The notes: generated by a model not told the origin, from the letters alone. Shown: positions 1 through 64,000, counted from the first letter of the stretch. The stretch is DNA of 64,000 nt from Desulfatiglandales bacterium (GCA_963662465.1 OY759599.1:3936001-4000000); one strand, 5' to 3'. Translations and numbers: made by a program.

Positions 1-1
1 G

Positions 2-661
2 ATGGCCCTGCGGGTGGTGGAACATGGCGGATTCATCTCTTTCAAGGATAACGGGGACGGTACCACGAGTCCCTATGAATTGAACACCACCTGGTACAGC
101 GCCCTGAACCGGGACGACTGCGATGAAACCATGGACTTCAAAATCAAGCGGTTCCTGGCCTCCAGATCCATAGCGCTTGCCATGATGGGGGTACCGGGAA
201 TCTATCTGCATGGTCTTTTCGGCTCCAAAAACGATGCCGATGCAGTCCTGGATGAAGGAGAGACCCGAAGCATCAGCCGACGAACCTTTGACCGAAAAAG
301 CCTATATCAGACCCTTGACGACCCCGATACGTCCACCCATAAAATCGCCTTTGGGTTCGGCGATATGGTCGCCGGGAGAACCCGGGAAAAAGCATTTCAT
401 CCCAATGCCGCCCAACGCATCCTTTACCTCTCCGACGACGTCTTTGCCCTGGTGCGAACCAGTATTGACAAGAAAGAACAGATCCTCTGCATCACCAATA
501 TCACCCCTCGGGAACAGCAGATCACAGTGGACATGTCCACGCAGGGGTTGACCGCCGTTTCCTGGCAGGACATCCTTTCAAAACAATCTCTTTCCGCGAA
601 TCGCGGCATCCTTTCCCTGAAACTTTCGCCTTATCAGGTGGTCTGGATAAAAAACAGATAA
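2..661 (+). CDS. Sucrose/glucosylglycerate phosphorylase-like GH13 protein, C-terminal part (5' end outside window)
   Basis: PYELNTTWYSAL, RFLASRSIALAMMGVPGIYLHGLFGSKND, AFHPNAAQ and terminal LSPYQVVW are typical of GH13_18 phosphorylases. Confidence 0.8.
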   Translation: MALRVVEHGGFISFKDNGDGTTSPYELNTTWYSALNRDDCDETMDFKIKRFLASRSIALAMMGVPGIYLHGLFGSKNDADAVLDEGETRSISRRTFDRKSLYQTLDDPDTSTHKIAFGFGDMVAGRTREKAFHPNAAQRILYLSDDVFALVRTSIDKKEQILCITNITPREQQITVDMSTQGLTAVSWQDILSKQSLSANRGILSLKLSPYQVVWIKNR

Positions 662-760
662 TTTCGGTGGAATTCATTCGGTTGTCGGGCAACATACACA
701 TCCATAGTGGGTTCCTACCTTTCTATCTGCCCTTCCTTCTCTCACCTCACCCCACGGAAC

Positions 761-1288
761 TCAAACTTCGAAACCGTATCTGACGCCTGAAAGGTGATGA
801 ACGATCTTTTTGCAGAGGATATCGGGGGAAAGTTCAATGGAGAGGGTCAACGCAACGTCGGGTTCTTCCAATGTTTTCAGCTGACTGTTCAGTAATTCAG
901 GGGACAGAAAATGGTTTTTCCGCTGCTGCAGCCGCCAGTAAAGAGTATCCCGCGTTCCCTTGAGGTACACCAGCAGCACCGGAAAAGCTGAATAGCCCAA
1001 AAGAACATGACGGTATTGTTCCTTAAGGGCCGAACAGGCCACCACGCCGCCCCCCTGCCCTGCCATTTCAACCATTTTTTCCGCCACCCTTTTGAGCCAC
1101 GGTGTTCTATCGTCATCCGTCAAGGGAATGCCATTTTTCATTTTTAAAATACTGGCCGGTGAATGAAAATCATCCCCATCCAGAAAAGGGACCTGAAGCG
1201 CATTGGCCACCCGCCTGCCGATGGTGGTCTTGCCGCATCCGGAAACCCCCATAATAACGATGATCTTCAAAAATCCCCCCCTATACAC
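761..1288 (-). CDS. gntK: Gluconokinase (GntK/IdnK family)
   Basis: Walker A GVSGCGKTT, DGDDFH, PLTDDDRTPW, VACSALK, LLNSQLKTLEEP. Confidence 0.9.
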   Translation of the reverse strand: MYRGGFLKIIVIMGVSGCGKTTIGRRVANALQVPFLDGDDFHSPASILKMKNGIPLTDDDRTPWLKRVAEKMVEMAGQGGGVVACSALKEQYRHVLLGYSAFPVLLVYLKGTRDTLYWRLQQRKNHFLSPELLNSQLKTLEEPDVALTLSIELSPDILCKKIVHHLSGVRYGFEV

Positions 1289-2147
1289 AGATGATCTTCA
1301 GTGCAACATCCCGGAAAAACGCACGGGACCAAAGGGCTAAGTTTTCAGGGTTTTTGACAAAAGGCGCGACCTCTCTTCCAGCCTGATCAACATCCAATTT
1401 ATTTATGGTTTCAGATAACAAATCCAGCAATTCACTTGACGTTAAGGGAGCATCATTCTTCCAATCCCCGGTTTGTCGCATTCGCTGCTCAAGATGGCGT
1501 AGATGTAACTCAGGATGATTGGCAGCATACCAGACAAAATCATACCAATCACGCCCTTTTACCCTGTTTTTCCATCTTCGGCACAGAATGGCGTGCATTT
1601 TACCGGCAAACAGATCCGGCAGTGAAAAGACGCGCACAGCGAAAGGAATGGGCCGCAAGAGATAGCGGGTCTGCGTTTCAAAACCAGACGGCGGATCGGT
1701 ATCCACCTCCAGCTTGATTTTCAACATCTGTCCCTTTGGGATGGTTTTAACAATCTCATCATTTGCTTCGATTACCATGAGTTGTGTTCGGGTATTACCC
1801 TTCAGAAAAGCCGACTGTATGGGTGATGTGGTTGTTTTTTGAACCTTTTCAAACCGGACATCAAAGCCGAACCCTTCGGTCTCTTTCCTCAGAAAAGCAG
1901 CATAGCCGGTGAAATCAAAGGCGCCAAACGGTTCCAGTAAAGAGAAATCCATGTCTTCCGAAAACCGATCCAGCCCGTAGAGAATCCGTAAGGCGGTTCC
2001 GCCATAAAAGGCGGCTTTATCAAAAAACTTGCCCCGCCAAAGCCCAAGAAGCGCTATTTCCTGAAGGATTTCCCGCAGCGCATTCATATAATCATAATGC
2101 TCTCGGCATTCGTACCTGGAAAGCATGGCGTTAATGGCTTCATGCAT
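1281..2147 (-). CDS. abiEii: AbiEii-family nucleotidyltransferase toxin (type IV TA)
   Basis: FYGGTALRILYGLDRFSEDMDFS, KMHAIL, KGRDWYD motifs; ATG 2147 overlaps the end of the antitoxin gene. Confidence 0.9.
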   Translation of the reverse strand: MHEAINAMLSRYECREHYDYMNALREILQEIALLGLWRGKFFDKAAFYGGTALRILYGLDRFSEDMDFSLLEPFGAFDFTGYAAFLRKETEGFGFDVRFEKVQKTTTSPIQSAFLKGNTRTQLMVIEANDEIVKTIPKGQMLKIKLEVDTDPPSGFETQTRYLLRPIPFAVRVFSLPDLFAGKMHAILCRRWKNRVKGRDWYDFVWYAANHPELHLRHLEQRMRQTGDWKNDAPLTSSELLDLLSETINKLDVDQAGREVAPFVKNPENLALWSRAFFRDVALKIICV

Positions 2148-2805
2148 GGAAGACGTCCTTTTCTTCTTTCTGAGCGACACTTTTGACCAAATCACTCAGT
2201 AATCTGATTTTTCGGGATCGATAACGGCGGGCCATTGCATCAAGACTTATGGCGTTCAGGTCTCTCAAAGCGGCTAAATCAATTCTGAGATTGTCTTCAA
2301 GATAGCCACAGAGTTCAGCTTTCGTTTGAATGCCAACCCCTCGGCTGTCATAAAGCTTATCCGCCAACGCTTTTTCCGGTGTGGCAATTAAAAAGGCGCG
2401 GCCGCCACCGATTTCAACCCGGTCCATCCCCGTACGGAAAGCCGCCAAAGGAATCCGGCGATAGGTGAAAAGCCCAATCGGTGTAAAAAACCTTCGGGAA
2501 CGACCGGTGGTTACAGAAGTTACCGCTTCCACACGCTCCGGGATCAGACCATAATACTGTAATGCAAAATCGAGAGATATGTAAGATGGACCATAGATGA
2601 GATTGGCAAGAATCTCCCGAGAAAAGGATCTTTGGCGGTACTCATGGCCAAAGATGTAAAGACCCTTTTTAATTCTAATGATAGAACCTTTCCCAAGAAG
2701 GGAAGAAATCTTGTCCCTCGGACGAGCATAATCCTTCAGGCAAACCAGAAGCGTCTGATAATCAAACTCCTCGTATTCTATTTTATTTCGGATATTCTCA
2801 ATCAT
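2140..2805 (-). CDS. abiEi: AbiEi-family antitoxin / transcriptional regulator
   Basis: IIRIKKGLY wHTH, PSYISLDFALQYYGLIPE, IATPEKALAD; directly upstream of abiEii. Confidence 0.85.
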   Translation of the reverse strand: MIENIRNKIEYEEFDYQTLLVCLKDYARPRDKISSLLGKGSIIRIKKGLYIFGHEYRQRSFSREILANLIYGPSYISLDFALQYYGLIPERVEAVTSVTTGRSRRFFTPIGLFTYRRIPLAAFRTGMDRVEIGGGRAFLIATPEKALADKLYDSRGVGIQTKAELCGYLEDNLRIDLAALRDLNAISLDAMARRYRSRKIRLLSDLVKSVAQKEEKDVFHA

Positions 2806-2874
2806 CCCAATGGGCCCGGATATATTATGGAGGGACCGAACAAAATTCAGTTAACCGAGGATACCATTTTCGGA

Positions 2875-2907
2875 CATAGTATGTCGACGAAATTCCGACA
2901 TACTATG
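2875..2907. promoter_or_regulatory. Perfect 12-bp inverted repeat upstream of abiEi, candidate autoregulatory operator
   Basis: CATAGTATGTCG-N9-CGACATACTATG. Confidence 0.55.
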
Positions 2908-2922
2908 CTTAATACCGTTTAA

Positions 2923-3405
2923 TCAGCTTCTCACCCCATCCAAAACTTCCCTTAGCTTCCGGGCCAGTCTATCCGCCATAAAGGGTTTTTCGATGAAATG
3001 AACGTCTTCATCCAGAATGCCGTGGTGGGCAATGGCATTGACAGTATAGCCGGACATGAAAAGCGTTCTGGTTTCCGACCGAATCTTCAGGACCTGTTCA
3101 GCCAGGTCCTTTCCGTTCATCTGGGGCATTACCACATCGGTCATGAGCAAGTGAATCGTGCCGGTGTGTTCCCGGGCCATCTCCATGGCCTCATACGGGC
3201 TGTTTGCCGTGAGTACTGCATACCCGAGCCTTTCCAGCATCATCCGTGCCATTTTCAGGATACCCGAATCATCCTCCACCAGCAGGATCAATTCCCCATT
3301 CCCCCTTAGGGTCTCCTCAAATCGCGTCGAGTTTTCCCGGGTGTTGTCTCCGCGATGCCGGGGAATAAAAATCTTAAAAGTGGCCCCTTTTCCGGGTTCG
3401 CTGTA
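2923..3405 (-). pseudogene. 3' remnant of a hybrid histidine kinase (end of HATPase + REC domain)
   Basis: Reads YSEPGKGATFKIFIPR...ILLVEDD...LLMTDVVMP...FIEKPF; begins abruptly about 10 nt after the fmdE-like stop, with no ATG or RBS for a full kinase. Confidence 0.75.
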
Positions 3406-3415
3406 GTCGGAAGTC

Positions 3416-4474
3416 CTACTTCATGACCATTTGGTACGGGTCGCCCCCTCCGATCTGATTAGCCAGTTTGGCGGGGCCGGAAAACGATTTCAGCTCCACG
3501 ATGTAGCCCAGGAGCTTTTCTCTTGGCATGCCGGCCAGCGTTCGAGCCATTTTCACTCGGGCCACCCAGAACATGGGGTTGGACGGACCGCCTTTGCAAT
3601 AAAACTCGTCGGCCTTGACGCCGGTGGCGTCATAGGCTTTGTTCCAGTCAAAGCCGAGCACCAAGCCGGTACATGAATCCTTCTTCTGATTGATGCGCAT
3701 GGCCACGGTCATGGGATCGACGCCGTCGGCGCTGTACTCTTTTAGCTTTTTCTCGCTAATGGCCATTGAATAGCCAGCTGACTTGCCGGGAGTGGCGTTG
3801 AACATGACCTGCAGGGCGTCCGCCCAGCATTTGGCCGGAGCGCTGGAAAAGACGTATTTGTCGCCGGGGCCCAGAGGCAATTTATCCATAACGTACTGAC
3901 CGACGATATAGCCGGCGTTGACGCCGGGGCAGAAATGGTCGTGAAAGGCGGCGGACAGCAAGAGCGTCCAGGGCGGATTGACAGCCCAGGCCAGACTGAA
4001 GCTGACCACGGAAAAGGTGTTAGGACCGATCAGACCGGAAGCGGCCTGTTTCCAGCCTTCCGGCGTCAGGATCTTATCCGGCGTGCCGTCCAGAATTTGC
4101 TGCTCGAACCCGGAGCCGGTCCATTTGACGAAGACAATTTTATTCGAGCCCTTTCGATACAAAGAAAACCAGAGCGGATCGAGAATTGAGCCGTGGATGA
4201 GCATCAGGTTCCGTGAACCTATGCTGCATCCGACATCCTTTTGTCCCAAATCGATGAACTGCTCGGTGCTCCGGCCGTCCACCATTCCGTAACCTGCATT
4301 GGTCAGGAGCAGCAGGCCGTCCTGACCTTTTGTGGCGCCTATTTCCGAAAACGCCCGTTGCAAAGCGGCGTCAGCCGCGCCCATCCACGGTTGCGGCCCG
4401 GCGGCGAACGCGGATGTCCCAATCAAAAGCATAATGCAGAACAGTAAAGCACAAAGCAAACGAATACGTTTCAT
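3416..4474 (-). CDS. Secreted FmdE-family metal-binding protein
   Basis: Signal peptide ending AFA; FHDHFCPGVNAGY and CWADALQV motifs of the FmdE domain; RBS GGAGG. Confidence 0.75.
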   Translation of the reverse strand: MKRIRLLCALLFCIMLLIGTSAFAAGPQPWMGAADAALQRAFSEIGATKGQDGLLLLTNAGYGMVDGRSTEQFIDLGQKDVGCSIGSRNLMLIHGSILDPLWFSLYRKGSNKIVFVKWTGSGFEQQILDGTPDKILTPEGWKQAASGLIGPNTFSVVSFSLAWAVNPPWTLLLSAAFHDHFCPGVNAGYIVGQYVMDKLPLGPGDKYVFSSAPAKCWADALQVMFNATPGKSAGYSMAISEKKLKEYSADGVDPMTVAMRINQKKDSCTGLVLGFDWNKAYDATGVKADEFYCKGGPSNPMFWVARVKMARTLAGMPREKLLGYIVELKSFSGPAKLANQIGGGDPYQMVMK

Positions 4475-4719
4475 ACCAACCTCCTATCTGACGTAATTTA
4501 ATCGATTTTCAGTTCCTTTCTTCAGAAAGCGGTTGTTGATTCTCTATCAGTCTGAACCGCCATGCGGCTTCATGCCGGTGTTGGAAAACGGCGGGCTGGT
4601 GCAGAATTGATGAAATCCCCCTCAATCTCCTTCCCAATGGGGGAGAGCATAAAATTGGAACTTTTTTATGAGCAGCGAGTCGACATCCCGACTGATCGTG
4701 GAAACAAAAGTCACCGGCA

Positions 4720-4820
4720 AGGACATGACCCCTTCCCTCATGAATGGCTTCAAGATCATGACGCCTTCGTGGCGTTTGTATGGATTGTGTTCGGCTTTTA
4801 CGAGTCGGACTTCGTGCCCG
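4720..4820 (-). promoter_or_regulatory. Candidate structured RNA leader: two hairpins with identical ACGAA loops followed by a longer stem
   Basis: CGGGC-ACGAA-GUCCG (4820-4806), ACGCC-ACGAA-GGCGU (4775-4761), CAUGAUCUU...GGGGUCAUG (4760-4724). Confidence 0.4.
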
Positions 4821-4962
4821 TGCTTCGGTTATAAGAACTCGCTTTTTTGGGACCGGAACGTACGGGATTTCGCCTTGTGTGTCAAGGGTAAAGTGGACAT
4901 AAAGGGCGGTTCAAGTCTTTGATTGACTTATCTTTCATGGTCTGATGATAGACGTGCAAACC

Positions 4963-5045
4963 ATGTCGAGACCACTCAGGATAGAATTCCCAGATGCATG
5001 GTATCATGTTATGAACCGTGCCAGGCTCGGGCAGGATGCCTTTCC
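4963..5045 (+). pseudogene. REP-associated tyrosine transposase (Y1/RAYT) N-terminal fragment
   Basis: MSRPLRIEFPDAWYHVMNR, then similarity is lost. Confidence 0.7.
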
Positions 5046-5304
5046 CGCCGTAAAGCATAATCTCGATCTTGAAAATCTCAGAATAAATAAGCCGGAAAAT
5101 TTTCGTTTACATCAAAGTTCACATTGAGTTTCATGTTGATATGGTTTATGTCCATTGCTGATATGTGATCCAATCACTTCAGCTGAGTCCGTACGACCGA
5201 TTTCATAAATCTGATTGTAAGGCAATCCCCTGAAAAACATCTATAGCTTAATTAGACGATAGAATGTTTTTACTGCGGTAATAAAGATCTGATCTCCCAC
5301 ATAG

Positions 5305-7239
5305 GTGAAAAAATTGCTAAATAACGGACAATTATTCAAAAACGGTCAGGTAAGGAATTTACAATATACCGCCTCATCCGTCGAGGTTTTAGAAGGCCTG
5401 GATCCGGTAAGACGCCGCCCGGGAATGTATACGGACACCCAGCGGCCAAACCATCTGGCTCAGGAAGTTATTGACAACAGCACTGATGAGGCCATTTCCG
5501 GTTATGCCACGCGTATCGATGTGATCCTGTTTGAAGACGGCTCGGTTCAGGTCGCGGACAACGGGCGCGGAATGCCGGTGGACATGCACCCCACGGAAAA
5601 AGTTTCAGGCGTCGAGGTCATTATGACCCGGCTGCATGCCGGCGCCAAATTTTCAAATAAGGATTATCAATTTTCCGGCGGTTTGCACGGTGTGGGCGTA
5701 TCGGTGGTCAACGCGCTTTCAAAACGGCTTGAAGTCGAAATCTATCGGGATGGCCGGCAATACGAAATTGCTTTTGAGGGTGGAAACAAGGTACGGGATC
5801 TGGAAATGACCGGAAGTGTCGGCCAACGGCGAACCGGCACTAAAATCAGGTTCTGGCCCGATCCACGGTATTTTGATACCATCACCTATTCAATTCCCAA
5901 GCTGAGACACAACCTGAAGGCCAAGGCGGTCCTTTGCCCGGGGCTGATGGTGAAGTTTGAAGATAAAATATCCAATGAAACCGAGACCTGGCATTTTAAG
6001 ACCGGGCTGGACGAATATCTCGTCCAAAGCCTTAACGGATATGAAATGGTACCGGAACCCCCTTTTGGCGGCATATTCGAAGGCCGGGATGAGCAGGTTT
6101 CGTGGTCTTCGGTCTGGTTGTCCAATGGGGGAGAGGCGGTCTGCGAAAGCTATGTCAACCTGATCCCAACGCCGCAGGGCGGCACCCATGTCAATGGTTT
6201 CAGGCAGGGGCTTTTGACCGCGCTCAGGGATTTTTGCGACCTGCGCAAGCTTCTGCCGAGAGGGATCAAGCTGTCCCCGGATGATGTATGGGAAAAATGT
6301 TCTTACGTTCTGTCGGTGAAGATGACGGAACCCCGATTTTCCGGCCAAACCAAGGAACGGCTCTCATCTCGTCAGTGCGCAACGTTTGTTGCGTCAACGG
6401 TCAAGGACGCCTTTACCTTCTGGCTGAACAACCATCCGGAAATCGGAGAGCAGATTGCCGAAATTGCCATTGACTCGGCCCGTCGGCGGATCAAGAGCGA
6501 TAAGAAGGTGGTGCGCAAGAAGGCCACCAGCGGCCCCACGCTGCCGGGCAAATTGTCCGACTGCATCAGCCAGGAATTTGAGCAGTGCGAACTTTTTCTG
6601 GTGGAGGGCGATTCAGCCGGCGGATCCGCCAAGCAGGCCAGAAACCGAAATACCCAGGCCATCCTGCCGCTGCGCGGAAAAATCCTGAATACCTGGGAGA
6701 TAGAATCCGAATCGATTTTATCCTCAAAAGAGGTTCACGATATCGCCGTTGCCATTGGGGTTGATCCCGGCTCGTCCGATATCAGGGGGCTTCGTTACGG
6801 AAAAAACATTATCATGACCGATGCGGACTCCGACGGGCTTCATATCGCCACATTGCTATGCGCGCTTTTTCTAAAACACTTCAAGCCGCTGGTAACAGCC
6901 GGTTACGTGTATGTGGCGCTGCCGCCGCTCTATCGAATCGATATTGGTAAAGAGGTGTATTATGCCCTGGATGAAATCGAAAAAGACATCATTATGAAAA
7001 AAGCTGAAAAAAAGAACCGGAAATCAACTGTTCAGCGATTCAAAGGCTTAGGAGAAATGAATCCGGGACAGTTGCGCGAGACCACCATGGACCCGGATAC
7101 CCGGCGGCTGGTCAAGCTGACCATTGATGAAGAGAATACGGAACATTTGTATGCCGTGATGGATATGATGCTGGGCAAAAAGAACGCCGGCGCCCGCAAA
7201 GAGTGGCTGGAAGAAAAAGGAAACCTGGTGGACATATGA
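5305..7239 (+). CDS. parE: DNA topoisomerase IV subunit B
   Basis: [66 protein letters not shown]; 644 aa without the GyrB insertion. Confidence 0.95.
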
Positions 7240-9557
7240 GTGAAAATCTACAAAACGGATCTGAAGTGATGCTAATTCATGAATACTCTGAAAAGGCCTA
7301 CCTGAATTATGCCATGTCAGTGATCATGAACCGGGCCCTGCCGTTTATCGGTGACGGTTTGAAACCTGTTCAGCGGCGGGTTCTGTATGCCATGAGCGAA
7401 CTGGGCCTCAAGAGTACGGCTAAATATAAAAAATCAGCCCGCACCGTTGGCGATGTGCTTGGCAAATTTCATCCCCATGGGGATTCAGCCTGCTATGAGG
7501 CCATGGTGCTGATGGCGCAATCGTTTTCATATCGGTACCCTTTGGTTGACGGGCAGGGCAATTGGGGATGCGTCGATGACCCCAAATCGTTTGCCGCGAT
7601 GCGCTATACCGAAGGCAAACTGTCGGCCTTTGCCGAGATATTTCTCTCTGAAGTGAACATGGGCACGGTGGAATGGGTCCCTAATTTTGACGGCACACTC
7701 AGAGAGCCGGGCACACTGCCGGCAAGGTTGCCGAATATTATCTTAAACGGAACCATGGGAATTGCCGTGGGTATGGCGACCGACATTCCGCCGCACAATA
7801 TCCACGAGGTGGTAGATGCCTGTATCCACCTGCTGAACCAACCCAAGGCATCGGTCGAGGAATTGTGCGAATATATTCAATGCCCGGATTATCCGGGAGG
7901 CGCGGAAATTATTTCTTCACGAAAAGATATTGTGGAGATCTACCGGACCGGACATGGAACCATCCGGCTGCGTGCCCTTTGGAATACTGAAAACGGGGAC
8001 ATCGTTATATCTGAAATGCCTCACCAGGTGTCGCCGGCAAAGATCATCGAGCAGATTGCGGCCCAGATGGAAGCGAAGAAGCTGCCCATGGTGACGGATA
8101 TCCGGGATGAATCTGATCACGAGGACCCGGTTCGGATTGTCATTACGCTCACTTCCAACCGTGTGGACCGCGAAGCGCTGATGCTGCATCTGTTTGCCAC
8201 AACGGATCTTGAGCGCACAAGCCGCGTGAATCTGAATATGATCGGCCTCGACCGCAAGCCCAAGGTAAAGGGGCTTTTAGAACTCCTCACCGAATGGCTG
8301 ACGTTTCGCATCGAAACGGTCCGACTGCGACTTTCCCACCGCCTGGCACAGGTATTGGACCGCCTGCATATCCTGGAAGGTCTGTTAATCGCCTATCTAA
8401 ACCTGGACCGGGTGATTCAGATCATCCGTCAAAACGATGAACCAAAGCCCTTACTGATAAAAGAATTCAATCTTTCCGATAGTCAGGCCGAAGCCATTTT
8501 GTCCTTAAGATTACGAAATCTGGCTAAATTGGAAGAGGCCAAAATCAGGACCGAACACGACGCGCTGGAAGAAGAACGCCGTGCAATTGAAAAGATTTTA
8601 AATTCAGAAACCCGGCTCAAAACACTTGTCAAAAAAGAACTCCAGGCTGATGCCAGGGCTTTTGGCAACCCTCGCCGAACAAAGATCGTGGTACGTGAGG
8701 AGGCAAAGGTTATTGCCGCCATCGACAGGGGGCCGGTGGAACCGGTCACCGTAATTCTGTCTCGTCAGGGTTGGATCCGGATGGCCAAAGGCCATGATGT
8801 CAAGCCCGAGGATTTGAACTACAAATCCGGTGACGGCTTCCTTGTTGCCGCTAAGGGTCGGAGCAACCAGTCGGCCATGTTCCTGGATACCACCGGCAGG
8901 GTCTATGCAACACCTGTTAATGATATGCCGTCTGCACGCAGTCATGGAACACCACTGACCGGTTATTTCAAGAATCCTGCCCAGTCCCAGTTTATCGCAG
9001 CGCTAATGGGCGCGCCAAAGCAAAAGCTTCTGGTTGCCAGTACAGCCGGGTATGGGTTTGTAACCGAGCTGGAAAACTTAAACACCCGGAACCAAAAGGG
9101 AAAGGTTCTCATCAGTTTGTCGGCCGGCGCCTTGCCGCTGGCGCCCATTCACATTACCGTCAATATGGCCGGAACTTATGTGGTCTCCATTACAAACGAA
9201 GGCCGCATGCTGGCGTTTCCCATAAAAGATTTGCCTGAGCTGGCCAAGGGCAAGGGGAATAAAATAATCAATGTGCTGACAAAGGATTTTAAGGCCGGCA
9301 CGGATTTTATCAAGCATTTGTTCCTGCTGCCTGAAGACGGCCTGCTGACATTATTCTCCGGTCGTCGTCATTTTAAACTGACCGCTTCCAACTTCAGCAA
9401 TTTTATCGGCAAGCGTGCCCAGCGCGGCAAAATACTGCCCCGTGGCCTCAGAAACGTTGATTCCGTATTCGTTGAACTGCCTGCCCAACAGACATTGCGA
9501 TTGCCGGGAGACGAATCGACTACGGGAGATTGCGTCGAAGCGATCAAGAATAGTTAA
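7236..9557 (+). CDS. parC: DNA topoisomerase IV subunit A
   Basis: [21 protein letters not shown] and AAMRYTE active-site Tyr; ATGA overlap with parE. Confidence 0.95.
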
Positions 9558-9596
9558 ATTTGAAACAAAACAATATCCTAACTGCCCTATGGTTTG

Positions 9597-11183
9597 CTAA
9601 GCGCTTTTGGCCCAACGCGGATTAAACCGTGCCAACACCTCAGCCAACACTTCTTTTCCCACCGGTTTGGGCACATGGTCATTCATCCCGGCCGCCAGAC
9701 ACGCCTTGCGGCCCTCTTCTCCCGTATCGCCGGTCATGGCCACGATGGGAACATCTGAGTTTTGGGCCGGCCTGGATTTCCGGATTGCCCTTGTGGCCTC
9801 AAAACCGTCCATTTCGGGCATCTGGCAATCCATCAGGACCAGGTCAAATGCTTCCCGCGCCAAAGCCTCCAGAGCGGCTTTTCCGGTATCGGCAACCACA
9901 ACCGTGTGCCCCTGTCGCTCGATCAGTCGACGCATCAGTTTTTGATTTACGGGGTTGTCTTCCGCAACCAAAATGTGAAGGGTGCGCGGTTCTTTTTTCA
10001 GTGAAGCAGGTGGACTTGCGGGCATCGGCTTTTCTTCCAGAGGCAGATTGTGAAGAACCGCTTTGAAAACCGTCCCCGATTCGGGCGATGTGGCAAAGGA
10101 AACCTGACCTTTCAAATACCGTTCGGTCAGCAATTTGATGCTGTATGTGCCTAAGCCCCGTCCCGAACCTTTGGTGGAAAAGGAACGTTGAAAAATCTGC
10201 AATTGAACATCCCGGGGGATAAACCCCGGGTTGTGTACCCGGAATGACACGCCACGATCGACCGCTTCACATCCCAGTGTTACGGTTTCGCCGGGCCTGG
10301 ACGCTTCCAGGGCGTTTTTCGTCATGTTCCCGAGTACCCGCCGAAGCAGCCCGTGATCCGTTATGACTGTTCCTTGACAGGGGTGATCTTCAATCCGAAT
10401 ATGACGTTCGCGCGCTACTTCATGTCCGGTGTACAGCTCAGCGATTTCCAGCAGCATATCCCCTGTATCAACAGCACTGGAATGTGTTTCCAATTCATCG
10501 TTTTCCGCCGCCGCCAGTTGTCGCTGGGCCTGAATTTCCTCAATCAAATCATTGGAAAGCCGTAGAATGATATCCTGAAATTCATTCAGTTCTTCCAGGT
10601 TGGCCTCGCGAATCAGTTCCGCCGAGCCTTTGAGCCCCCCCGCCGTGTTCAGAATATCGTGAAAGAAAATGCGCTCCAGCACTTTACGCCGTTTCTCATG
10701 ACTGATATCCACCACCATAAAGGTCGTAAACAACTCATCGCCCAAAACCAGGGGTTTTGCCCAGACACGCAGATCCAGCGCGTCTCCTGTCTGATCCTGA
10801 AGAATGCGGCATTCCCGCACATCGCTTTTGTTTTCCTGGCTTGTGAGAATGGCCATTACCGCGCCGCAGGTGCTGCAAAACGGCGTGGTGCCACAACCGC
10901 CCTCCGATTCAAATGCGTGCATGCATTTTAACACTTCTCCGGGACGCCGTCCGAAAACGCGATCCATATCACCCGATTTTACGCCCAGCTTATGGTACAG
11001 ACTTTGGTTCGCATACACGATCTGTCGCTCCCGGTTCAGCACCATCAGAATATCGGGGACGACATCGAGTATTTGCGTCATCAGCGACGCACCTTGAAAA
11101 AGCCGACCCTGTCGCGCTATTTCATCATCCGAAGCGCGCTCGGCCGGGGCAAATTCCGTATGGATTTTAATCGGTTTTATCAT
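9597..11183 (-). CDS. Cytoplasmic hybrid histidine kinase (Cys-rich PAS-like domain, HisKA, HATPase, REC)
   Basis: FFHDILN H-box, NMTKNALEAS, FSTKGSGRGLG, ILVAEDN...LMDCQMP; RBS GGAGG before ATG 11183. Confidence 0.9.
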   Translation of the reverse strand: MIKPIKIHTEFAPAERASDDEIARQGRLFQGASLMTQILDVVPDILMVLNRERQIVYANQSLYHKLGVKSGDMDRVFGRRPGEVLKCMHAFESEGGCGTTPFCSTCGAVMAILTSQENKSDVRECRILQDQTGDALDLRVWAKPLVLGDELFTTFMVVDISHEKRRKVLERIFFHDILNTAGGLKGSAELIREANLEELNEFQDIILRLSNDLIEEIQAQRQLAAAENDELETHSSAVDTGDMLLEIAELYTGHEVARERHIRIEDHPCQGTVITDHGLLRRVLGNMTKNALEASRPGETVTLGCEAVDRGVSFRVHNPGFIPRDVQLQIFQRSFSTKGSGRGLGTYSIKLLTERYLKGQVSFATSPESGTVFKAVLHNLPLEEKPMPASPPASLKKEPRTLHILVAEDNPVNQKLMRRLIERQGHTVVVADTGKAALEALAREAFDLVLMDCQMPEMDGFEATRAIRKSRPAQNSDVPIVAMTGDTGEEGRKACLAAGMNDHVPKPVGKEVLAEVLARFNPRWAKSA

Positions 11184-11246
11184 GTTGCCTCCAATCGAAA
11201 ATCGGGAACTGAAAACCGTCAACTTTCATGTCAACATGCTCGGTGA

Positions 11247-11723
11247 TCATTTGCCGCAGCATTTTTTGTATTTTTTGCCGCTGCCACAGGGACAACGGGC
11301 ATTTCGACCGATTTTATGGTTGATGTCGGACGAGGATTCAAGCAGGTCTCCATCGACATAAAACCATTGATTATTTTCTTTTACGAAACGGCTGACTTCA
11401 TGAAGGTTACAGCTCTCTTTTTCGCGAATGAATTTTGCGATGAACTCAACGACCCCATGATGATCCCTTTCATCCCCCGCTTCAATGCGAACAATCTGTA
11501 GATCGTACCAGTCAGGAATTGCCGATGCAACAATGGTGGAAGGTTTTGTGGATGAATGCCAGGTTTTCAGCAGATAATTTACGTCTTTTACAACATATGC
11601 GGTATATCGCGATCGCATTAACGCTTCAGCGGTAACGGCACATTTATTTCCGGATATCAATGGGCTGCAACAAGAGACATAAGATAGCCCGGAATTACAC
11701 GGGCAAGGGTTGTAGGCAGTCAT
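11247..11723 (-). CDS. ychJ: YchJ / SEC-C motif protein
   Basis: PCPCNSG, AEALMRSRYTAY, LHEVSRF, WFYVDG, GRNARCPCGSGKKYKKCC. Confidence 0.9.
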   Translation of the reverse strand: MTAYNPCPCNSGLSYVSCCSPLISGNKCAVTAEALMRSRYTAYVVKDVNYLLKTWHSSTKPSTIVASAIPDWYDLQIVRIEAGDERDHHGVVEFIAKFIREKESCNLHEVSRFVKENNQWFYVDGDLLESSSDINHKIGRNARCPCGSGKKYKKCCGK

Positions 11724-11803
11724 GGTCTTTCTCCGAATAAAATAAAATGGGCTTGCCCAGAAATCCATCAAATCCCGGGCCTTGATCATCGTTTCGGCCA
11801 TTT

Positions 11804-11908
11804 GCCACCAGGGGTTGAAACCCCTGGCTATTATCAACCGTCCCTACAGGACGGTAAAAGCCCCATCGGGGCGAAAGACAATAGCCTGGCAATTTATTGC
11901 CTGGTGGC
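11804..11908. repeat. Multi-hairpin palindromic REP/BIME-like element
   Basis: Outer GCCACCA/TGGTGGC arms enclosing CCAGGGGTTGAAACCCCTGG, CCGTCC-CTAC-AGGACGG, GCCCC-ATC-GGGGC and GGCAAT-TT-ATTGCC. Confidence 0.6.
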
Positions 11909-11977
11909 CGAAAAGATGATCAAAGCCGAAAACTCGAATTATCGGGAGTGAAGCCGGATGATTTACCCGATTTTGCA

Positions 11978-12012
11978 GAAAAGCCCCGGCCGGACATCGT
12001 ACGACCGGGGCT
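11978..12012 (-). terminator. Intrinsic terminator of the DUF4143 ATPase gene
   Basis: AGCCCCGG...CCGGGGCT followed by U residues on the minus strand, right after the stop. Confidence 0.6.
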
Positions 12013-13361
12013 CATCGTTGAACCTGCGAAATTAATCCCGGCATAGCCTCAATTGCATAGAGAGGAACAGACAAAACTGAGTCGGTAAACGATAAAGGAT
12101 GGAGAGAAAAGCGGATGCCGAAGGAAACATTTTTTTCAGAAAGATATATTCTGAGGCTCTTGAGCGTTCCCGTCTTACCGGCTTTAACTTCAATGGGTAG
12201 AATATCTTCGCCCTTTTGCCATAAATAATCGACTTCCGCCGCACTACCCCTTGCCTCTCTCTGCCAGTAATAAAGTTCCGGTTCGACAAAATGCCTTCCC
12301 AATGCCAGAAGCTGCTGACCAACAAATTGTTCAGCAACAAGCCCTTTATACACCGCCAGCAAATTCTCAGATAGATATGTTTCCCTGGCAATACCCATGG
12401 CACTTTGCAAAAGCCCCACATCCAGAAAAAGAATTTTGAAGTGCTTCTCATTACAGTGGGCGGCAAGCGGGAGACCAGAGCCCGAAGCAGCCGTCACTTT
12501 ATAAAGGATGTGGGCTTTTATCAACAAATTCAGTGGCTTTTTTATGTCGCGTGCATTCACACCACTATCAATACCAGCGTATTTAAATTTATTACCCACG
12601 GTTGCCGGTGATTTGGCAAAGACTTTTTCAAGAAGTCTGAAATTGACATGTCTTCCGTATTTACCAAAATCATTTTTGTAACTCTGCAAAAGAAGTTGAT
12701 GTATTTCATCGGTTTTTTGTAAGTTCTTTGCAGCTAGAAAGGTGGCGATGGTTTCGGGCATACCTCCCAGGTATAAGTATTCCCGTAGCAGGGTAACGGA
12801 CTTCACGTGGATGGATTCAGGGATGTGTTGAACTATCGACAAATTCTGAAACCATTGCCTGAGTTTATATTCACCACAGGCGGACAGGAACTCTCCAAAT
12901 GACAACGGGAGCAGATAAATGCTTTGAACCCGCCCCACGGGAAAAGAAATGGCTTCTGCTTCCATAATGAACTCGAGCAGAGAACCTGCTGCAATAAGAT
13001 GGAGGGCGGGAAGTTTTTCGTAGAAATAACGAAGCGCTTTGACGGCCTCCGGACATTCCTGAATTTCATCCAGGAAAAGCAGGGTGTTCCCTGGAATAAT
13101 ATCAACATTTAGCGACAACTCAATACGCTGAATAACTTCCTTTGGATCAAGGGAAGTAAAGCAGGATTTCATTTGTGGTCGAAATTCAAAATTAATTTCA
13201 ATGAGCGTGTCAAATTCAGTCCGGCCGAACTGATTGACAAGCCATGTTTTTCCGACCTGTCTCGCTCCCCGAATGATTAGCGGCTTCCGATTTTTTTCAG
13301 TTTTCCAGGTTTTTAGCCACTTATAGACATCACGTTCCATAAAAAACGCCTGCATCCTCAT
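12012..13361 (-). CDS. AAA_14 + DUF4143 ATP-binding protein
   Basis: GARQVGKT, LFLDEIQ, GGMPE, YYW...AEVDY...PIEVKAG. Confidence 0.9.
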   Translation of the reverse strand: MRMQAFFMERDVYKWLKTWKTEKNRKPLIIRGARQVGKTWLVNQFGRTEFDTLIEINFEFRPQMKSCFTSLDPKEVIQRIELSLNVDIIPGNTLLFLDEIQECPEAVKALRYFYEKLPALHLIAAGSLLEFIMEAEAISFPVGRVQSIYLLPLSFGEFLSACGEYKLRQWFQNLSIVQHIPESIHVKSVTLLREYLYLGGMPETIATFLAAKNLQKTDEIHQLLLQSYKNDFGKYGRHVNFRLLEKVFAKSPATVGNKFKYAGIDSGVNARDIKKPLNLLIKAHILYKVTAASGSGLPLAAHCNEKHFKILFLDVGLLQSAMGIARETYLSENLLAVYKGLVAEQFVGQQLLALGRHFVEPELYYWQREARGSAAEVDYLWQKGEDILPIEVKAGKTGTLKSLRIYLSEKNVSFGIRFSLHPLSFTDSVLSVPLYAIEAMPGLISQVQR

Positions 13362-13543
13362 GTTTTTTCAAGCCCTGATCATCCTTTCAGCCGCGTTATT
13401 CCGGTCAAACATCGCTTTTGGGAATTATAGATGCAACAAAGCGATTTGTCAAATAATAAGCCATGTATTGTTCTATGTTGTCATAATCACCACTAGCTAA
13501 TTGCCAGCATTGTCAAAATATAGCGGTTCATAGCTGAGTTTGT

Positions 13544-13725
13544 TTATTCGGTTAATAGCATTTGGATGTCGCCTTCGTAGCCCCGAGCCATGTTCAGTGC
13601 CTCTTTCGGACTGTTCGATGTCATCACCGCATAGCCCAGCTTTTCTAAGATTTCTTGGGCCAACGCCAACACCCTTGTATTATCCTCCACCACCAGGATG
13701 GTCTCACCATGGCCTCGGGGTTTAG
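13544..13725 (-). pseudogene. REC-domain fragment of a hybrid kinase
   Basis: GHGETILVVEDN...EKLGYAV...SPKEAL...MLLT, truncated on both sides. Confidence 0.65.
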
Positions 13726-13748
13726 ACCCTAATTCCCAGGTTTTCTGT

Positions 13749-14016
13749 AAAGTATTTATTGATTTTGGCAAGATCATATTTGCAGCCCTTGTAGTCGGCA
13801 ACTTCTTGCCGAAAAACATTGTCCTCATAAACTATACACTGATAGGCATCGGTTTGCTGATTTCCGCTATATCCATTATTTTCGGCGTCTTTCTTCTCAA
13901 AGGAGTTAACAATAAAAATGACCGGCTTGCTTTTAATAGGCGCTTTCATAATCGTAGGTGGCCTGGTAGCGCTTTATTTTGCTCGCGACAAAAAAGCCCG
14001 GTACCGATCTCATTAA
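13749..14016 (+). repeat. 5'-truncated copy of the small membrane-peptide gene pair at 46742-47043; its second peptide ORF (13918-14016) is intact
   Basis: Near-identical to 46778-47043. Confidence 0.85.
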
Positions 14017-14051
14017 GGGAATAAATGAGTCCCCTCACGGGCCTTTTCGGA

Positions 14052-16448
14052 TTATGTCAAAAGCTTTGGTTTCAGCAACTGCTGGTGAGGATTCTTTTCA
14101 GGTTTCCTCTTTTCCAATTCTTCCTTAACGGCAATCCCAACCTTTGCCAGGGTGTAGGGTTTCTTTATATATTTCCCTGCCCCTAATTCTTGGGCAAGGT
14201 CTACCTCTTTCGTCTTGACATACCCGCTCGCGATGATTGCCTTCTGTTCGGGACGGATCTTGACGATCTCTTCGTATGTCTCACGACCGTTGATCCCTTT
14301 GGGCATGACCATGTCAAGGACAATAAGATCCACCGGATGTTTTTTCACATATTCAACGGCTTCTTCCCCGCTTGAGACAACTTCAGCGATATAACCCAGT
14401 CTGCTCAATATCCCGCTCGCGATCTCTCTCTGCCGCTCCTCATCATCGACCACTAAGATTTTCTCGCCTTGCCCGAGGTAATCTTCCAGGGGAACTTCTT
14501 CCTTCTCAGCAGCTACTTCTTCTCTTGTCACGGGGAAATAGAGTTCAAAGACCGTTCCCTTCTCACCGGTATTTACGTTTATGTACCCCTTATGGTCCTG
14601 GACCGTGTTCCACACAACAGCCAGCCCCAGACCTGTGCCGCTCCTGCCCATGACCTTCTTGGTATAAAAGGGCTCAAAGATCCTCTCAAGGTCTCCTGGC
14701 GTTATCCCGGAACCGTCGTCTGATACGGTCATTACAGCATATTCTCCTTGACGGACATCCTCATAGCCCTTCAAAGGCTCATCCAGGTAACGGTTTAAGG
14801 TGGAAACGGTTACCGTACCGCTACCCCCAATGGCTTCCGAAGCATTGGCAATCAAATTCATCAAGACCTTTTTGATGTGGGTGGGGGAACAGTTTATATT
14901 CAACAGATCCAAGTCAATCTCAGTTTCAAAGGTTATAAAAGGGTGCGTTTCAACAAGTTTCCAATGCTCAGCGGAATTCAGGTATTCTTCGATTAGGGTG
15001 TTCAGATTGGAAATCTCTTTACCAATGGCAACCCCCCTGGCGATGGTCAATAGATCCGCAACCACGTCAACGGCTCTCATCCCGGATTCCTTGATTGTTT
15101 TTATGGGTTTCCTGAGTGGGCTGTCCTCGGGCAGGTCCATCAGAATCAGCTCAGGGTAGCTTACAATCCCCGAGAGGATGTTGTTCAGATCGTGGGCAAC
15201 ACCGCCTGCCATAAGACCCATGGCTTCCATCTTTTGTGCCTGGTGGAGTTGGTCTTCAAGGCGAGTTTTCTCTTCCAGAGCAAGTTTTCTCTCCGTAACA
15301 TCACGAACAACCCCCCGGAAACCAATGGGGATACCGTCTGAATTTCTTTTCAGAGATATTGAAGATTCCACACATCCCTTTGTGCCATCCTTCTTCTTGA
15401 TTTCCCATTCAAATCCTTTGATCGGTCTGCCCGTAGTATAGACTTTATGATAAATCTGATAGACGCTCTTCGCTGTTGCCTCATCCATACACTCCTTATA
15501 ATTCATGACCGTCATTTCGTTCCTGGAATATCCACGGATCCCAAGCATGGCATCATTAAAAAATGTAAAGTTTCCCGCCAAGTCAACCTCGTAATAACCC
15601 TCTTCCATTTCTTCAAGGATGGTTCGGTATTTCTCTTCACTCCGCCGCAGTTTTTCTTTTTCCTCATTTAGTTCCTCTTTACGCGCTATAAGCGCTTCTT
15701 TATTGGTCTCGACAGCCGTAATAAGACTTTCAAACGTCTGCATCATCAAACCAATTTCATTATTTGACTGAAACTTCAAAACTTCTTTCAGTCTGCCAGA
15801 GATATCGGCATCAGGGCGTTCCCGATATTCTTCCATTAAGGCTGTTGTTACCGCCAATGGCCTGCCAAGCTTTTTCTTTAAAAATACAAAATACATTAGT
15901 ATTGAAATCGAAAGCAAAACCAGTCCCAATCCGCATAACAGCAAAATGGTTCTTATGATTTGGGCTTTAATATATGCATTTGACAATCCAATTCTGACGA
16001 TACCAATGATCTCCTCTTTATTTGATAAACCGGCAAGAATTTCCTGAGTATCATCGTTTTTTAAAATATGTACGGATTTGTCTGGAATTTCCTGATAATA
16101 GTCTTTCAGTTGTTCAATGCTCAGGCCCTTGCGCTCCACCAAACCGCCTGAAGCAACAACATTCCCCGTTAGATCGTACACGGCGATATATTTTATATGT
16201 GGTGTAGACCCAAGCAATTCATCTATTACCCGGGGAATTCTGTCATAAGCCAATGTTTGAACAATGGGGTCTACAGCGGCAATGGAAATATGGCTTGATA
16301 CGAACATGCCGGTTCTCATCTTTTCATTGGTAAGATTACGGTATTGAATAATGCTTAACATACCGGTTAACAGCAAAATTAGGATACTGCCGGTTATAAT
16401 GTGCATAGCCAATGCTTTATTAAACAATCGTTCTTTTTTTCCAATCAT
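14052..16448 (-). CDS. Membrane hybrid histidine kinase (periplasmic domain, PAS, HisKA, HATPase, REC)
   Basis: Two TM segments, AGGVAHDLNNIL, FEPFYTKK, GTGLGL, ILVVDDE...LDMVMP. Confidence 0.92.
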   Translation of the reverse strand: MIGKKERLFNKALAMHIITGSILILLLTGMLSIIQYRNLTNEKMRTGMFVSSHISIAAVDPIVQTLAYDRIPRVIDELLGSTPHIKYIAVYDLTGNVVASGGLVERKGLSIEQLKDYYQEIPDKSVHILKNDDTQEILAGLSNKEEIIGIVRIGLSNAYIKAQIIRTILLLCGLGLVLLSISILMYFVFLKKKLGRPLAVTTALMEEYRERPDADISGRLKEVLKFQSNNEIGLMMQTFESLITAVETNKEALIARKEELNEEKEKLRRSEEKYRTILEEMEEGYYEVDLAGNFTFFNDAMLGIRGYSRNEMTVMNYKECMDEATAKSVYQIYHKVYTTGRPIKGFEWEIKKKDGTKGCVESSISLKRNSDGIPIGFRGVVRDVTERKLALEEKTRLEDQLHQAQKMEAMGLMAGGVAHDLNNILSGIVSYPELILMDLPEDSPLRKPIKTIKESGMRAVDVVADLLTIARGVAIGKEISNLNTLIEEYLNSAEHWKLVETHPFITFETEIDLDLLNINCSPTHIKKVLMNLIANASEAIGGSGTVTVSTLNRYLDEPLKGYEDVRQGEYAVMTVSDDGSGITPGDLERIFEPFYTKKVMGRSGTGLGLAVVWNTVQDHKGYINVNTGEKGTVFELYFPVTREEVAAEKEEVPLEDYLGQGEKILVVDDEERQREIASGILSRLGYIAEVVSSGEEAVEYVKKHPVDLIVLDMVMPKGINGRETYEEIVKIRPEQKAIIASGYVKTKEVDLAQELGAGKYIKKPYTLAKVGIAVKEELEKRKPEKNPHQQLLKPKLLT

Positions 16449-16458
16449 TGCTTAGCCT

Positions 16459-17790
16459 CTATTCAGGGATTGGATAAATAAACGCATATTCAGTTGCATT
16501 TTCAGGCCACACCAGTCTTTGCTTTCCATTTTGAATTTGAACCAAAACCATTGGATGGCCGATATTAAGCCCCCTTTTATCAAAACGAATTTTCCCATAG
16601 AAAAGTTCAATGTTCAAGTTGCGAATGTTTTCCAGAACCTGTTGTGCGTCCAGAGTACTGCATTGTTCTATTGCCAGTTGATAAATTAAACAGCCGGTTG
16701 TAGCCTGTGCGTTTTGATAGGTAGGATGCCGGCCGTATCTTTTTTCAAATATTTTGGCATATTCCTGACTGCTGCCGAAAAATGGACCTTTATATCCTGC
16801 GTTGCTTGACCATTGGCTTATGCCGGTCATGTATTCAGCCTTTTGCCCAAGGTCTTTCACAAAATTTATCTGGGTGGGGCCAAGCGTCATTACAACTGCT
16901 TTAGGACGATAATCTTCTTTTTTATGCAGCATTTCAACCAATAGAACCGCATCCTGATAATGCCCGGTAAAGACAATAATATCGGGAGATTTTTCGCTTA
17001 ATTCTTCGATAAAATTAATCCAGTTTTCGCTGCTCGTATCTATCACTTTGTAATAAATCTCCTGAAAACCAACTTTACCACCCCAAATACGGGCGCCTTT
17101 GGCTACACTTTTCGGAAACAACTTATCTTTGGAGGTAAACGCAAGTACTGCATACGTGAGCTTTTCTGAGCTTTTTTGGGACATCATTATGAAAAACTCT
17201 CTTGTATACCAGGAGGCGGAAGTAAGCGCGGCAAAGGTGCATCTTGTATTTTTTGAAAAGATCACTTCTGAGGCGCCGCATGTTTCTACCAGAATTTTTC
17301 CATATTGTTCAGCGATCTCACTTGCCGCCAGGGTCAGGCCGCTGGAATATGGGCCAAGCAAAAAATCAACTTTATCTTCGTTGATAAGTCTGACAATATT
17401 TTCCCGAACTTTTTCCTTATTGCTTTCATCATCATAATAAATGATTCGCGCTGGATATCTTTTGTCGCCTACTTTCAACCCGCCTTCATTATTGACTTTT
17501 TCAACCCACAGATTATATCCCTCCATAACCCGTTGCCCTTCAGAAATATAGCAGCCGCTTTCTGAAATAGAGCAGCCGAATAATATTTCCGACCGATCCG
17601 GTTTTTCCGGGAGTGGCGATACGGGCTTAGCAGCTTCCTTTTGAGCAGCCGTATCGCTTACTTTTTCATTTTTTTCCGGATTATGAAAAACCGACACAAG
17701 AATCATCACGATTCCCACAGTGATCGCAATTGAAACCAACATGACAACTTTTTTAGTTCCTGAAGCTTCTTTATTTCCAGAATGTTTCAT
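16459..17790 (-). CDS. LivJ/LivK-like periplasmic binding protein, N-terminally anchored, upstream of the kinase
   Basis: YYDDES, VDFLLGPYSSGLT, FYGKIRFD...VQIQNG; 10-nt gap to the kinase gene. Confidence 0.85.
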   Translation of the reverse strand: MKHSGNKEASGTKKVVMLVSIAITVGIVMILVSVFHNPEKNEKVSDTAAQKEAAKPVSPLPEKPDRSEILFGCSISESGCYISEGQRVMEGYNLWVEKVNNEGGLKVGDKRYPARIIYYDDESNKEKVRENIVRLINEDKVDFLLGPYSSGLTLAASEIAEQYGKILVETCGASEVIFSKNTRCTFAALTSASWYTREFFIMMSQKSSEKLTYAVLAFTSKDKLFPKSVAKGARIWGGKVGFQEIYYKVIDTSSENWINFIEELSEKSPDIIVFTGHYQDAVLLVEMLHKKEDYRPKAVVMTLGPTQINFVKDLGQKAEYMTGISQWSSNAGYKGPFFGSSQEYAKIFEKRYGRHPTYQNAQATTGCLIYQLAIEQCSTLDAQQVLENIRNLNIELFYGKIRFDKRGLNIGHPMVLVQIQNGKQRLVWPENATEYAFIYPIPE

Positions 17791-18099
17791 GATTATTCCC
17801 TTTTAAATGTATAATTCATAGCGATCATAATCACGCAGGGATTGGAAGGGTTTCATGGCGAGCTGTTTGGGCAATTACCTCGGTAATAGTGCAATTCTTG
17901 GTCTGAGACTGGATCGCCGCCTGATATTGTCCGCGTCGTCGAAGCCGGAGTTTGTACGCGCCGGCCCAGGCCGTCAAGTCACGCACCCACGCTTCATCAG
18001 CAGGCTTCTCACCCGAGAGAGTATGCCTGGTAAAACGTTTCAGATAGCACGCCGTATTTCCGTTCGTAAGTTCGCATTTCATCTTCTAGCGCGTACATA

Positions 18100-18501
18100 T
18101 CAAGGTTCCTTGCGATCAATTTCAAATTTGTCAAAGTCACGATCATAGCTGTAAAGGATATTTTGCTTATCTCCTTCCAAACAGGCAATTAGATAACAAT
18201 CCACGATGTCTAATCGGTTATCATGCCAGAGTGTCAGCGTCCTGCGAACAATTCTTTTGTCTTTAACAATAATTCCCTTATATTCAAGGATGCTCAGCAT
18301 CCCCTTTGCGATCTCTTCCATGGGGACAGAGTAAAAGCGCTTTAAAACAAATACCACCTGGAACAAAACAATCAATTTCAGCTCAACCCGCAAATCTCCA
18401 CGTTCCAGAGATTCAAATAGAGTATATACCTCTCGAAACTTCTGTGTGTTGTCGGATGTCAAAAAACGAACCAGAACATTGGTGTCCAATAGGGCTATCA
18501 T
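18100..18501 (-). CDS. vapC: PIN-domain toxin (VapC-like)
   Basis: LLDTNVLVRFL, DIVDCYL, LYSYDRDF. Confidence 0.85.
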   Translation of the reverse strand: MIALLDTNVLVRFLTSDNTQKFREVYTLFESLERGDLRVELKLIVLFQVVFVLKRFYSVPMEEIAKGMLSILEYKGIIVKDKRIVRRTLTLWHDNRLDIVDCYLIACLEGDKQNILYSYDRDFDKFEIDRKEP

Positions 18502-18791
18502 TTTCTCCACTCCTGAATAAAACCTGCTTCGGTTGCCCTATTGATATCCGATTCATCAAGCGTTGGCTTCTCTTTCGCGTATTTTCCAAACATTCCAAAT
18601 AAGCAGTCGGTCAGAGATTTCTCTTTTTTTTCTTTTTGCACAGGTTTCAGTAAGATGCCATCGGCTTTTGAAATGACATCAATACGATCGCCAATCTCAA
18701 TCTGATATTTTTTTCTTAAAGCAACAGGAATGACAATTTGTCCTTTAGGAAAGACTTTCATTTTCACAGATTCTTTTGAAGTTGCAGCCAT
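18498..18791 (-). CDS. AbrB/MazE-type antitoxin (VapB-like)
   Basis: KGQIVIPVALRKKYQIEIGD; overlaps the vapC start. Confidence 0.85.
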   Translation of the reverse strand: MAATSKESVKMKVFPKGQIVIPVALRKKYQIEIGDRIDVISKADGILLKPVQKEKKEKSLTDCLFGMFGKYAKEKPTLDESDINRATEAGFIQEWRK

Positions 18792-18811
18792 ACTTTTTCC
18801 TCAATATAAGT

Positions 18812-18851
18812 GTTATACTTGACAATATGAAAAAGTATAACCAGGTGTCAA
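18812..18851 (-). promoter_or_regulatory. vapBC promoter with inverted-repeat operator
   Basis: TTGACA on the minus strand (18851-18846) and GTTATACTT-N12-AAGTATAAC. Confidence 0.5.
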
Positions 18852-19146
18852 TTCCTATTTTGGAGAGTATCCAAGTATGCTATCCGCCGTTGACCGGCCA
18901 ACCCCCTACCCTTTGTGAATGCCCTGGTTTTACACCCTACATTCCGCACCTTTCGAGAGAGGGTTTTTGAATAAAAAAATGAGCTTCGAAAGCATGTGGA
19001 GGTCGATTTTAGCAGACAAACGCAAAGGCCTTGATGCGACGCTTGAAGGGAGGGTGAACCACAAAAAATGGACGGATAATCTGAAAGCATTCGGGTTGTT
19101 TCCCAAATTTTCTCCGCAACTTTTGTGGCCGCTTCAGGGCTATCCT

Positions 19147-19410
19147 TTATTTCACCGGGGCGGCAATCGTCGTTCGTCCTTCCAACACCTCTTTCAACTT
19201 CTCAGCCAATGTCGAGATCAAGAACGGTTTCTGAATAAAGGCTTAGGCGCCGGCCTCCAGTATCTCCCGGGCAGGGCCATCTATCCTATAGCCACTGCAC
19301 ACGATTACTTTCAGATCCGATCTGGCTTCCATGATAAGGGGATAGACCTCGTTACCACCCATATCAGGCAGTTTTATGTCAAGGAGAGCAAGGTCAATCC
19401 GGCCATCAAA
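19147..19410 (-). pseudogene. Duplicated 3' end (REC) of the MASE3 kinase gene
   Basis: Closely similar to 26163-26425. Confidence 0.8.
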
Positions 19411-19705
19411 TGTGAGCTTATTCAGGAGAAATAGGTTGATTAATTCAAAACATCTATTGTATTTTTGCCGGAACCAACTTTACGAAAGGCCGCAAATACA
19501 TCTACGAAAAGGCTTGCAATGTTGGGAAAAACTGGGCCTACTCGACTCACATCTATGTTAATGAAAAACATCCAATTGGGTTTTTCTAAAGCCATTTCGG
19601 GCGGCCATTCGGCGCGGTCAATGATGTTTATGGACGGCGTTCTGACGACGCTGCTCGCCAGCAGCCACCTCAGCCATATCCATATTCATTAAAGGAGCCT
19701 TCGTC

Positions 19706-20101
19706 ATGACCGACAAACCAGCAAAAGACTTCACCGACCTGGTGGAGGCCGTACGACGGGTGCACAGCGAGTGTGCTGCTGCGGTCAACCGCACGGTCAA
19801 CACCACGCTCACGATTCGCAACTGGCTCATCGGCGGGTATATCCGAGAGTTCGAACAAAATGGATCCGACCGGGCGCAATACGGGGCACGGCTGCTTCAA
19901 CGGCTTTCGGAATCTCTGCAAGCATGTTTGGACCGATGTTATACCGGACGCTACCTTGGGTTATGCCGCCAGCTTTTTGATGTATATCCGTCAATTCGGA
20001 AATCAGTGATTTCCAAATCGGGCATTGGCCTTCTTCCAGGAATTTTAGAAACACCTGTCGAACCATCTGAGACAACGCTTCCTCCAGAACAAACGCCGTG
20101 A
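19706..20101 (+). pseudogene. DUF1016 (YhcG-like) N-terminal domain only; nuclease part missing
   Basis: RNWLIGGYIREFEQNGSDRAQYGARLLQRLSE; RBS AAGGAG. Confidence 0.7.
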
Positions 20102-20240
20102 AATCACGGAAGGATGACATCGTTTCCCTGACCTGTCCCAATCTCCTTGCGATCCTATCCTGGGGGATGCCGAGGCGGTCCATTCGGTTCCGACATTTCT
20201 GATAACCTCAGTACGATCTGCCGGCCTTTTCCCGGTATTT

Positions 20241-20555
20241 CTACGTGTTTGGTCGATCCTGAAAGAGATGATCGTTCCGACTGTGCCTGTGGTTAAATCG
20301 TATTACGTAGCCGGTCAAAAGCCTTCGCATAACGGTTGCGATGGGAATATTGCCGGTCTTCAGCAAGAGATGAAAGTGGTTTTGTACCAGACTCCAAGCA
20401 TAACAGAGGGTATTGGATTCCTCAATAATATGCTCGACACGCGACAGAAAATCATCACAGTCCGCATTGTCGGTGAATATGTTGCGATGTTCAATTCCTC
20501 TCGCCATGACATGGTGTAGGGCACCCGGCGCGTCTATTCATGCTTTTCTCGGCAT
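20241..20555 (-). pseudogene. REP-associated tyrosine transposase (Y1) pseudogene
   Basis: MPRKA*IDAPGALHHVMARG (in-frame TGA), HUH motif NHFHLLL, truncated after HLFQDR. Confidence 0.8.
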
Positions 20556-20620
20556 AGGCGGTCAATAACACATTGCGGCAGGCGTATAAATATAAATATG
20601 TAAAGGGCGTCCCCTTACTC

Positions 20621-20667
20621 CGGAAGCCGCAACCGACCGCAGCAGGGATAATTTTTAAACAGGCTCT
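20621..20667. repeat. Partial copy (one end) of the MITE at 46275-46450
   Basis: CCGACCGCAGCAGGGATAATTTTTAAACAGGCTCT matches 46415-46450. Confidence 0.7.
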
Positions 20668-20876
20668 TCAGGCTTGCGAGCAGGTTGGACCCAAGAATTG
20701 AACCTGTTCCAGTATCTTCAAATGCCTTTGTGAATGACACCTGGATACCGCTTATCTACGAAATTAGAAAAAACGGAATAGAAATCCCCCTGCAATATAG
20801 GTTTGAGAATCGTGATGTACCTGTTCCCGTTTCTGTTTGTTTAACCGGGGCAAGAGACTTTTTTAGAATTTCATGG

Positions 20877-21818
20877 TCATTCCACAGATATCTTGGTCCT
20901 TTGAGCTTTTGCCGACAGTTTCTCCTCCGCCCAATTCCGAATCTCATCCAAACTCTCAGCCTCAAGAAACCTCTCTCCCAATTCTTCAAGCTGCTCTGTT
21001 GTCAAGCCGGCAAAGATCGGATGAACAGAATCAGAGCTGACCTGAAAACGCTTCGCAATTAGACTGGACAGAAGCTTCATAGTTCCCTGCTGCATTCCCT
21101 GCTCAATGCCTTCATCTCGTCCCTCTTTTCTTAGTACACTTGCCAGTCCCATAATATCTCCTTTCTCGCTTAGATAGCGATCGCGATAGAGTATGACTTC
21201 CTCTTCGCTCAAATCGGCATAAAAGTCGATGAAGTCTGCATATTTTCGCTGCTTTTCCGGGCTCGTCTCAAGCCGGGCCAAGCCGGTTTGCGCCGCCAGA
21301 TACATCTCAAGACGATCCTCCGGAGGATAAGCCATATTGGGAAGATTCAACCGCGCAACAATGTTGTCGCTGTCATAATATCGAGCCGATGGCAAGCCTT
21401 TGAGTTTGCACATCAAATATCGAAATTCCAAATAGGCGCATGAATTGCCGCCCAATCGCAGATAGGTCCGATGGTCTCCCGTTCTCAAAAAGATCACAAC
21501 CGGAATCACACGGTCCGTTCCCATCAATTCCGCCAGATCCAAACAATAGCGGGCTAAACGGTATATTGAAAACTCGCTGGTTTTGGTCTCTTCTTCGAGC
21601 ACAAACAAAATGGCTTCTCTCCGGCCATCCGACCATTCCACCAAAAGCGGCGTATCCAGCTCACGGAAACGATCCCCCAACCGCTCCTTCAGTTGTTCTT
21701 GTCGCACGGGGATTATTCTGGCTTCAGATAAATCTGATCCCGCTTCTTCCCCGGCAAAAAACTCCAGTGCCTGGACCGGATAATCTAGAATCAGGTTTTT
21801 GAAATTTTGATCATGCAT
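20877..21818 (-). CDS. Rpn-like PD-(D/E)xK nuclease with C-terminal DUF4351
   Basis: HDQNFKNLI, ELDTPLLV..VLEEET, EGRDEGIEQGMQQG repeats, LTTEQLEELGERFL. Confidence 0.8.
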   Translation of the reverse strand: MHDQNFKNLILDYPVQALEFFAGEEAGSDLSEARIIPVRQEQLKERLGDRFRELDTPLLVEWSDGRREAILFVLEEETKTSEFSIYRLARYCLDLAELMGTDRVIPVVIFLRTGDHRTYLRLGGNSCAYLEFRYLMCKLKGLPSARYYDSDNIVARLNLPNMAYPPEDRLEMYLAAQTGLARLETSPEKQRKYADFIDFYADLSEEEVILYRDRYLSEKGDIMGLASVLRKEGRDEGIEQGMQQGTMKLLSSLIAKRFQVSSDSVHPIFAGLTTEQLEELGERFLEAESLDEIRNWAEEKLSAKAQRTKISVE

Positions 21819-22239
21819 TACCTTACCTCTCCAAAGCCAGGCAAGCAACCGGAACCTGATAATCGCCTACCGCGAAATCTACGCTTCCTTACTCCGACCC
21901 CTGTCCTTTGTCCCTTCCAACGCTACGCCTTTTTGCACGAGACATTTTTGTAATTTTATAGGTCCCCCTATATCGCACTTCGCGTATTGCTGTTGAATAT
22001 TTCTTTTCGGAACTTCAGCTTGATAGAGTCTAATTGCAAACCAGCCCATTGTCAAATTAACTATCCGATTGAGCCCCTGAATGCTTTCGGTAATGGCAAA
22101 CAAGTGCTTTGCCCTCACGACGGCTGATAATCTGTAAATCTTCCAACGGCCTTGAAAGGTAACGTTTAGGAAGAATATTGATAAGAAGAAAAGACCCGGC
22201 AATGCTTCCGAAATTTTCTCAAATAGTGCCATCCGCTTT

Positions 22240-22345
22240 CATTTGTTTCAACGCTTCAGTGATGTCCTCGATGGCCAGGAGGATGATCCGTTCCTCGCCC
22301 ACCCCCCGTTCAATCTACCGGGCATTTAACAGCATTATGCGCCTG
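22240..22345 (-). pseudogene. PAS/PAC C-terminal fragment (CheR-PAS type)
   Basis: RIMLLNAR*IERGVGEERIILLAIEDITE with an internal stop. Confidence 0.55.
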
Positions 22346-22500
22346 CCGATTAACAGCCCACATGCCTTCAATGATGTGGCCGCGCCGAATGTCTCGAACC
22401 GTTGGCGGAGACACGATTCTCCGAGAAGCTTCCGTCAGACTGGTGGGTTACCTGTTGATGTCTCGGGCTTTTCTGGTATGGCGCAATACCCTGACTTTTC

Positions 22501-22810
22501 TCATGGTTGACCCCCTCCTTGGTTAGGCAATGCGTGGATCAATTCAATGATTTTGGCGCCAATCCGTGCCATGGGCAACACATAATCCACCGCGTCCGCC
22601 ACGATGGCCGCCTGAGGCATGCCGAAATATTTGGCGGTTTCTTTATCCTGGGCGATGGTGACGCCCCCTTTTGATTTGATGGTGATGCAGCCTTTGGCCC
22701 CGTCACGACCGGTACCGGACAAGATGACGCCGATGACCCGGGAGCCGAAAACTTCGGCTGCCGAAGAAAACAACACATCCGCCGAAGGGCGAACGTAATT
22801 TACTTTTGGC
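22501..22810 (-). pseudogene. cheB: CheB methylesterase C-terminal half
   Basis: RPSADVLFSSAAE, GVILSGTGRDGAKG, AQDKETA..FGMPQAA; 5' part lost. Confidence 0.85.
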
Positions 22811-23872
22811 ATTGTAGGAAACCGGGATAACCCGTCCATCTGAATGGCGTATCGCCAGAGGGTATTCCCGCACCGACCCCTCCTCAAAGGCCTTGGCATA
22901 GCCGATCCGGGCCTTTTCCGGATCGACGAAGTATTCCGAGAAATCCGTGCCGAGCAAATCCTCACGCGAGCGTCCGGTGATCTTTTCGGTTTCCCGGTTG
23001 AGATCCGTTATTTTACCGTCGATGCTGATGGTAATCAAGGGATCCAGACTTACCTCAATGAGGCTGCGATTATAGCCGGCGGACAGACGGAGTTCCTCCT
23101 GCACCTTGGCGATTTCCGTCATGTCTCTGGCGGTCCCCACCACCCCCACAATCCGGCGCCCACTGACACACAGGGGTGTGGCATTGAAATCCAGGGGAAC
23201 CTCCCGGCCCTCTTTTGTAACCAGCATCAGTGCGTAATCTTTGACCATCTCGCCTTTCAGGACCTTTTCGACACCAACCCGAACCTTTTCCGGATCCGTG
23301 AAAAATTGGGCTAAGGCTTTTCCCACAAGCATCTCCTGGGAAAAACCGCTGATCCTTTCCGCGGCCTTGTTCACCTCGGTGACCACCCCTTTGCGGTCCG
23401 TGGTCAAAAGAATGTCCACCATGGAGTCCGTTAAAATCCGGCGATAGGCGCCGGCACGTTCCAGTTCTTCGCTGGTGGCATGGAGTTCCTCGTTGGTGGC
23501 ATCCATCTCCTCATTGGTAGCCTGGAGTTCCTCATTGGCGGCATCCATTTCTTCGTTGGTGGCCTGCAACTCCTCCCCGCGCTTTTGCACTTCTTTCACC
23601 ATCCTTTGACTGTCTTCCAGCGCATCGTAGAAACGATTGTTGTTCCCGAAGACCTGCAGCGCACCCACCCGCTGCATCTCCGCTACCTCTTTTTCCCACG
23701 CTTCCCACTCAATATGATTCATGTCCCTCATCCCGACGATAAGGTGGCCCCGCCGGATATTCCGGGTGGAACGGGGCGGCACTATTTTTTTAGAGACATC
23801 GGAATGGGTGGTGGGACGTTTTTTGATGTTCCGGGCCTGATTTGAATGACGTAACACTTTAATCTTTCTCAT
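22703..23872 (-). pseudogene. Coiled-coil + tandem PAS sensor, 3'-truncated and fused out of frame to the cheB remnant
   Basis: EELQATNEEMDAANEELQATNEE heptads and two PAS domains; similarity ends at VSYNA near 22810. Confidence 0.7.
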
Positions 23873-23918
23873 GATGCCCCTTTTACATTAAAGATTGAAA
23901 TTTGAATGCAGGCATATC

Positions 23919-26048
23919 TCACTGCTGCAATTTCGTGCAAAAACCGCGGTTTGTCGCGTTAGATTCATCCAACACCCTCCTCACCATCTCCGCCAGAACC
24001 CTCATGCTCAGCGGTTTCATTACAAAGGCCTTGATTCCCATCTCTTTGGCCTTTTCCTCCGACATCCGTTTACTGAGCCCAGTGCAAATGACAACAGGGA
24101 TGTCGGGACGGATTTTCATCAGTTCCCGGGCCAGAATGTCTCCCGGCATATTGGGCATGTTGGTGTCGGTCATCACCAGATCGAACTGGTTTGGCCGGTC
24201 TTTGAACAAAGCCAGGGCCTCGGTTCCGCTTGTGGCAGCGGTCACATGGTAACCCAACGCCTTTAACAGTTTCTTGCCCATCCTGGCCAGGGCCGCTTCA
24301 TCGTCAACAAAAAGAATACGTTCATCGCCTTTGGAAAGCGGCGTCTCTTCTTTAACCTCCGGCGGCGCTTCCGCTCCCTGTGCCAACGGGAGATACACAT
24401 GAAAGGTCGAACCTTTTCCCGCTTCACTTTCAACCGTGATAGCGCCGCCATACTGCGTGACAATCCCATGGACCACGGACAGGCCGATGCCCGTTCCCTC
24501 ACCCTTCTTCTTGGTGGTAAAATAGGGATCGAAGATCTTCTCCCTTATCTCCGGAGCCATACCGTACCCGGTGTCGGCGACGGTCAATTCCAGGTAACGG
24601 CCAGGCCGAAGGCTTGGTTCAACGTTTTCACATTCCGCAATCCGCAATCCGCAATCCACATTCCCAAGGCTCACCGCCAGAATGCCCCCGTTTTGCTCCA
24701 TGGCGTGGCCCGCGTTGGTGCATAGATTCATCAGCACCTGGTGCATTTGCGTGGGGTCCCCATCAATGACGCCGATATCCTTGTCGTAGGTCTCTCGAAT
24801 CTCAATGGTGGAAGGGAGAGTGGACCTTAGAAACTTGAGCGCTTCCTTGACGATAAATTTGAACTGCATCGGGCGCCTTTCCTGCTCCTGACCACGGCCG
24901 ACGGCAAGAATCTGTTGTATCAGGAGCTTGGCCCGATTGCCCGATTGAAGCACCTCTTTCACGTCCGCATAAGCCTCACTCTCCGGGTCCAGTTCCATCT
25001 GAGCCAATTGCCCATATCCAATAATGGCTGTTAGAATATTGTTGAAGTCATGGGCAATGCCTCCGGCCAGAGTACTGATGGCCTCCATTTTCTGGGCCCT
25101 TCGAAGCTGACGCTTCTTTTCCCGAAGCGCCGTTTCCGCCTGATGCCGTTCAACCACTCTACCCAATCGTTTGGCAATGGTTTCTATCAACACCCCTTCC
25201 TGGCGTAAGAACGGACCTTCATCGGCTTTTGGCATCAATTCCAGATAATAGACCTCCACCCTTCCGACAGGTTTTCCATGGGCAAGCATTTCTCTCGCCT
25301 GCCGCCACACGGTTTCCGTAAAATTTTCCGTCCTGTACGCTTTGCCTTCATAGAAAATGCGCGCACAGGCGATTTCCGGATACTGCCACCCGGATGGGAT
25401 CAGATCAACGAGGCTTTCCAAGAGATCATCCAGAGAATCTCCTTGTTTCATGAGTATTTCCGAAATGTCATGAAGACAGGCGAACTCCTTGACCCGCTCA
25501 TTCAGATCATGGGTTCTTTTTTGCAGCGCCTCCGCCATCTGCTTGCGCTCGGTGATATCACTTACCGCCGTCCTGATCTCCTTTAAATCAGCCTTGCCTG
25601 TGATGATGGTGCATTCTAAACGGGCATAAAACGCATGACCGTCTTCTTTTAAAAGCCGCAACTCACAGGACCGGGGTGCATTTGTTTCCAGAAGTTGCCG
25701 GCGGTGGTTGTAAAAAGTATCCTGGTCGTCCTTCAGAACAAAACGGGTAAAAGGTTGTCCGATCAAAGGGCCCCGCGCTACGCCCAACATGGAAGCGAAA
25801 GTGAGATTGGCCTCATCGATAAACCCCTTTTGATTCACGGACAAATAGCCGATCGGGGCGAAATCATATAGCTCGGCATACCTCTCCCGCATATTTTCAA
25901 GTTCATCTTTTACGCGGCGAAGTTCTTCGTTCCGCATTTCCAACTCAATCTGACAGCCCTGACAGAAGGGCGCTTTATCAATCATCTGCCAACTTCTCCC
26001 CCGCTGAACCGCGGTTATTTTAATATTTACGCTCGCACAAAACGCCAC
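23919..26048 (-). CDS. PAS hybrid histidine kinase, paralog A (N-terminus probably truncated, start uncertain)
   Basis: LYDFAPIGY PAS, AGGIAHDFNNIL, FDPYFTTK, ILFVDDE; near-duplicate of 28589-30616. Confidence 0.85.
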   Translation of the reverse strand: MAFCASVNIKITAVQRGRSWQMIDKAPFCQGCQIELEMRNEELRRVKDELENMRERYAELYDFAPIGYLSVNQKGFIDEANLTFASMLGVARGPLIGQPFTRFVLKDDQDTFYNHRRQLLETNAPRSCELRLLKEDGHAFYARLECTIITGKADLKEIRTAVSDITERKQMAEALQKRTHDLNERVKEFACLHDISEILMKQGDSLDDLLESLVDLIPSGWQYPEIACARIFYEGKAYRTENFTETVWRQAREMLAHGKPVGRVEVYYLELMPKADEGPFLRQEGVLIETIAKRLGRVVERHQAETALREKKRQLRRAQKMEAISTLAGGIAHDFNNILTAIIGYGQLAQMELDPESEAYADVKEVLQSGNRAKLLIQQILAVGRGQEQERRPMQFKFIVKEALKFLRSTLPSTIEIRETYDKDIGVIDGDPTQMHQVLMNLCTNAGHAMEQNGGILAVSLGNVDCGLRIAECENVEPSLRPGRYLELTVADTGYGMAPEIREKIFDPYFTTKKKGEGTGIGLSVVHGIVTQYGGAITVESEAGKGSTFHVYLPLAQGAEAPPEVKEETPLSKGDERILFVDDEAALARMGKKLLKALGYHVTAATSGTEALALFKDRPNQFDLVMTDTNMPNMPGDILARELMKIRPDIPVVICTGLSKRMSEEKAKEMGIKAFVMKPLSMRVLAEMVRRVLDESNATNRGFCTKLQQ

Positions 26049-26162
26049 TATCTTTGGCTATAATTTCTCCGGCCATTTTCTCGCACCGTGCAGAACCCTG
26101 AGGATTTGCACCTCATTGGCGACTACACGGTAGGGCACGATATAACTGGGGCTTTTTCTCCA

Positions 26163-28544
26163 CTATTTTACCGGGGCAACAATCGTCGTTCGTTCTTCCA
26201 ACACCTCCTTCAACTTCTCAGCCAATGTCGAGATCAAGAACGGTTTCTGAATAAAGGCTTGGGCGCCGGCGTCCAGTATCTCCCGGGCAGGGCCGTCTAT
26301 GCTGTAGCCGCTGCACACGATCACCTTCAGCTTCGGCCTGGCTTCCATAATAAGGGGATAAATCTGGTTGCCACTCATATCAGGCAGCTTTATGTCAAGG
26401 AGCGCAAGGTCAATTTTACCATCAAATGTTTTGGCGATATTAACGGCCTTCTCTCCGGTCCCCGCCTCAAGTACACGATAACCCAGCGTCTCCAGTATCT
26501 TTCTGAACAATATCGCCAGCGGCGCTTCGTCTTCAATCACCAGGACGAACCCCTCATCCGTGGGCAAACCAACCGCGGGCGCGGAAACGACCCTTTCCAC
26601 CACCTCCCCTTCAACCCCTTCCACGGTCTCCAAAGCAGGCAGGTACAGGGTGACCGTCGTCCCTTTGCCCGGTTCTGATGCCACGGTGATGGTGCCGTCA
26701 TGGTTTTTTATAATACCGTAAGCCGCGGGCATCCCAAGCCCGCGGCCGATAAAGTGGGTGGTGAAAAAAGGGTCAAAGATACGGTCTTTTGTCTCCTTAT
26801 CCATGCCCTTTCCATCATCTTCAATGGAAAGGTAAACATACGAACCGGGCCTGAGACCCGGATGATCCTTTATGAAACCCCGGTCAACCACCATGTTTCC
26901 GGTGGAAATCCGGATGCGGCCAGGGGTCTCCATGGCCTCATTGGCGTTGGCCATTAGGGCGGAAAGGACCATCTGCATCTGGGTGCGATCCACCTTCACA
27001 TTCAGGAGATCCGGCGAAAGATCGGTCTCCACACGGACGGCGGGATCAAGATCACGTGAGATTACGGGTAGGGTGTTTGCAACGAATTCGCTCAAGGAGA
27101 TGGGCCGGGGACTATATTTACCCCCTCCTGCATAGGCTAACAACTGGCTGGTGAGATGGGCCATGCGATGGGCTGCCTCTTTCATGGTTTCAGCAGAACC
27201 CAATACTTTCTCATCTTGCGGATAATCCATCTCAAGCAATTCGGCATGGCCGGTGATGACGCTCAGGGCGTTGTTGAACTGGTGGGCAATGCCGCCGGCA
27301 AGCACGCCAAGAGATTCAAGCTTTCTTATTTTCAGGAGTTCTTCTTCCATTTGCCTTCGCTCGGTGATGTCCTGACCTATGGCAACAAGGCCAATTGTTT
27401 TGCCATCCGCATCCTTCAAGGTCTTGTCATACCATTCCACAACGATTTCACGTCCATCTTTTGACACAACCGGGTTAATGTTGCCCTGGGTCTTAATATC
27501 ATCCACGGCTGTCCGGAAAAGCCCCCTGATGTGGTTGCCGTTCACCTCCGGCAAAAACGTGGAAAACCAGTCTTTTCCCTTAACTTCATCAAGCGTATAC
27601 CCACACAACTCTTCCATATAAGGGTTGAAGCGGATGATCCGACCTTCGGTGTCCAATACCAAGATGATGGCCTGTGCCGTATCGATCAGGCTTTCAGAAA
27701 AATCTTTCTCTTTGCGCAGCGCCTCCTCACCCTGCTTCAGATTTCTAAACAGAAGGCTGTAAGGTTTTATCAGACCTGTTTCGATAATGGCTTTATAGAT
27801 GAGGTAGAAGGAAATGATCTTAAGGTAATGACCCACCATATTGGAAAAATCATAGGCATGAATATAAAAAGTAAAAACCAATTCTTCAGCGATGGTGATC
27901 GCCATGGCTGCTACCAGCAATTGGAACACGCTCCCATCGAATTCTTTCCGTTTTTGAAACAAGAAAGTAATGGCGCCGATTAGAATCATTGAGATGACAT
28001 ACTCGCTGATCTTTTTAAACGGGGTCAACCCCGCCCCCTCAACAAAGCATGTGGGGAAAACGTGCCAATAAAACACGGATCCCAATACAAGGAAGGTGGC
28101 CAGGACATACGCCATAAAAACAAGGTCCGCTCTTAACCTTCGACTTAAGAACACCGGCGCGATGAGAAGAGAGAGGCTTTCCATATATCGAGCGGCAATC
28201 CATAGTTGGGTCGGCAGATTGGTTCCATAACCCTGAAAGACATTCATACCTTTGTAAGCCAGCGTGTGGACAAGGTCCAATCCTCCAATGAACAGATAGG
28301 CAATGCCGACAAAGAGGAAATAATTGTTATCCAGGATGCGACGGGAATTCCAGGCAACAATAAAAATGCCACAGGCCACCACAATACTGAAAAGTTCGGC
28401 GAGGGTATGAAAGAGCAGGTAGTTGTAAAAAGTGGAAAGGTACAGTCCAAATAAAATCAGGATTCCGGCTGTGAACGTCACTGATTTCTTCGCAAAAAAA
28501 GATTCTTCCGGTTCCCCTTGTCCGCTTTCATTCAACCGTTTCAT
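26163..28544 (-). CDS. MASE3-PAS hybrid histidine kinase
   Basis: YLLFHTLAELFSIVVA and DLVHTLAYKGM MASE3 motifs, AHQFNN H-box, REC domain. Confidence 0.9.
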   Translation of the reverse strand: MKRLNESGQGEPEESFFAKKSVTFTAGILILFGLYLSTFYNYLLFHTLAELFSIVVACGIFIVAWNSRRILDNNYFLFVGIAYLFIGGLDLVHTLAYKGMNVFQGYGTNLPTQLWIAARYMESLSLLIAPVFLSRRLRADLVFMAYVLATFLVLGSVFYWHVFPTCFVEGAGLTPFKKISEYVISMILIGAITFLFQKRKEFDGSVFQLLVAAMAITIAEELVFTFYIHAYDFSNMVGHYLKIISFYLIYKAIIETGLIKPYSLLFRNLKQGEEALRKEKDFSESLIDTAQAIILVLDTEGRIIRFNPYMEELCGYTLDEVKGKDWFSTFLPEVNGNHIRGLFRTAVDDIKTQGNINPVVSKDGREIVVEWYDKTLKDADGKTIGLVAIGQDITERRQMEEELLKIRKLESLGVLAGGIAHQFNNALSVITGHAELLEMDYPQDEKVLGSAETMKEAAHRMAHLTSQLLAYAGGGKYSPRPISLSEFVANTLPVISRDLDPAVRVETDLSPDLLNVKVDRTQMQMVLSALMANANEAMETPGRIRISTGNMVVDRGFIKDHPGLRPGSYVYLSIEDDGKGMDKETKDRIFDPFFTTHFIGRGLGMPAAYGIIKNHDGTITVASEPGKGTTVTLYLPALETVEGVEGEVVERVVSAPAVGLPTDEGFVLVIEDEAPLAILFRKILETLGYRVLEAGTGEKAVNIAKTFDGKIDLALLDIKLPDMSGNQIYPLIMEARPKLKVIVCSGYSIDGPAREILDAGAQAFIQKPFLISTLAEKLKEVLEERTTIVAPVK

Positions 28545-28588
28545 TCTCTAACCCCTTGACCTGGTAGCAAAAAATGATATCGTCATAT

Positions 28589-30616
28589 TTACGAACCGCA
28601 GCTTGCCGCTTTAGATTCATCCAACACCCTCCTCACCGTCTCCGCCAGAACCTTCATACTCAGCGGTTTCATTACAAAGGCCTTGATTCCCATCTCTTTG
28701 GCCTTTTCCTCCGACATCCGTTTGCTGAGCCCGGTGTTGATGATAACTGGGATGTCGGGACGGATTTTCATCAGTTCACGGACCAGGATGTCTCCCGGCA
28801 TATTGGGCATATTGGTATCGGTCATCACCAGATCGAACCGGTCCGGTCGGTCTTTGAACAAAGCCAGGGCCTCGGTTCCGCTTGTGGCGGCGGTCACATG
28901 GTAACCCATCGCCGTTAACAGTTTCTTACCCATCCTGGCCAGGGCCGCTTCATCGTCAACAAAGAGTATCCGTTCATCGCCTTTGGGAAACAGCGTCTCT
29001 TCTTTGACCGCCGGCGGCGCTTCCGCTCCCTGTGCCAGCGGGAGATACACATGAAAGGTCGAACCCTTTCCCGGTTCACTTTCAACGGTGATAGCGCCGC
29101 CATGTTGTGTGACAATCCCATGGACCACGGACAGGCCGATGCCCGTTCCCTCACCCTTCTCCTTGGTGGTAAAATAGGGATCGAAGATCTTCTCCATGAT
29201 CTCCGGGGCCATTCCGTATCCGGTGTCCTTGACGGTCAATTCCAGGTAACGGCCGGACCGAAGGCTTGATTCAACGGTTTCACATTCCGCAATCCGCAAT
29301 CCGCAATCCACATTCCCAAGACTCACCGCCAGAATGCCCCCGTTTTGCTCCATGGCGTGGCCGGCGTTGGTACACAGATTCATCAGCACCTGGTGCATTT
29401 GCGTGGGGTCCGCATCGATGACGCCGATATCGTTGTCGTAGGTCTCTCGAATCTCAATGGTGGAAGGAAGGGTGGATCGCAAAAATTTGAGCGCTTCCTT
29501 GACGATAAATTTGAACTGCATCGGGTGTTTTTTCTGCTCCTGACCACGGCCGACGGCAAGAATCTGTTGAATCAGGAGCTTGGCCCGATTACCAGATTGA
29601 AGCACCTCTTTCACATCCGCATAAGCCTCACTCTCCGGGTCCAGTTCCATCTGGGCCAATTGCCCATATCCGATAATGGACGTCAAAATATTGTTAAAGT
29701 CATGGGCGATGCCTGCGGCCAGCGTACTGATAGCTTCCATCTTCTGGGCCCTTCGGAGTTGACGCTCCTTTTCTCGGAGTGTCGTTTCAGCCTGATGCCA
29801 TTCAATCACGCGACCCAATCGTTTGGCAATGGTATCGATCAAGAGCCCTTCCCCATGCAAAAAAGGACCTTCATCGGCTTTCGGCATCACTTCCAGATAA
29901 TAGACCTCCACCCGACCGGCAGGTTTGCCATGAACAACGATTTCTCTCGCCTGCCGCCACTCGGTTTCCGCAAAGTTCCGTGTCATGTACGCTTTGTCGG
30001 GCAGGAGGATTCGCACACAGGCGATTTCCGGATACTGCCACCCGGATGGGATCAGATCAACAAGGCTTTCCAGAAGATCATCCAGGGAAACGCTCTGTTT
30101 CATAAGAATTTCCGAAATGTCATGAAGGCAGGCAAGCTCCTTGACCCGCTCATTCAGATCATGGGTTCTTTTTTGCAGTGCCTCCTCCATCTGCCTGCGC
30201 TCGGTGATATCGCTTACCGCCGTCCTGATCTGCTTTAGATTGTCCGTCTTTTTTGTGGTGACGGTGCATTCTAAACGGGCATAAAACACATGACCATCTT
30301 TTTTCACGAGCCGCAGCTCACAGGACTGGGGTGCATCTGTTTCCAGAAGTTGCCGTCGGTGTTTGTAGAAAACGTCCTGGTCGTCCTTCAAAACAAACCG
30401 GGTAAAAGGCTGTCCCATCAAAGCGCCCCGCGCTACGCCCAACATGGAAGCGATGGTGAGATTGGCCTCATCGATAAACCCCTTTTGATTCACCGACAAA
30501 TAGCCGATCGGGGCGAAGTCATATAACTCGGCATACCTGTCCCGCATATTTTCAAGTTCCTTCTCCGCCCGCTGCCTGAATTCGGAATCACCAGGCATGT
30601 CTTTTATCGTTTCCAT
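28589..30616 (-). CDS. PAS hybrid histidine kinase, paralog B
   Basis: RBS GAGGA + ATG; same architecture as paralog A. Confidence 0.9.
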   Translation of the reverse strand: METIKDMPGDSEFRQRAEKELENMRDRYAELYDFAPIGYLSVNQKGFIDEANLTIASMLGVARGALMGQPFTRFVLKDDQDVFYKHRRQLLETDAPQSCELRLVKKDGHVFYARLECTVTTKKTDNLKQIRTAVSDITERRQMEEALQKRTHDLNERVKELACLHDISEILMKQSVSLDDLLESLVDLIPSGWQYPEIACVRILLPDKAYMTRNFAETEWRQAREIVVHGKPAGRVEVYYLEVMPKADEGPFLHGEGLLIDTIAKRLGRVIEWHQAETTLREKERQLRRAQKMEAISTLAAGIAHDFNNILTSIIGYGQLAQMELDPESEAYADVKEVLQSGNRAKLLIQQILAVGRGQEQKKHPMQFKFIVKEALKFLRSTLPSTIEIRETYDNDIGVIDADPTQMHQVLMNLCTNAGHAMEQNGGILAVSLGNVDCGLRIAECETVESSLRSGRYLELTVKDTGYGMAPEIMEKIFDPYFTTKEKGEGTGIGLSVVHGIVTQHGGAITVESEPGKGSTFHVYLPLAQGAEAPPAVKEETLFPKGDERILFVDDEAALARMGKKLLTAMGYHVTAATSGTEALALFKDRPDRFDLVMTDTNMPNMPGDILVRELMKIRPDIPVIINTGLSKRMSEEKAKEMGIKAFVMKPLSMKVLAETVRRVLDESKAASCGS

Positions 30617-30632
30617 CGTTTCCTCATTTATT

Positions 30633-32963
30633 TTATATTGAAAAGGCTTCCCCCTTCAAGGCTTTTTCAAGGGCATGCGCCAGCTCCTTCAGGGTAAATG
30701 GTTTGGGCACGACGCCTTTGAAGCCGTACGCTGTGCATTGAGCCATCACCGGGTCGTTGGCGTAACCGCTGGAGACCAATGCCACCGCCTTCGGGTCCAG
30801 CTTCAGCAGTTGCCCAATGGCCTCTTTTCCCCCCATGCCGCCGGGGATGGTCAAATCCATGATCACGGCGGAAAAGGGCTCGCCCTTCTCCATGGCTGTT
30901 TGATACATCAAAATGGCCTCTTTTCCGTCTTCTGAAAGGGACGCGCGGTATCCCAGTATTTTCAGTTGGCGGCCCACCATTTTACGAATGTTTGGATCAT
31001 CGTCCATGAGAAGGACCTTTCCCGTTCCTTTGAAAAGGGGCTGTTCCTTGACAGGGGGTTCATCCACCGCGGAACCGCTGGATGCGGGCAGATAAATGGT
31101 GAAAAGGGTCCCATGGCCGGGCTCGGAGACCACCGAAATGTAGCCCCCGTGCCGGCAAATGATGGAATGGGTGGTGGCCAGACCCAGACCAATGCCGGTC
31201 TGCTTGGTGGTGAAATAGGGGTCGAAAATCCGCGGCAGGTGGTCCTCCGGAATGCCCACCCCTTCATCCTGAATGGCGATGGAGACAAATGGACCGGGCT
31301 TGAGGGGAACCCCGGAGGCGGCATCCAGCACCACGTTTCGAGCGGTTATCTGAATGCAGCCCCCCTGGCGCATGGCCTGCCTGGCGTTGATGAAGAGATT
31401 GTTCAAAACCTGGCCCATCTGTTCCACATCCGCATCCACGGGCCAGAGTTCGTCGTCAATGGCGTATTCGCATTTGACGTTGGAGCCGCGAACGGCAAAC
31501 CCGCAGGATTCCCGAATGGCCTCGGACAAAACAGCCGTCTTCTTGACCGGCGTTCCCCCCTTTGCAAAGGTGAGAAGCTGCAGGGCCAGGGCTTTGGCCT
31601 GACGTACGGCCTGCTCCGCCTCCTTTACACACTCATGGACTTCGCTTCCACGATCCGGCGCCATTTCCATCAGGTTGAGATTTCCCAGGATTACCGCCAG
31701 AATATTGTTGAAATCATGGGCAATGCCGCCAGCCAGAACGCCGAGGGATTCCAGATTGCGGGTGCGGGCCAACTCCGCTTCCATACGGTGCTTCTCCGTT
31801 ATGTCCTGAAACGCCAGAACCACCCCGTACAAACGACCTTCCCGATCTTGGATGGGGCTGCCGCTGTCGGCAATGATGCGCTCGCCACCCCCTTTGGCAA
31901 TCAAAACCGTGTGGTTGGCCAGCCCCACCACCCCGCCGGTTGCAAGGACCTTTTCCACCGGGTTTTCACAGGGCTTTCGGGTATTCTGGTTGACGATGGA
32001 AAAGACCTGGGGCAGGGGTTTACCCAAGGCCTCTTCAAAAGACCATCCGGTCATTTCCTCGGCGGCCCGGTTGATCATGGCCACCCGTCCGTCAGTATCC
32101 GTGGCGATGACCCCGTCGCCAATGGACCGCAGGGTGACCGCCAGCCGGTTGCGCTCCTCTAACAGGGCGTCTTCGGCCTTTTTCCGACGGGTGATGTCGC
32201 GGGCAATGACCAGAAGCGCAGGGTTGCCGTCCCAGTCAATGAAGACGCTGTTGCTCTCCAGCCATCGCACCTCAGAGCTTTCCCGGGGGCTGCAAATGGG
32301 GTAGGCAAACAGCGTTTCAATGGGTTTTCCCACCATCCGATCCTGAAAGCGTTGCTCAAGCCGGGCCAAGAAATCCGGATCAACGGCATTTCTGAGTCGA
32401 TGGAAATCCTCGGCTTTCTCATGGGGCAGACCTGAAAACCCGAATAGATCTACGGCCGTTGGATTGGCCGCCGCCAGTCGCTCCTCCTGAATCACGAAAA
32501 CAGCATCCCGGGCGTTCTCAATCAGGGTGCGGTAACGACGTTCCGAGGCGGACAGATTCACTTCCCGTTCCCTGCGCTCGGTAACGTCATGTATAAGGGT
32601 GACGATGCCGGTGACCTGGTCTCCCTGTTTGACCGGCATAATCTGAGCGGTCTGCTGCATGCACTCAAAGAGATTTTGCGCGCAATCACTGGGCATGGGA
32701 ATCAGATACCCGTGAAACCGTTGGGCCAGTATGGCGGTTTTTCCGGAAAGGGCCTCCTCGTAGTAACAGCCCTTTCCCCGGGTCTCGATCTCCGGACAAA
32801 GGGAAAAGAGCGGTTTTCCCGCCACAAACTCAGCGCTTTTTCCCGTGTGACGGGCCATCCACCGGTTCCAGAAACGGATCTTCAAATCCGTGTCCACCAC
32901 GAATACGCCCATGGGGGCGTAATCGCTGAGCCACTCCATGGCCATGTTGTTCCAGTCCATCAT
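30633..32963 (-). CDS. Triple-PAS hybrid histidine kinase
   Basis: LRSIGDGVIATD, LANHTVL, AGGIAHDFNN, LLMDDD...MDLTIPGG. Confidence 0.92.
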   Translation of the reverse strand: MMDWNNMAMEWLSDYAPMGVFVVDTDLKIRFWNRWMARHTGKSAEFVAGKPLFSLCPEIETRGKGCYYEEALSGKTAILAQRFHGYLIPMPSDCAQNLFECMQQTAQIMPVKQGDQVTGIVTLIHDVTERREREVNLSASERRYRTLIENARDAVFVIQEERLAAANPTAVDLFGFSGLPHEKAEDFHRLRNAVDPDFLARLEQRFQDRMVGKPIETLFAYPICSPRESSEVRWLESNSVFIDWDGNPALLVIARDITRRKKAEDALLEERNRLAVTLRSIGDGVIATDTDGRVAMINRAAEEMTGWSFEEALGKPLPQVFSIVNQNTRKPCENPVEKVLATGGVVGLANHTVLIAKGGGERIIADSGSPIQDREGRLYGVVLAFQDITEKHRMEAELARTRNLESLGVLAGGIAHDFNNILAVILGNLNLMEMAPDRGSEVHECVKEAEQAVRQAKALALQLLTFAKGGTPVKKTAVLSEAIRESCGFAVRGSNVKCEYAIDDELWPVDADVEQMGQVLNNLFINARQAMRQGGCIQITARNVVLDAASGVPLKPGPFVSIAIQDEGVGIPEDHLPRIFDPYFTTKQTGIGLGLATTHSIICRHGGYISVVSEPGHGTLFTIYLPASSGSAVDEPPVKEQPLFKGTGKVLLMDDDPNIRKMVGRQLKILGYRASLSEDGKEAILMYQTAMEKGEPFSAVIMDLTIPGGMGGKEAIGQLLKLDPKAVALVSSGYANDPVMAQCTAYGFKGVVPKPFTLKELAHALEKALKGEAFSI

Positions 32964-32977
32964 AACGGCATCCCTTT

Positions 32978-33142
32978 CTATCCCAGTTTATCCAGTTCAT
33001 CCAAGAGGATTTGCAGGGAACTGACCCCCAGGACCATCACCAAAAATCCGGTGATCTCCGACAGCGACGCGGCGGCCCGGGAAAAGGCGATGTTGATCAC
33101 TTCCGTGAGGGCATCGCTCTGATTTTCCGTGAGAAACATCAT
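32978..33142 (-). pseudogene. cheC: CheC-family gene with an in-frame internal deletion (54 aa left)
   Basis: MMFLTENQSDALTEVINIAFSRAAASLSEITG joined to FLVMVLGVSSLQILLDELDKLG*. Confidence 0.75.
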
Positions 33143-33254
33143 GGTTTTTCTCCTTTCAGGGCCTCTTCAACAATTGAAGTATCTATTCCAGAACATCCAG
33201 TGCATGTACCCCTCTATTTTTTAACCGCCAAGACCTTGACCGGCGGCCCGGCAC

Positions 33255-33346
33255 AAAAAAAACCCCGGCGCTTTCACAAGCGCACGGGGTATTATGAGAT
33301 AGGTTTTAAAGGATCTTCTCTTACCATTGAAAGGTAAGAGAGAGAG
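33255..33346 (-). ncRNA. Candidate sigma54-dependent sRNA / attenuated leader, copy 1
   Basis: Follows the -24/-12 box; (CU)n 5' end, UCUCUUACC/GGUAAGAGA hairpin, terminator CCCCG..CGGGG-U8. Confidence 0.45.
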
Positions 33347-33357
33347 AGAGAGAGAGA

Positions 33358-33373
33358 AGCAAGGCTTGTGCCA
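33358..33373 (-). promoter_or_regulatory. Sigma54 promoter
   Basis: TGGCAC-AAGCC-TTGCT, followed by (CT)10 at 33356-33337. Confidence 0.8.
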
Positions 33374-33669
33374 TCAAACTATGGAACATGGCGGTACTCC
33401 TAAGGCGGCAAGCCGCAGTTTTAGGTTTTAAGTTTTACGTTTTCCTACCAATGAATTTCTGTTGTTATATTGATCATCTTGTTTTTTTTTCGAAGCATTC
33501 AATCTGTAAGTCACTAATAAATGCTCGCTTGATCGGAATGTATCCTCAGTTATCCATTCTTTCCGCAAACCTGTTTTTTGTCAACCCTAAAGCAGTCGTT
33601 GGTGAGCAACATCTTTTATCCCGTTAATCCCATTGGAAGCGTGATTTATCCTGTCAAAGTATTGAGTCT

Positions 33670-33958
33670 GTTTGAGAATCATGATGTGCCTGTTCCCGTT
33701 TCTGTTTGTTTAACCGGGGCAAGAGACTTTTTGGGAATGTCATGGTCATCCCACAGATGCCTCGGTCCTTTGCGCTTTTGCCGACAGTTTCTCCTCCGCC
33801 CAATTCCGAATTTCTTCCAAACTCTCGGCCTCAAAAAACCTCTCTCCCATGGTCTCCCGTTCTCAAAAAAATCACAACCGGAATCATACGGTCCGTTCCC
33901 ATCAATTCCGCCAGATCCAAACAATAGCGGGCTAACCGGTATATGGAAAACTCGCTGG
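33670..33958 (-). pseudogene. Internally deleted copy of the rpn gene and its downstream region
   Basis: 33670-33848 matches 20801-20979; 33849-33958 matches about 21471-21580. Confidence 0.8.
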
Positions 33959-34439
33959 CTGGTGAAGATTAGATCTGCCATCCTTTTCTATGCTTACACC
34001 AAAAAAAAAGGCCCCAAGCAGTTGCTTTTTCCAGACCTCCGAGCTCCAGATCTGACAGAATATTCATATAGGAAACGTGGAATCGGATGATGATCGGCGA
34101 GAGGGCGACCACAAGACGTAGTGGCATCTGAGAATGAGAGAAACGGCAAATTCAAAGATGCCCAGAGGAGATACCGAGCTTATATCCCCAACTTTCAACC
34201 GCCTGATATACGTTATTGCAGGTTTCTCCAAAAATATGGGAACCACAATATCCGGTATGACCGCCCTATATTGGAAAAACGTTGTTTTCGGGTTTGAGAG
34301 CCGCTTAGTAACCGAGGACTTACTCTCTTACAACGGAAGGCTGCCAGAGGTATTGTTCTGTGGGATTAAAATCGTTTGACGGAACAGTTATATAGGAATC
34401 GTTCATCCGTCCTCAAAAAAATCAGGCCGATTCTTTTGA

Positions 34440-36925
34440 TTATTTCTCATCCAAAACCTCTCGAATCGATGAAGCCAGGTTCCGTAAGTCTATGGGCTTC
34501 TCAATGTATTTGCTTACACCGAGGACTTCCGCCTTTTCTGCCGACATCCTCTCGCTGAAGCCGGTACAGATGATCACCGGTGTTTTCGGTCGAATTTTTA
34601 GAACTTCTGCTGCCAGCCTGTCTCCGGTCATTCGAGGCATGGTCATATCAGTGATGATGACATCAAATTGATCTGGATCGATTTTGAACCATTCCAGGGC
34701 CTCCACAGGTTTTGTGGTGCTTTTGATCTGATAGCCCAACCGCTCCAACCGCTGGCGGTTCAGGTTCACCAGGGACTCTTCGTCATCCACAAAGAGGATT
34801 CTTTCAGAACCCCCTCTGATTTCTCCCTCGGGCTCTTTTTCTTGCTCAGCAGTCTCTTCCAATGCGGGGAAATAGATCTCAAAGACCGTTCCCTTTCCAG
34901 GCTCACTCTCAACCCTGATGCCACCACCATTTCTCTTCACAATACCGTGAACCACCGAAAGGCCCATTCCCGTACCCTTGCCAACCTCCTTGGTAGTGAA
35001 ATAAGGGTCAAAGACTCGGTCTATGATTTTGCTCTGGATACCTTCCCCCGTGTCGCTTATTTTCAACCTGACGTAGGCGCCTGGGGATAAAGCCCAATTA
35101 AAACATGCTATTTCTTTCTGAAGGATAATCTTTTCAAGGATCACTTCCAGGAGTCCCCCTTCTTCGGACATGGCATCGGCCGCATTGGTTACCAGATTCA
35201 TTACTATCTGATTGATTTGGGTGGCATCACCCAGAACGTTACATGGATCATCAGAAATGTGCTCTTTGAACGCCACGCTGGTGGGAACGACAGATCTGAG
35301 CATTTTCATGGATTCCTTCAGGATGGGAGCCATATCTAAAGGCTTGCTCTTTTCGTCGCTCTTGCGGCTGAAAGCTAACAATTGCCGGACCATATCTTTT
35401 GCCCTGATAGAAGCCTTACGGATTTCCTTTAAAGACCCGCTTACGGGGTTCGTGTCAGGAACGTCATCAGCAGCCAGTTCCGCATTTCCGAGGATAATGG
35501 CCAGAATATTGTTGAAGTCATGGGCAATACCCCCTGCCAAGGTCCCGACGGCTTCCATTTTCCGGGATTGCAGGAGTTGCGCCTCAAGTTGCCTTTTTTC
35601 AGTTATATCAATCCAGTTGCATACCACATTCGTTAACGCACCTTCCGGATCGTGAATCGGGAACATGTTCACTTGGATACTGACGGACTTGGAACCTTTC
35701 AAATCCATCGTCGGAATATCCTCTCCATTCCAATCGGCAGTAAAATTGATGGTTTTACCTTCCTCATATACAGTACGAATAAGCGTCATCAAACCCTGTT
35801 TTTCGGCAAGCGGATCTTTAAGCATGTTGTATTTACCAACCAATTGATCATCCGTTAAATTCAGGAGTCTCTTCAAAGCAGGGTTTACGTGCTGTAAGGT
35901 TCCTTCTGGATCCGATATCCAAATTGCAAAGGGGCTTTGATCAATAATACGATAAAAGAATTTTTCCCTCGCTTGTAGCGCTTCCTCCGCTTGTTTGCGA
36001 TCGGTGATGTCCTGAGTAAAGCCAGTTCCGCGAATACATTTCCCAAGTTTATCAAAATGCAGTTCGGCTTTTTCCCTGACCCATTTAATGTCGCCATCAA
36101 CCAGCAAGCGATGTTCTATATCATAGGGCTTTTTGTCAAATGCAGCTTTCCATTCTTTATCGACGTATTCTCTGTCATCAGGATGAACGCAATTCAGGAA
36201 AGTTTCATAAGTGAGCTCCGTTCCGGTGGGAAGCCCAAATATCCTGTAATTCTCATCCGTCCACAGTAGTTCATTTTTCTCAATATCTAATTCCCATGTG
36301 CCGATGTGCCCGATCTCTTGCGCTTTCTGAAGGAAGTCTTTCTGCGTCAGCAAGGCTTTTTCAATCTCTATTCGGTCGGTTACATCATGGATGATAGAAT
36401 AAAGTATGGTTTTCTCTCCCAAATTTACAGGACCGGAATAAACTTCAACATTCCGTATCTCTCCTGACGCCAATCGATGAGGAAAGTTAAAATATAATCG
36501 CTTTTCACTCTTAGCATTTTGCATCTCTGAATGGATTTCCTCTAGCGGCAAAGCATTGATATCCGAAATTTTCAAGGTCTCCAGTTCTCTCTTGGAATAC
36601 CCATAATAATTGCACGCAGCCCCATTGGCCTCTAAAATGGCGCCACTTTCGGGATCGATCATCAGTTTTACTGCCATATTCGTCTCAAATACTTGCCGAT
36701 ATTTTATTTCGCTCTCCTTCAAATCTTCTTTTATTCTCCGCCTTTTCTTAATTTCATTTTCAAGCAGTTCTAAAGAGGTGGTCGTCTGTTGAAGCTTACT
36801 TGCCATATTATTGAATGACTTGGCCAAATTGCCAAATTCATCCTTTCTGCTCATAACGATTCTGTATCTAAAATCTCCTTTTCCAACCTTTTCCGTAGCC
36901 TTGTTGAGTATTGCAATGGGTTCAG
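34440..36925 (-). pseudogene. HAMP-PAS3 hybrid histidine kinase whose 5' end is missing at the IS21-like element boundary
   Basis: Starts inside HAMP (PIAILNKATEKVGKGDF...DEFGNLAKSFNNM); the ORF extends only into the element's inverted repeat (ORF-track start 36986 lies inside the element). Confidence 0.8.
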
Positions 36926-37175
36926 CTTCAACGCTAATCAAAACTGAACCAAGTTTGCTAATGGAAATTGAACCATTGGCTGTCACCGCCGGTGAGTACG
37001 GCCCTCAGGTATAGCGGACGATGAGGGATCCATAAGTGGCGGCAAAGGAGTCGTTGATGTAGATTTACTTTTCAATAAATTTTTATAAAATCTATTTTCT
37101 TTGGATTTGGTTTTCTTCTTCCAAGACAGAGGCTTGGTTAAGTGGAAATGCGATTTACTTTGTAGAATGGATGGT

Positions 37176-37211
37176 GAAGGCCCGAAGTAGCCGCTTCGGG
37201 CCTTCTTTTTT
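37176..37211 (+). terminator. Perfect 12-bp hairpin plus U-tract in the leader of the element's gene run
   Basis: GAAGGCCCGAAG-TAGCCG-CTTCGGGCCTTC-TTTTT. Confidence 0.6.
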
Positions 37212-37287
37212 GACCACCGGATAGAGCCGGAAGCCACACACACGCCAATTTTATATAAGTGTGTTTCCGGCCAATTGCAAGGCCGGA

Positions 37288-37704
37288 ATGATGGGAGATG
37301 TCCTTTTAAGAGTGGTTCAATGCCGATGTTGTGGTTGCTTTTTTCACGTCTGTCGGTCGTGTTGGCGTGGCCAGGCCTATTGTGGGGAACGATGTCGCAG
37401 GATACGCCAAAGACAGCTGCACCGGAAAGCTCAGGGGAAATACCGCAATTCGAAAAAAGGGAAAGAGCGCCGTCGTTTGTACGAAAAAACAAAAAAATCC
37501 AAAAAAAATGGACTGAACCCTGGTGATGATAGTTCAACACCTCAAAAAGACTGTGATATTGAACCCAAAAAGCGGTCGGGGAACCGACCCAGCTGTCTTT
37601 TTTGCGGGTCGATCGGGGTTGTTGTGGACCATTTTCCTCGCCGTGCTTATGCAGGGAGGGTTTTTTCAGATGTAACAGGCTTTGAGAAAACCCCATATCC
37701 ATGA
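37288..37704 (+). CDS. Basic Cys-rich (Zn-finger-like) protein
   Basis: CRCCGCFFHVCRSCWRGQAYCGERC, Arg/Lys-rich helix, C-terminal CLFCG. Confidence 0.7.
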   Translation: MMGDVLLRVVQCRCCGCFFHVCRSCWRGQAYCGERCRRIRQRQLHRKAQGKYRNSKKGKERRRLYEKTKKSKKNGLNPGDDSSTPQKDCDIEPKKRSGNRPSCLFCGSIGVVVDHFPRRAYAGRVFSDVTGFEKTPYP

Positions 37705-37716
37705 CAGGAGAAAAAA

Positions 37717-38136
37717 ATGATCAAAAAAAGAGTCCTTTTTCCCGAAAGAGTGCGTGTCATCAATGGAAGCTTCGGCTTTCTGGAGCATCGTTTTTTGAGA
37801 AACGGCTTTTGGGAGAGCCTGAATCATCATGAGCTGCTGCTCTACATTTTTCTGGTGTTGGTATCTGACAAAAACGGGCTCTCTTATTATGGTTACGACA
37901 GAATCTGCCGGATTTTAAAGGTGCATTTGGATCAATATATCGATGCCCGCGATGGCTTGTTGGACAAGGATCTGATTGGGTTTGATGGCCGTCTGTTTCA
38001 GGTTCTTTCGCTTCCCAGACGTCCTGTGATTGTGAAACAGGTAAAGGAGATCCGGCAAGGAAATTGGGTCAGTCTTGGAGAAACCATAGAGGAAATCTTT
38101 CGGGAGACTGGGTATGGAATCCATCCGAACCGTTGA
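37717..38136 (+). CDS. Winged helix-turn-helix-like protein
   Basis: LNHHELLLYIFLVLVSDKNGLSYYGYDRICRIL...ARDGLLDKDLI pattern of replication-initiator-type wHTH; RBS AGGAG. Confidence 0.7.
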   Translation: MIKKRVLFPERVRVINGSFGFLEHRFLRNGFWESLNHHELLLYIFLVLVSDKNGLSYYGYDRICRILKVHLDQYIDARDGLLDKDLIGFDGRLFQVLSLPRRPVIVKQVKEIRQGNWVSLGETIEEIFRETGYGIHPNR

Positions 38137-38998
38137 TATTCATTTGCTGGAGTTGCGTTACGCTCATTGCCGGATAATGAATCACCAGGCTTTAAAGCGA
38201 TTGAGGGATTCCATCGAAACTTACGGGCAGATCGTTCCGGCCCTGGCTATTGAAGAAAAAGACAAACTGATTCTGATTGATGGCTACCTGCGTGTTCGAG
38301 CGCTTTGTGCTTGTGGAAAGGACCGGATATGTGTCCAATTCTCAAAAGAAAACGAACAAAATGCCATGTTTTCGCTTTTAACCAAGGCCAATGAACGGCA
38401 ATGGGAAGTCATTGAGCAGTCTGTTTTACTTCAGGAATTACATCGGCGTTTTGGGTGCAGCCTCTCCCATATTGCAACCCGAATAGGGCGCGACAAGAGT
38501 TTTGTAAAACGGCGGCTGGACCTGGTTGAAGCCCTGCCGGAAAATATTTTGAGAACCGTGATTGCAGGCTCACTTTCAACCTGGGCTGCCAGCCGTGTCA
38601 TGGCGCCGTTGGCGCGCGCCAACGGTGAAGACGCACAAAAACTGTTGGCCCACCTGGAAAAAGAACCTCTATCCACAAGGGAACTGGCCCGTTTCTACGC
38701 ACATTACCAGAAAAGCAACCGGTCTGTTCGAGACCACATGCTGGAAAATCCATCCCTTTTCATAAAAGTTCTCGAACAAAGAACCCAGTCTAAACAAGCC
38801 AAAGAAGTTCATGATGGACCGGAAGGCAAATGGTTCAAGGATATTGAAATGGTATATGCGGTTCTCAAACGTCTGGTGAAAACCGTTTCGCATGTCCATT
38901 ACCCAAAAAGCGATCAGTTGAAGAAACAAACGCTCAAAACCTGGGTGAAAAAGATAGAAAAACAAGCACTGGAACTCAAGAAAGCGACCCAATTATGA
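38114..38998 (+). CDS. ParB/Srx N-terminal domain + HTH protein
   Basis: LRDSIETYGQIVP, LIDGYLRVRAL (arginine-patch variant), SLSHIATRIGRDKSFVKRRLDL HTH. Confidence 0.85.
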   Translation: MESIRTVDIHLLELRYAHCRIMNHQALKRLRDSIETYGQIVPALAIEEKDKLILIDGYLRVRALCACGKDRICVQFSKENEQNAMFSLLTKANERQWEVIEQSVLLQELHRRFGCSLSHIATRIGRDKSFVKRRLDLVEALPENILRTVIAGSLSTWAASRVMAPLARANGEDAQKLLAHLEKEPLSTRELARFYAHYQKSNRSVRDHMLENPSLFIKVLEQRTQSKQAKEVHDGPEGKWFKDIEMVYAVLKRLVKTVSHVHYPKSDQLKKQTLKTWVKKIEKQALELKKATQL

Positions 38999-40377
38999 TC
39001 CGACAATCCAAAAAAGATGCCATTGTGGAATTGAAAAAAACCGGCATGAGTTTGCGCGACATCGCCAAAACCCTGAAGGCCGGTCGCAATACCGTCACGA
39101 AGGTTTTAGATGATCATGACGAAGAGGCGGTACCCCAAAGGAACTCCCGGTATGAAGAACATGTCCCGTTGATCCGCGAGCTTTTCAAGGAATGTAAAGG
39201 AAATGCCGTGCGAGTAGCCGAGGAACTGGAAAGCCGCCAACAGATCAAAATCCCTTATCAGAGTCTGACCTGGATTATGAGAAAGTACGAGATCCGGGAA
39301 CGTAAAAAAAGACGGGCGGGCCAATACCATTTTAAACCCGGTCAGGAGATGCAGCATGATACGTCACCCCATCTGGTTGTCATTAATGGGAAAAAAATGT
39401 CGACCCAGTGCGCGTCCCTGACCCTGGCCTTTTGCCGAAGGATTTTTATTCAGTATTACCCCTGTTTTACCCGGTTTGAGTGCAAGGTTTTCCTAAAAAA
39501 AGCATTCGAGTTTATGGACGGGGTGTGTTCCCGGTGCATGGTTGACAACACCAATGTTATTGTGGCCGGCGGCACCGGGCCTGATGCATTGATTGCGCCT
39601 GAAATGAAATACTTCGGCGATATGTATGGAACCCGGTTTGAGGCCCATGCTGTAGGAGACGCCAATCGAAGTGCCCGTGTGGAAAGGCCTTTTCATTTTG
39701 TGGAAAACAATTTTCTTCCCGGTAGAACATTTGTTAGCTGGCAGGATTTGAACCGGCAGGCAATCGACTGGTGCCGGAATACAAGCGATAAAAAGTTTAA
39801 ACGGGCTTTAGGGATGACGCCGGATGAGGCCTATGTCATTGAAAAGCCATATCTCATTGATTTACCGGCATACCAGCCGCCAGTCTATGTGGCAGAACAC
39901 AGGGTAGCCGATGTTCAGGGATATGTGCACTTGGACACCAACCGCTATTCAGTCCCTGAAGCGCTGATTGGGAACTCCCTGGAAGTACAGAAACATTGGC
40001 TCAAGGTCATCGTTTACGACAAAAACACAAAAGTGGCGGAACATGACCGCATACTGGATAAACGCAACACCCGAACAACCCTGCCCGGTCACCATGTTCC
40101 CATTCGAAGAAAAAAAGATCCCCGAATCCCTTCAAAAGAAGAACAGCTGTTGACGGGAGAGGATGCCATCCTGGATGAGTATGTGGCTGAACTGAAGAAA
40201 AGAAGTCACGGTCGCGGTGTGGTCAAGTTACGTCGGTTGCTTCATCTGAAACGCACTTATCCCGGGGAACCTTTTTTGAAAGCCATAACACAGGCGCTTA
40301 AATATGGACTTTTTGATTTGTCGCGTCTGGAAAACATTATTCTCGATTATATCGCGGGAGACTTTTTTGATCTATGA
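38995..40377 (+). CDS. istA: IS21-family DDE transposase
   Basis: N-terminal HTH, PGQEMQHD, MVDNTN, SARVERPF, DTNRYSVP. Confidence 0.92.
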   Translation: MIRQSKKDAIVELKKTGMSLRDIAKTLKAGRNTVTKVLDDHDEEAVPQRNSRYEEHVPLIRELFKECKGNAVRVAEELESRQQIKIPYQSLTWIMRKYEIRERKKRRAGQYHFKPGQEMQHDTSPHLVVINGKKMSTQCASLTLAFCRRIFIQYYPCFTRFECKVFLKKAFEFMDGVCSRCMVDNTNVIVAGGTGPDALIAPEMKYFGDMYGTRFEAHAVGDANRSARVERPFHFVENNFLPGRTFVSWQDLNRQAIDWCRNTSDKKFKRALGMTPDEAYVIEKPYLIDLPAYQPPVYVAEHRVADVQGYVHLDTNRYSVPEALIGNSLEVQKHWLKVIVYDKNTKVAEHDRILDKRNTRTTLPGHHVPIRRKKDPRIPSKEEQLLTGEDAILDEYVAELKKRSHGRGVVKLRRLLHLKRTYPGEPFLKAITQALKYGLFDLSRLENIILDYIAGDFFDL

Positions 40378-41093
40378 AAAAGAAAATTGAACAGTTACTC
40401 ATTGATTTGAAGTTTAAAGGCATGCTGAAGGCTCTCGAAGAACAGTTGGCTTCGGCTGAAAAGAACGGTTTTTCCATTCACGAGGTCATCTACAATCTCC
40501 TGGCTGAGGAATTACGTTTCCGGCAGGAGCGCAGCATGATCTATCGGGTCCAGATTGCAAAGCTTCCATGGGAATGGACCCTCAACTCCTTTCCGTTTGA
40601 TCTTCAGCCGGGAATACAGAAGAGCCGGATCATGACGTTGTCCGGCCTTGACTTTATCAGCCGAAGAGAAAACATCGTGTTCCATGGAAAAACCGGCGTC
40701 GGCAAAACGGGATTGGCCGTGGGGATCCTTCGTCAAGCCATTATTGCCGGGTACCGGGGGCGTTTTTATAATGTTCAGGATTTGCTGGATCAGCTCTATG
40801 CGTCTTTGGCAGATCGGTCCACCCCGAAACTCCTCAATGCCCTTTGCAGATATGACCTGCTTCTGCTCGATGAACTGGGATACCTGACCCTCAAAAAAGA
40901 GCAGATGAACGCCTTTTTTAAACTCATGAAAGATCGCTATGAAGCCGGTCGGTCCACAATTATTACGACCAATCTTCAACCTGAACAATGGTATTCGCTG
41001 CTTGAACCAAAGGACATGGTCGATGCCTTGCTGGATCGTCTCAACCATCGCTGCATCAACATTCATATTGATGGTCCTTCCCTCAGAAAATGA
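40374..41093 (+). CDS. istB: IS21-family AAA+ ATPase helper
   Basis: GKTGVGKT, LLLLDELGY, STIITTN, DALLDRLNH, DGPSLR. Confidence 0.95.
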   Translation: MKKKIEQLLIDLKFKGMLKALEEQLASAEKNGFSIHEVIYNLLAEELRFRQERSMIYRVQIAKLPWEWTLNSFPFDLQPGIQKSRIMTLSGLDFISRRENIVFHGKTGVGKTGLAVGILRQAIIAGYRGRFYNVQDLLDQLYASLADRSTPKLLNALCRYDLLLLDELGYLTLKKEQMNAFFKLMKDRYEAGRSTIITTNLQPEQWYSLLEPKDMVDALLDRLNHRCINIHIDGPSLRK

Positions 41094-41191
41094 GATGTTC
41101 GCCAAAGGGCCGGTTTTGAGGTCTGAATATCACCGGTCTGTTTGAATCTCGTTACACGAATATCAGAAATTACCTTGTCTTGGAGCTTGAA

Positions 41192-41389
41192 ATGAGAGGT
41201 GGAAAACGGGTAGGCGCCGGCCGAAGAAAGAAACCGGAACATTTGAGACGTGAACTGCTCACCATTCGTCTCCCCAAATGGATGATTCTACAGCTGAAAA
41301 AAAACGGGGAAATTGGATATTTGATTGAGGATCAATTGGCGAAGGGAGGCCTCCTGAATTTACCGGACGACTATGACATAGACAAATAG
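41192..41389 (+). CDS. Small basic DNA-binding-like protein (RGGKRxGAGR + RHH-like)
   Basis: MRGGKRVGAGRRKKP...LTIRLPKW; GGAG upstream; lies inside the element's right end. Confidence 0.55.
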   Translation: MRGGKRVGAGRRKKPEHLRRELLTIRLPKWMILQLKKNGEIGYLIEDQLAKGGLLNLPDDYDIDK

Positions 41390-41756
41390 TTCCTCAATAA
41401 GCATTGCCCTTAACCGAAAAATCTAATCCCCTCTTCTCTGCCATCACCATATTGATGGTATCCTCATCACTGATTCTTCAACCAGAACGCTACGTGTCTC
41501 ACCAGCATTTTTAAAATACCATCTGATATACTCTTTCATGCAACCTCTAACAAATTTACAAGAAAACCCTTCTAAAAGGAAAAGACCAGTGCGCAATATC
41601 TGGTTCCGTTTGGAGTAGCAAAACTGGTTCCATTTTGGTTAGCGCCCAAGGAGTACTTCCATAAATCCTCACCCCAAACCGGCCAAGATCGTGCAAGACT
41701 GCCAGATGAATCTTACATTATTTGCCTTTAATTTGTTGCCAAAAATACCTGCCTGA

Positions 41757-44639
41757 TTACCCCAGGACCTTCTTCAAAACATGTTCAAGATCAGATATTT
41801 GATACGGCTTGGCCATGGCCCCCCGAAAGCCGTATTCCTCAAAATGGGCCAATACCGGGTCATTGAAATAGCCGCTGCAGACGATGGCCTTTACATCCGG
41901 ATCGATTTTGAGGAGTTCCTTGATGGCCTGTTCGCCACCCATTCCCTCTTTAATGGTCAGATCCAGAATAACCCCGTCAAAATGTTCTCCTGAATCCAGA
42001 TGGTTGTTGTAAATTTTAATGGCTTCCACACCATCCTTTACGGTTTCTACTTCATACCCCAATCGTTCCAGCATCCTCCGGGCCAGATTTCTCAGCATTT
42101 CCTCATCGTCCATGACCAGAATTTTTTGGATTGTTGATTGTTGATTGGCGATTGTTGATTGGGCTTGCGCATCATCACGCTGAGCGGCTGCTCCGTGCAA
42201 TGTGGCGCCTGTTTCACCAGGGCTCTCTGAGCATTCGGAAGCAGGGAGGTACATGAGTACGGTGGTTCCCTCGCCAGGAGCCGAAGTCACGGCAATATGT
42301 CCGCCATGATTTCGAAGGATGGCGTAGGCAGTGGTCAGCCCCAGGCCCATTCCCTTTTGGACGCCTCTTTCCTTTGTGGAAAAATAGGGATCAAAGATTT
42401 GACTCAGGTGTTCTTTTGAAATACCTCGCCCCTCATCTTTGATGGAAACCCTCACATACTTCCCTTTCTTGAGAGGCAATTCGGAGCCCAAGCCTTTATC
42501 CTCAATGACTTTATTTTCCGCCTTGATGATGATGCTCCCGCCCTGGGCCATGGCCTCAGCGGCGTTCATAAGCACATTGCTGATGGCGTACTGCATCTGC
42601 CTTAGATCATATTCCACGAGCCAGAGATTATCCTGGATGGTAAAGATCGTCAATACTCCATTGGCCCGGGTCTGTTGCGGGATATCTTTCAGGAGGCTCT
42701 CCATAGACCCCGGTTTTTTTACGGGATGCCCTCCCCGGGAGAGGGTCATAAGTTCATGGGTCAGATCCCGTGCTTTCAAGGATGCCTGTTCAGCCTCATC
42801 AAGGAATCCTGACAGGTGCGAATGGGGTGCGGTTTCCTCCCGGGCCATGGAGAGGTTCCCCATGATCATGGCCAAGAGATTGTTGTAATCATGGGCAATG
42901 CCGCCTGTTAGCGTGCTGATGGCTTCCATTTTCCGAGCTTGGAGAAGCTCCTCTCTGAGTTGCCTTTCTTTGGTTATATCGATGAACAATCCTTTCAGAC
43001 CCCTGAAGCGATCCCCGACGTAAATCGGTCGCGAGGAGGACCTGACCCAGTGGTATTCCCCCGTTTTGGCCCGCAGCCGATATTCAGAGGGCCTGAGGAT
43101 TCCCTTCTCAATGTCCTGAAATCTGCCCTGTATGACGGGAAGATCATCGGGGTGCAAAAATTCAGTAAAAGACTTTCCCATGAACTCCGAAAGATCATAT
43201 CCCATAACGGGTGTTGCCCGGGGGCTGATGTAGGTAATAAGACCATCCTCATCGATGGAATAGATCACATCATTGATGTTTTCCACCAGATCGCGATAGC
43301 TTTCGGCGGTCTCCCTGACCCTGGCAAGCAGGATGTCATGTTCCGCCTCCAGGGCCTTTTGCCGGGTCACATCCCGCCCGCAACCCACAGTGCCGATAAT
43401 GCCACCGTTTTCATCCAGAAAAGGCGCCTTGAGAACTTCCAGATGAACAAATCGACCCTTTACGTATCCGGCTTCGTCAAATTTCCCCGGCTGTTTGCTT
43501 TCCAGGACGATTTTCTCCGAATCAGCATGACCGTCCCCCAGGGTATGCCGCTGGGGATCACCGGGCCGCCTTTGCTTCTCCCGATCGATGAAATAGGCCT
43601 CTGTCTTACCGATGGGCTCATCCGTATCTTTTGCCATCAACCGGTTTCGACACGTGGCTTCATTTGCAAAAAGAAACCTTCCTTCCAGATCTTTGGCCCA
43701 GATCATGTCGGGCGCATTGTCGAACATCAACCGCATGGCGCCGTAGAGGGATTTATGTTTCAGTTCACTTTCCGCCAGGGTTTGCGCAGTCTGTTTCTGG
43801 TCTGTAATATCAAGAATTTGAACCAGATAACCCCTAATGGATTCTTCTTCGGTAATTCCCAATGGCGTAATTTGCACATCGAGATAGGCAATGCCTGATT
43901 TTGTCGTTTTATACAGATTCAGTTTTTTAACTTTTTCAAAATCAAATGCCGCTTCATATCTTATGCTTTCATGTTTCCGGAGCCGCGTTTTATTATCATC
44001 AGAGATATTGGGATCATCAAATAATTTGAAACCCATTATTTCCGAAACCGCTGAAAGACCGAAGATATCCAGACAGGCTTTATTGACATGCTGGAGTTCT
44101 CCACCAACGTTGTAAATTTCAATCCCGATGGGTGATTGTTCGTAGATGGTTTTGAAACGCTCCTCGCTCGCCCGCAGCGCCTTTTCGGTTTTCTTTCGTT
44201 CTGCTATCTCCCGCTTTAAATCAAGGTTCGTTTGCTCAAGATGATCATAGGCGGCCTTGAGTTTCAATTCCAGGTTCCTTCTGCACAGCACAATCTCGAT
44301 AACCCCTCTGATTTCATTTTCGTCAAAAGGCTTCATCACATAACCGAAGGGTTCCACCTCCCTGGCTCTTTCGATATATTCCGGATCATCGAATCCGGTA
44401 ATAAACACCACTGCCGCGTCTATTTCCCCCTTGATCTTCCGTGCGGCGGAAATACCGTCGAGTTCTCCCGGCATGACCACATCCATCAGAATCAGGTCGG
44501 GCTTTAAATCACGGGCCATTTCAACCGCAGACAGGCCCGTATCGGCAACCCCCACAACATCATAGTTTATGTGGGTAAGATATTCCTCCAACTCCATCTG
44601 AATGGCGGCATCGTCATCGGCGATCACGATTCTCGGCAT
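41757..44639 (-). CDS. REC-PAS3-HisKA-HATPase-REC hybrid kinase
   Basis: IVIADDD...LMDVVMP, TGGIAHDYNN, FDPYFSTK, ILVMDDE. Confidence 0.92.
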   Translation of the reverse strand: MPRIVIADDDAAIQMELEEYLTHINYDVVGVADTGLSAVEMARDLKPDLILMDVVMPGELDGISAARKIKGEIDAAVVFITGFDDPEYIERAREVEPFGYVMKPFDENEIRGVIEIVLCRRNLELKLKAAYDHLEQTNLDLKREIAERKKTEKALRASEERFKTIYEQSPIGIEIYNVGGELQHVNKACLDIFGLSAVSEIMGFKLFDDPNISDDNKTRLRKHESIRYEAAFDFEKVKKLNLYKTTKSGIAYLDVQITPLGITEEESIRGYLVQILDITDQKQTAQTLAESELKHKSLYGAMRLMFDNAPDMIWAKDLEGRFLFANEATCRNRLMAKDTDEPIGKTEAYFIDREKQRRPGDPQRHTLGDGHADSEKIVLESKQPGKFDEAGYVKGRFVHLEVLKAPFLDENGGIIGTVGCGRDVTRQKALEAEHDILLARVRETAESYRDLVENINDVIYSIDEDGLITYISPRATPVMGYDLSEFMGKSFTEFLHPDDLPVIQGRFQDIEKGILRPSEYRLRAKTGEYHWVRSSSRPIYVGDRFRGLKGLFIDITKERQLREELLQARKMEAISTLTGGIAHDYNNLLAMIMGNLSMAREETAPHSHLSGFLDEAEQASLKARDLTHELMTLSRGGHPVKKPGSMESLLKDIPQQTRANGVLTIFTIQDNLWLVEYDLRQMQYAISNVLMNAAEAMAQGGSIIIKAENKVIEDKGLGSELPLKKGKYVRVSIKDEGRGISKEHLSQIFDPYFSTKERGVQKGMGLGLTTAYAILRNHGGHIAVTSAPGEGTTVLMYLPASECSESPGETGATLHGAAAQRDDAQAQSTIANQQSTIQKILVMDDEEMLRNLARRMLERLGYEVETVKDGVEAIKIYNNHLDSGEHFDGVILDLTIKEGMGGEQAIKELLKIDPDVKAIVCSGYFNDPVLAHFEEYGFRGAMAKPYQISDLEHVLKKVLG

Positions 44640-44705
44640 AATTGAGGCTCCTGTACACAACGTGTTCTAATGGATCCCAGGACAGTTCCTGGGGATTTTT
44701 CTCTT

Positions 44706-45138
44706 CTATTTGACCGGGGCGGCAATCGTTGTTCGTCCTTCCAACACCTCCTTCAATCTCTCAGCCAATGTCGAGATCAAGAACGGTTTCTGAATAAAGG
44801 CTTGGGCGCCGGCGTCCAGTATCTCCCGGGCAGGGCCGTCTATGCTGTAGCCGCTGCACACGATAACCCAGCGTCTCTAACATCTTTCCAAAAAAGTTTC
44901 ACGATCGGCGCTTCGTCTTCAATCACCAGGACAACCCTCTCATCCGTGAGCAAATCAACCGCTGGCGCGGAAACGACCCTTTCCACCACCTCCCCTTCAA
45001 CCCCTTCCACAGTCTCCAAAGCAGGCAGGTACAGGGTGACCATCGTCCCTTTGCCCGATTCTGATGCCACGGTGATGGTGTGCCGTCATGGTTTTTTATA
45101 ATACCGTAAGCCGCTGGCATTCCAAGCCCGCGGCCGAT
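44706..45138 (-). pseudogene. Degraded third copy of the MASE3 kinase 3' end
   Basis: Matches 26163-26752 with internal deletions and frameshifts. Confidence 0.8.
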
Positions 45139-45416
45139 AAAAGGCGGGACAGATGTACCGTCCCCGGGTAGTTGAGCATGAGCATGGCGTCTTCCGCCAC
45201 GGCGCCGGTAAAAATCTGGTGAACCGTGGCAATTTCTTCATGAACAAATTCGCCCAGACAATCCTTAAGTTCATGAATGGGATGAATGCTCACCTTCGGG
45301 ACTTCCAGCAGAACCCGATGGCCGGTGAGCTCCGACAGCGACGCGGCGGCCCGGGAAAAGGCGATGTTGATCACTTCCGTGAGGGCATCGCTCTGATTTT
45401 CAGTGAGAAACATCAT
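45139..45416 (-). pseudogene. cheC: CheC-family gene, 5' half only
   Basis: DALTEVINIAFSRAAASLSELTGHRVLLEVPKV; fused to the kinase remnant. Confidence 0.8.
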
Positions 45417-45529
45417 GGTTTTTTTCCTTTCAGGGCCTCTGCAACAATTGAAGTATCTTTTCCAGAACATCCAATGCATGTACCCCTCTATTTTTTAACC
45501 GCCAAGACCTTGAACCGGCGGCCCGGCAC

Positions 45530-45659
<130 letters not shown>

Positions 45660-45703
45660 TCGAGCTATGGAACATGGCGGGACTCCTAAAGCGGCAAGCC
45701 GCA

Positions 45704-45750
45704 GTTTTAGGGTTTAAGTTTTAAGTTTTAGGTTTTAAGTTTTAAGTTTT
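45704..45750. repeat. GTTTTA(A/G) heptamer tandem repeat (6+ units here, 3+ units at 33418-33443)
   Basis: Read directly from the sequence. Confidence 0.8.
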
Positions 45751-46050
45751 TCTATCAATGAATTCATGTTGTTATATTGATCATCTTGTTTTTTTTCGAA
45801 GAATTCAATCTGTAAGTCACCAATAAATCGTCGCTTGATCGGAATGTATCCTCTGTTATCCATTCTTTCCGCAAACCTGTTTTTTGTCAACCCTAAAGCA
45901 GTCGTTGATGCCTCGGTCCTTTGCGCTTTTGCCAACAGTTTCCCCCTGTCACTGCCAATACCCGCAAATCCCAAAAAAAAGTTGTCCTTATTAACGTTAC
46001 AGCTTATAATAAAAATTAATTTAAGCATTAAGCTTTTGAGGAGGCACATC

Positions 46051-46263
46051 ATGGAAGCAATTGAGTTTAAAGCGAAAATCAAAAACGGGTTTATTCGAGT
46101 TCCTGAAAAATTTAAACAAAGAACCGACAGCAACGTAAAGGTCATTTTAATAAGTGAACAAAAGGTCAGCCAAACCGATATAATCGATAAGCTGTTGTTA
46201 AATCCTATAAAATCAAAGGATTTTTCACCTTTTTTGAGAGAAGAAATTTATGAACGGTTTTAA
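46051..46263 (+). CDS. Small orphan antitoxin-like protein
   Basis: RBS GAGGAGG; MEAIEFKAKIKNGFIRVPE...FLREEIYER resembles antitoxins found upstream of PIN toxins; an overlapping ATG at 46250 runs into the MITE. Confidence 0.55.
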   Translation: MEAIEFKAKIKNGFIRVPEKFKQRTDSNVKVILISEQKVSQTDIIDKLLLNPIKSKDFSPFLREEIYERF

Positions 46264-46274
46264 TGTAAAGCCTG

Positions 46275-46450
46275 AGAGCCTGTCTAAAAATTATCTCGTC
46301 GCGAGGTTGAGCGAGGTTTTCGAGGGCAAGGAAGCGATAAAAATGGGGCTGAAAGCGTAGTAGCGCTACGGTGAAGACCCATTTTTGTCGCTGACGCAGC
46401 CACCGGAAACCGCAGCCGACCGCAGCAGAGATAATTTTCAAACAGGCTCT
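46275..46450. mobile_element. 176-bp MITE, IS5-like ends
   Basis: 23-bp TIRs AGAGCCTGTyTrAAAATTATCTC (21/23 match); non-coding; partial copy at 20621-20667. Confidence 0.7.
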
Positions 46451-46517
46451 TAGCAACGCTGCGAGGAGGATTTTGGTGGAACGTTAAACGGGTTCCTATG
46501 ATGAAAGGGTAAGAGAG

Positions 46518-46533
46518 AGCAAATTTTGCGCCA
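46518..46533 (-). promoter_or_regulatory. Sigma54 promoter variant followed by a short (CT)n-TTACC leader
   Basis: TGGCGC-AAAAT-TTGCT-CTCTCTTACC. Confidence 0.6.
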
Positions 46534-46741
46534 TCTCATCGTCGGACACAGGTGGGCTCCTCCTGAAATGTTACCTTGCCGGCTAATGAGCCTAATATAA
46601 TTGAATTATGCGAAGCCCTGCATACCATCAATAAAAAACCCCGCCGTATTGCCGGAGTTTGAGACGTCCAATCTTCTGTCGATTTACCTTGACAGTACAA
46701 TGAGATGGTTGGTAGCATCAAAACAAACCGGTATTGAAAAA

Positions 46742-46948
46742 ATGATATTAAATAACAAACAATTAGAGACGCTTTCAAAAGTATTTATTGATTTCGGCAA
46801 GATCATATTTGCAGCCCTTGTAGTCGGCAACTTCTTGCCGAAAAACATTGTCCTCATAAACTATACACTGATAGGCATCGGTTTGCTGATTTCCGCTATA
46901 TCCATTATTTTCGGCGTCTTTCTTCTCAAAGGAGATAACAATAAATGA
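46742..46948 (+). CDS. 68-aa two-TM membrane peptide
   Basis: Two hydrophobic segments; TTGACA-N18-TAGCAT promoter at 46689-46718; duplicated at 13749. Confidence 0.6.
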   Translation: MILNNKQLETLSKVFIDFGKIIFAALVVGNFLPKNIVLINYTLIGIGLLISAISIIFGVFLLKGDNNK

Positions 46949-47043
46949 CCGGCTTGCTTTTAATAGGCGCTTTCATAATCGTAGGTGGCCTGGTAGCGCT
47001 TTATTTTGCTCGCGACAGAAAAGCCCGGTACCGATCTCGTTAA
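46945..47043 (+). CDS. 32-aa single-TM peptide with basic tail
   Basis: AAGGAG RBS, ATGA overlap, MTGLLLIGAFIIVGGLVALYFARDRKARYRSR; ORF conserved in the second copy. Confidence 0.6.
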   Translation: MTGLLLIGAFIIVGGLVALYFARDRKARYRSR

Positions 47044-47067
47044 TCCGCGTTGAGCCGATGGTTTTTT

Positions 47068-47649
47068 CTATTTGGGAGATTTGATATAGTGGTTTCTATG
47101 AATTCTCGGCTCTTTACGGGGAGGAGACTTTGTGGCCCCTCCGGGTGTTCCGATGGGAATGATCCCGGCGATTTCAAGGTGTTCCGGAATATTCAGAAGC
47201 GGACGCAGTTTTTCAGGCCTGAAGAATGTAAACCAGAGGGCGCCCAGTCCCATATCCGCGCATGCAAGGAGCATATTTTGGACACAGGCTGAAGCAGCCT
47301 GGATAGCGCCATATTCCTGACCAAAATACGCCCCCAAACCCCCACGGGACGGATCGACAACAACCACTATCAGAAGGGGCGCTTCCTTCAGAAAGTCCAT
47401 TTCATACCCTGCTGCCCATGAGGGGCCGTTCTTCGCCTTGACTTCTCCTTTGGCATCTTCACCGACCATCCGGACCTGAGCTTTGAGTTGGGGGTCATCA
47501 ATAAGGATGAATTCCCACGGCTGCAAATTCAGGGGACTCGGCGCCCATCGGCCGGCTTCAAGAATACCTGCCAATTGAGCCTCGGAGGGGGTGGTTTTTT
47601 CAAACGATCGAAAACTCCTTCTTGCTTTTACCAGTTTCTCGAATTCCAT
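47068..47649 (-). CDS. Nitroreductase family protein
   Basis: RRSFRSF, WAPSPLNLQPWEF, QNMLLAC..MGLGALW. Confidence 0.9.
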   Translation of the reverse strand: MEFEKLVKARRSFRSFEKTTPSEAQLAGILEAGRWAPSPLNLQPWEFILIDDPQLKAQVRMVGEDAKGEVKAKNGPSWAAGYEMDFLKEAPLLIVVVVDPSRGGLGAYFGQEYGAIQAASACVQNMLLACADMGLGALWFTFFRPEKLRPLLNIPEHLEIAGIIPIGTPGGATKSPPRKEPRIHRNHYIKSPK

Positions 47650-47680
47650 AACACTCCTCATCGTATACGCTGATATAATG

Positions 47681-48004
47681 TTAAAGTTCTATGGCTTGCC
47701 CCGTTTTTTTTATTTCATCTATAAAAATACCCCCCCCCGAAAAATCCTCAGGAGTGAAAGGTATTGGTTCGATCCTGCTATCAACCCCTCTTCTGAGCGG
47801 AACAATCATTCTTCTATCAGAAAATCTGTCTCCCGTAAAATTACTTGACACGATGGCAATATCTATATCACTATCTTCCCTGTAGTTACCTTTAACATAC
47901 GACCCAAACAATAAAGCTTTTTGGATGGGAATATTTTTCCCTTTAAGTATTAGGAGGTACTCTTTAACCAATTCTATGATTTGTTGATTAATAAAAGAAG
48001 CCAT
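47681..48004 (-). CDS. Minimal nucleotidyltransferase (MNT) antitoxin
   Basis: LLFGSYVKGNYREDSDIDIAIV. Confidence 0.85.
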   Translation of the reverse strand: MASFINQQIIELVKEYLLILKGKNIPIQKALLFGSYVKGNYREDSDIDIAIVSSNFTGDRFSDRRMIVPLRRGVDSRIEPIPFTPEDFSGGGIFIDEIKKTGQAIEL

Positions 48005-48245
48005 TCTCTCATCTCCTCAATCTGTTGCATCTTGGCACTTGTAAAATCCAATGTACATTTTTTATAAAACGACAGTTTTTCATCCGGATACCTTGCTTCT
48101 AAATTATAGTCAGATATTTCCTCTAACAAATCAATTTTCTTATCGCTCATGCCTATAGATGCTTTTTCAGCTATATATGAAAGATTGTGCGAAAATGGCG
48201 GTGTTTTATTCATTTTGTGAACAAAAATAGCCTTCAAAATTTTCC
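47974..48245 (-). pseudogene. HEPN-domain toxin, N-terminally truncated
   Basis: KILKA...PPFSHNL...LEARYPD; first HEPN helices and a proper start are absent. Confidence 0.7.
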
Positions 48246-48339
48246 AGGATAATTTCAAGCCCTTATTATGCTTATCAGGGGTCGCCCATTAAAGGGCTTG
48301 TCAAATGGGATGGGGATATCCCCATCCCAGAGGGAACGT

Positions 48340-49566
48340 CTATCGGCCTTTGATCTGTTTCAATTCTTCGGCGGAACGGCAGATTTCCGCACCCTGTATG
48401 GCATCAAAGCTTTTGGGCATTGAAAATCCGTATTTTTCATTGTAGGTGGTCAGGCCCCAAAGGCAATCTTCAACCACCTGATGATCTTCGGGTCTCATGA
48501 TTTTCCATCCTTCCGGGGTGTCCCAGGCGAGGGGCTCCCGGTCCACGGCCGCGATAATCTTTTCCGTATCAGTGGCGCCCGCTCGCTCTATTGCCGCCTT
48601 GATGAAATAGACCCCGGCATAGGTCTCCCCGGCCATATAGTCGGGGTATTCTTTGTACCGTTCGTAATAGGCCTTTACAAAATTTCGGTTCAAAGAGGAA
48701 TCGGGTGTGGTGAAAAAGTACCTCGATGACACATAGATCCCTTCCGGCATATCCTTTCCCATGGGCACCAGAACCTCGAGTGCCCCGGCACAGGGGAATG
48801 CAAATTTGATGTTCTTGAAAATTCCCGTGGGCAGGGCCTGCCTGATGAAATTAACCGCGTCCTCGCCCCACAGGGGAGACCAGACCACATCCGGCTTGGC
48901 TTCCTGAATCTGTTTGATGTAGGTTGAATAATCCTTTGCGAAAAATTTGGGGAACAGCTCCCCCACGATTTCTACATTCGGATTCAGTTCCTTGAGTTTT
49001 GCTTTAAACATATTCCAGGAAGAGTGCCCATAGGAGTAATCGGGAGCAATACACATATACCGTTTATAGGGCTTGGAGGCCAGCAGATAGGCACCCGAGC
49101 GGGCGTGCATCATGGCGTTGCTGAGGGTGCTGAAGATGTAGGGATGGCGTTTGGCGCCCGTGAGGACATCGGCCGCGGCCTGGGTGACGATCAGGATTTT
49201 TTTGTTTTTCCTGGCGATTTCCGTGAGCGGCATGGCCAGCCCGCTGGAGGTGGGGCCCATGAGGAAATCCACCTTGTCCACATTGATGAATTTTTCCGCA
49301 AGTGCAACGGCGATATCCTTTTTGAGCTTTGTATCTTCAACAATCGCTTCCATCTTTCGGCCCAGGATGCCGCCGCCGGCGTTGATTTCATCAACCGCCA
49401 GTTGAATGGCCTGGCGACCGTGTTTGCCGTATCCCCCCACTTTTCCCGATGAAATAAACATGGCCCCCAGTTTGATGGGCGGCATTTCCGCAAAGGCATT
49501 GCCCAGGGCAAAAACCAGATTCAGAAAAACAACGGCAAATCCTGTCAACCATCTCTTTTTGTTCAT
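48340..49566 (-). CDS. Liv-type ABC substrate-binding protein
   Basis: Signal peptide AFA, AVDEINAGGGILGR, VDFLMGPTSSG; RBS GGAGG. Confidence 0.9.
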   Translation of the reverse strand: MNKKRWLTGFAVVFLNLVFALGNAFAEMPPIKLGAMFISSGKVGGYGKHGRQAIQLAVDEINAGGGILGRKMEAIVEDTKLKKDIAVALAEKFINVDKVDFLMGPTSSGLAMPLTEIARKNKKILIVTQAAADVLTGAKRHPYIFSTLSNAMMHARSGAYLLASKPYKRYMCIAPDYSYGHSSWNMFKAKLKELNPNVEIVGELFPKFFAKDYSTYIKQIQEAKPDVVWSPLWGEDAVNFIRQALPTGIFKNIKFAFPCAGALEVLVPMGKDMPEGIYVSSRYFFTTPDSSLNRNFVKAYYERYKEYPDYMAGETYAGVYFIKAAIERAGATDTEKIIAAVDREPLAWDTPEGWKIMRPEDHQVVEDCLWGLTTYNEKYGFSMPKSFDAIQGAEICRSAEELKQIKGR

Positions 49567-49587
49567 TGCGACCTCCTTGAGTTGTGG

Positions 49588-49612
49588 GTAACCGTTCACG
49601 GTTTACGGTTAC
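49588..49612. mobile_element. 25-bp minimal IS66-type MITE / footprint
   Basis: GTAACCGTTCACGGTTTACGGTTAC flanked by AGTTGTGG / ATTTGTGG. Confidence 0.55.
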
Positions 49613-49670
49613 ATTTGTGGTTTGTTTTTATCCCGAGGGCTTAAAAATCCCTTAAACGCCGGTTGCACGA

Positions 49671-50189
49671 CTACTTTTTCAAAATAACGGGTTCCGGATT
49701 CTTTTCCGAAATAACGCTGTCCCAGAATGCTTTTTCTCCTTTCTGCCACCCGGGACCAAAGGCCTTGTTGAAAAACCCGCCCAAACGATCAAAAACCTTT
49801 CGCCACCCCCTGTGATGGCTCAGGGTCAAAACGTCTTCCAGAAACTTCGTAATCTCAGCCATTTTTTCCTTGGGAATAAAAGCCCTTGCGCCCAGTTCAA
49901 TGGATTTCTTAAGGGATTCCCGGGTCATGGCATGGGCCGTGAGCATGACGGCGGGGTAGCCCAGTGCGCAGGCCGCGTTTAACAGGTCAAAGCCCCTGAC
50001 CCCCATGATATCCAGAATGACCACATCGTAGGTCCAGCTTCTGAGAAGATGGTAGCCCGTTTCGTAATCCAGTGCCTTGTCAAAGATGAGACCGTCGAAA
50101 TCCTCCAGATGTTCCTCCAGCGTTTCCAGGACATCCGGTTCATCATCTACCGCCAGTATCCGTTTGTTGTTGAGTGTACTCTCAGACAT
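49671..50189 (-). CDS. Response regulator (REC + short C-terminal extension)
   Basis: ILAVDDE, ILDIMG, MLTAHA, FIPK. Confidence 0.88.
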   Translation of the reverse strand: MSESTLNNKRILAVDDEPDVLETLEEHLEDFDGLIFDKALDYETGYHLLRSWTYDVVILDIMGVRGFDLLNAACALGYPAVMLTAHAMTRESLKKSIELGARAFIPKEKMAEITKFLEDVLTLSHHRGWRKVFDRLGGFFNKAFGPGWQKGEKAFWDSVISEKNPEPVILKK

Positions 50190-50226
50190 TCCGATGTCTC
50201 CTCGTCCCCTGGTGTTTGTCTGTTTT

Positions 50227-51891
50227 TCAGGCTTTCTTTCCGGACTTGGTCATACGCCTTCTCTCTTCGTCGCGCACTTCCCTTCTCAGCAGTTTCCCCA
50301 CCTTGCTCTTGGGGAGCATGTCCCGGAATTCAATATAGCCCGGCACCTTGTAGGAGGCCAGTCGTTCCCGGCACCATTTGATGAGATCCGTTCCCCCCAC
50401 CCCTTTGGCGTCTTCTTTCAGAACCACGATGGCTTTGATGCGTTCTCCTACTTTGGGTTCGGGAATGCCCACGACGCAGGCGCCGATGACCGTGGGATGA
50501 TCCTGCAGCACCGCCTCGACCTCGGAGGCGGAAACCCGGTATCCCTTATGCTTGATCACGTCGGCGGATCGTTCCATGTAAACCAGTTGTCCATCCTCGT
50601 TCTGACTCACAAAGTCTCCCATGCGATAAAAGATACGGCCATCGATCTCGATGTAGCTGCGTTTTGTTTCATCGGGCTTGTTCCAGTATTCCTTCATGCT
50701 GTAAGGGGAAGTCACCAACAATTCCCCCGTTTTGCCGGGCGCTACCGGTTCCAGCGTCTCAGGATCCACCACAATACAGCTGCGGCTTCTGAGGGGCAAT
50801 CCAATGGTGTTGGGGTCTGGATCTTTCTCGATGCGACTGTAAGCAACGTGTCCTGCTTCCGTGGAACCATAGACCTGATAGATGGGCACATCAAAGCGCT
50901 CTTTCCAGCGATGAAAGACTTCCGCCGGCAACACGTCGCCGCCGCAATAACAATAGGCGAGACTGCTGAGATCATAGGATTCCAGACGGTCGTTTTCCAG
51001 AATCATGCGATAGAGGGCCGGAACCCCCAGAAACCACCGGGCGCCGAATCGCTCGATGGTACTCATAATGGCGTCCACCTGCGGGACCGGCATCAGCAGT
51101 ACGGCATTTCCCTTGTTGAGTCCAACGGCCATGCAAAGACCCAGGGCCATGATGTGAAACAGGGGATTGACCGCAATGTACACATCCTCTCCTTCCTTGA
51201 GGTGCCCGTAGGCCACGTCGTCGGTGACATCGTTCACGTAGGAGGTCATGCCGATATGGTTTCCCGGAACGCCTTTGGGAAACCCGGTGGTGCCCCCCGT
51301 GTAGAGGATGTATGACAGGTCTTTCCACGGATCCAGGGAAACGGGAGTGGAAAGGGGCTGATGTTTTAAAAGGGATCTGAAGGAGTGAACCCGTTTGTCC
51401 TTGTCCACCTTGCCGCTGGGAACCTTGTCGAACAACATGCCGAGGGAGCGTTTCCAGAGGGGAAGGAGATCCACCAGATTGGTGACGATAATGTTTTTGA
51501 GATCCGTCTTATCCGCCACTTCCTTGACATAACAGAAATTGGTGTCCAGGCAGATGATGGTTTCAGCACCCGCATCCTTGACCATGTATTCCACTTCAAA
51601 GGAGGTATAAATGGGAGACACGGGAACCAGGACCGCGCCTGCTTTTTGAATGCCCAAAAAACCTACCAGCCACTGAATGCAGTTGGACAGGTATATGATG
51701 ACCCGATCTCCCTTTTTGACCCCCAGGGCCGTCAGCGCGCCCGCGAACCGATTGCTGAGATCCTGCAATTGGGCATAGGTGAAACGCTCTCCCAGATAAA
51801 CCACCGCCGTCCGGTTGGGGTAGGTTTCACACATTGCGTCAAAACGCGTAAAAGTCAATTCCTTTGCCAGTGCTTGCTCATCTCTTTCCAT
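50227..51891 (-). CDS. Acyl/aryl-CoA ligase (AMP-binding)
   Basis: YTGGTTGFPKG, YGSTE, YRMGD, LPKSKVGKLLRR. Confidence 0.92.
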   Translation of the reverse strand: MERDEQALAKELTFTRFDAMCETYPNRTAVVYLGERFTYAQLQDLSNRFAGALTALGVKKGDRVIIYLSNCIQWLVGFLGIQKAGAVLVPVSPIYTSFEVEYMVKDAGAETIICLDTNFCYVKEVADKTDLKNIIVTNLVDLLPLWKRSLGMLFDKVPSGKVDKDKRVHSFRSLLKHQPLSTPVSLDPWKDLSYILYTGGTTGFPKGVPGNHIGMTSYVNDVTDDVAYGHLKEGEDVYIAVNPLFHIMALGLCMAVGLNKGNAVLLMPVPQVDAIMSTIERFGARWFLGVPALYRMILENDRLESYDLSSLAYCYCGGDVLPAEVFHRWKERFDVPIYQVYGSTEAGHVAYSRIEKDPDPNTIGLPLRSRSCIVVDPETLEPVAPGKTGELLVTSPYSMKEYWNKPDETKRSYIEIDGRIFYRMGDFVSQNEDGQLVYMERSADVIKHKGYRVSASEVEAVLQDHPTVIGACVVGIPEPKVGERIKAIVVLKEDAKGVGGTDLIKWCRERLASYKVPGYIEFRDMLPKSKVGKLLRREVRDEERRRMTKSGKKA

Positions 51892-51926
51892 GGGTTCAAA
51901 AACTCCATCAAGGTGTGTACAGGGCC

Positions 51927-52673
51927 TTAAACCCCAAAGTAGGCCGTACGGATATCCGGATTGCTCAACAGTTCTTTACGGGTCCCTTCCATGACCGCCG
52001 TGCCGTTTTCCAGGATAAAGGCGTAATCCACGATGGGAAGCACGGGTCTGGCGTACTGTTCGGTTACGATGATGGAGATCTTCCGCTGATCCCGAATGAC
52101 CTTGGTGCCGCGTATGAGGATGGCCTGCATGAGGGGACTGAGACCCAGGAGCGGCTCATCCAGAAGCAGCAGCCTGGGTTGGGCCATGAGCGCCCGTCCG
52201 ATGGCCAGCATCTGCTGCTCGCCGCCGCTTAAGAAGCCGCCGGTGCGCTTTTTCAATTTCAACAGGGCCGGGAAAATTTCAAACACATATGCCATGGTTT
52301 CCCTGGCCTGGGACGCATTGGCCAGGTACCCCCCGATGCGCAGATTTTCCAGCACGCTGCTTTCCTTGAAGATCCGGCGTCTCTCGGGGCAGAGCACGAT
52401 GCCCTGTTTGGCGCGGAGGCTGGGTTTAAGGTCCATGATGTCTTTTCCCAGAAACTGAATCTCTCCCATAATGGTGATGCGCTCCCCGCCGGCCATGGCT
52501 TCTTTTTTTCGAATATCTTCCATGATGCCGGAAAGGGTATACATAAGGGTTGATTTCCCGGCACTGTTGGCGCCGAAGACGCCGACAATCTGATTCTCAT
52601 CGCACTTAACCGCCACGTTGTTGAGCGCCAGCATATTTTCGTAAAACACCATCAAGCCGCTTGCCTCAAGCAT
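51927..52673 (-). CDS. livF: Liv-type ABC ATPase
   Basis: GANSAGKST, LSGGEQQMLAIGRALM. Confidence 0.88.
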   Translation of the reverse strand: MLEASGLMVFYENMLALNNVAVKCDENQIVGVFGANSAGKSTLMYTLSGIMEDIRKKEAMAGGERITIMGEIQFLGKDIMDLKPSLRAKQGIVLCPERRRIFKESSVLENLRIGGYLANASQARETMAYVFEIFPALLKLKKRTGGFLSGGEQQMLAIGRALMAQPRLLLLDEPLLGLSPLMQAILIRGTKVIRDQRKISIIVTEQYARPVLPIVDYAFILENGTAVMEGTRKELLSNPDIRTAYFGV

Positions 52674-53454
52674 AGGACATGACCTCCTCGATGTCTTCGG
52701 AACCAAAATAGGCTTCCTTCACTTTTTCATTGGCCATGACTTCATCGGAAGTGCCTTCGGTCAGTTTTTCGCCAAAATTAAGGACCATGATGCGATCCGC
52801 CACGCGGAACAGCTCCCGCAAACGATGTTCAATCATGATCAGGGTAATGCCATCCATTTGCAGCCGTTCGATGAGGGGCACCATACTGGCGATTTCACTC
52901 GCGCTCAGCCCTGAAAAGACCTCGTCGCACAGAATAATGTCCGGTTTCAGGGCCAGGCATCGGGCCAGTTCCAACCGCTTGAGATAACCCGTGGGGAGGG
53001 TGGATGCCAATTTGTAGGGCACCCGTGAATCTCGCTCAAATCCGATTTCTTCCAGGATGTCGATGCCCACCGTGTTTCGGTCCCCCAGATTCCCGCCGCC
53101 CCGCCAGCCCCCGGTCCGTTTGGCTCGGGGTGAGGAAAGGGGGATCACCAGGTTCTTGAAAGCGGGGAGGCTGTAATAGGGTCGCATGATCTGAAAGGTA
53201 CGGGTGACGCCCATATCCGCGATTTTGTGGGCGGCCTTTCCGGTGATGTTTTTGCCCCTGAAAAAGATTTGGCCCGAGGTCGCCCGGATGAACCCCGTGA
53301 TGCAGTTGACAATGGTGGTCTTACCGGAACCGTTAGGACCGATAATCCCCAGAATTTCACCTTGGTTCAAATGGAAATTGACCCGGTTCAAGGCCAGGAT
53401 GCCGCCAAAGGCCTTGGTCAAGTCTTTGACTTCCAGGATCGGTTGATCGCTCAT
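52666..53454 (-). CDS. livG: Liv-type ABC ATPase
   Basis: GPNGSGKTT, RTFQ, KRLELAR, VKEAYFG. Confidence 0.88.
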   Translation of the reverse strand: MSDQPILEVKDLTKAFGGILALNRVNFHLNQGEILGIIGPNGSGKTTIVNCITGFIRATSGQIFFRGKNITGKAAHKIADMGVTRTFQIMRPYYSLPAFKNLVIPLSSPRAKRTGGWRGGGNLGDRNTVGIDILEEIGFERDSRVPYKLASTLPTGYLKRLELARCLALKPDIILCDEVFSGLSASEIASMVPLIERLQMDGITLIMIEHRLRELFRVADRIMVLNFGEKLTEGTSDEVMANEKVKEAYFGSEDIEEVMSYA

Positions 53455-54464
53455 ACTTTGACCCACCTTTCAATCTGATGATATTTTCTTTCTCCGTACA
53501 CCATGAGGCCTTCACTCCGAAAAACCACAAAGCCCACCAGCAGCAGGGCGTAAAATACGATGCGAAGGGTGCCGAAGTCCCTGAGCAGTTCGGATATGGG
53601 GACGAGAATCAGACAGCCCAGAACCGGACCCACCAGCGTACCGCTCCCCCCGATGACCGTGGCGGCGATGGGCAGGATGGAGAAATCCAGGGCGAACAGG
53701 GAAATGCCGCCCCACATGTAGATGTGTACCAGACAGGCGCCGCCCATACATCCCATGGCCGAGGCAATGAACACCGCCCCCGCCTTATAAAGGTTTACAC
53801 TGATTCCGGAAGCGCGGACCGCCTGGTCGTTGTCCTTTACGGCCCGAATCACCAGACCCACATCCGTGTTGACCAGCCGTCTGATGCCGAACAGAAAGAG
53901 GAGTACCAGCAAAATGACAAAATACTGCTCCATCCACGCATTGGGGAAACTGTCAATGCCCATAATGCCGTCCGTGCCGCCCAGAATGTCCGTGGCTTCA
54001 ATAACCCGGGCAATCGCCAGGGGATACATGAGGGTGACAATGGCGAAATAGACCCCTCTAAGGGGCAAGCAGGGGAGCAGCAGCACGGTACAGATGATGG
54101 CGCCCAACAGCGTAGCAATGGGAATGGCCAGAAACGGGGGGGCGCCGAAAGAAGTATTCAGGATAGCCGAGAGATACCCTCCGACGCCGATGAAAAAAGC
54201 CCCCCCAAGGGACACAAGGCCCACAAAATGGGCCAGAAAATCAAAGCTCAGGGCCAGCAAGGCATAAATGCACACGATGGTGATCACGCGCGGCCAGTAC
54301 ATGCCGGGCATTACCAGGGGCAATGCCAGCAATCCCACAATCAAAACCAGTCTCGGCAGCGTCAGATAAGACAATTCCTGCCAGCCCATGAGTGCGTAGA
54401 GACCATCGGAGCGAATCTTAATGCCCCGGTCCAGACGCTCCTTTCGTTGTTGTTTTGTATTCAC
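53451..54464 (-). CDS. livM: Liv-type ABC permease
   Basis: LRGVYFAIVTL, GGTDG, IGGSGTLVGP; GTG start inferred. Confidence 0.85.
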   Translation of the reverse strand: MNTKQQRKERLDRGIKIRSDGLYALMGWQELSYLTLPRLVLIVGLLALPLVMPGMYWPRVITIVCIYALLALSFDFLAHFVGLVSLGGAFFIGVGGYLSAILNTSFGAPPFLAIPIATLLGAIICTVLLLPCLPLRGVYFAIVTLMYPLAIARVIEATDILGGTDGIMGIDSFPNAWMEQYFVILLVLLFLFGIRRLVNTDVGLVIRAVKDNDQAVRASGISVNLYKAGAVFIASAMGCMGGACLVHIYMWGGISLFALDFSILPIAATVIGGSGTLVGPVLGCLILVPISELLRDFGTLRIVFYALLLVGFVVFRSEGLMVYGERKYHQIERWVKV

Positions 54465-54466
54465 CC

Positions 54467-55333
54467 CTATACCCTCTCTTCCAGTTCTTTCTGCTGTCCG
54501 AACAGACCCGACGGTTTCAGGATCAGCGTTATAATGATGGCCAACAGGGCCACGACCATCTGAAAATGGCTTCCCAGATAGACGGTGGTTAGAATCTGAG
54601 CGAATCCGATCAAAAATGCCGCCAGAACCGCCCCCATCCAGCTGCCAAGCCCTCCCACGATACAAACGGCGATGGCCTGAATCAGAACGTCATACCCTTT
54701 TTCCACCACGATATTGCCCAGGGGCAGTATCAAAATCGCCGCCAGTCCCGCCAGCATGGCGCCGAAGGCCATGGCCACCATCGCCATGGTATCCGAGTCG
54801 ATCCCCAGCATCAGGGCTGCCCGTTCATCCTGGGCCATGCCCCGAAGGGCCAGGCCGATGCGGGTGTAGTGGGTGAACAGCCATAGAAAAGCCACCAGCA
54901 GAACCCCGATGGCGACCACCATGATTCGCTGGTAATCCACCGGGATGTCTCCGATGGTGATGCTCCCTTCGATGAATACGGGGAGGGTGTAGGTGCTTCC
55001 CTTGAACCCGCCCCACCGAAGCCCTTCCAGAATGGCGAGTCCGATAGCATAGGAAGCGATGATTTCCGAGATGTTCATGCCGCGCACCCGGATCAACACG
55101 AAGCGGTACATGAGTGCGCCCAGGAGCCCCGTCAAAGCCAGGGCCAGGACAATGCTGATGACATAATTGAAATTTAACCCCCGAACAAACGCCCAGGCGA
55201 CGAATCCGCATAGCACATAAATGGCGCCGTGGGCAAAATTAGGAATGCGGCTGGTCCCGTAGACCAGGGCGAACCCCAGGGCCATGAGTGCCAGCATGAT
55301 ACTGTTGATGGTACCGTAAATCAAAATATCCAT
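54467..55333 (-). CDS. livH: Liv-type ABC permease
   Basis: LVYG...NFAHGA, GLALRGMAQD, IVGGLGS, KPSGLFG. Confidence 0.88.
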   Translation of the reverse strand: MDILIYGTINSIMLALMALGFALVYGTSRIPNFAHGAIYVLCGFVAWAFVRGLNFNYVISIVLALALTGLLGALMYRFVLIRVRGMNISEIIASYAIGLAILEGLRWGGFKGSTYTLPVFIEGSITIGDIPVDYQRIMVVAIGVLLVAFLWLFTHYTRIGLALRGMAQDERAALMLGIDSDTMAMVAMAFGAMLAGLAAILILPLGNIVVEKGYDVLIQAIAVCIVGGLGSWMGAVLAAFLIGFAQILTTVYLGSHFQMVVALLAIIITLILKPSGLFGQQKELEERV

Positions 55334-55462
55334 AGCCTGATTCCCAAGATGAGATTTCCAGGATAAGGGCCCACAAAAGGCCCCATGTGTTATCGCTTTT
55401 GGATTCGCTCGCCTTTTTGTCCGGGGCTTTGTCAGGCCGGCAAAAAGGCGATTAAAAGGCTG

Positions 55463-56737
55463 TTATTTGGCTGGTTTCATCCATGGGGGGAGTTGAATCT
55501 CACCCGTGGCGATGGATTTGGGAAAGACCACCACCCGTTTTCCGTCCTGCCACTGGAAGATGCTTCCCACAGCGCCTTCTTTGGGATCAAAGGCGGGAAT
55601 GACCTGATGGCTTTTGGGGTTGAACCGGAGTCTGCCGTAGACGCCCACCATGTCGGTTTTTTCAAGGGCCGCCACCACTTTGTCGGGATCCAGGGACCCG
55701 GCCCGTTCAATGGCGTCTTTCAACACGTACACCGCCATGTAGCTGCTGGAACTGCCCAGACCCTCGGGCTCGATATTCCAGCGGTCCTTATAGGCGTTAT
55801 AGAACTTCATGGTCCAGGGAGTGGCTTCGCTGGGCGCGTTTCCGGCATTCACCACGTTGGCCAGGCAATACTGACCCTTGCCCTTGGTGGCCTCCCAGAA
55901 GCCGGGTTGTTCAGCCGCGGCCAGGGTGGAGCCGAAGGGGAGAGCCGGAATTTTCATGTCATACCACTGTTTCAGCAGAATGGAGCTTTCCGGCATATCC
56001 ATCCAGATGGAGATGACCTGACTGTTGGTCTTTTTGGCTTGGATGAGGCCCATGGAAAAATCGCTGGTGCCGGTGGGATATATTTCGGTACCCGTGACGT
56101 CCCAGCCCATTTTCTTGGCCAGTTTGCCGAGGATTTTCCCTGCTGCACGGGCATGGCTCACATCCTGAACCATGATAAACAACCGTTCGAATCCATATTT
56201 TTCCTTGATTTCCGTCAGGCAGGTGAGGATTTCCTTAACCAGCCATTTGGCTTCCCCATGGATCCTGAAGCAGTATTTGAATTTGTCGTATTTTTTCTCC
56301 ACCATGGCATGATATTTGGGGCTCAAAGCGCCGGTGGTGAGGATGGAAACAACCTTATGTTTGGAGAGAAGGGACATGGCCGCCAGAGCCGCTTCGGAAC
56401 GGACGGGCCCGCCGATGATAAAATGAATCTTTTTTTCGAGGATCAGTTTGTCCATGGCCATGAGGGCTTCGCTCACCGGCACGCCCGGTTCCAGGTCCCG
56501 GGTGTCGATAACGTCCACGGCGAAAGGCCTTTTTTCCCCTGCCACGGTTACTCCTCCCTGGGCGTTGATTTCCTCAACGGCCAGTTTAATCCCCCGCTCG
56601 GCGTCCCATCCATAGAGATAGGCCGTTGACAGCGGTGCTCCGATCTTTATGGGTTCCGCCGCCCCTCCCATGACGGGAAATACCAGCAAAAATGAAAACA
56701 ACGCAATGGCCAGGATCAGTCGATTTTTGGTGTACAT
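55463..56737 (-). CDS. Liv-type ABC substrate-binding protein
   Basis: Signal peptide, LAVEEINAQGG, QWQDGKRVVVFP; RBS GAGGAGG. Confidence 0.9.
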   Translation of the reverse strand: MYTKNRLILAIALFSFLLVFPVMGGAAEPIKIGAPLSTAYLYGWDAERGIKLAVEEINAQGGVTVAGEKRPFAVDVIDTRDLEPGVPVSEALMAMDKLILEKKIHFIIGGPVRSEAALAAMSLLSKHKVVSILTTGALSPKYHAMVEKKYDKFKYCFRIHGEAKWLVKEILTCLTEIKEKYGFERLFIMVQDVSHARAAGKILGKLAKKMGWDVTGTEIYPTGTSDFSMGLIQAKKTNSQVISIWMDMPESSILLKQWYDMKIPALPFGSTLAAAEQPGFWEATKGKGQYCLANVVNAGNAPSEATPWTMKFYNAYKDRWNIEPEGLGSSSSYMAVYVLKDAIERAGSLDPDKVVAALEKTDMVGVYGRLRFNPKSHQVIPAFDPKEGAVGSIFQWQDGKRVVVFPKSIATGEIQLPPWMKPAK

Positions 56738-56779
56738 TCTTTGTTCCTCCTCAAAGGTTAAAAAAGAAGTGGTTCTATT

Positions 56780-56944
56780 TCAGGAAGATTCAGGCGGTAT
56801 TAACCCATGTTTTCGAATCTTCCGTTTCACCCGTGACACCGATATCTTTAACAGGCGGGAAGCCTTGTCAATATCCCAATTCGTCTTTTCCAGAACCGTC
56901 AGGAGATGTTCTTTTTCAATTTCTCTGAGGGTTTTGAGGTTCAT
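56780..56944 (-). CDS. Stand-alone Fis-type HTH protein (54 aa)
   Basis: TLREIEKEHLLTVLEKTNWDIDKASRLLKIS; RBS AGAGGA. Confidence 0.75.
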   Translation of the reverse strand: MNLKTLREIEKEHLLTVLEKTNWDIDKASRLLKISVSRVKRKIRKHGLIPPESS

Positions 56945-56978
56945 CGCTGATTCCTCTGCGTCAGTTGACGTTAGAGTG

Positions 56979-56994
56979 AGCAATATGCGTGCCA
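56979..56994 (-). promoter_or_regulatory. Sigma54 promoter of the transporter/CoA ligase operon
   Basis: TGGCAC-GCATA-TTGCT. Confidence 0.85.
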
Positions 56995-57103
56995 TACAGC
57001 CTTCCATGAATTCGCAACGGTATTTCAGAGGCCATCTATCTTATATTGTTATGAAAAATTAACATACCGAAAATGAAGCACCCCCGAAGCGTGTTCCTCT
57101 GTT

Positions 57104-57120
57104 CTGAAAAAAAGTTTCAG
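57104..57120. promoter_or_regulatory. Candidate upstream activator sequence
   Basis: CTGAAA-N5-TTTCAG palindrome about 110 bp upstream of the -24 box. Confidence 0.5.
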
Positions 57121-57166
57121 GGTATGGAAAATTTTTTTGTAGCGAAGGTCGATTTTCAGGCCATGC

Positions 57167-58522
57167 TCAGACTGGTGGCGCCGCGATGTGGTATTTTCGG
57201 ATTTTGCTGCGCAAGGTGGGAAGTGAGATGCCCATTGCCTGGGCTGCCTTTGTGCGATTCCACCCCAGGAGACGAAGGGTCTTTTCGATGTGCTCTTTTT
57301 CCATTCGGAGCAGGGAATATCCAGGAATGCCGCCGGAGTCAAGGCCGGTGTCGGTATTGAGAATATCTTCCATATCTTCCAGAAGGATCACATTCCCTCT
57401 GGCCCTTACCACCGCCTCCACCAGACAGTTTTCCAGCTCCCGAACATTTCCCGTCCATGGGTGAAGCATGAGCCGTTCAATCAGGCCTTGCTGGAGCTTT
57501 GAAACCTCGGTATTCAACTCATGATTGATTTTTTGAAGAAAATGCTTGATCAGGCTCGGGATGTCCGACAAGCGTTCCCGTAGCGGGGGAACCTGAAGCG
57601 TGACCACGCGCAGGCGGTAATAGAGATCTTCCTTGAATTCTTTCTTCCGGACCATGGCCGTCAACCCTCGATTGGTGGCGCCGATGATGCGGCATCGCGA
57701 TTTCAGAATTTCGTTTCCCCCCACCCGGGTAAACTCGCGACGCTGAAGAAAACCCAGGAATTTGCTCTGAAGCCGCGCCGGCAATTCGCCCAGTTCATCC
57801 AGAAAAAGGGTCCCTTTCCCAGCCAGTTCGATTTTTCCCTGCTTGGTGGTGGTGGCGCCGGTGAAAGCCCCTCTTTCATGCCCGAAAAGCTCGCTCTCCA
57901 GAAGAGTCTCCACCGTGGATGAGCAATCCATGGTGATAAACGGTTCCTTATTGAAGCGGCAGTTCCGGTGAATGGTCCTGGCAATGAGTTCCTTGCCCGT
58001 ACCCGTTTCCCCTTCAATCAGGACCGTGGCCCGGTTCTGGCATACCAGGCCGATCATTTTAAAAATCCGCCGCATCTTGTCGCTTTTACCGATAATCACG
58101 TCTTTGTTCGCGGGGGGATCTTCCACTTTCATGAAGGGCGTTTCACGGTCCACTTGAAGGATATGCAATGCACGGTTTACCGTTTTTTCAACCAATTCAG
58201 CATCCAGAGGTTTGTGGAGATAGTCGAATGCGCCCCGTTTCATGGCTTCGATGGTCGTTTCCATGTCCTGAAAGGCCGTCATCATAATAACCTTGGCGGG
58301 GCGTTGGTCTTTCTGAATTTGCGTCAGTACATCCAGACCGTTCATATCCGGCAGGCGGATGTCCATAATAACCACTTCCGGCCTTTCACGAGAAAAGAGG
58401 GCGTATCCCTTTCCGCCGACGTCCGCTCGAAAAACCTCATGACCCTTTTCCCCGAGAAACATTTCCAGGGATTCCAAAATGGAAACCTCATCATCAATGA
58501 TCAGAATCTTGGCCATATTCAC
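57167..58522 (-). CDS. NtrC-family sigma54 response regulator
   Basis: REC, GETGTGKE, ESELFGHERGAFTGA, DLYYRL, WTGNVREL, Fis HTH. Confidence 0.95.
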   Translation of the reverse strand: MNMAKILIIDDEVSILESLEMFLGEKGHEVFRADVGGKGYALFSRERPEVVIMDIRLPDMNGLDVLTQIQKDQRPAKVIMMTAFQDMETTIEAMKRGAFDYLHKPLDAELVEKTVNRALHILQVDRETPFMKVEDPPANKDVIIGKSDKMRRIFKMIGLVCQNRATVLIEGETGTGKELIARTIHRNCRFNKEPFITMDCSSTVETLLESELFGHERGAFTGATTTKQGKIELAGKGTLFLDELGELPARLQSKFLGFLQRREFTRVGGNEILKSRCRIIGATNRGLTAMVRKKEFKEDLYYRLRVVTLQVPPLRERLSDIPSLIKHFLQKINHELNTEVSKLQQGLIERLMLHPWTGNVRELENCLVEAVVRARGNVILLEDMEDILNTDTGLDSGGIPGYSLLRMEKEHIEKTLRLLGWNRTKAAQAMGISLPTLRSKIRKYHIAAPPV

Positions 58523-60038
58523 CGCCCGTTGGAAGGTTCACATGAAATGTCGCGCCTTTGGATGAACGGTTTTCAGCCTTTATCCAACCGCCATGAGCAT
58601 GGACAATCCGACTGACATTGGAAAGTCCGAGGCCCGTGCCTTTGGTTCGGGTGGAAAAAAAGGGTTTGAAAATTTCATCCATGAATCGGGGTTGAATCCC
58701 GTGCCCTTCGTCTTGAATGAGTACTTCCACATAGGGCTGTTTGACCTCGGGATGATAAAGGCTGCGTACCGTGATGCAGCTTCCCTCGCTGGAAGCGTCA
58801 ATGGCATTTAAAAAGAGGTTGAGCAATGCCTGTTCCAATTTGCCCGCATCCGCCTGAAAAACAGGGACTGCCTCATCCAATACGGCTGTAATACTCAGGT
58901 TGTTTTCCTTGAATCTAACGTCCAGGGTTTCCGTGCAGGCGGACAGAATTTCATTGAGGTCCGAAGATGAAAAAGCCAGATCGAGGGGTTTGGCAAAGTC
59001 CAGAAGTTCGGTCAGAATCCTTTCCAGTCGCGTTGTCTCGCGAATGGAGATGTTGACGCGACGCTTGTCGTTGCCTTGTATGTCCGGATTTTTCTCCAGT
59101 ATTTGAAGGTTCATTTTGACGGCCGAAAGCGGATTGCGAATCTCGTGGGAAAGAGAGGTGGTGATCTGACCGATATAAGCCATTCGTTCCGATTCCCTAA
59201 CCTTCTTTTCCATTTTCACCCGTTCGGTAATATCCCTGCAAATGCCGATGTTGGACATCCGTCCTTCATAGGCCGCCACATTGGCTCGGATCTCGGTGGG
59301 ATAAGTATGGCCGTTTTGGGTGAGACGCATATATTCAAAAATGGCAGGGCTGGGTTGATTTTCAAGACTCCTTTTGTAAATATCAATGACCTCTTTTCGG
59401 CTCATGGGGGCCAAAAAGGCGTAAAATTTTTTTCCCAAGACCTCTTCAGGCAGATAGCCGTGCATTCGACAGAAGGCACGGTTGGCAAAAACGATGACTT
59501 GGTCCTGAATCACAAAATATCCGTCATTGATTTCCTCCACCAGTACTTTGTACCGCAATTCCGATTCCCGCAGGGCTTTGGTCCTGAGCCGGACCTCGTC
59601 TTCCAATTGCCGGTTGTGCGCCAGAATCTTTTTCTCGTGCATGTTTTGAAAATGATCACTGAAACGACGAATGGTATAGGCCAGGCAGCGATTGATATTG
59701 ACAACCCCGCGAAGAAAATCGTCAGCGGTACACTGTTCCACCAGAATGGGGATCGCAATAGTTCGGTACAATTCAAATGCGGTTTGAACATCCGACAGGT
59801 GAAACCCGGCTTCGAGACGCATTTTGCATATTTTATTGATAAATCGGTTGATTGGACCCATTTGTTCATCAACCAGAAAATGATAGTTGGCCTCGAATGC
59901 CTCGCTAATGGTTCCAAACAGCTCTTCGCGAGGTCTGGAAGCGTATAGCGGGCCGGCATTCTCTTTAAGCCTGTTGACCCATTCGTCAATAATCTGGGAG
60001 CGATAAGTGTGGTGAAATTCTTTCAGACTCAAGGGCAT
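58494..60038 (-). CDS. Cytoplasmic sensor histidine kinase (RsbRD_N-like helical domain + PAS)
   Basis: SQIIDEW...RLEAGF N-domain, SHEIRNPL, FKPFFSTR, GTGLGL. Confidence 0.88.
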   Translation of the reverse strand: MPLSLKEFHHTYRSQIIDEWVNRLKENAGPLYASRPREELFGTISEAFEANYHFLVDEQMGPINRFINKICKMRLEAGFHLSDVQTAFELYRTIAIPILVEQCTADDFLRGVVNINRCLAYTIRRFSDHFQNMHEKKILAHNRQLEDEVRLRTKALRESELRYKVLVEEINDGYFVIQDQVIVFANRAFCRMHGYLPEEVLGKKFYAFLAPMSRKEVIDIYKRSLENQPSPAIFEYMRLTQNGHTYPTEIRANVAAYEGRMSNIGICRDITERVKMEKKVRESERMAYIGQITTSLSHEIRNPLSAVKMNLQILEKNPDIQGNDKRRVNISIRETTRLERILTELLDFAKPLDLAFSSSDLNEILSACTETLDVRFKENNLSITAVLDEAVPVFQADAGKLEQALLNLFLNAIDASSEGSCITVRSLYHPEVKQPYVEVLIQDEGHGIQPRFMDEIFKPFFSTRTKGTGLGLSNVSRIVHAHGGWIKAENRSSKGATFHVNLPTGGEYGQDSDH

Positions 60039-60355
60039 GGGGAAATAGCTCGACCTGTAAGGGGGGCAAGTGTTCGCATATTTGCCAAGAACTATAGGTA
60101 AATGCAATTTGGCAGTCAAGGGAATTTCTTCCGTGACGGCAGATTGCATAGGGGCGAAACCGCGGCTATTCTAATATTTACGGTCCACAACCCTTCACTC
60201 ATCTTTATTCGAAAAGACTTCGCTGTTTGCTTTTTTGTTTCTTTGAAACGGTTGCTTCAAAGCGACCCGTAAGGGAGGGGAATGCAGAAAGAGAAAGGTC
60301 AAATCATTGAGAAAGTGCGGGATATTTTAAGTCGACGGGGGGGCCGATGTATCTT

Positions 60356-60445
60356 AGGCCTGAAGGGCCGTGACATACCAGACCAGGGCAACGCCCTGGG
60401 AATAGGTTGCAAAGATCGTTTAGCCCTGTAAGGGCGTGACATTCC
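60356..60445. repeat. REP-like multi-hairpin element
   Basis: GGCC-TGAAG-GGCC, CCAGGGCAACGCCCTGG, GCCC-TGTAA-GGGC, repeated GTGACAT. Confidence 0.5.
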
Positions 60446-60485
60446 GCCTAAATGCATTTGACGCGAGAACATTTTAAAAAACAGC

Positions 60486-60514
60486 TTGCAATAGTCCCAG
60501 ATTGGGACTACCAT
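60486..60514 (+). promoter_or_regulatory. higBA promoter with operator
   Basis: TTGCAA-N17-TACCAT enclosing TAGTCCCA-N3-TGGGACTA. Confidence 0.65.
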
Positions 60515-60521
60515 CATCAAA

Positions 60522-60824
60522 ATGAGGATCATCGCGCTGTCCGCACTCAAGATATTCTGGGAAACACGTCCGTCCTATGCCGATGTTAAGGAACCGGCAC
60601 TAGCGTGGTATCGTCGTGTGTTGCAGGCAGACTGGGAAACACCTGCGGATGTGAAAAAGAATTTCGGAAGCGCCAGCATTCTCAAGGACGGCAGGGTGGT
60701 TTTTAATCTTGCAGGCAACAAATACCGTTTGGTAGTATGGATCAATTATGCATATCGAGTGGTGTATATCCGTTTTATCGGCACCCATGCTCAATATGAT
60801 CGAATTGACGTCCAAACGGTTTAG
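60522..60824 (+). CDS. higB: HigB toxin
   Basis: MRIIA, W..PADVK..F.SAS, RVVFNLAGNKYRLVV, FIGTHAQYD. Confidence 0.92.
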   Translation: MRIIALSALKIFWETRPSYADVKEPALAWYRRVLQADWETPADVKKNFGSASILKDGRVVFNLAGNKYRLVVWINYAYRVVYIRFIGTHAQYDRIDVQTV

Positions 60825-60839
60825 CCGGGGGGATTTCGA

Positions 60840-61223
60840 ATGGATATAAAAGCGATAAAAACCGAAGATAATTATCGTGAGGCTTTGAGTGAAATTGAAA
60901 CCCTAATGCAGGCGTCAGCCGGAACTCCTGAAGGGGAAAAGCTTGATGTGCTGACTACATTGGTTGAGGCCTATGAAACGAAACACTATCCGTTGGATCT
61001 GCCAGATCCGGTGGAGGCGATTAAATTTGAAATGGAGCAGCAATGCCTTACGGTGAAGGATCTTGAAACCATCATCGGTAAAAGCAATCGGGTATACGAG
61101 ATCCTTAACCACAAACGCACATTGACCCTCAGGATGATTTGGCGTTTGCATGAACGGCTGGGCATTCCGGCAGAATCGTTGATTAAGCCACCGACACAAG
61201 AACGATCAAACAGAGCGTTGTAG
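60840..61223 (+). CDS. higA: HigA antitoxin
   Basis: IKTEDNYREAL, LVEAYE, PDPVEAIKFEMEQ, HTH. Confidence 0.92.
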   Translation: MDIKAIKTEDNYREALSEIETLMQASAGTPEGEKLDVLTTLVEAYETKHYPLDLPDPVEAIKFEMEQQCLTVKDLETIIGKSNRVYEILNHKRTLTLRMIWRLHERLGIPAESLIKPPTQERSNRAL

Positions 61224-61339
61224 AAGAATTGTTTCACAGAAGGCAACAAAGAAAAACCCCCTGGAACGCCTCCCGCACATGCTATTGAACAAATCCGGGT
61301 CCCGGATAAAAATTGGGCTGTTGCACTGATACCCAGTTC

Positions 61340-61820
61340 TCTTACGGCCCAGCCAACCGGGCTCGAATGGAGGGCTGTCGCCTCGCTTATTACAGGGCTT
61401 GGCGGTGACATTCTCCACGGGGACGGTTCCAGGATACGTAACCGTTCACGGTTGCCGGTTTACAGTTGCCGGTTCACGGTTGCCGGTTCACGGTTTTTCA
61501 ATGAATTATGGGTTTCCTTCATACAGATTTACATTTTCTTGATGCATCGTTTTTTCAATTTTAATGAAGGATGCGGAATTATGTTGGGATTGATAACCGT
61601 AATTTTTTAAATCTTCACAAGAGGACCCCATAATCTTCCGTTATCCTCTGTTTTTCAACCGTAAACCGGCAACCGTAAACCGTGGACGGTTACCAGGATA
61701 CGTATTGATCTCAAAGGTGAATCGGTCAACATACACAGTCCTCATCCGCAAAAGGAACTCAAACGATACGCCGTGAGGCTTGTCAGAGAATTACTGATAC
61801 GAACAGGAAACATCCCGTGA
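61340..61820 (+). pseudogene. hicA: HicA toxin interrupted by a MITE; 5' end decayed
   Basis: EWRAVASLITGLGGDILHGDGSRIR | IDLKGESVNIHSPHPQKELKRYAVRLVRELL; the frame is restored by removing the MITE and one TSD. Confidence 0.85.
61438..61693. mobile_element. 256-bp IS66-type MITE with heptamer-repeat arms
   Basis: GTAACCGTTCACGG...CCGTGGACGGTTAC ends; perfect 8-bp TSD CAGGATAC (61430-61437, 61694-61701). Confidence 0.85.
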
Positions 61821-62152
61821 AAACAGTTACCTACAAGGGATACATCGCCAAAATCGAACCGGATCTTGATGACGGCATTCTTGTCGGACGGGTCATCAAT
61901 ACCCGGGATATCATCGGGTTTCACGGTGAAACCATTTCTGAAACCATCGAAAGCTTTCATTCGGCCATTGAGGCGTACCTTAAAGACTGCCGCCAGAGGG
62001 GTATCGACCCGAAAAAGCCCTATTCGGGCAAATTCAACCTCCGTCTTCCCCCAAAACTTCACAGCGAGATTTCAACTGCGGCGATAAAATCGGGTAAGAG
62101 CCTTAACCAGTGGGTTATCGAAAAGCTTGAACAGTCTCATCATCGTGGTTAA
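61817..62152 (+). CDS. hicB: HicB antitoxin
   Basis: YKGYIAKIE, GFHGET, PKKPYSGKFNLRL, GKSLNQW. Confidence 0.92.
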   Translation: MKTVTYKGYIAKIEPDLDDGILVGRVINTRDIIGFHGETISETIESFHSAIEAYLKDCRQRGIDPKKPYSGKFNLRLPPKLHSEISTAAIKSGKSLNQWVIEKLEQSHHRG

Positions 62153-62422
62153 AAGGTTGCGTATTAGAACGGTGCTCATTCTTTTATTATTTCGCTATGC
62201 TTCCATTCCGTTTTTATGATAGCATTAAAGTTATCGCATTGATGGGTATGATTGGGACAGGGCAAATTTGTTCTATTTGTAAACCTTTGATATCAAAACC
62301 TTATGAAGGACACATCAATTCAAACAAATCAATGGATTAGCGTTAGAACAAATTCACCGTGATGATTGGGAGTCTGATTATACTATCATGCAAAAAATCA
62401 TGAGCAAAAAAACGAGGACAAT

Positions 62423-63463
62423 ATGAGAACTGAAAGAACCCTGATAATTTTTCTTTTACTATCCCTTTTGTTCGGGCTGACAGGCGGATGCGGCGGCAAC
62501 AGCGACGATGCGGCGAATCCCGAACCGGAAACCGGGAAGTTCGATCTCGAAACCGCGATTAAACTCGGAGAACTGAGCCTGGTGGCCTATGAACAGCTGG
62601 AGCAGTGTATAGACTCCGGCAAAGACGCAATCACCGTACCTGCGCCTTATACGCTGGAGGAGGTTCTGTTCGAAGGTGTGGACAGCGAGATTAACCCCAC
62701 GTGCAAAGATGATACGAGTGTGGCGCCGATTGCGTTTATAGCCACAGAGGGGGACAATATATACCTGGCTTTCAGGGGGACGGCCAATATCGCCGACGCG
62801 CTTTCCGACGTCCTTGATATTCAGGTTCCCTATACCCTGGTGCCCGACGGCGGAAACGTGTCGGAGGGATTCCTGAACAAATATATGGGAACCGATGTGA
62901 ACCCGATACGGCCCGACATCCTCAGCAAACTGAACGCGCTTGTTAAGACGGGCAATTACAACAACCTTTATATGACGGGGCACAGCATGGGGGGAGCGCT
63001 CGCGGTTACCGCCTTCCCCGATCTCTCTCAAAATATATCTATTGCAAACTTGTTCATGTATAACTTCGCGGGACCCGGAGTGGGGGACAGCAAATTCGTA
63101 AGCACCTATGAGGGGGAGTACGGTGCGAGCAGCGTGAGTTGGAGAATAACGAACACGAACGACCTCGTTCCGAAGCTTCCGCCGCTCGGCCTCGACTGCA
63201 CGGATCTCATGTACGAACACGTAAGTGGAAAGCATGAAATAACCTTTGGCGTTACCCTTCCGGATCTTCCCGATTTCAGTGACTTCGATTGCAACCAGGT
63301 AGCAATAAACGCGGCTATCCTTGCCTATGGTGTTTCAAACCGGGAGGATATCATAACAGACCACAAAATGTGTACTTATTTCAAAACGCTCTGCATGCAG
63401 GGCGCCGACCCTTCCACCTGTGACGAAAGGGCAATCGGGTGCGACGGGGACGACAGCGAGTGA
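62423..63463 (+). CDS. Class 3 lipase lipoprotein
   Basis: Lipobox LTGGC, AFRGT, TGHSMGGA, DLVPKLP. Confidence 0.88.
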   Translation: MRTERTLIIFLLLSLLFGLTGGCGGNSDDAANPEPETGKFDLETAIKLGELSLVAYEQLEQCIDSGKDAITVPAPYTLEEVLFEGVDSEINPTCKDDTSVAPIAFIATEGDNIYLAFRGTANIADALSDVLDIQVPYTLVPDGGNVSEGFLNKYMGTDVNPIRPDILSKLNALVKTGNYNNLYMTGHSMGGALAVTAFPDLSQNISIANLFMYNFAGPGVGDSKFVSTYEGEYGASSVSWRITNTNDLVPKLPPLGLDCTDLMYEHVSGKHEITFGVTLPDLPDFSDFDCNQVAINAAILAYGVSNREDIITDHKMCTYFKTLCMQGADPSTCDERAIGCDGDDSE

Positions 63464-63578
63464 GTGCAAAAAAACACTTCAAGTCCAGTCACCCGGGTGT
63501 AAATCACGGCTGTTGGAGAATCAAGCTGTCAACTGTTTCAGAGTGTCGGTGGTTTGGTCGCAAGTGGCCACATTTGTT

Positions 63579-63647
63579 GTGCGACTAAAGTCGCACCTAC
63601 AACGGTGCATCACTGGTCTCGGGATGTAGGTGCGAATTCATTCGCAC
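63579..63647. repeat. Inverted pair of GTAG-type REP sequences between convergent genes
   Basis: GTAGGTGCGACTTTAGTCGCAC (minus) and GTAGGTGCGAATTCATTCGCAC (plus). Confidence 0.7.
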
Positions 63648-63720
63648 ATTTTTCCTTCGTTCCCGAGACCAATGGAATCGAGGGACTCTCCAACAGTCTT
63701 GATTCGCACCCCAGCCACCC

Positions 63721-64000
63721 TCATTTTGATGGCCGGAACAGCTTGTAATCCGTATACCCTTCCGGTCCCGGTGAATACCACAAAGACATATCTTCAGCCG
63801 GATTTATGGGCCGGTGATGTTGGAATCGTTCGGGCAAATCCGGGTTTGTGATAAATGGCCTGCCAAAAGCAATCATATCGGCATGACCCTCCGAGATGGC
63901 TTTTTCTGCTGTTTCCTGATGATAACCACAATTCCCCATCAGCATTCCCTGAAAAATCGGCCGGAATTCCGCCAATGTCATTGGTTCGCCCTTTCCGTGA
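63721..64000 (-). CDS. Old yellow enzyme / alkene reductase, C-terminal part (5' end outside window)
   Basis: ADMIAFGRPFITNPDLPERF, EGYTDY. Confidence 0.88.
   Translation of the reverse strand, partial: HGKGEPMTLAEFRPIFQGMLMGNCGYHQETAEKAISEGHADMIAFGRPFITNPDLPERFQHHRPINPAEDMSLWYSPGPEGYTDYKLFRPSK

Follow-up and report, generated by a model that had tools for sequence, protein, structure and literature searches.

Organization of the element

The window, a stretch of 64,000 nucleotides from a Desulfatiglandales bacterium, contains an IS21-family element (Table 1). The first-pass annotation had described a 4.7-kb unit with 50-bp inverted repeats, each end containing two sub-repeats at 24-bp spacing, and this description agrees with the length of 4,725 bp fixed by the copies in the same genome. 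It had counted five same-strand genes, which become six with the addition of orf6: in this order, the products are a basic protein of the Zn-ribbon type, a winged-helix protein, a member of the ParB family, IstA, IstB, and a small ribbon-helix-helix (RHH)-like protein. The gene spacing was as originally stated: 12 nt separate orf1 from orf2, orf2 overlaps the ParB gene by 23 nt, and the parB/istA and istA/istB junctions are ATGA overlaps.

The element is a single tightly coupled operon, located downstream of a terminator-like hairpin in the leader, where the fold z-score is −5.07 (37160–37310). The hairpin is kept between the window and NaphS2 elements, while its flanks have diverged. The 9-bp inverted repeat at the start of orf1 may serve in translation control or as an operator. 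For orf1 itself, the ATG at 37288 is the more likely start than the GTG at 37261. A promoter scan yielded no more candidate sites than were found in shuffled sequences.

Table 1. Features of the IS21-family element, numbered from the first nucleotide of the window
Feature	Coordinates	Strand	Remarks
Whole element	36926..41650	+	4,725 bp; ends fixed by copies in the same genome
Left terminal inverted repeat	36926..36975	+	Two 19-nt sub-repeats (36933–36951, 36957–36975), 24-bp spacing; presumed IstA sites
Terminator-like hairpin	37176..37211	+	13 pairs (37176–37205) and T run, in the 360-bp left leader
9-bp inverted repeat	37265..37288	+	Covers ribosome-binding site and start codon of orf1
orf1	37288..37704	+	Cys-rich basic protein of Zn-ribbon type, 138 aa (147 aa if GTG at 37261)
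orf2	37717..38136	+	Winged-helix protein, 139 aa, facultative; Pfam HTH_36 23.3 bits, cut-off of 25 not reached
parB	38114..38998	+	ParB-family protein, 294 aa: ParB/Srx N-domain, HTH, helical C-terminal part; Pfam HTH_ParB
parS-like palindrome	38606..38625	.	Perfect palindrome CCGTTGGCGCGCGCCAACGG, ParB codons 165–171; 16–20 bp, predicted site
istA	38995..40377	+	DDE transposase, 460 aa; NCBIfam IS21 transposase, Pfam Mu-transpos_C_2
istB	40374..41093	+	AAA+ helper ATPase, 239 aa; Pfam IstB_IS21 200.6 bits
orf6	41192..41389	+	Small basic protein, 65 aa, possibly RHH, facultative
TGCGCA hexamer	41590..41595	.	Just internal to the inner right sub-repeat; conserved position
Right terminal inverted repeat	41601..41650	−	Sub-repeats 41600–41619 and 41624–41643, 24 bp apart

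Copies and termini

A BLAST search of the genome with 36926–41650 detected 21 full-length copies, four copies interrupted by other insertions, and four fragments. All of these are 99.5–100% identical to the window element and share its ends exactly; two of the 21 full-length copies have 19 bp inserted in the non-coding DNA of the left side. Target-site duplications flank 19 of 25 copies (7 bp in nine, 8 bp in eight, 6 bp in one, and 5 bp in one) and are absent in the other six, among them the window's own copy. These duplications fix the termini as CTTCAACG...CGCCCAAG (CTT...AAG). The insertion sites of the copies in this genome have no consensus; the site bias for which the first-pass annotation proposed a search was not seen, and neither avoidance nor clustering was detected in the spacing of the copies. 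No circle junction of the element was seen in the contigs.

When the left terminal 50 bp are compared with the inverted right ones, 37 of the 50 positions match. The sub-repeats, which a default repeat finder overlooked, have no further internal copies within the element. Five further members of the family, as well as type C, show the two-sub-repeat design. The hexamer TGCGCA is present at the right end of all five type A elements compared (window, NaphS2, L072, L077, and L094) and of L029; it is found neither at the left ends nor in type C elements.

IstA and IstB

IstA matches the NCBIfam profile NF033546 over positions 3–294 of 294 (E 1.9e-37), with a score of 129 bits that lies under the curated cut-off of 160, and its residues D122, D184, and E230 are invariant among 32 sequences. 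Among the matches listed, the plasmid-borne IstA proteins are at most 28% identical to it. IstB scores 225 bits against IS21_help_AAA (NF038214), over the cut-off of 200, and its translation contains the Walker A motif GKTGVGKT and the Walker B motif LLLDE; it matches the DnaC/DnaA ATPase families as well. The same genome also holds an element in which IstA is fused to a primase.

Accessory proteins

The protein encoded by orf1 has no match in Pfam, NCBIfam, or PHROG, and its nearest Atlas clusters are unnamed. A Zn-ribbon gene—homologous or analogous—lies upstream of the ParB gene in 99 of 109 loci according to HMM searches, and six more loci have one of a third type, recognized by eye. The orf2 product has no sequence match in the PDB. 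The best fold matches of its AF2 model (pLDDT 78) are the RepA_N initiator 4pta (Z 8.1, 86 residues) and DnaB/DnaD N-domains, with 5wtn at Z 7.5 and 8ojj at Z 6.4, all tied with generic winged helices. The winged-helix gene is present in only 27 of the 109 loci, and elsewhere in the genome members of its family also precede the genes of three tyrosine recombinases. The orf6 product lacks a Pfam match; its nearest named Atlas clusters are all of the RHH type (scores 0.83–0.88), which is a lead only. Homologues of orf6 follow istB in 17 of 69 loci, and in this genome two further types of IS21 element carry versions about 77–79% identical.

The orf2-to-istB block is inherited together, whereas relatives have exchanged the parts on either side of it, namely the left leader plus orf1 and the right end plus orf6. 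The dN/dS values (orf1, ~0.4; orf2, 0.16–0.31; parB, 0.19–0.27; istA, 0.15–0.16; istB, 0.06–0.12; orf6, 0.08) are all below 1, indicating purifying selection on every gene of the element.

A ParB-family protein without ParA

The ParB-family protein scores 29 bits against Pfam HTH_ParB, exceeding the cut-off of 22.6, and 44 bits against TIGR00180, under the cut-off of 58.45. Its profile matches Spo0J (6sdk, E 7e-19) and, more weakly, KorB (E 1.2e-4). Consistently, the best Foldseek match of its AF2 model (pLDDT 88.8) is ParB bound to CTPγS (7bnr, E 1.6e-10), followed by Noc and KorB (8qa9). In the model, the protein lacks any N-terminal extension ahead of the first strand. The GERRxRA arginine patch functions in CTP binding and hydrolysis in the ParB family, according to a review (PMC7022226). 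This patch aligns to D-G-Y-L-R-V-R-A in the element's protein, in which only G57 and R60 are invariant among 48 sequences. The sliding-clamp cycle is therefore doubtful for a protein whose patch is reduced to G..R. The first-pass annotation had noted the absence of a parA partner, and searches of Pfam and NCBIfam gave no ParA-family match for any of the six ORFs. A search of PLSDB retrieved no plasmid relative of this ParB at E 1e-5.

A conserved palindrome inside the ParB gene

The strongest feature of the element is new and was missing from the first-pass annotation: the ParB gene contains a parS-like palindrome. It has one match within the window, as compared to 0.04 expected, and is situated inside the transcription unit, with istA 370 bp farther downstream. 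The synonymous sites of the palindrome codons are frozen among 62 diverged ParB genes, and codons 166–170 have the five lowest synonymous entropies of 117 columns. Of 137 ParB ORFs, 82 have an intact dyad (8/8 pairs) and 44 have one with 7/8 pairs. In types B and C, where ParB is only about 20% identical, a different perfect palindrome occupies the same codons, and compensatory variants preserve the dyad, even in these distant relatives. Moreover, the half-site covaries with the predicted recognition helix of ParB: sites beginning with GTTG accompany V[K/S]RR, and those beginning with GTT[C/T] accompany VS[Y/V/M/L]R. The 16-mer occurs 26 times in the genome, with 25 occurrences in copies of the element and one orphan in intergenic DNA. 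As judged from these comparisons, the palindrome is constrained at the DNA level, and the family carries a putative ParB–parS pair without ParA, the role of which we infer below.

Linkage and co-divergence of ParB and IstA

The IstA-anchored set comprised 80 loci from 48 genomes of several phyla, eight of which had an upstream region that could not be judged. A ParB gene is directly upstream of istA in all 60 loci with at least 900 bp of upstream sequence (IstA identity 43–100%), and in 11 of the 12 loci with 100–899 bp. Conversely, in an independent metagenome set anchored on ParB, istA is directly downstream in 62 of 65 loci, and the exceptions have lost istA and retained parB. No ParB-less relative was found by searching outward from IstA. 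For the ParB gene, the co-occurrence that the first-pass annotation proposed to score is nearly complete in both directions. Any gene sitting between istA and one end of the element would also be expected to show such strict linkage.

The tree comparison proposed in the first-pass annotation likewise indicated co-divergence: the ParB and IstA trees have 17 of 35 splits in common, as compared to a mean of 0.20 and a maximum of 3 after shuffling, and the Mantel r is 0.94, a value reached in none of 2000 permutations. The two trees are thus largely congruent. The view of the upstream genes as components of the element, rather than cargo, accordingly stands for the ParB and Zn-ribbon genes; the winged-helix gene, which is infrequent and portable, does not belong to the core. 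Taken together, the element very probably is autonomous, has been active recently, and belongs to a deep and widespread branch of the IS21 family that has hitherto escaped annotation, with a core of Zn-ribbon, ParB, IstA, and IstB genes and a parS-type palindrome in the ParB gene, and with the winged-helix and RHH-like genes as options. The earlier annotator knew of no functional description of this arrangement, and the literature searched contained none.

Proposed role of the ParB–palindrome pair

How might ParB and its palindrome serve the transposon? Since ParA is absent, the pair would not partition DNA. We propose that ParB, as a dimer, occupies the internal palindrome and acts from there as an accessory that the IstA–IstB machine requires in cis. 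In one form of this proposal, the ParB–palindrome complex would help the synapsis of the two IstA-bound ends, in the manner of the internal enhancer of phage Mu. In the other, ParB would mark the element's own DNA and steer the IstB-bound target capture away from it, thereby conferring immunity. The Zn-ribbon, winged-helix, and RHH proteins would be exchangeable small DNA-binding regulators, each tied to the adjacent end region.

We favour a positive role in cis for these reasons: the search outward from IstA turned up no relative without ParB and the exceptions found from ParB lost istA, not parB; and the intragenic placement couples the ParB protein to the palindrome. Against it count the one broken pair in 44 of the 137 sites, by which a perfect dyad is not obligatory, the reduced arginine patch, the lack of any pattern in the insertion sites or the copy spacing, and the fact that position alone would also produce strict linkage. 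We hold only tentatively, at slightly less than an even chance, that the pair is a cofactor required in cis by IstA and IstB, and consider our explanation of the element as a whole, identity and working together, to be about as apt to be right as wrong.

The main rival, which we regard as unlikely though well worth considering, is autorepression or copy-number control. ParB, alone or with the Zn-ribbon, winged-helix, or RHH protein, would lower istA–istB expression from the palindrome, either as a roadblock within the operon or by KorB- or SopB-like silencing of a leader promoter about 1.3 kb away, and transposition would drop as copies accumulate. Known ParB-family members without ParA are mostly regulators or silencers, which favours this reading in an element that lacks ParA, and ParB-family proteins silence flanking genes; silencing by SopB is cited in the review PMC7022226. 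The match of both fold and profile to KorB, a ParB-family repressor, agrees with it, as do the position of the palindrome inside the transcription unit upstream of istA and the insulation of the operon by the terminator and by the hairpin over the ribosome-binding site. However, lineages that proliferate would be expected to shed a purely negative regulator from time to time, and none of the 60 IstA-anchored loci is without ParB. In addition, a 294-aa protein and its site are a heavy device for repression, and the promoter scan, no richer than the shuffles, placed no promoter under ParB control.

The palindrome could instead function as an mRNA hairpin, affecting stability, pausing, or translational coupling, with the role of ParB being unrelated. 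We consider this improbable. An RNA stem within the polycistronic message would equally produce the compensatory changes that keep the dyad, but no spacer that could form a loop separates the halves of the dyad, and its imperfect variants are T–C or T–T mismatches, not G–U wobbles. The predicted recognition-helix residue pair covaries with the half-site, one orphan copy lies in intergenic DNA, and the sequence is of the parS type (PMC7022226).

More doubtful again is a role in replication or maintenance. Host replication or condensin factors would here be brought to an excised circle, or to a strand-transfer intermediate, by ParB–parS together with the winged helix of RepA_N/DnaD type and IstB in its likeness to DnaC; the sister IS21 lineages whose IstA is fused to a primase, or that have a CHC2 zinc-finger gene, would vary the same theme. 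The folds nearest to orf2 (RepA_N initiators and DnaB/DnaD N-domains; Z 8.1, 7.5, and 6.4), the CHC2 primase-type zinc finger gene added in type C, the fusion element in the same genome, and the DnaC/DnaA matches of IstB fit this idea. Yet orf2 is restricted to 27 of 109 loci with fold scores that generic winged helices equal, and the element has no replication origin, Rep catalytic protein, or ParA.

Finally, the notion that these genes are plasmid-derived passengers serving the host or fighting rival elements and playing no part in transposition, to which the portability of orf2 and the ParB/Srx proteins of plasmid conflict and defence systems (PMC12839542) lend themselves, is very improbable and largely refuted for the ParB and Zn-ribbon genes by the two-way ParB–istA linkage across phyla with congruent trees, the translational coupling of ParB to istA, the dN/dS below 1 of elements that are multi-copy and selfish, and the lack of plasmid ParB relatives in PLSDB at the threshold used.

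Comparison with known systems

Canonical IS21 elements (such as IS21, IS5376, and IS100/ISEc12) share with this element istA followed by an overlapping istB, ends with multiple sub-repeats, and duplications of 5–8 bp, the range in the IS21 family being 4–8 bp. They consist of istA and istB only within about 2–2.8 kb and terminate in 5′-TG...CA-3′, whereas the present element has six genes in 4,725 bp, ends in CTT...AAG, and additionally carries the putative ParB–parS pair and the Zn-ribbon gene. Its counterparts also include the relatives of types B and C, such as the unannotated locus on plasmid pHRM2a of Desulforapulum autotrophicum HRM2. They share the Zn-ribbon/ParB/IstA/IstB order, the end design, and a palindrome at the same ParB codons, although their IstA and ParB are only 28–33% and 20–25% identical to those of the window element and an extra gene encodes a CHC2 zinc finger. 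In RefSeq, the genes of the pHRM2a locus are labelled ParB, HTH protein, and ATP-binding protein, and no IS is annotated.

The element's ParB has the ParB/Srx N-domain and HTH in common with ParB/Spo0J, Noc, and KorB, by both profile and fold. In contrast to these proteins, it is accompanied by no ParA, lacks the N-terminal extension, has the reduced arginine patch and a TIGR00180 score below the cut-off, and is encoded by a gene translationally coupled to a transposase gene within a transposon. The predicted site of the element is a 16-bp palindrome of the form GTTnnnnCGnnnnAAC; in Table 1 of PMC7022226, the consensus parS and the parS of Burkholderia cenocepacia chromosome II are palindromes of the same kind. 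The KorA–KorB system of RK2 places a ParB-family protein beside a small HTH protein, as this element does, and its KorB acts at operators with no direct need for ParA. It differs in that the KorB matches here are weak, the genes belong to a transposon operon, and no homologue of KorA was identified.

Phage Mu combines MuA, MuB, an internal enhancer, and immunity, and its enhancer is bound by the transposase and the repressor. Like Mu, the present element has a DDE transposase whose C-terminal barrel is of the Mu type, an AAA+ partner for target DNA, and a putative internal cis site between its ends, and by analogy a separate ParB-family protein would bind the internal site here. The element resembles a chromosome-partition device built into a transposition machine.

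Boundaries, ends, and copies of the element

The element comprises six same-strand open reading frames (ORFs) between 37261 and 41389, and is flanked by two histidine-kinase genes on the opposite strand. In a search of its own 8.16-Mb genome, the matches all started and stopped at the bases proposed in the first-pass annotation, and its ends are therefore exact to the base. BLAST detected 21 full-length copies, two of which carry a 19-bp insertion near the left end, together with four copies interrupted by other insertions and four fragments, all at 99.5-100% identity. A target-site duplication (TSD) is present at 19 of 25 copies (7 bp in nine, 8 bp in eight, 6 bp in one, and 5 bp in one), and is absent from six, including the window copy. 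The window copy truncates a kinase gene, whose 5′ part is cut off by the left end, and the remainder of this gene is absent from the other side of the element (41651-41757). The kinase truncation and the missing TSD therefore indicate that the window copy has probably been through a rearrangement. In addition, the left flank of the copy at 6067428 matches the right flank of the copy at 5347739 by ATAAGGG, and thus element copies have recombined with each other.

The outer 50 bp of the two ends match at 37 of 50 positions in the inverted orientation, and each end contains two sub-repeats of 19-20 nt, 24 bp apart. These terminal repeats were reported by a finer-seed repeat search, and not by the default settings. 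No extra internal copies of the sub-repeats were found within 4 mismatches of 19, and the two copies of the direct repeat GATTTACTTT, which are separated by 90 bp, do not exceed chance expectation. In all five type A elements compared, namely the window element and four relatives (L030, L072, L077, and L094 among the retrieved loci), a TGCGCA hexamer occurs a few nucleotides inward of the inner right sub-repeat; it is absent from the left ends and from type C, one of the deeper relatives. No insertion-site consensus was seen among the copies, and the insertion flanks are slightly AT-richer than the genome (GC 0.44-0.46 vs 0.495). The left leader contains a terminator-like hairpin of 13 pairs plus a T run, and a second hairpin lies over the orf1 start. 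The terminator hairpin is kept between the window element and its NaphS2 relative, while the surrounding DNA has diverged; copy comparison gave no fixed left boundary for the NaphS2 relative. A promoter scan returned no more sites than shuffles did, and Rfam gave a single sub-threshold match (Mu-gpT-DE, 20.7 bits vs 49).

The contig depth over the element is 1116-1143, as compared to 39-65 on the flanks (run X1, of unrecorded kind and taken as DNA), which fits a high copy number. RNA-library contigs, in which DNA carry-over is possible, cover 26-28 of 30 bins, one spanning 36920-38397 and another 38659-39891. Two copies in the same genome (G000:C1:1533098-1539753 and 5974616-5981271) carry the same 1,921-bp foreign insertion sequence (IS) right after the orf1 start codon, at the identical point and with an identical 10-bp duplication. 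A 7-bp TSD of its own flanks one of these two copies, and therefore the composite with the disrupted orf1 seems to have moved, presumably helped in trans.

Gene content and the ParB-like protein

Features of the element and its immediate surroundings (window coordinates)
Feature	Position	Assignment
Kinase gene (minus strand)	34440-36986	Truncated by the left end
Element	36926-41650	4,725-bp IS21-family transposon
orf1	37288-37704	Cys-rich basic protein
orf2	37717-38136	Winged helix
ParB-like gene	38114-38998	ParB family by profile and fold
Palindrome CCGTTGGCGCGCGCCAACGG	38606-38625	ParB codons 165-171 (P-L-A-R-A-N-G)
istA	38995-40377	IS21 transposase model, end-to-end alignment, E 1.9e-37; 129 bits, below the curated 160
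istB	40374-41093	Standard IS21 helper; NCBIfam 225 bits (cut-off 200), Pfam 200.6 bits
orf6	41192-41389	No family; RHH-type lead only
TGCGCA hexamer	41590-41595	

The element is an autonomous IS21-type transposon. IstA has a Mu-type C-terminal barrel, and its D122, D184, and E230 are invariant among 32 relatives. The ORF coordinates reproduce the tight packing described from the sequence alone, with a 12-nt gap, a 23-nt overlap, and two ATGA overlaps. The orf1 product has no family in Pfam, NCBIfam, or PHROGs, and the Atlas gives only unnamed look-alike clusters. The orf2 model (pLDDT 78) has RepA_N initiators and DnaB/DnaD N-domains as its best structural neighbors (Z 8.1-6.4), tied with ordinary winged helices; a sequence search of the PDB gave no match for orf2, nor did Foldseek at E 0.001.

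The ParB-like protein is a real member of the ParB family. It matches Pfam HTH_ParB and the PHROG ParB families, with sub-threshold matches to TIGR00180 and Noc, and a 48-sequence profile matches the Spo0J, ParB, Noc, and KorB structures (6sdk at E 7e-19). Moreover, Foldseek with the AlphaFold model (pLDDT 88.8) ranks CTP- or CDP-bound ParB best, followed by Noc and KorB. The arginine patch GERRFRA is the CTP site of ParB proteins, according to the review PMC7022226. In the ParB-like protein, it aligns to D-G-Y-L-R-V-R-A, where invariance is limited to the Gly and the second Arg, and this degeneracy argues against a canonical CTP clamp cycle. A search against PLSDB plasmids gave no match at E 1e-5. 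The predicted complex of IstA with the ParB-like protein scored 0.18 against a mark of 0.32, without controls, and counts neither way. Across the 21 full copies, parB has, within 38591-38927, four distinct non-synonymous changes (S160G, R161H, V247A, and Q272E) and one synonymous change, and all other element genes together have zero and three, respectively, although these numbers are too small for statistics. S160G and R161H fall just upstream of the palindrome.

The orf2-type winged helix also occurs twice outside the element (G000:C1:286192-288273, minus strand, and 3489873-3493976, plus strand; HMM scores 180 and 173). Both genes are preceded by a 203-216-aa Cys/His-rich ORF and followed by tyrosine-recombinase-like genes (three at one site, at least two at the other), and the loci look like a “recombinase in trio” element with the same accessory gene. 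A small SEC-C-motif-like protein (N-terminus ...GRN.PCPCGSGKKYKKCC) adjoins both loci (G000:C1:288319-288720 and 3489459-3489866), as well as a NaphS2 copy of the element (L021:3191-3583).

Linkage of ParB and IstA among relatives

A six-sequence IstA alignment searched against one genome per species yielded 550 confirmed loci, the best 80 of which were analyzed (IstA 43-100% identical; 48 genomes by record titles). These best 80 include Desulfobacterota, Gamma-, Alpha-, Beta-, and Zetaproteobacteria, Acidobacteriota, and others. The coupling of the ParB gene to istA, from which the first-pass annotation had proposed a ParB-based module, extends to nearly every judgeable locus of this set: among the best 80 of 550, istA is immediately preceded by the ParB gene in all 60 loci with at least 900 bp upstream, and in 11 of the 12 with 100-899 bp. 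The other eight lack the istA 5′ end and are not judgeable.

The reciprocal arrangement was examined with a ParB alignment against JGI metagenomes (249 confirmed loci, best 80 analyzed). Among these best 80, istA directly follows ParB in 62 of 65 loci with at least 300 bp downstream, the three exceptions being two ParB::IstB fusions without istA and one rearranged locus. In the metagenome loci L159, L160, L162, and L163, a deletion has removed istA but spared parB with the palindrome region, and a single ORF now has matches to ParB (residues 7-254) as well as to IstB. The multi-copy relatives measure 3.8-4.7 kb and carry the unit GCTAA-N5-AAA-N-TGA(A/C)CCA twice per end, and 984 protein clusters of the ParB-carrying IS21 branch were found.

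In 99 of 109 loci, ParB is preceded by a gene for a basic Zn-ribbon protein (two HMMs: subtype 1a, n=31; subtype 1b, n=70). Six of the remaining loci have a third CxxC type, recognized by eye; a different Cys-rich ORF is present in two, and the last two lack any such gene. The winged-helix gene is present in 27 of 109 loci, and orf6 in 17 of 69. One gammaproteobacterial member seems to contain, nested between its Zn-ribbon and ParB genes, an ordinary IS21-type element with a 26% identical IstA (L066:2101-8226).

Deeper relatives have the same gene order, with IstA 28-33% and ParB 20-25% identical. They are type B (L025), type C (two copies in the window's genome, L026, and L027), and a plasmid locus of D. 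autotrophicum HRM2, annotated only as ParB, HTH protein, ATP-binding protein, and CHC2 zinc finger. The window's genome also holds a second, 5,028-bp ParB-linked IS21 type (L023:4483-13867 and L024:3474-8501), with the order small ORF, ParB, IstA, IstB, CHC2 zinc finger, and orf6 homologue; in one copy, an IS21 element with a primase-fused IstA is inserted near orf6. Three IS21 types with IstAs of about 30% identity have orf6 homologues that share 75-79%, and therefore orf6 has been exchanged between co-resident elements.

A conserved palindrome within the ParB gene

When palindromes were sought at fixed distances from istA, one recurred about 320 bp upstream of istA. Perfect arms of at least 7 bp are present in 52 of 74 distinct gene segments. 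Across 137 ParB ORFs, the 16-bp core pairs at 8/8 positions in 82, 7/8 in 44, 6/8 in eight, and fewer in three; these last three (L070, L088, and L184), kept in the count, are probably mislocated motifs. Synonymous variation was compared over 117 codon columns with a conserved residue in 62 genes of less than 90% pairwise identity. Codons 166-170 are exactly the lowest five of the 117 (median entropy 1.68 bits): TTG in 49/49 at codon 166, GCG in 46/46 at 167, CGC in 61/62 at 168, GCC in 48/55 at 169, and AAC in 45/52 at 170.

The type A half-site is GTTGGCGC, and FARAN and type C variants also occur. The compensatory variant GTTCGCGCGCGCGAAC keeps the dyad while the protein changes from Leu to Phe, and GTTGGCACGTGCCAAC also keeps the dyad, as do types B and C at the same codons (GTTTACGCGCGTAAAC, GTTTATACGTATAAAC, and GTTCATACGTATGAAC). 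Furthermore, the predicted recognition helix covaries with the half-site: GTTG goes with V-[K/S]-R-R, and GTT[C/T] with V-S-[Y/V/M/L]-R. The palindrome and its variants are of the same kind as parS sites, namely the consensus and that of B. cenocepacia chromosome II listed in Table 1 of PMC7022226. The 16-mer was not found in the literature searched. It occurs 26 times in the window's genome, 25 times in element copies and once at a unique intergenic locus. This orphan palindrome of 18 bp (L190:2481-2498; G000:C1:3732980-3732997) lies in a unique AT-rich stretch, and 13 bp to its right the DNA is similar to the tip and the first sub-repeat of the left end (CCAACGCTAAG...).

Co-divergence and mosaicism

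Eight near-identical rows of 46 were dropped, and trees of ParB and of IstA were inferred for the remaining 38 loci. The congruence that a coupled module would predict was largely found: the trees have 17 of 35 splits in common, as compared to a mean of 0.20 and a maximum of 3 in 1000 label shuffles. Within the ingroup, the patristic distances correlate with r 0.94, and none of 2000 permutations was as high. The well-supported conflicts amount to five pairs of splits, all concerning the attachment of the long outgroup branch or of L068. In an IstA tree including five ParB-less IstAs, the ParB-bearing IstAs form two well-supported clades.

The dN/dS ratio is below 1 for every element gene. Compared with the close relative L111, the orf2-to-istB block is 90-95% identical, while the leader and orf1 are 50-67% and the right end 60-80% identical; compared with L112, the replacement is confined to the right end. 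In these comparisons, dS is 1.4-1.8 in the left leader plus orf1 and in the rightmost 500 bp, which contain orf6, as against 0.22-0.32 in the core. The family is mosaic, which points to recombination at both extremities.

Discussion

istA and istB are inherited jointly with the ParB gene, the palindrome, and the Zn-ribbon gene, and all of these are under selection together. We infer that the ParB protein binds the palindrome, and the consequences of this binding are likewise a matter of interpretation. Our tentative preference, held at slightly less than even confidence, is a positive, cis-acting role of ParB with IstA and IstB, which may take the form of Mu-enhancer-like synapsis or of an immunity-like marking of the element. 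This role is favored because no ParB-less relative came to light among the IstA-anchored loci (best 80 of 550), istA and not parB is missing from the derivatives that were found, the gene itself encloses the site, and the ParB-IstA-IstB block co-diverges while the ends are exchanged.

How might such a role be carried out? Under a more specific and rather doubtful proposal, a DDE transposon family took a ParB-parS pair of the centromere type into its transposition machine. ParB would load at the centrally placed palindrome and work with the IstA-bound ends and IstB, a DnaC/MuB-like ATPase that would take the place of ParA. Synapsis would thereby be licensed, or the element's own DNA would be marked as a forbidden target. 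If true, this would be a nucleotide-gated or clamp-like self-recognition step of a kind that no insertion sequence is known to have.

The main rival to a positive role is that ParB is an autorepressor, acting via a roadblock or KorB-like silencing. The known activity of ParA-less ParB proteins and the position of the site, 370 bp upstream of istA, both fit this explanation, which we regard as somewhat less likely than the positive role. A function in a replicating or excised intermediate is quite improbable: the replication flavor of orf2, the CHC2 finger found in type C, and an IstA fused to a primase elsewhere in the window's genome speak for it. No joint or circle junction was seen in the contigs of two RNA-library runs and two others (one labelled “DNA?” and one of unrecorded kind), although contigs can miss one. 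That the palindrome acts as an RNA hairpin is less likely, since the dyad has no loop spacer, its imperfect variants carry T-C or T-T pairs instead of wobble pairs, and the recognition helix covaries with the site.

The literature searched, which included PMC7022226 and PMC12839542 and had ISfinder and the main IS reviews outside its scope, contained no account of an IS21 element with ParB. Current annotation misses the ParB-carrying elements as insertion sequences, and they fragment assemblies into 2-6 kb contigs. Among transposition systems with an AAA+ target-capture partner, which also include Mu, Tn7, and the CRISPR-associated transposons, IS21 is a model, and ParB proteins are model CTP-switch DNA clamps. 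A large multi-phylum IS21 branch that obligatorily carries a ParB-family protein and a parS-type site joins these two fields in a compact 4.7-kb system with six genes and a single 16-bp site, and raises the question of how ParB and parS act without ParA and without a replicon to segregate. IstA scores below the NCBI naming threshold for IS21 transposases, and the annotation of the plasmid-borne relative does not mark it as an IS. The machinery of the element places it in the IS21 family, although it departs from the usual description of this family in its size, gene content, and terminal dinucleotides.
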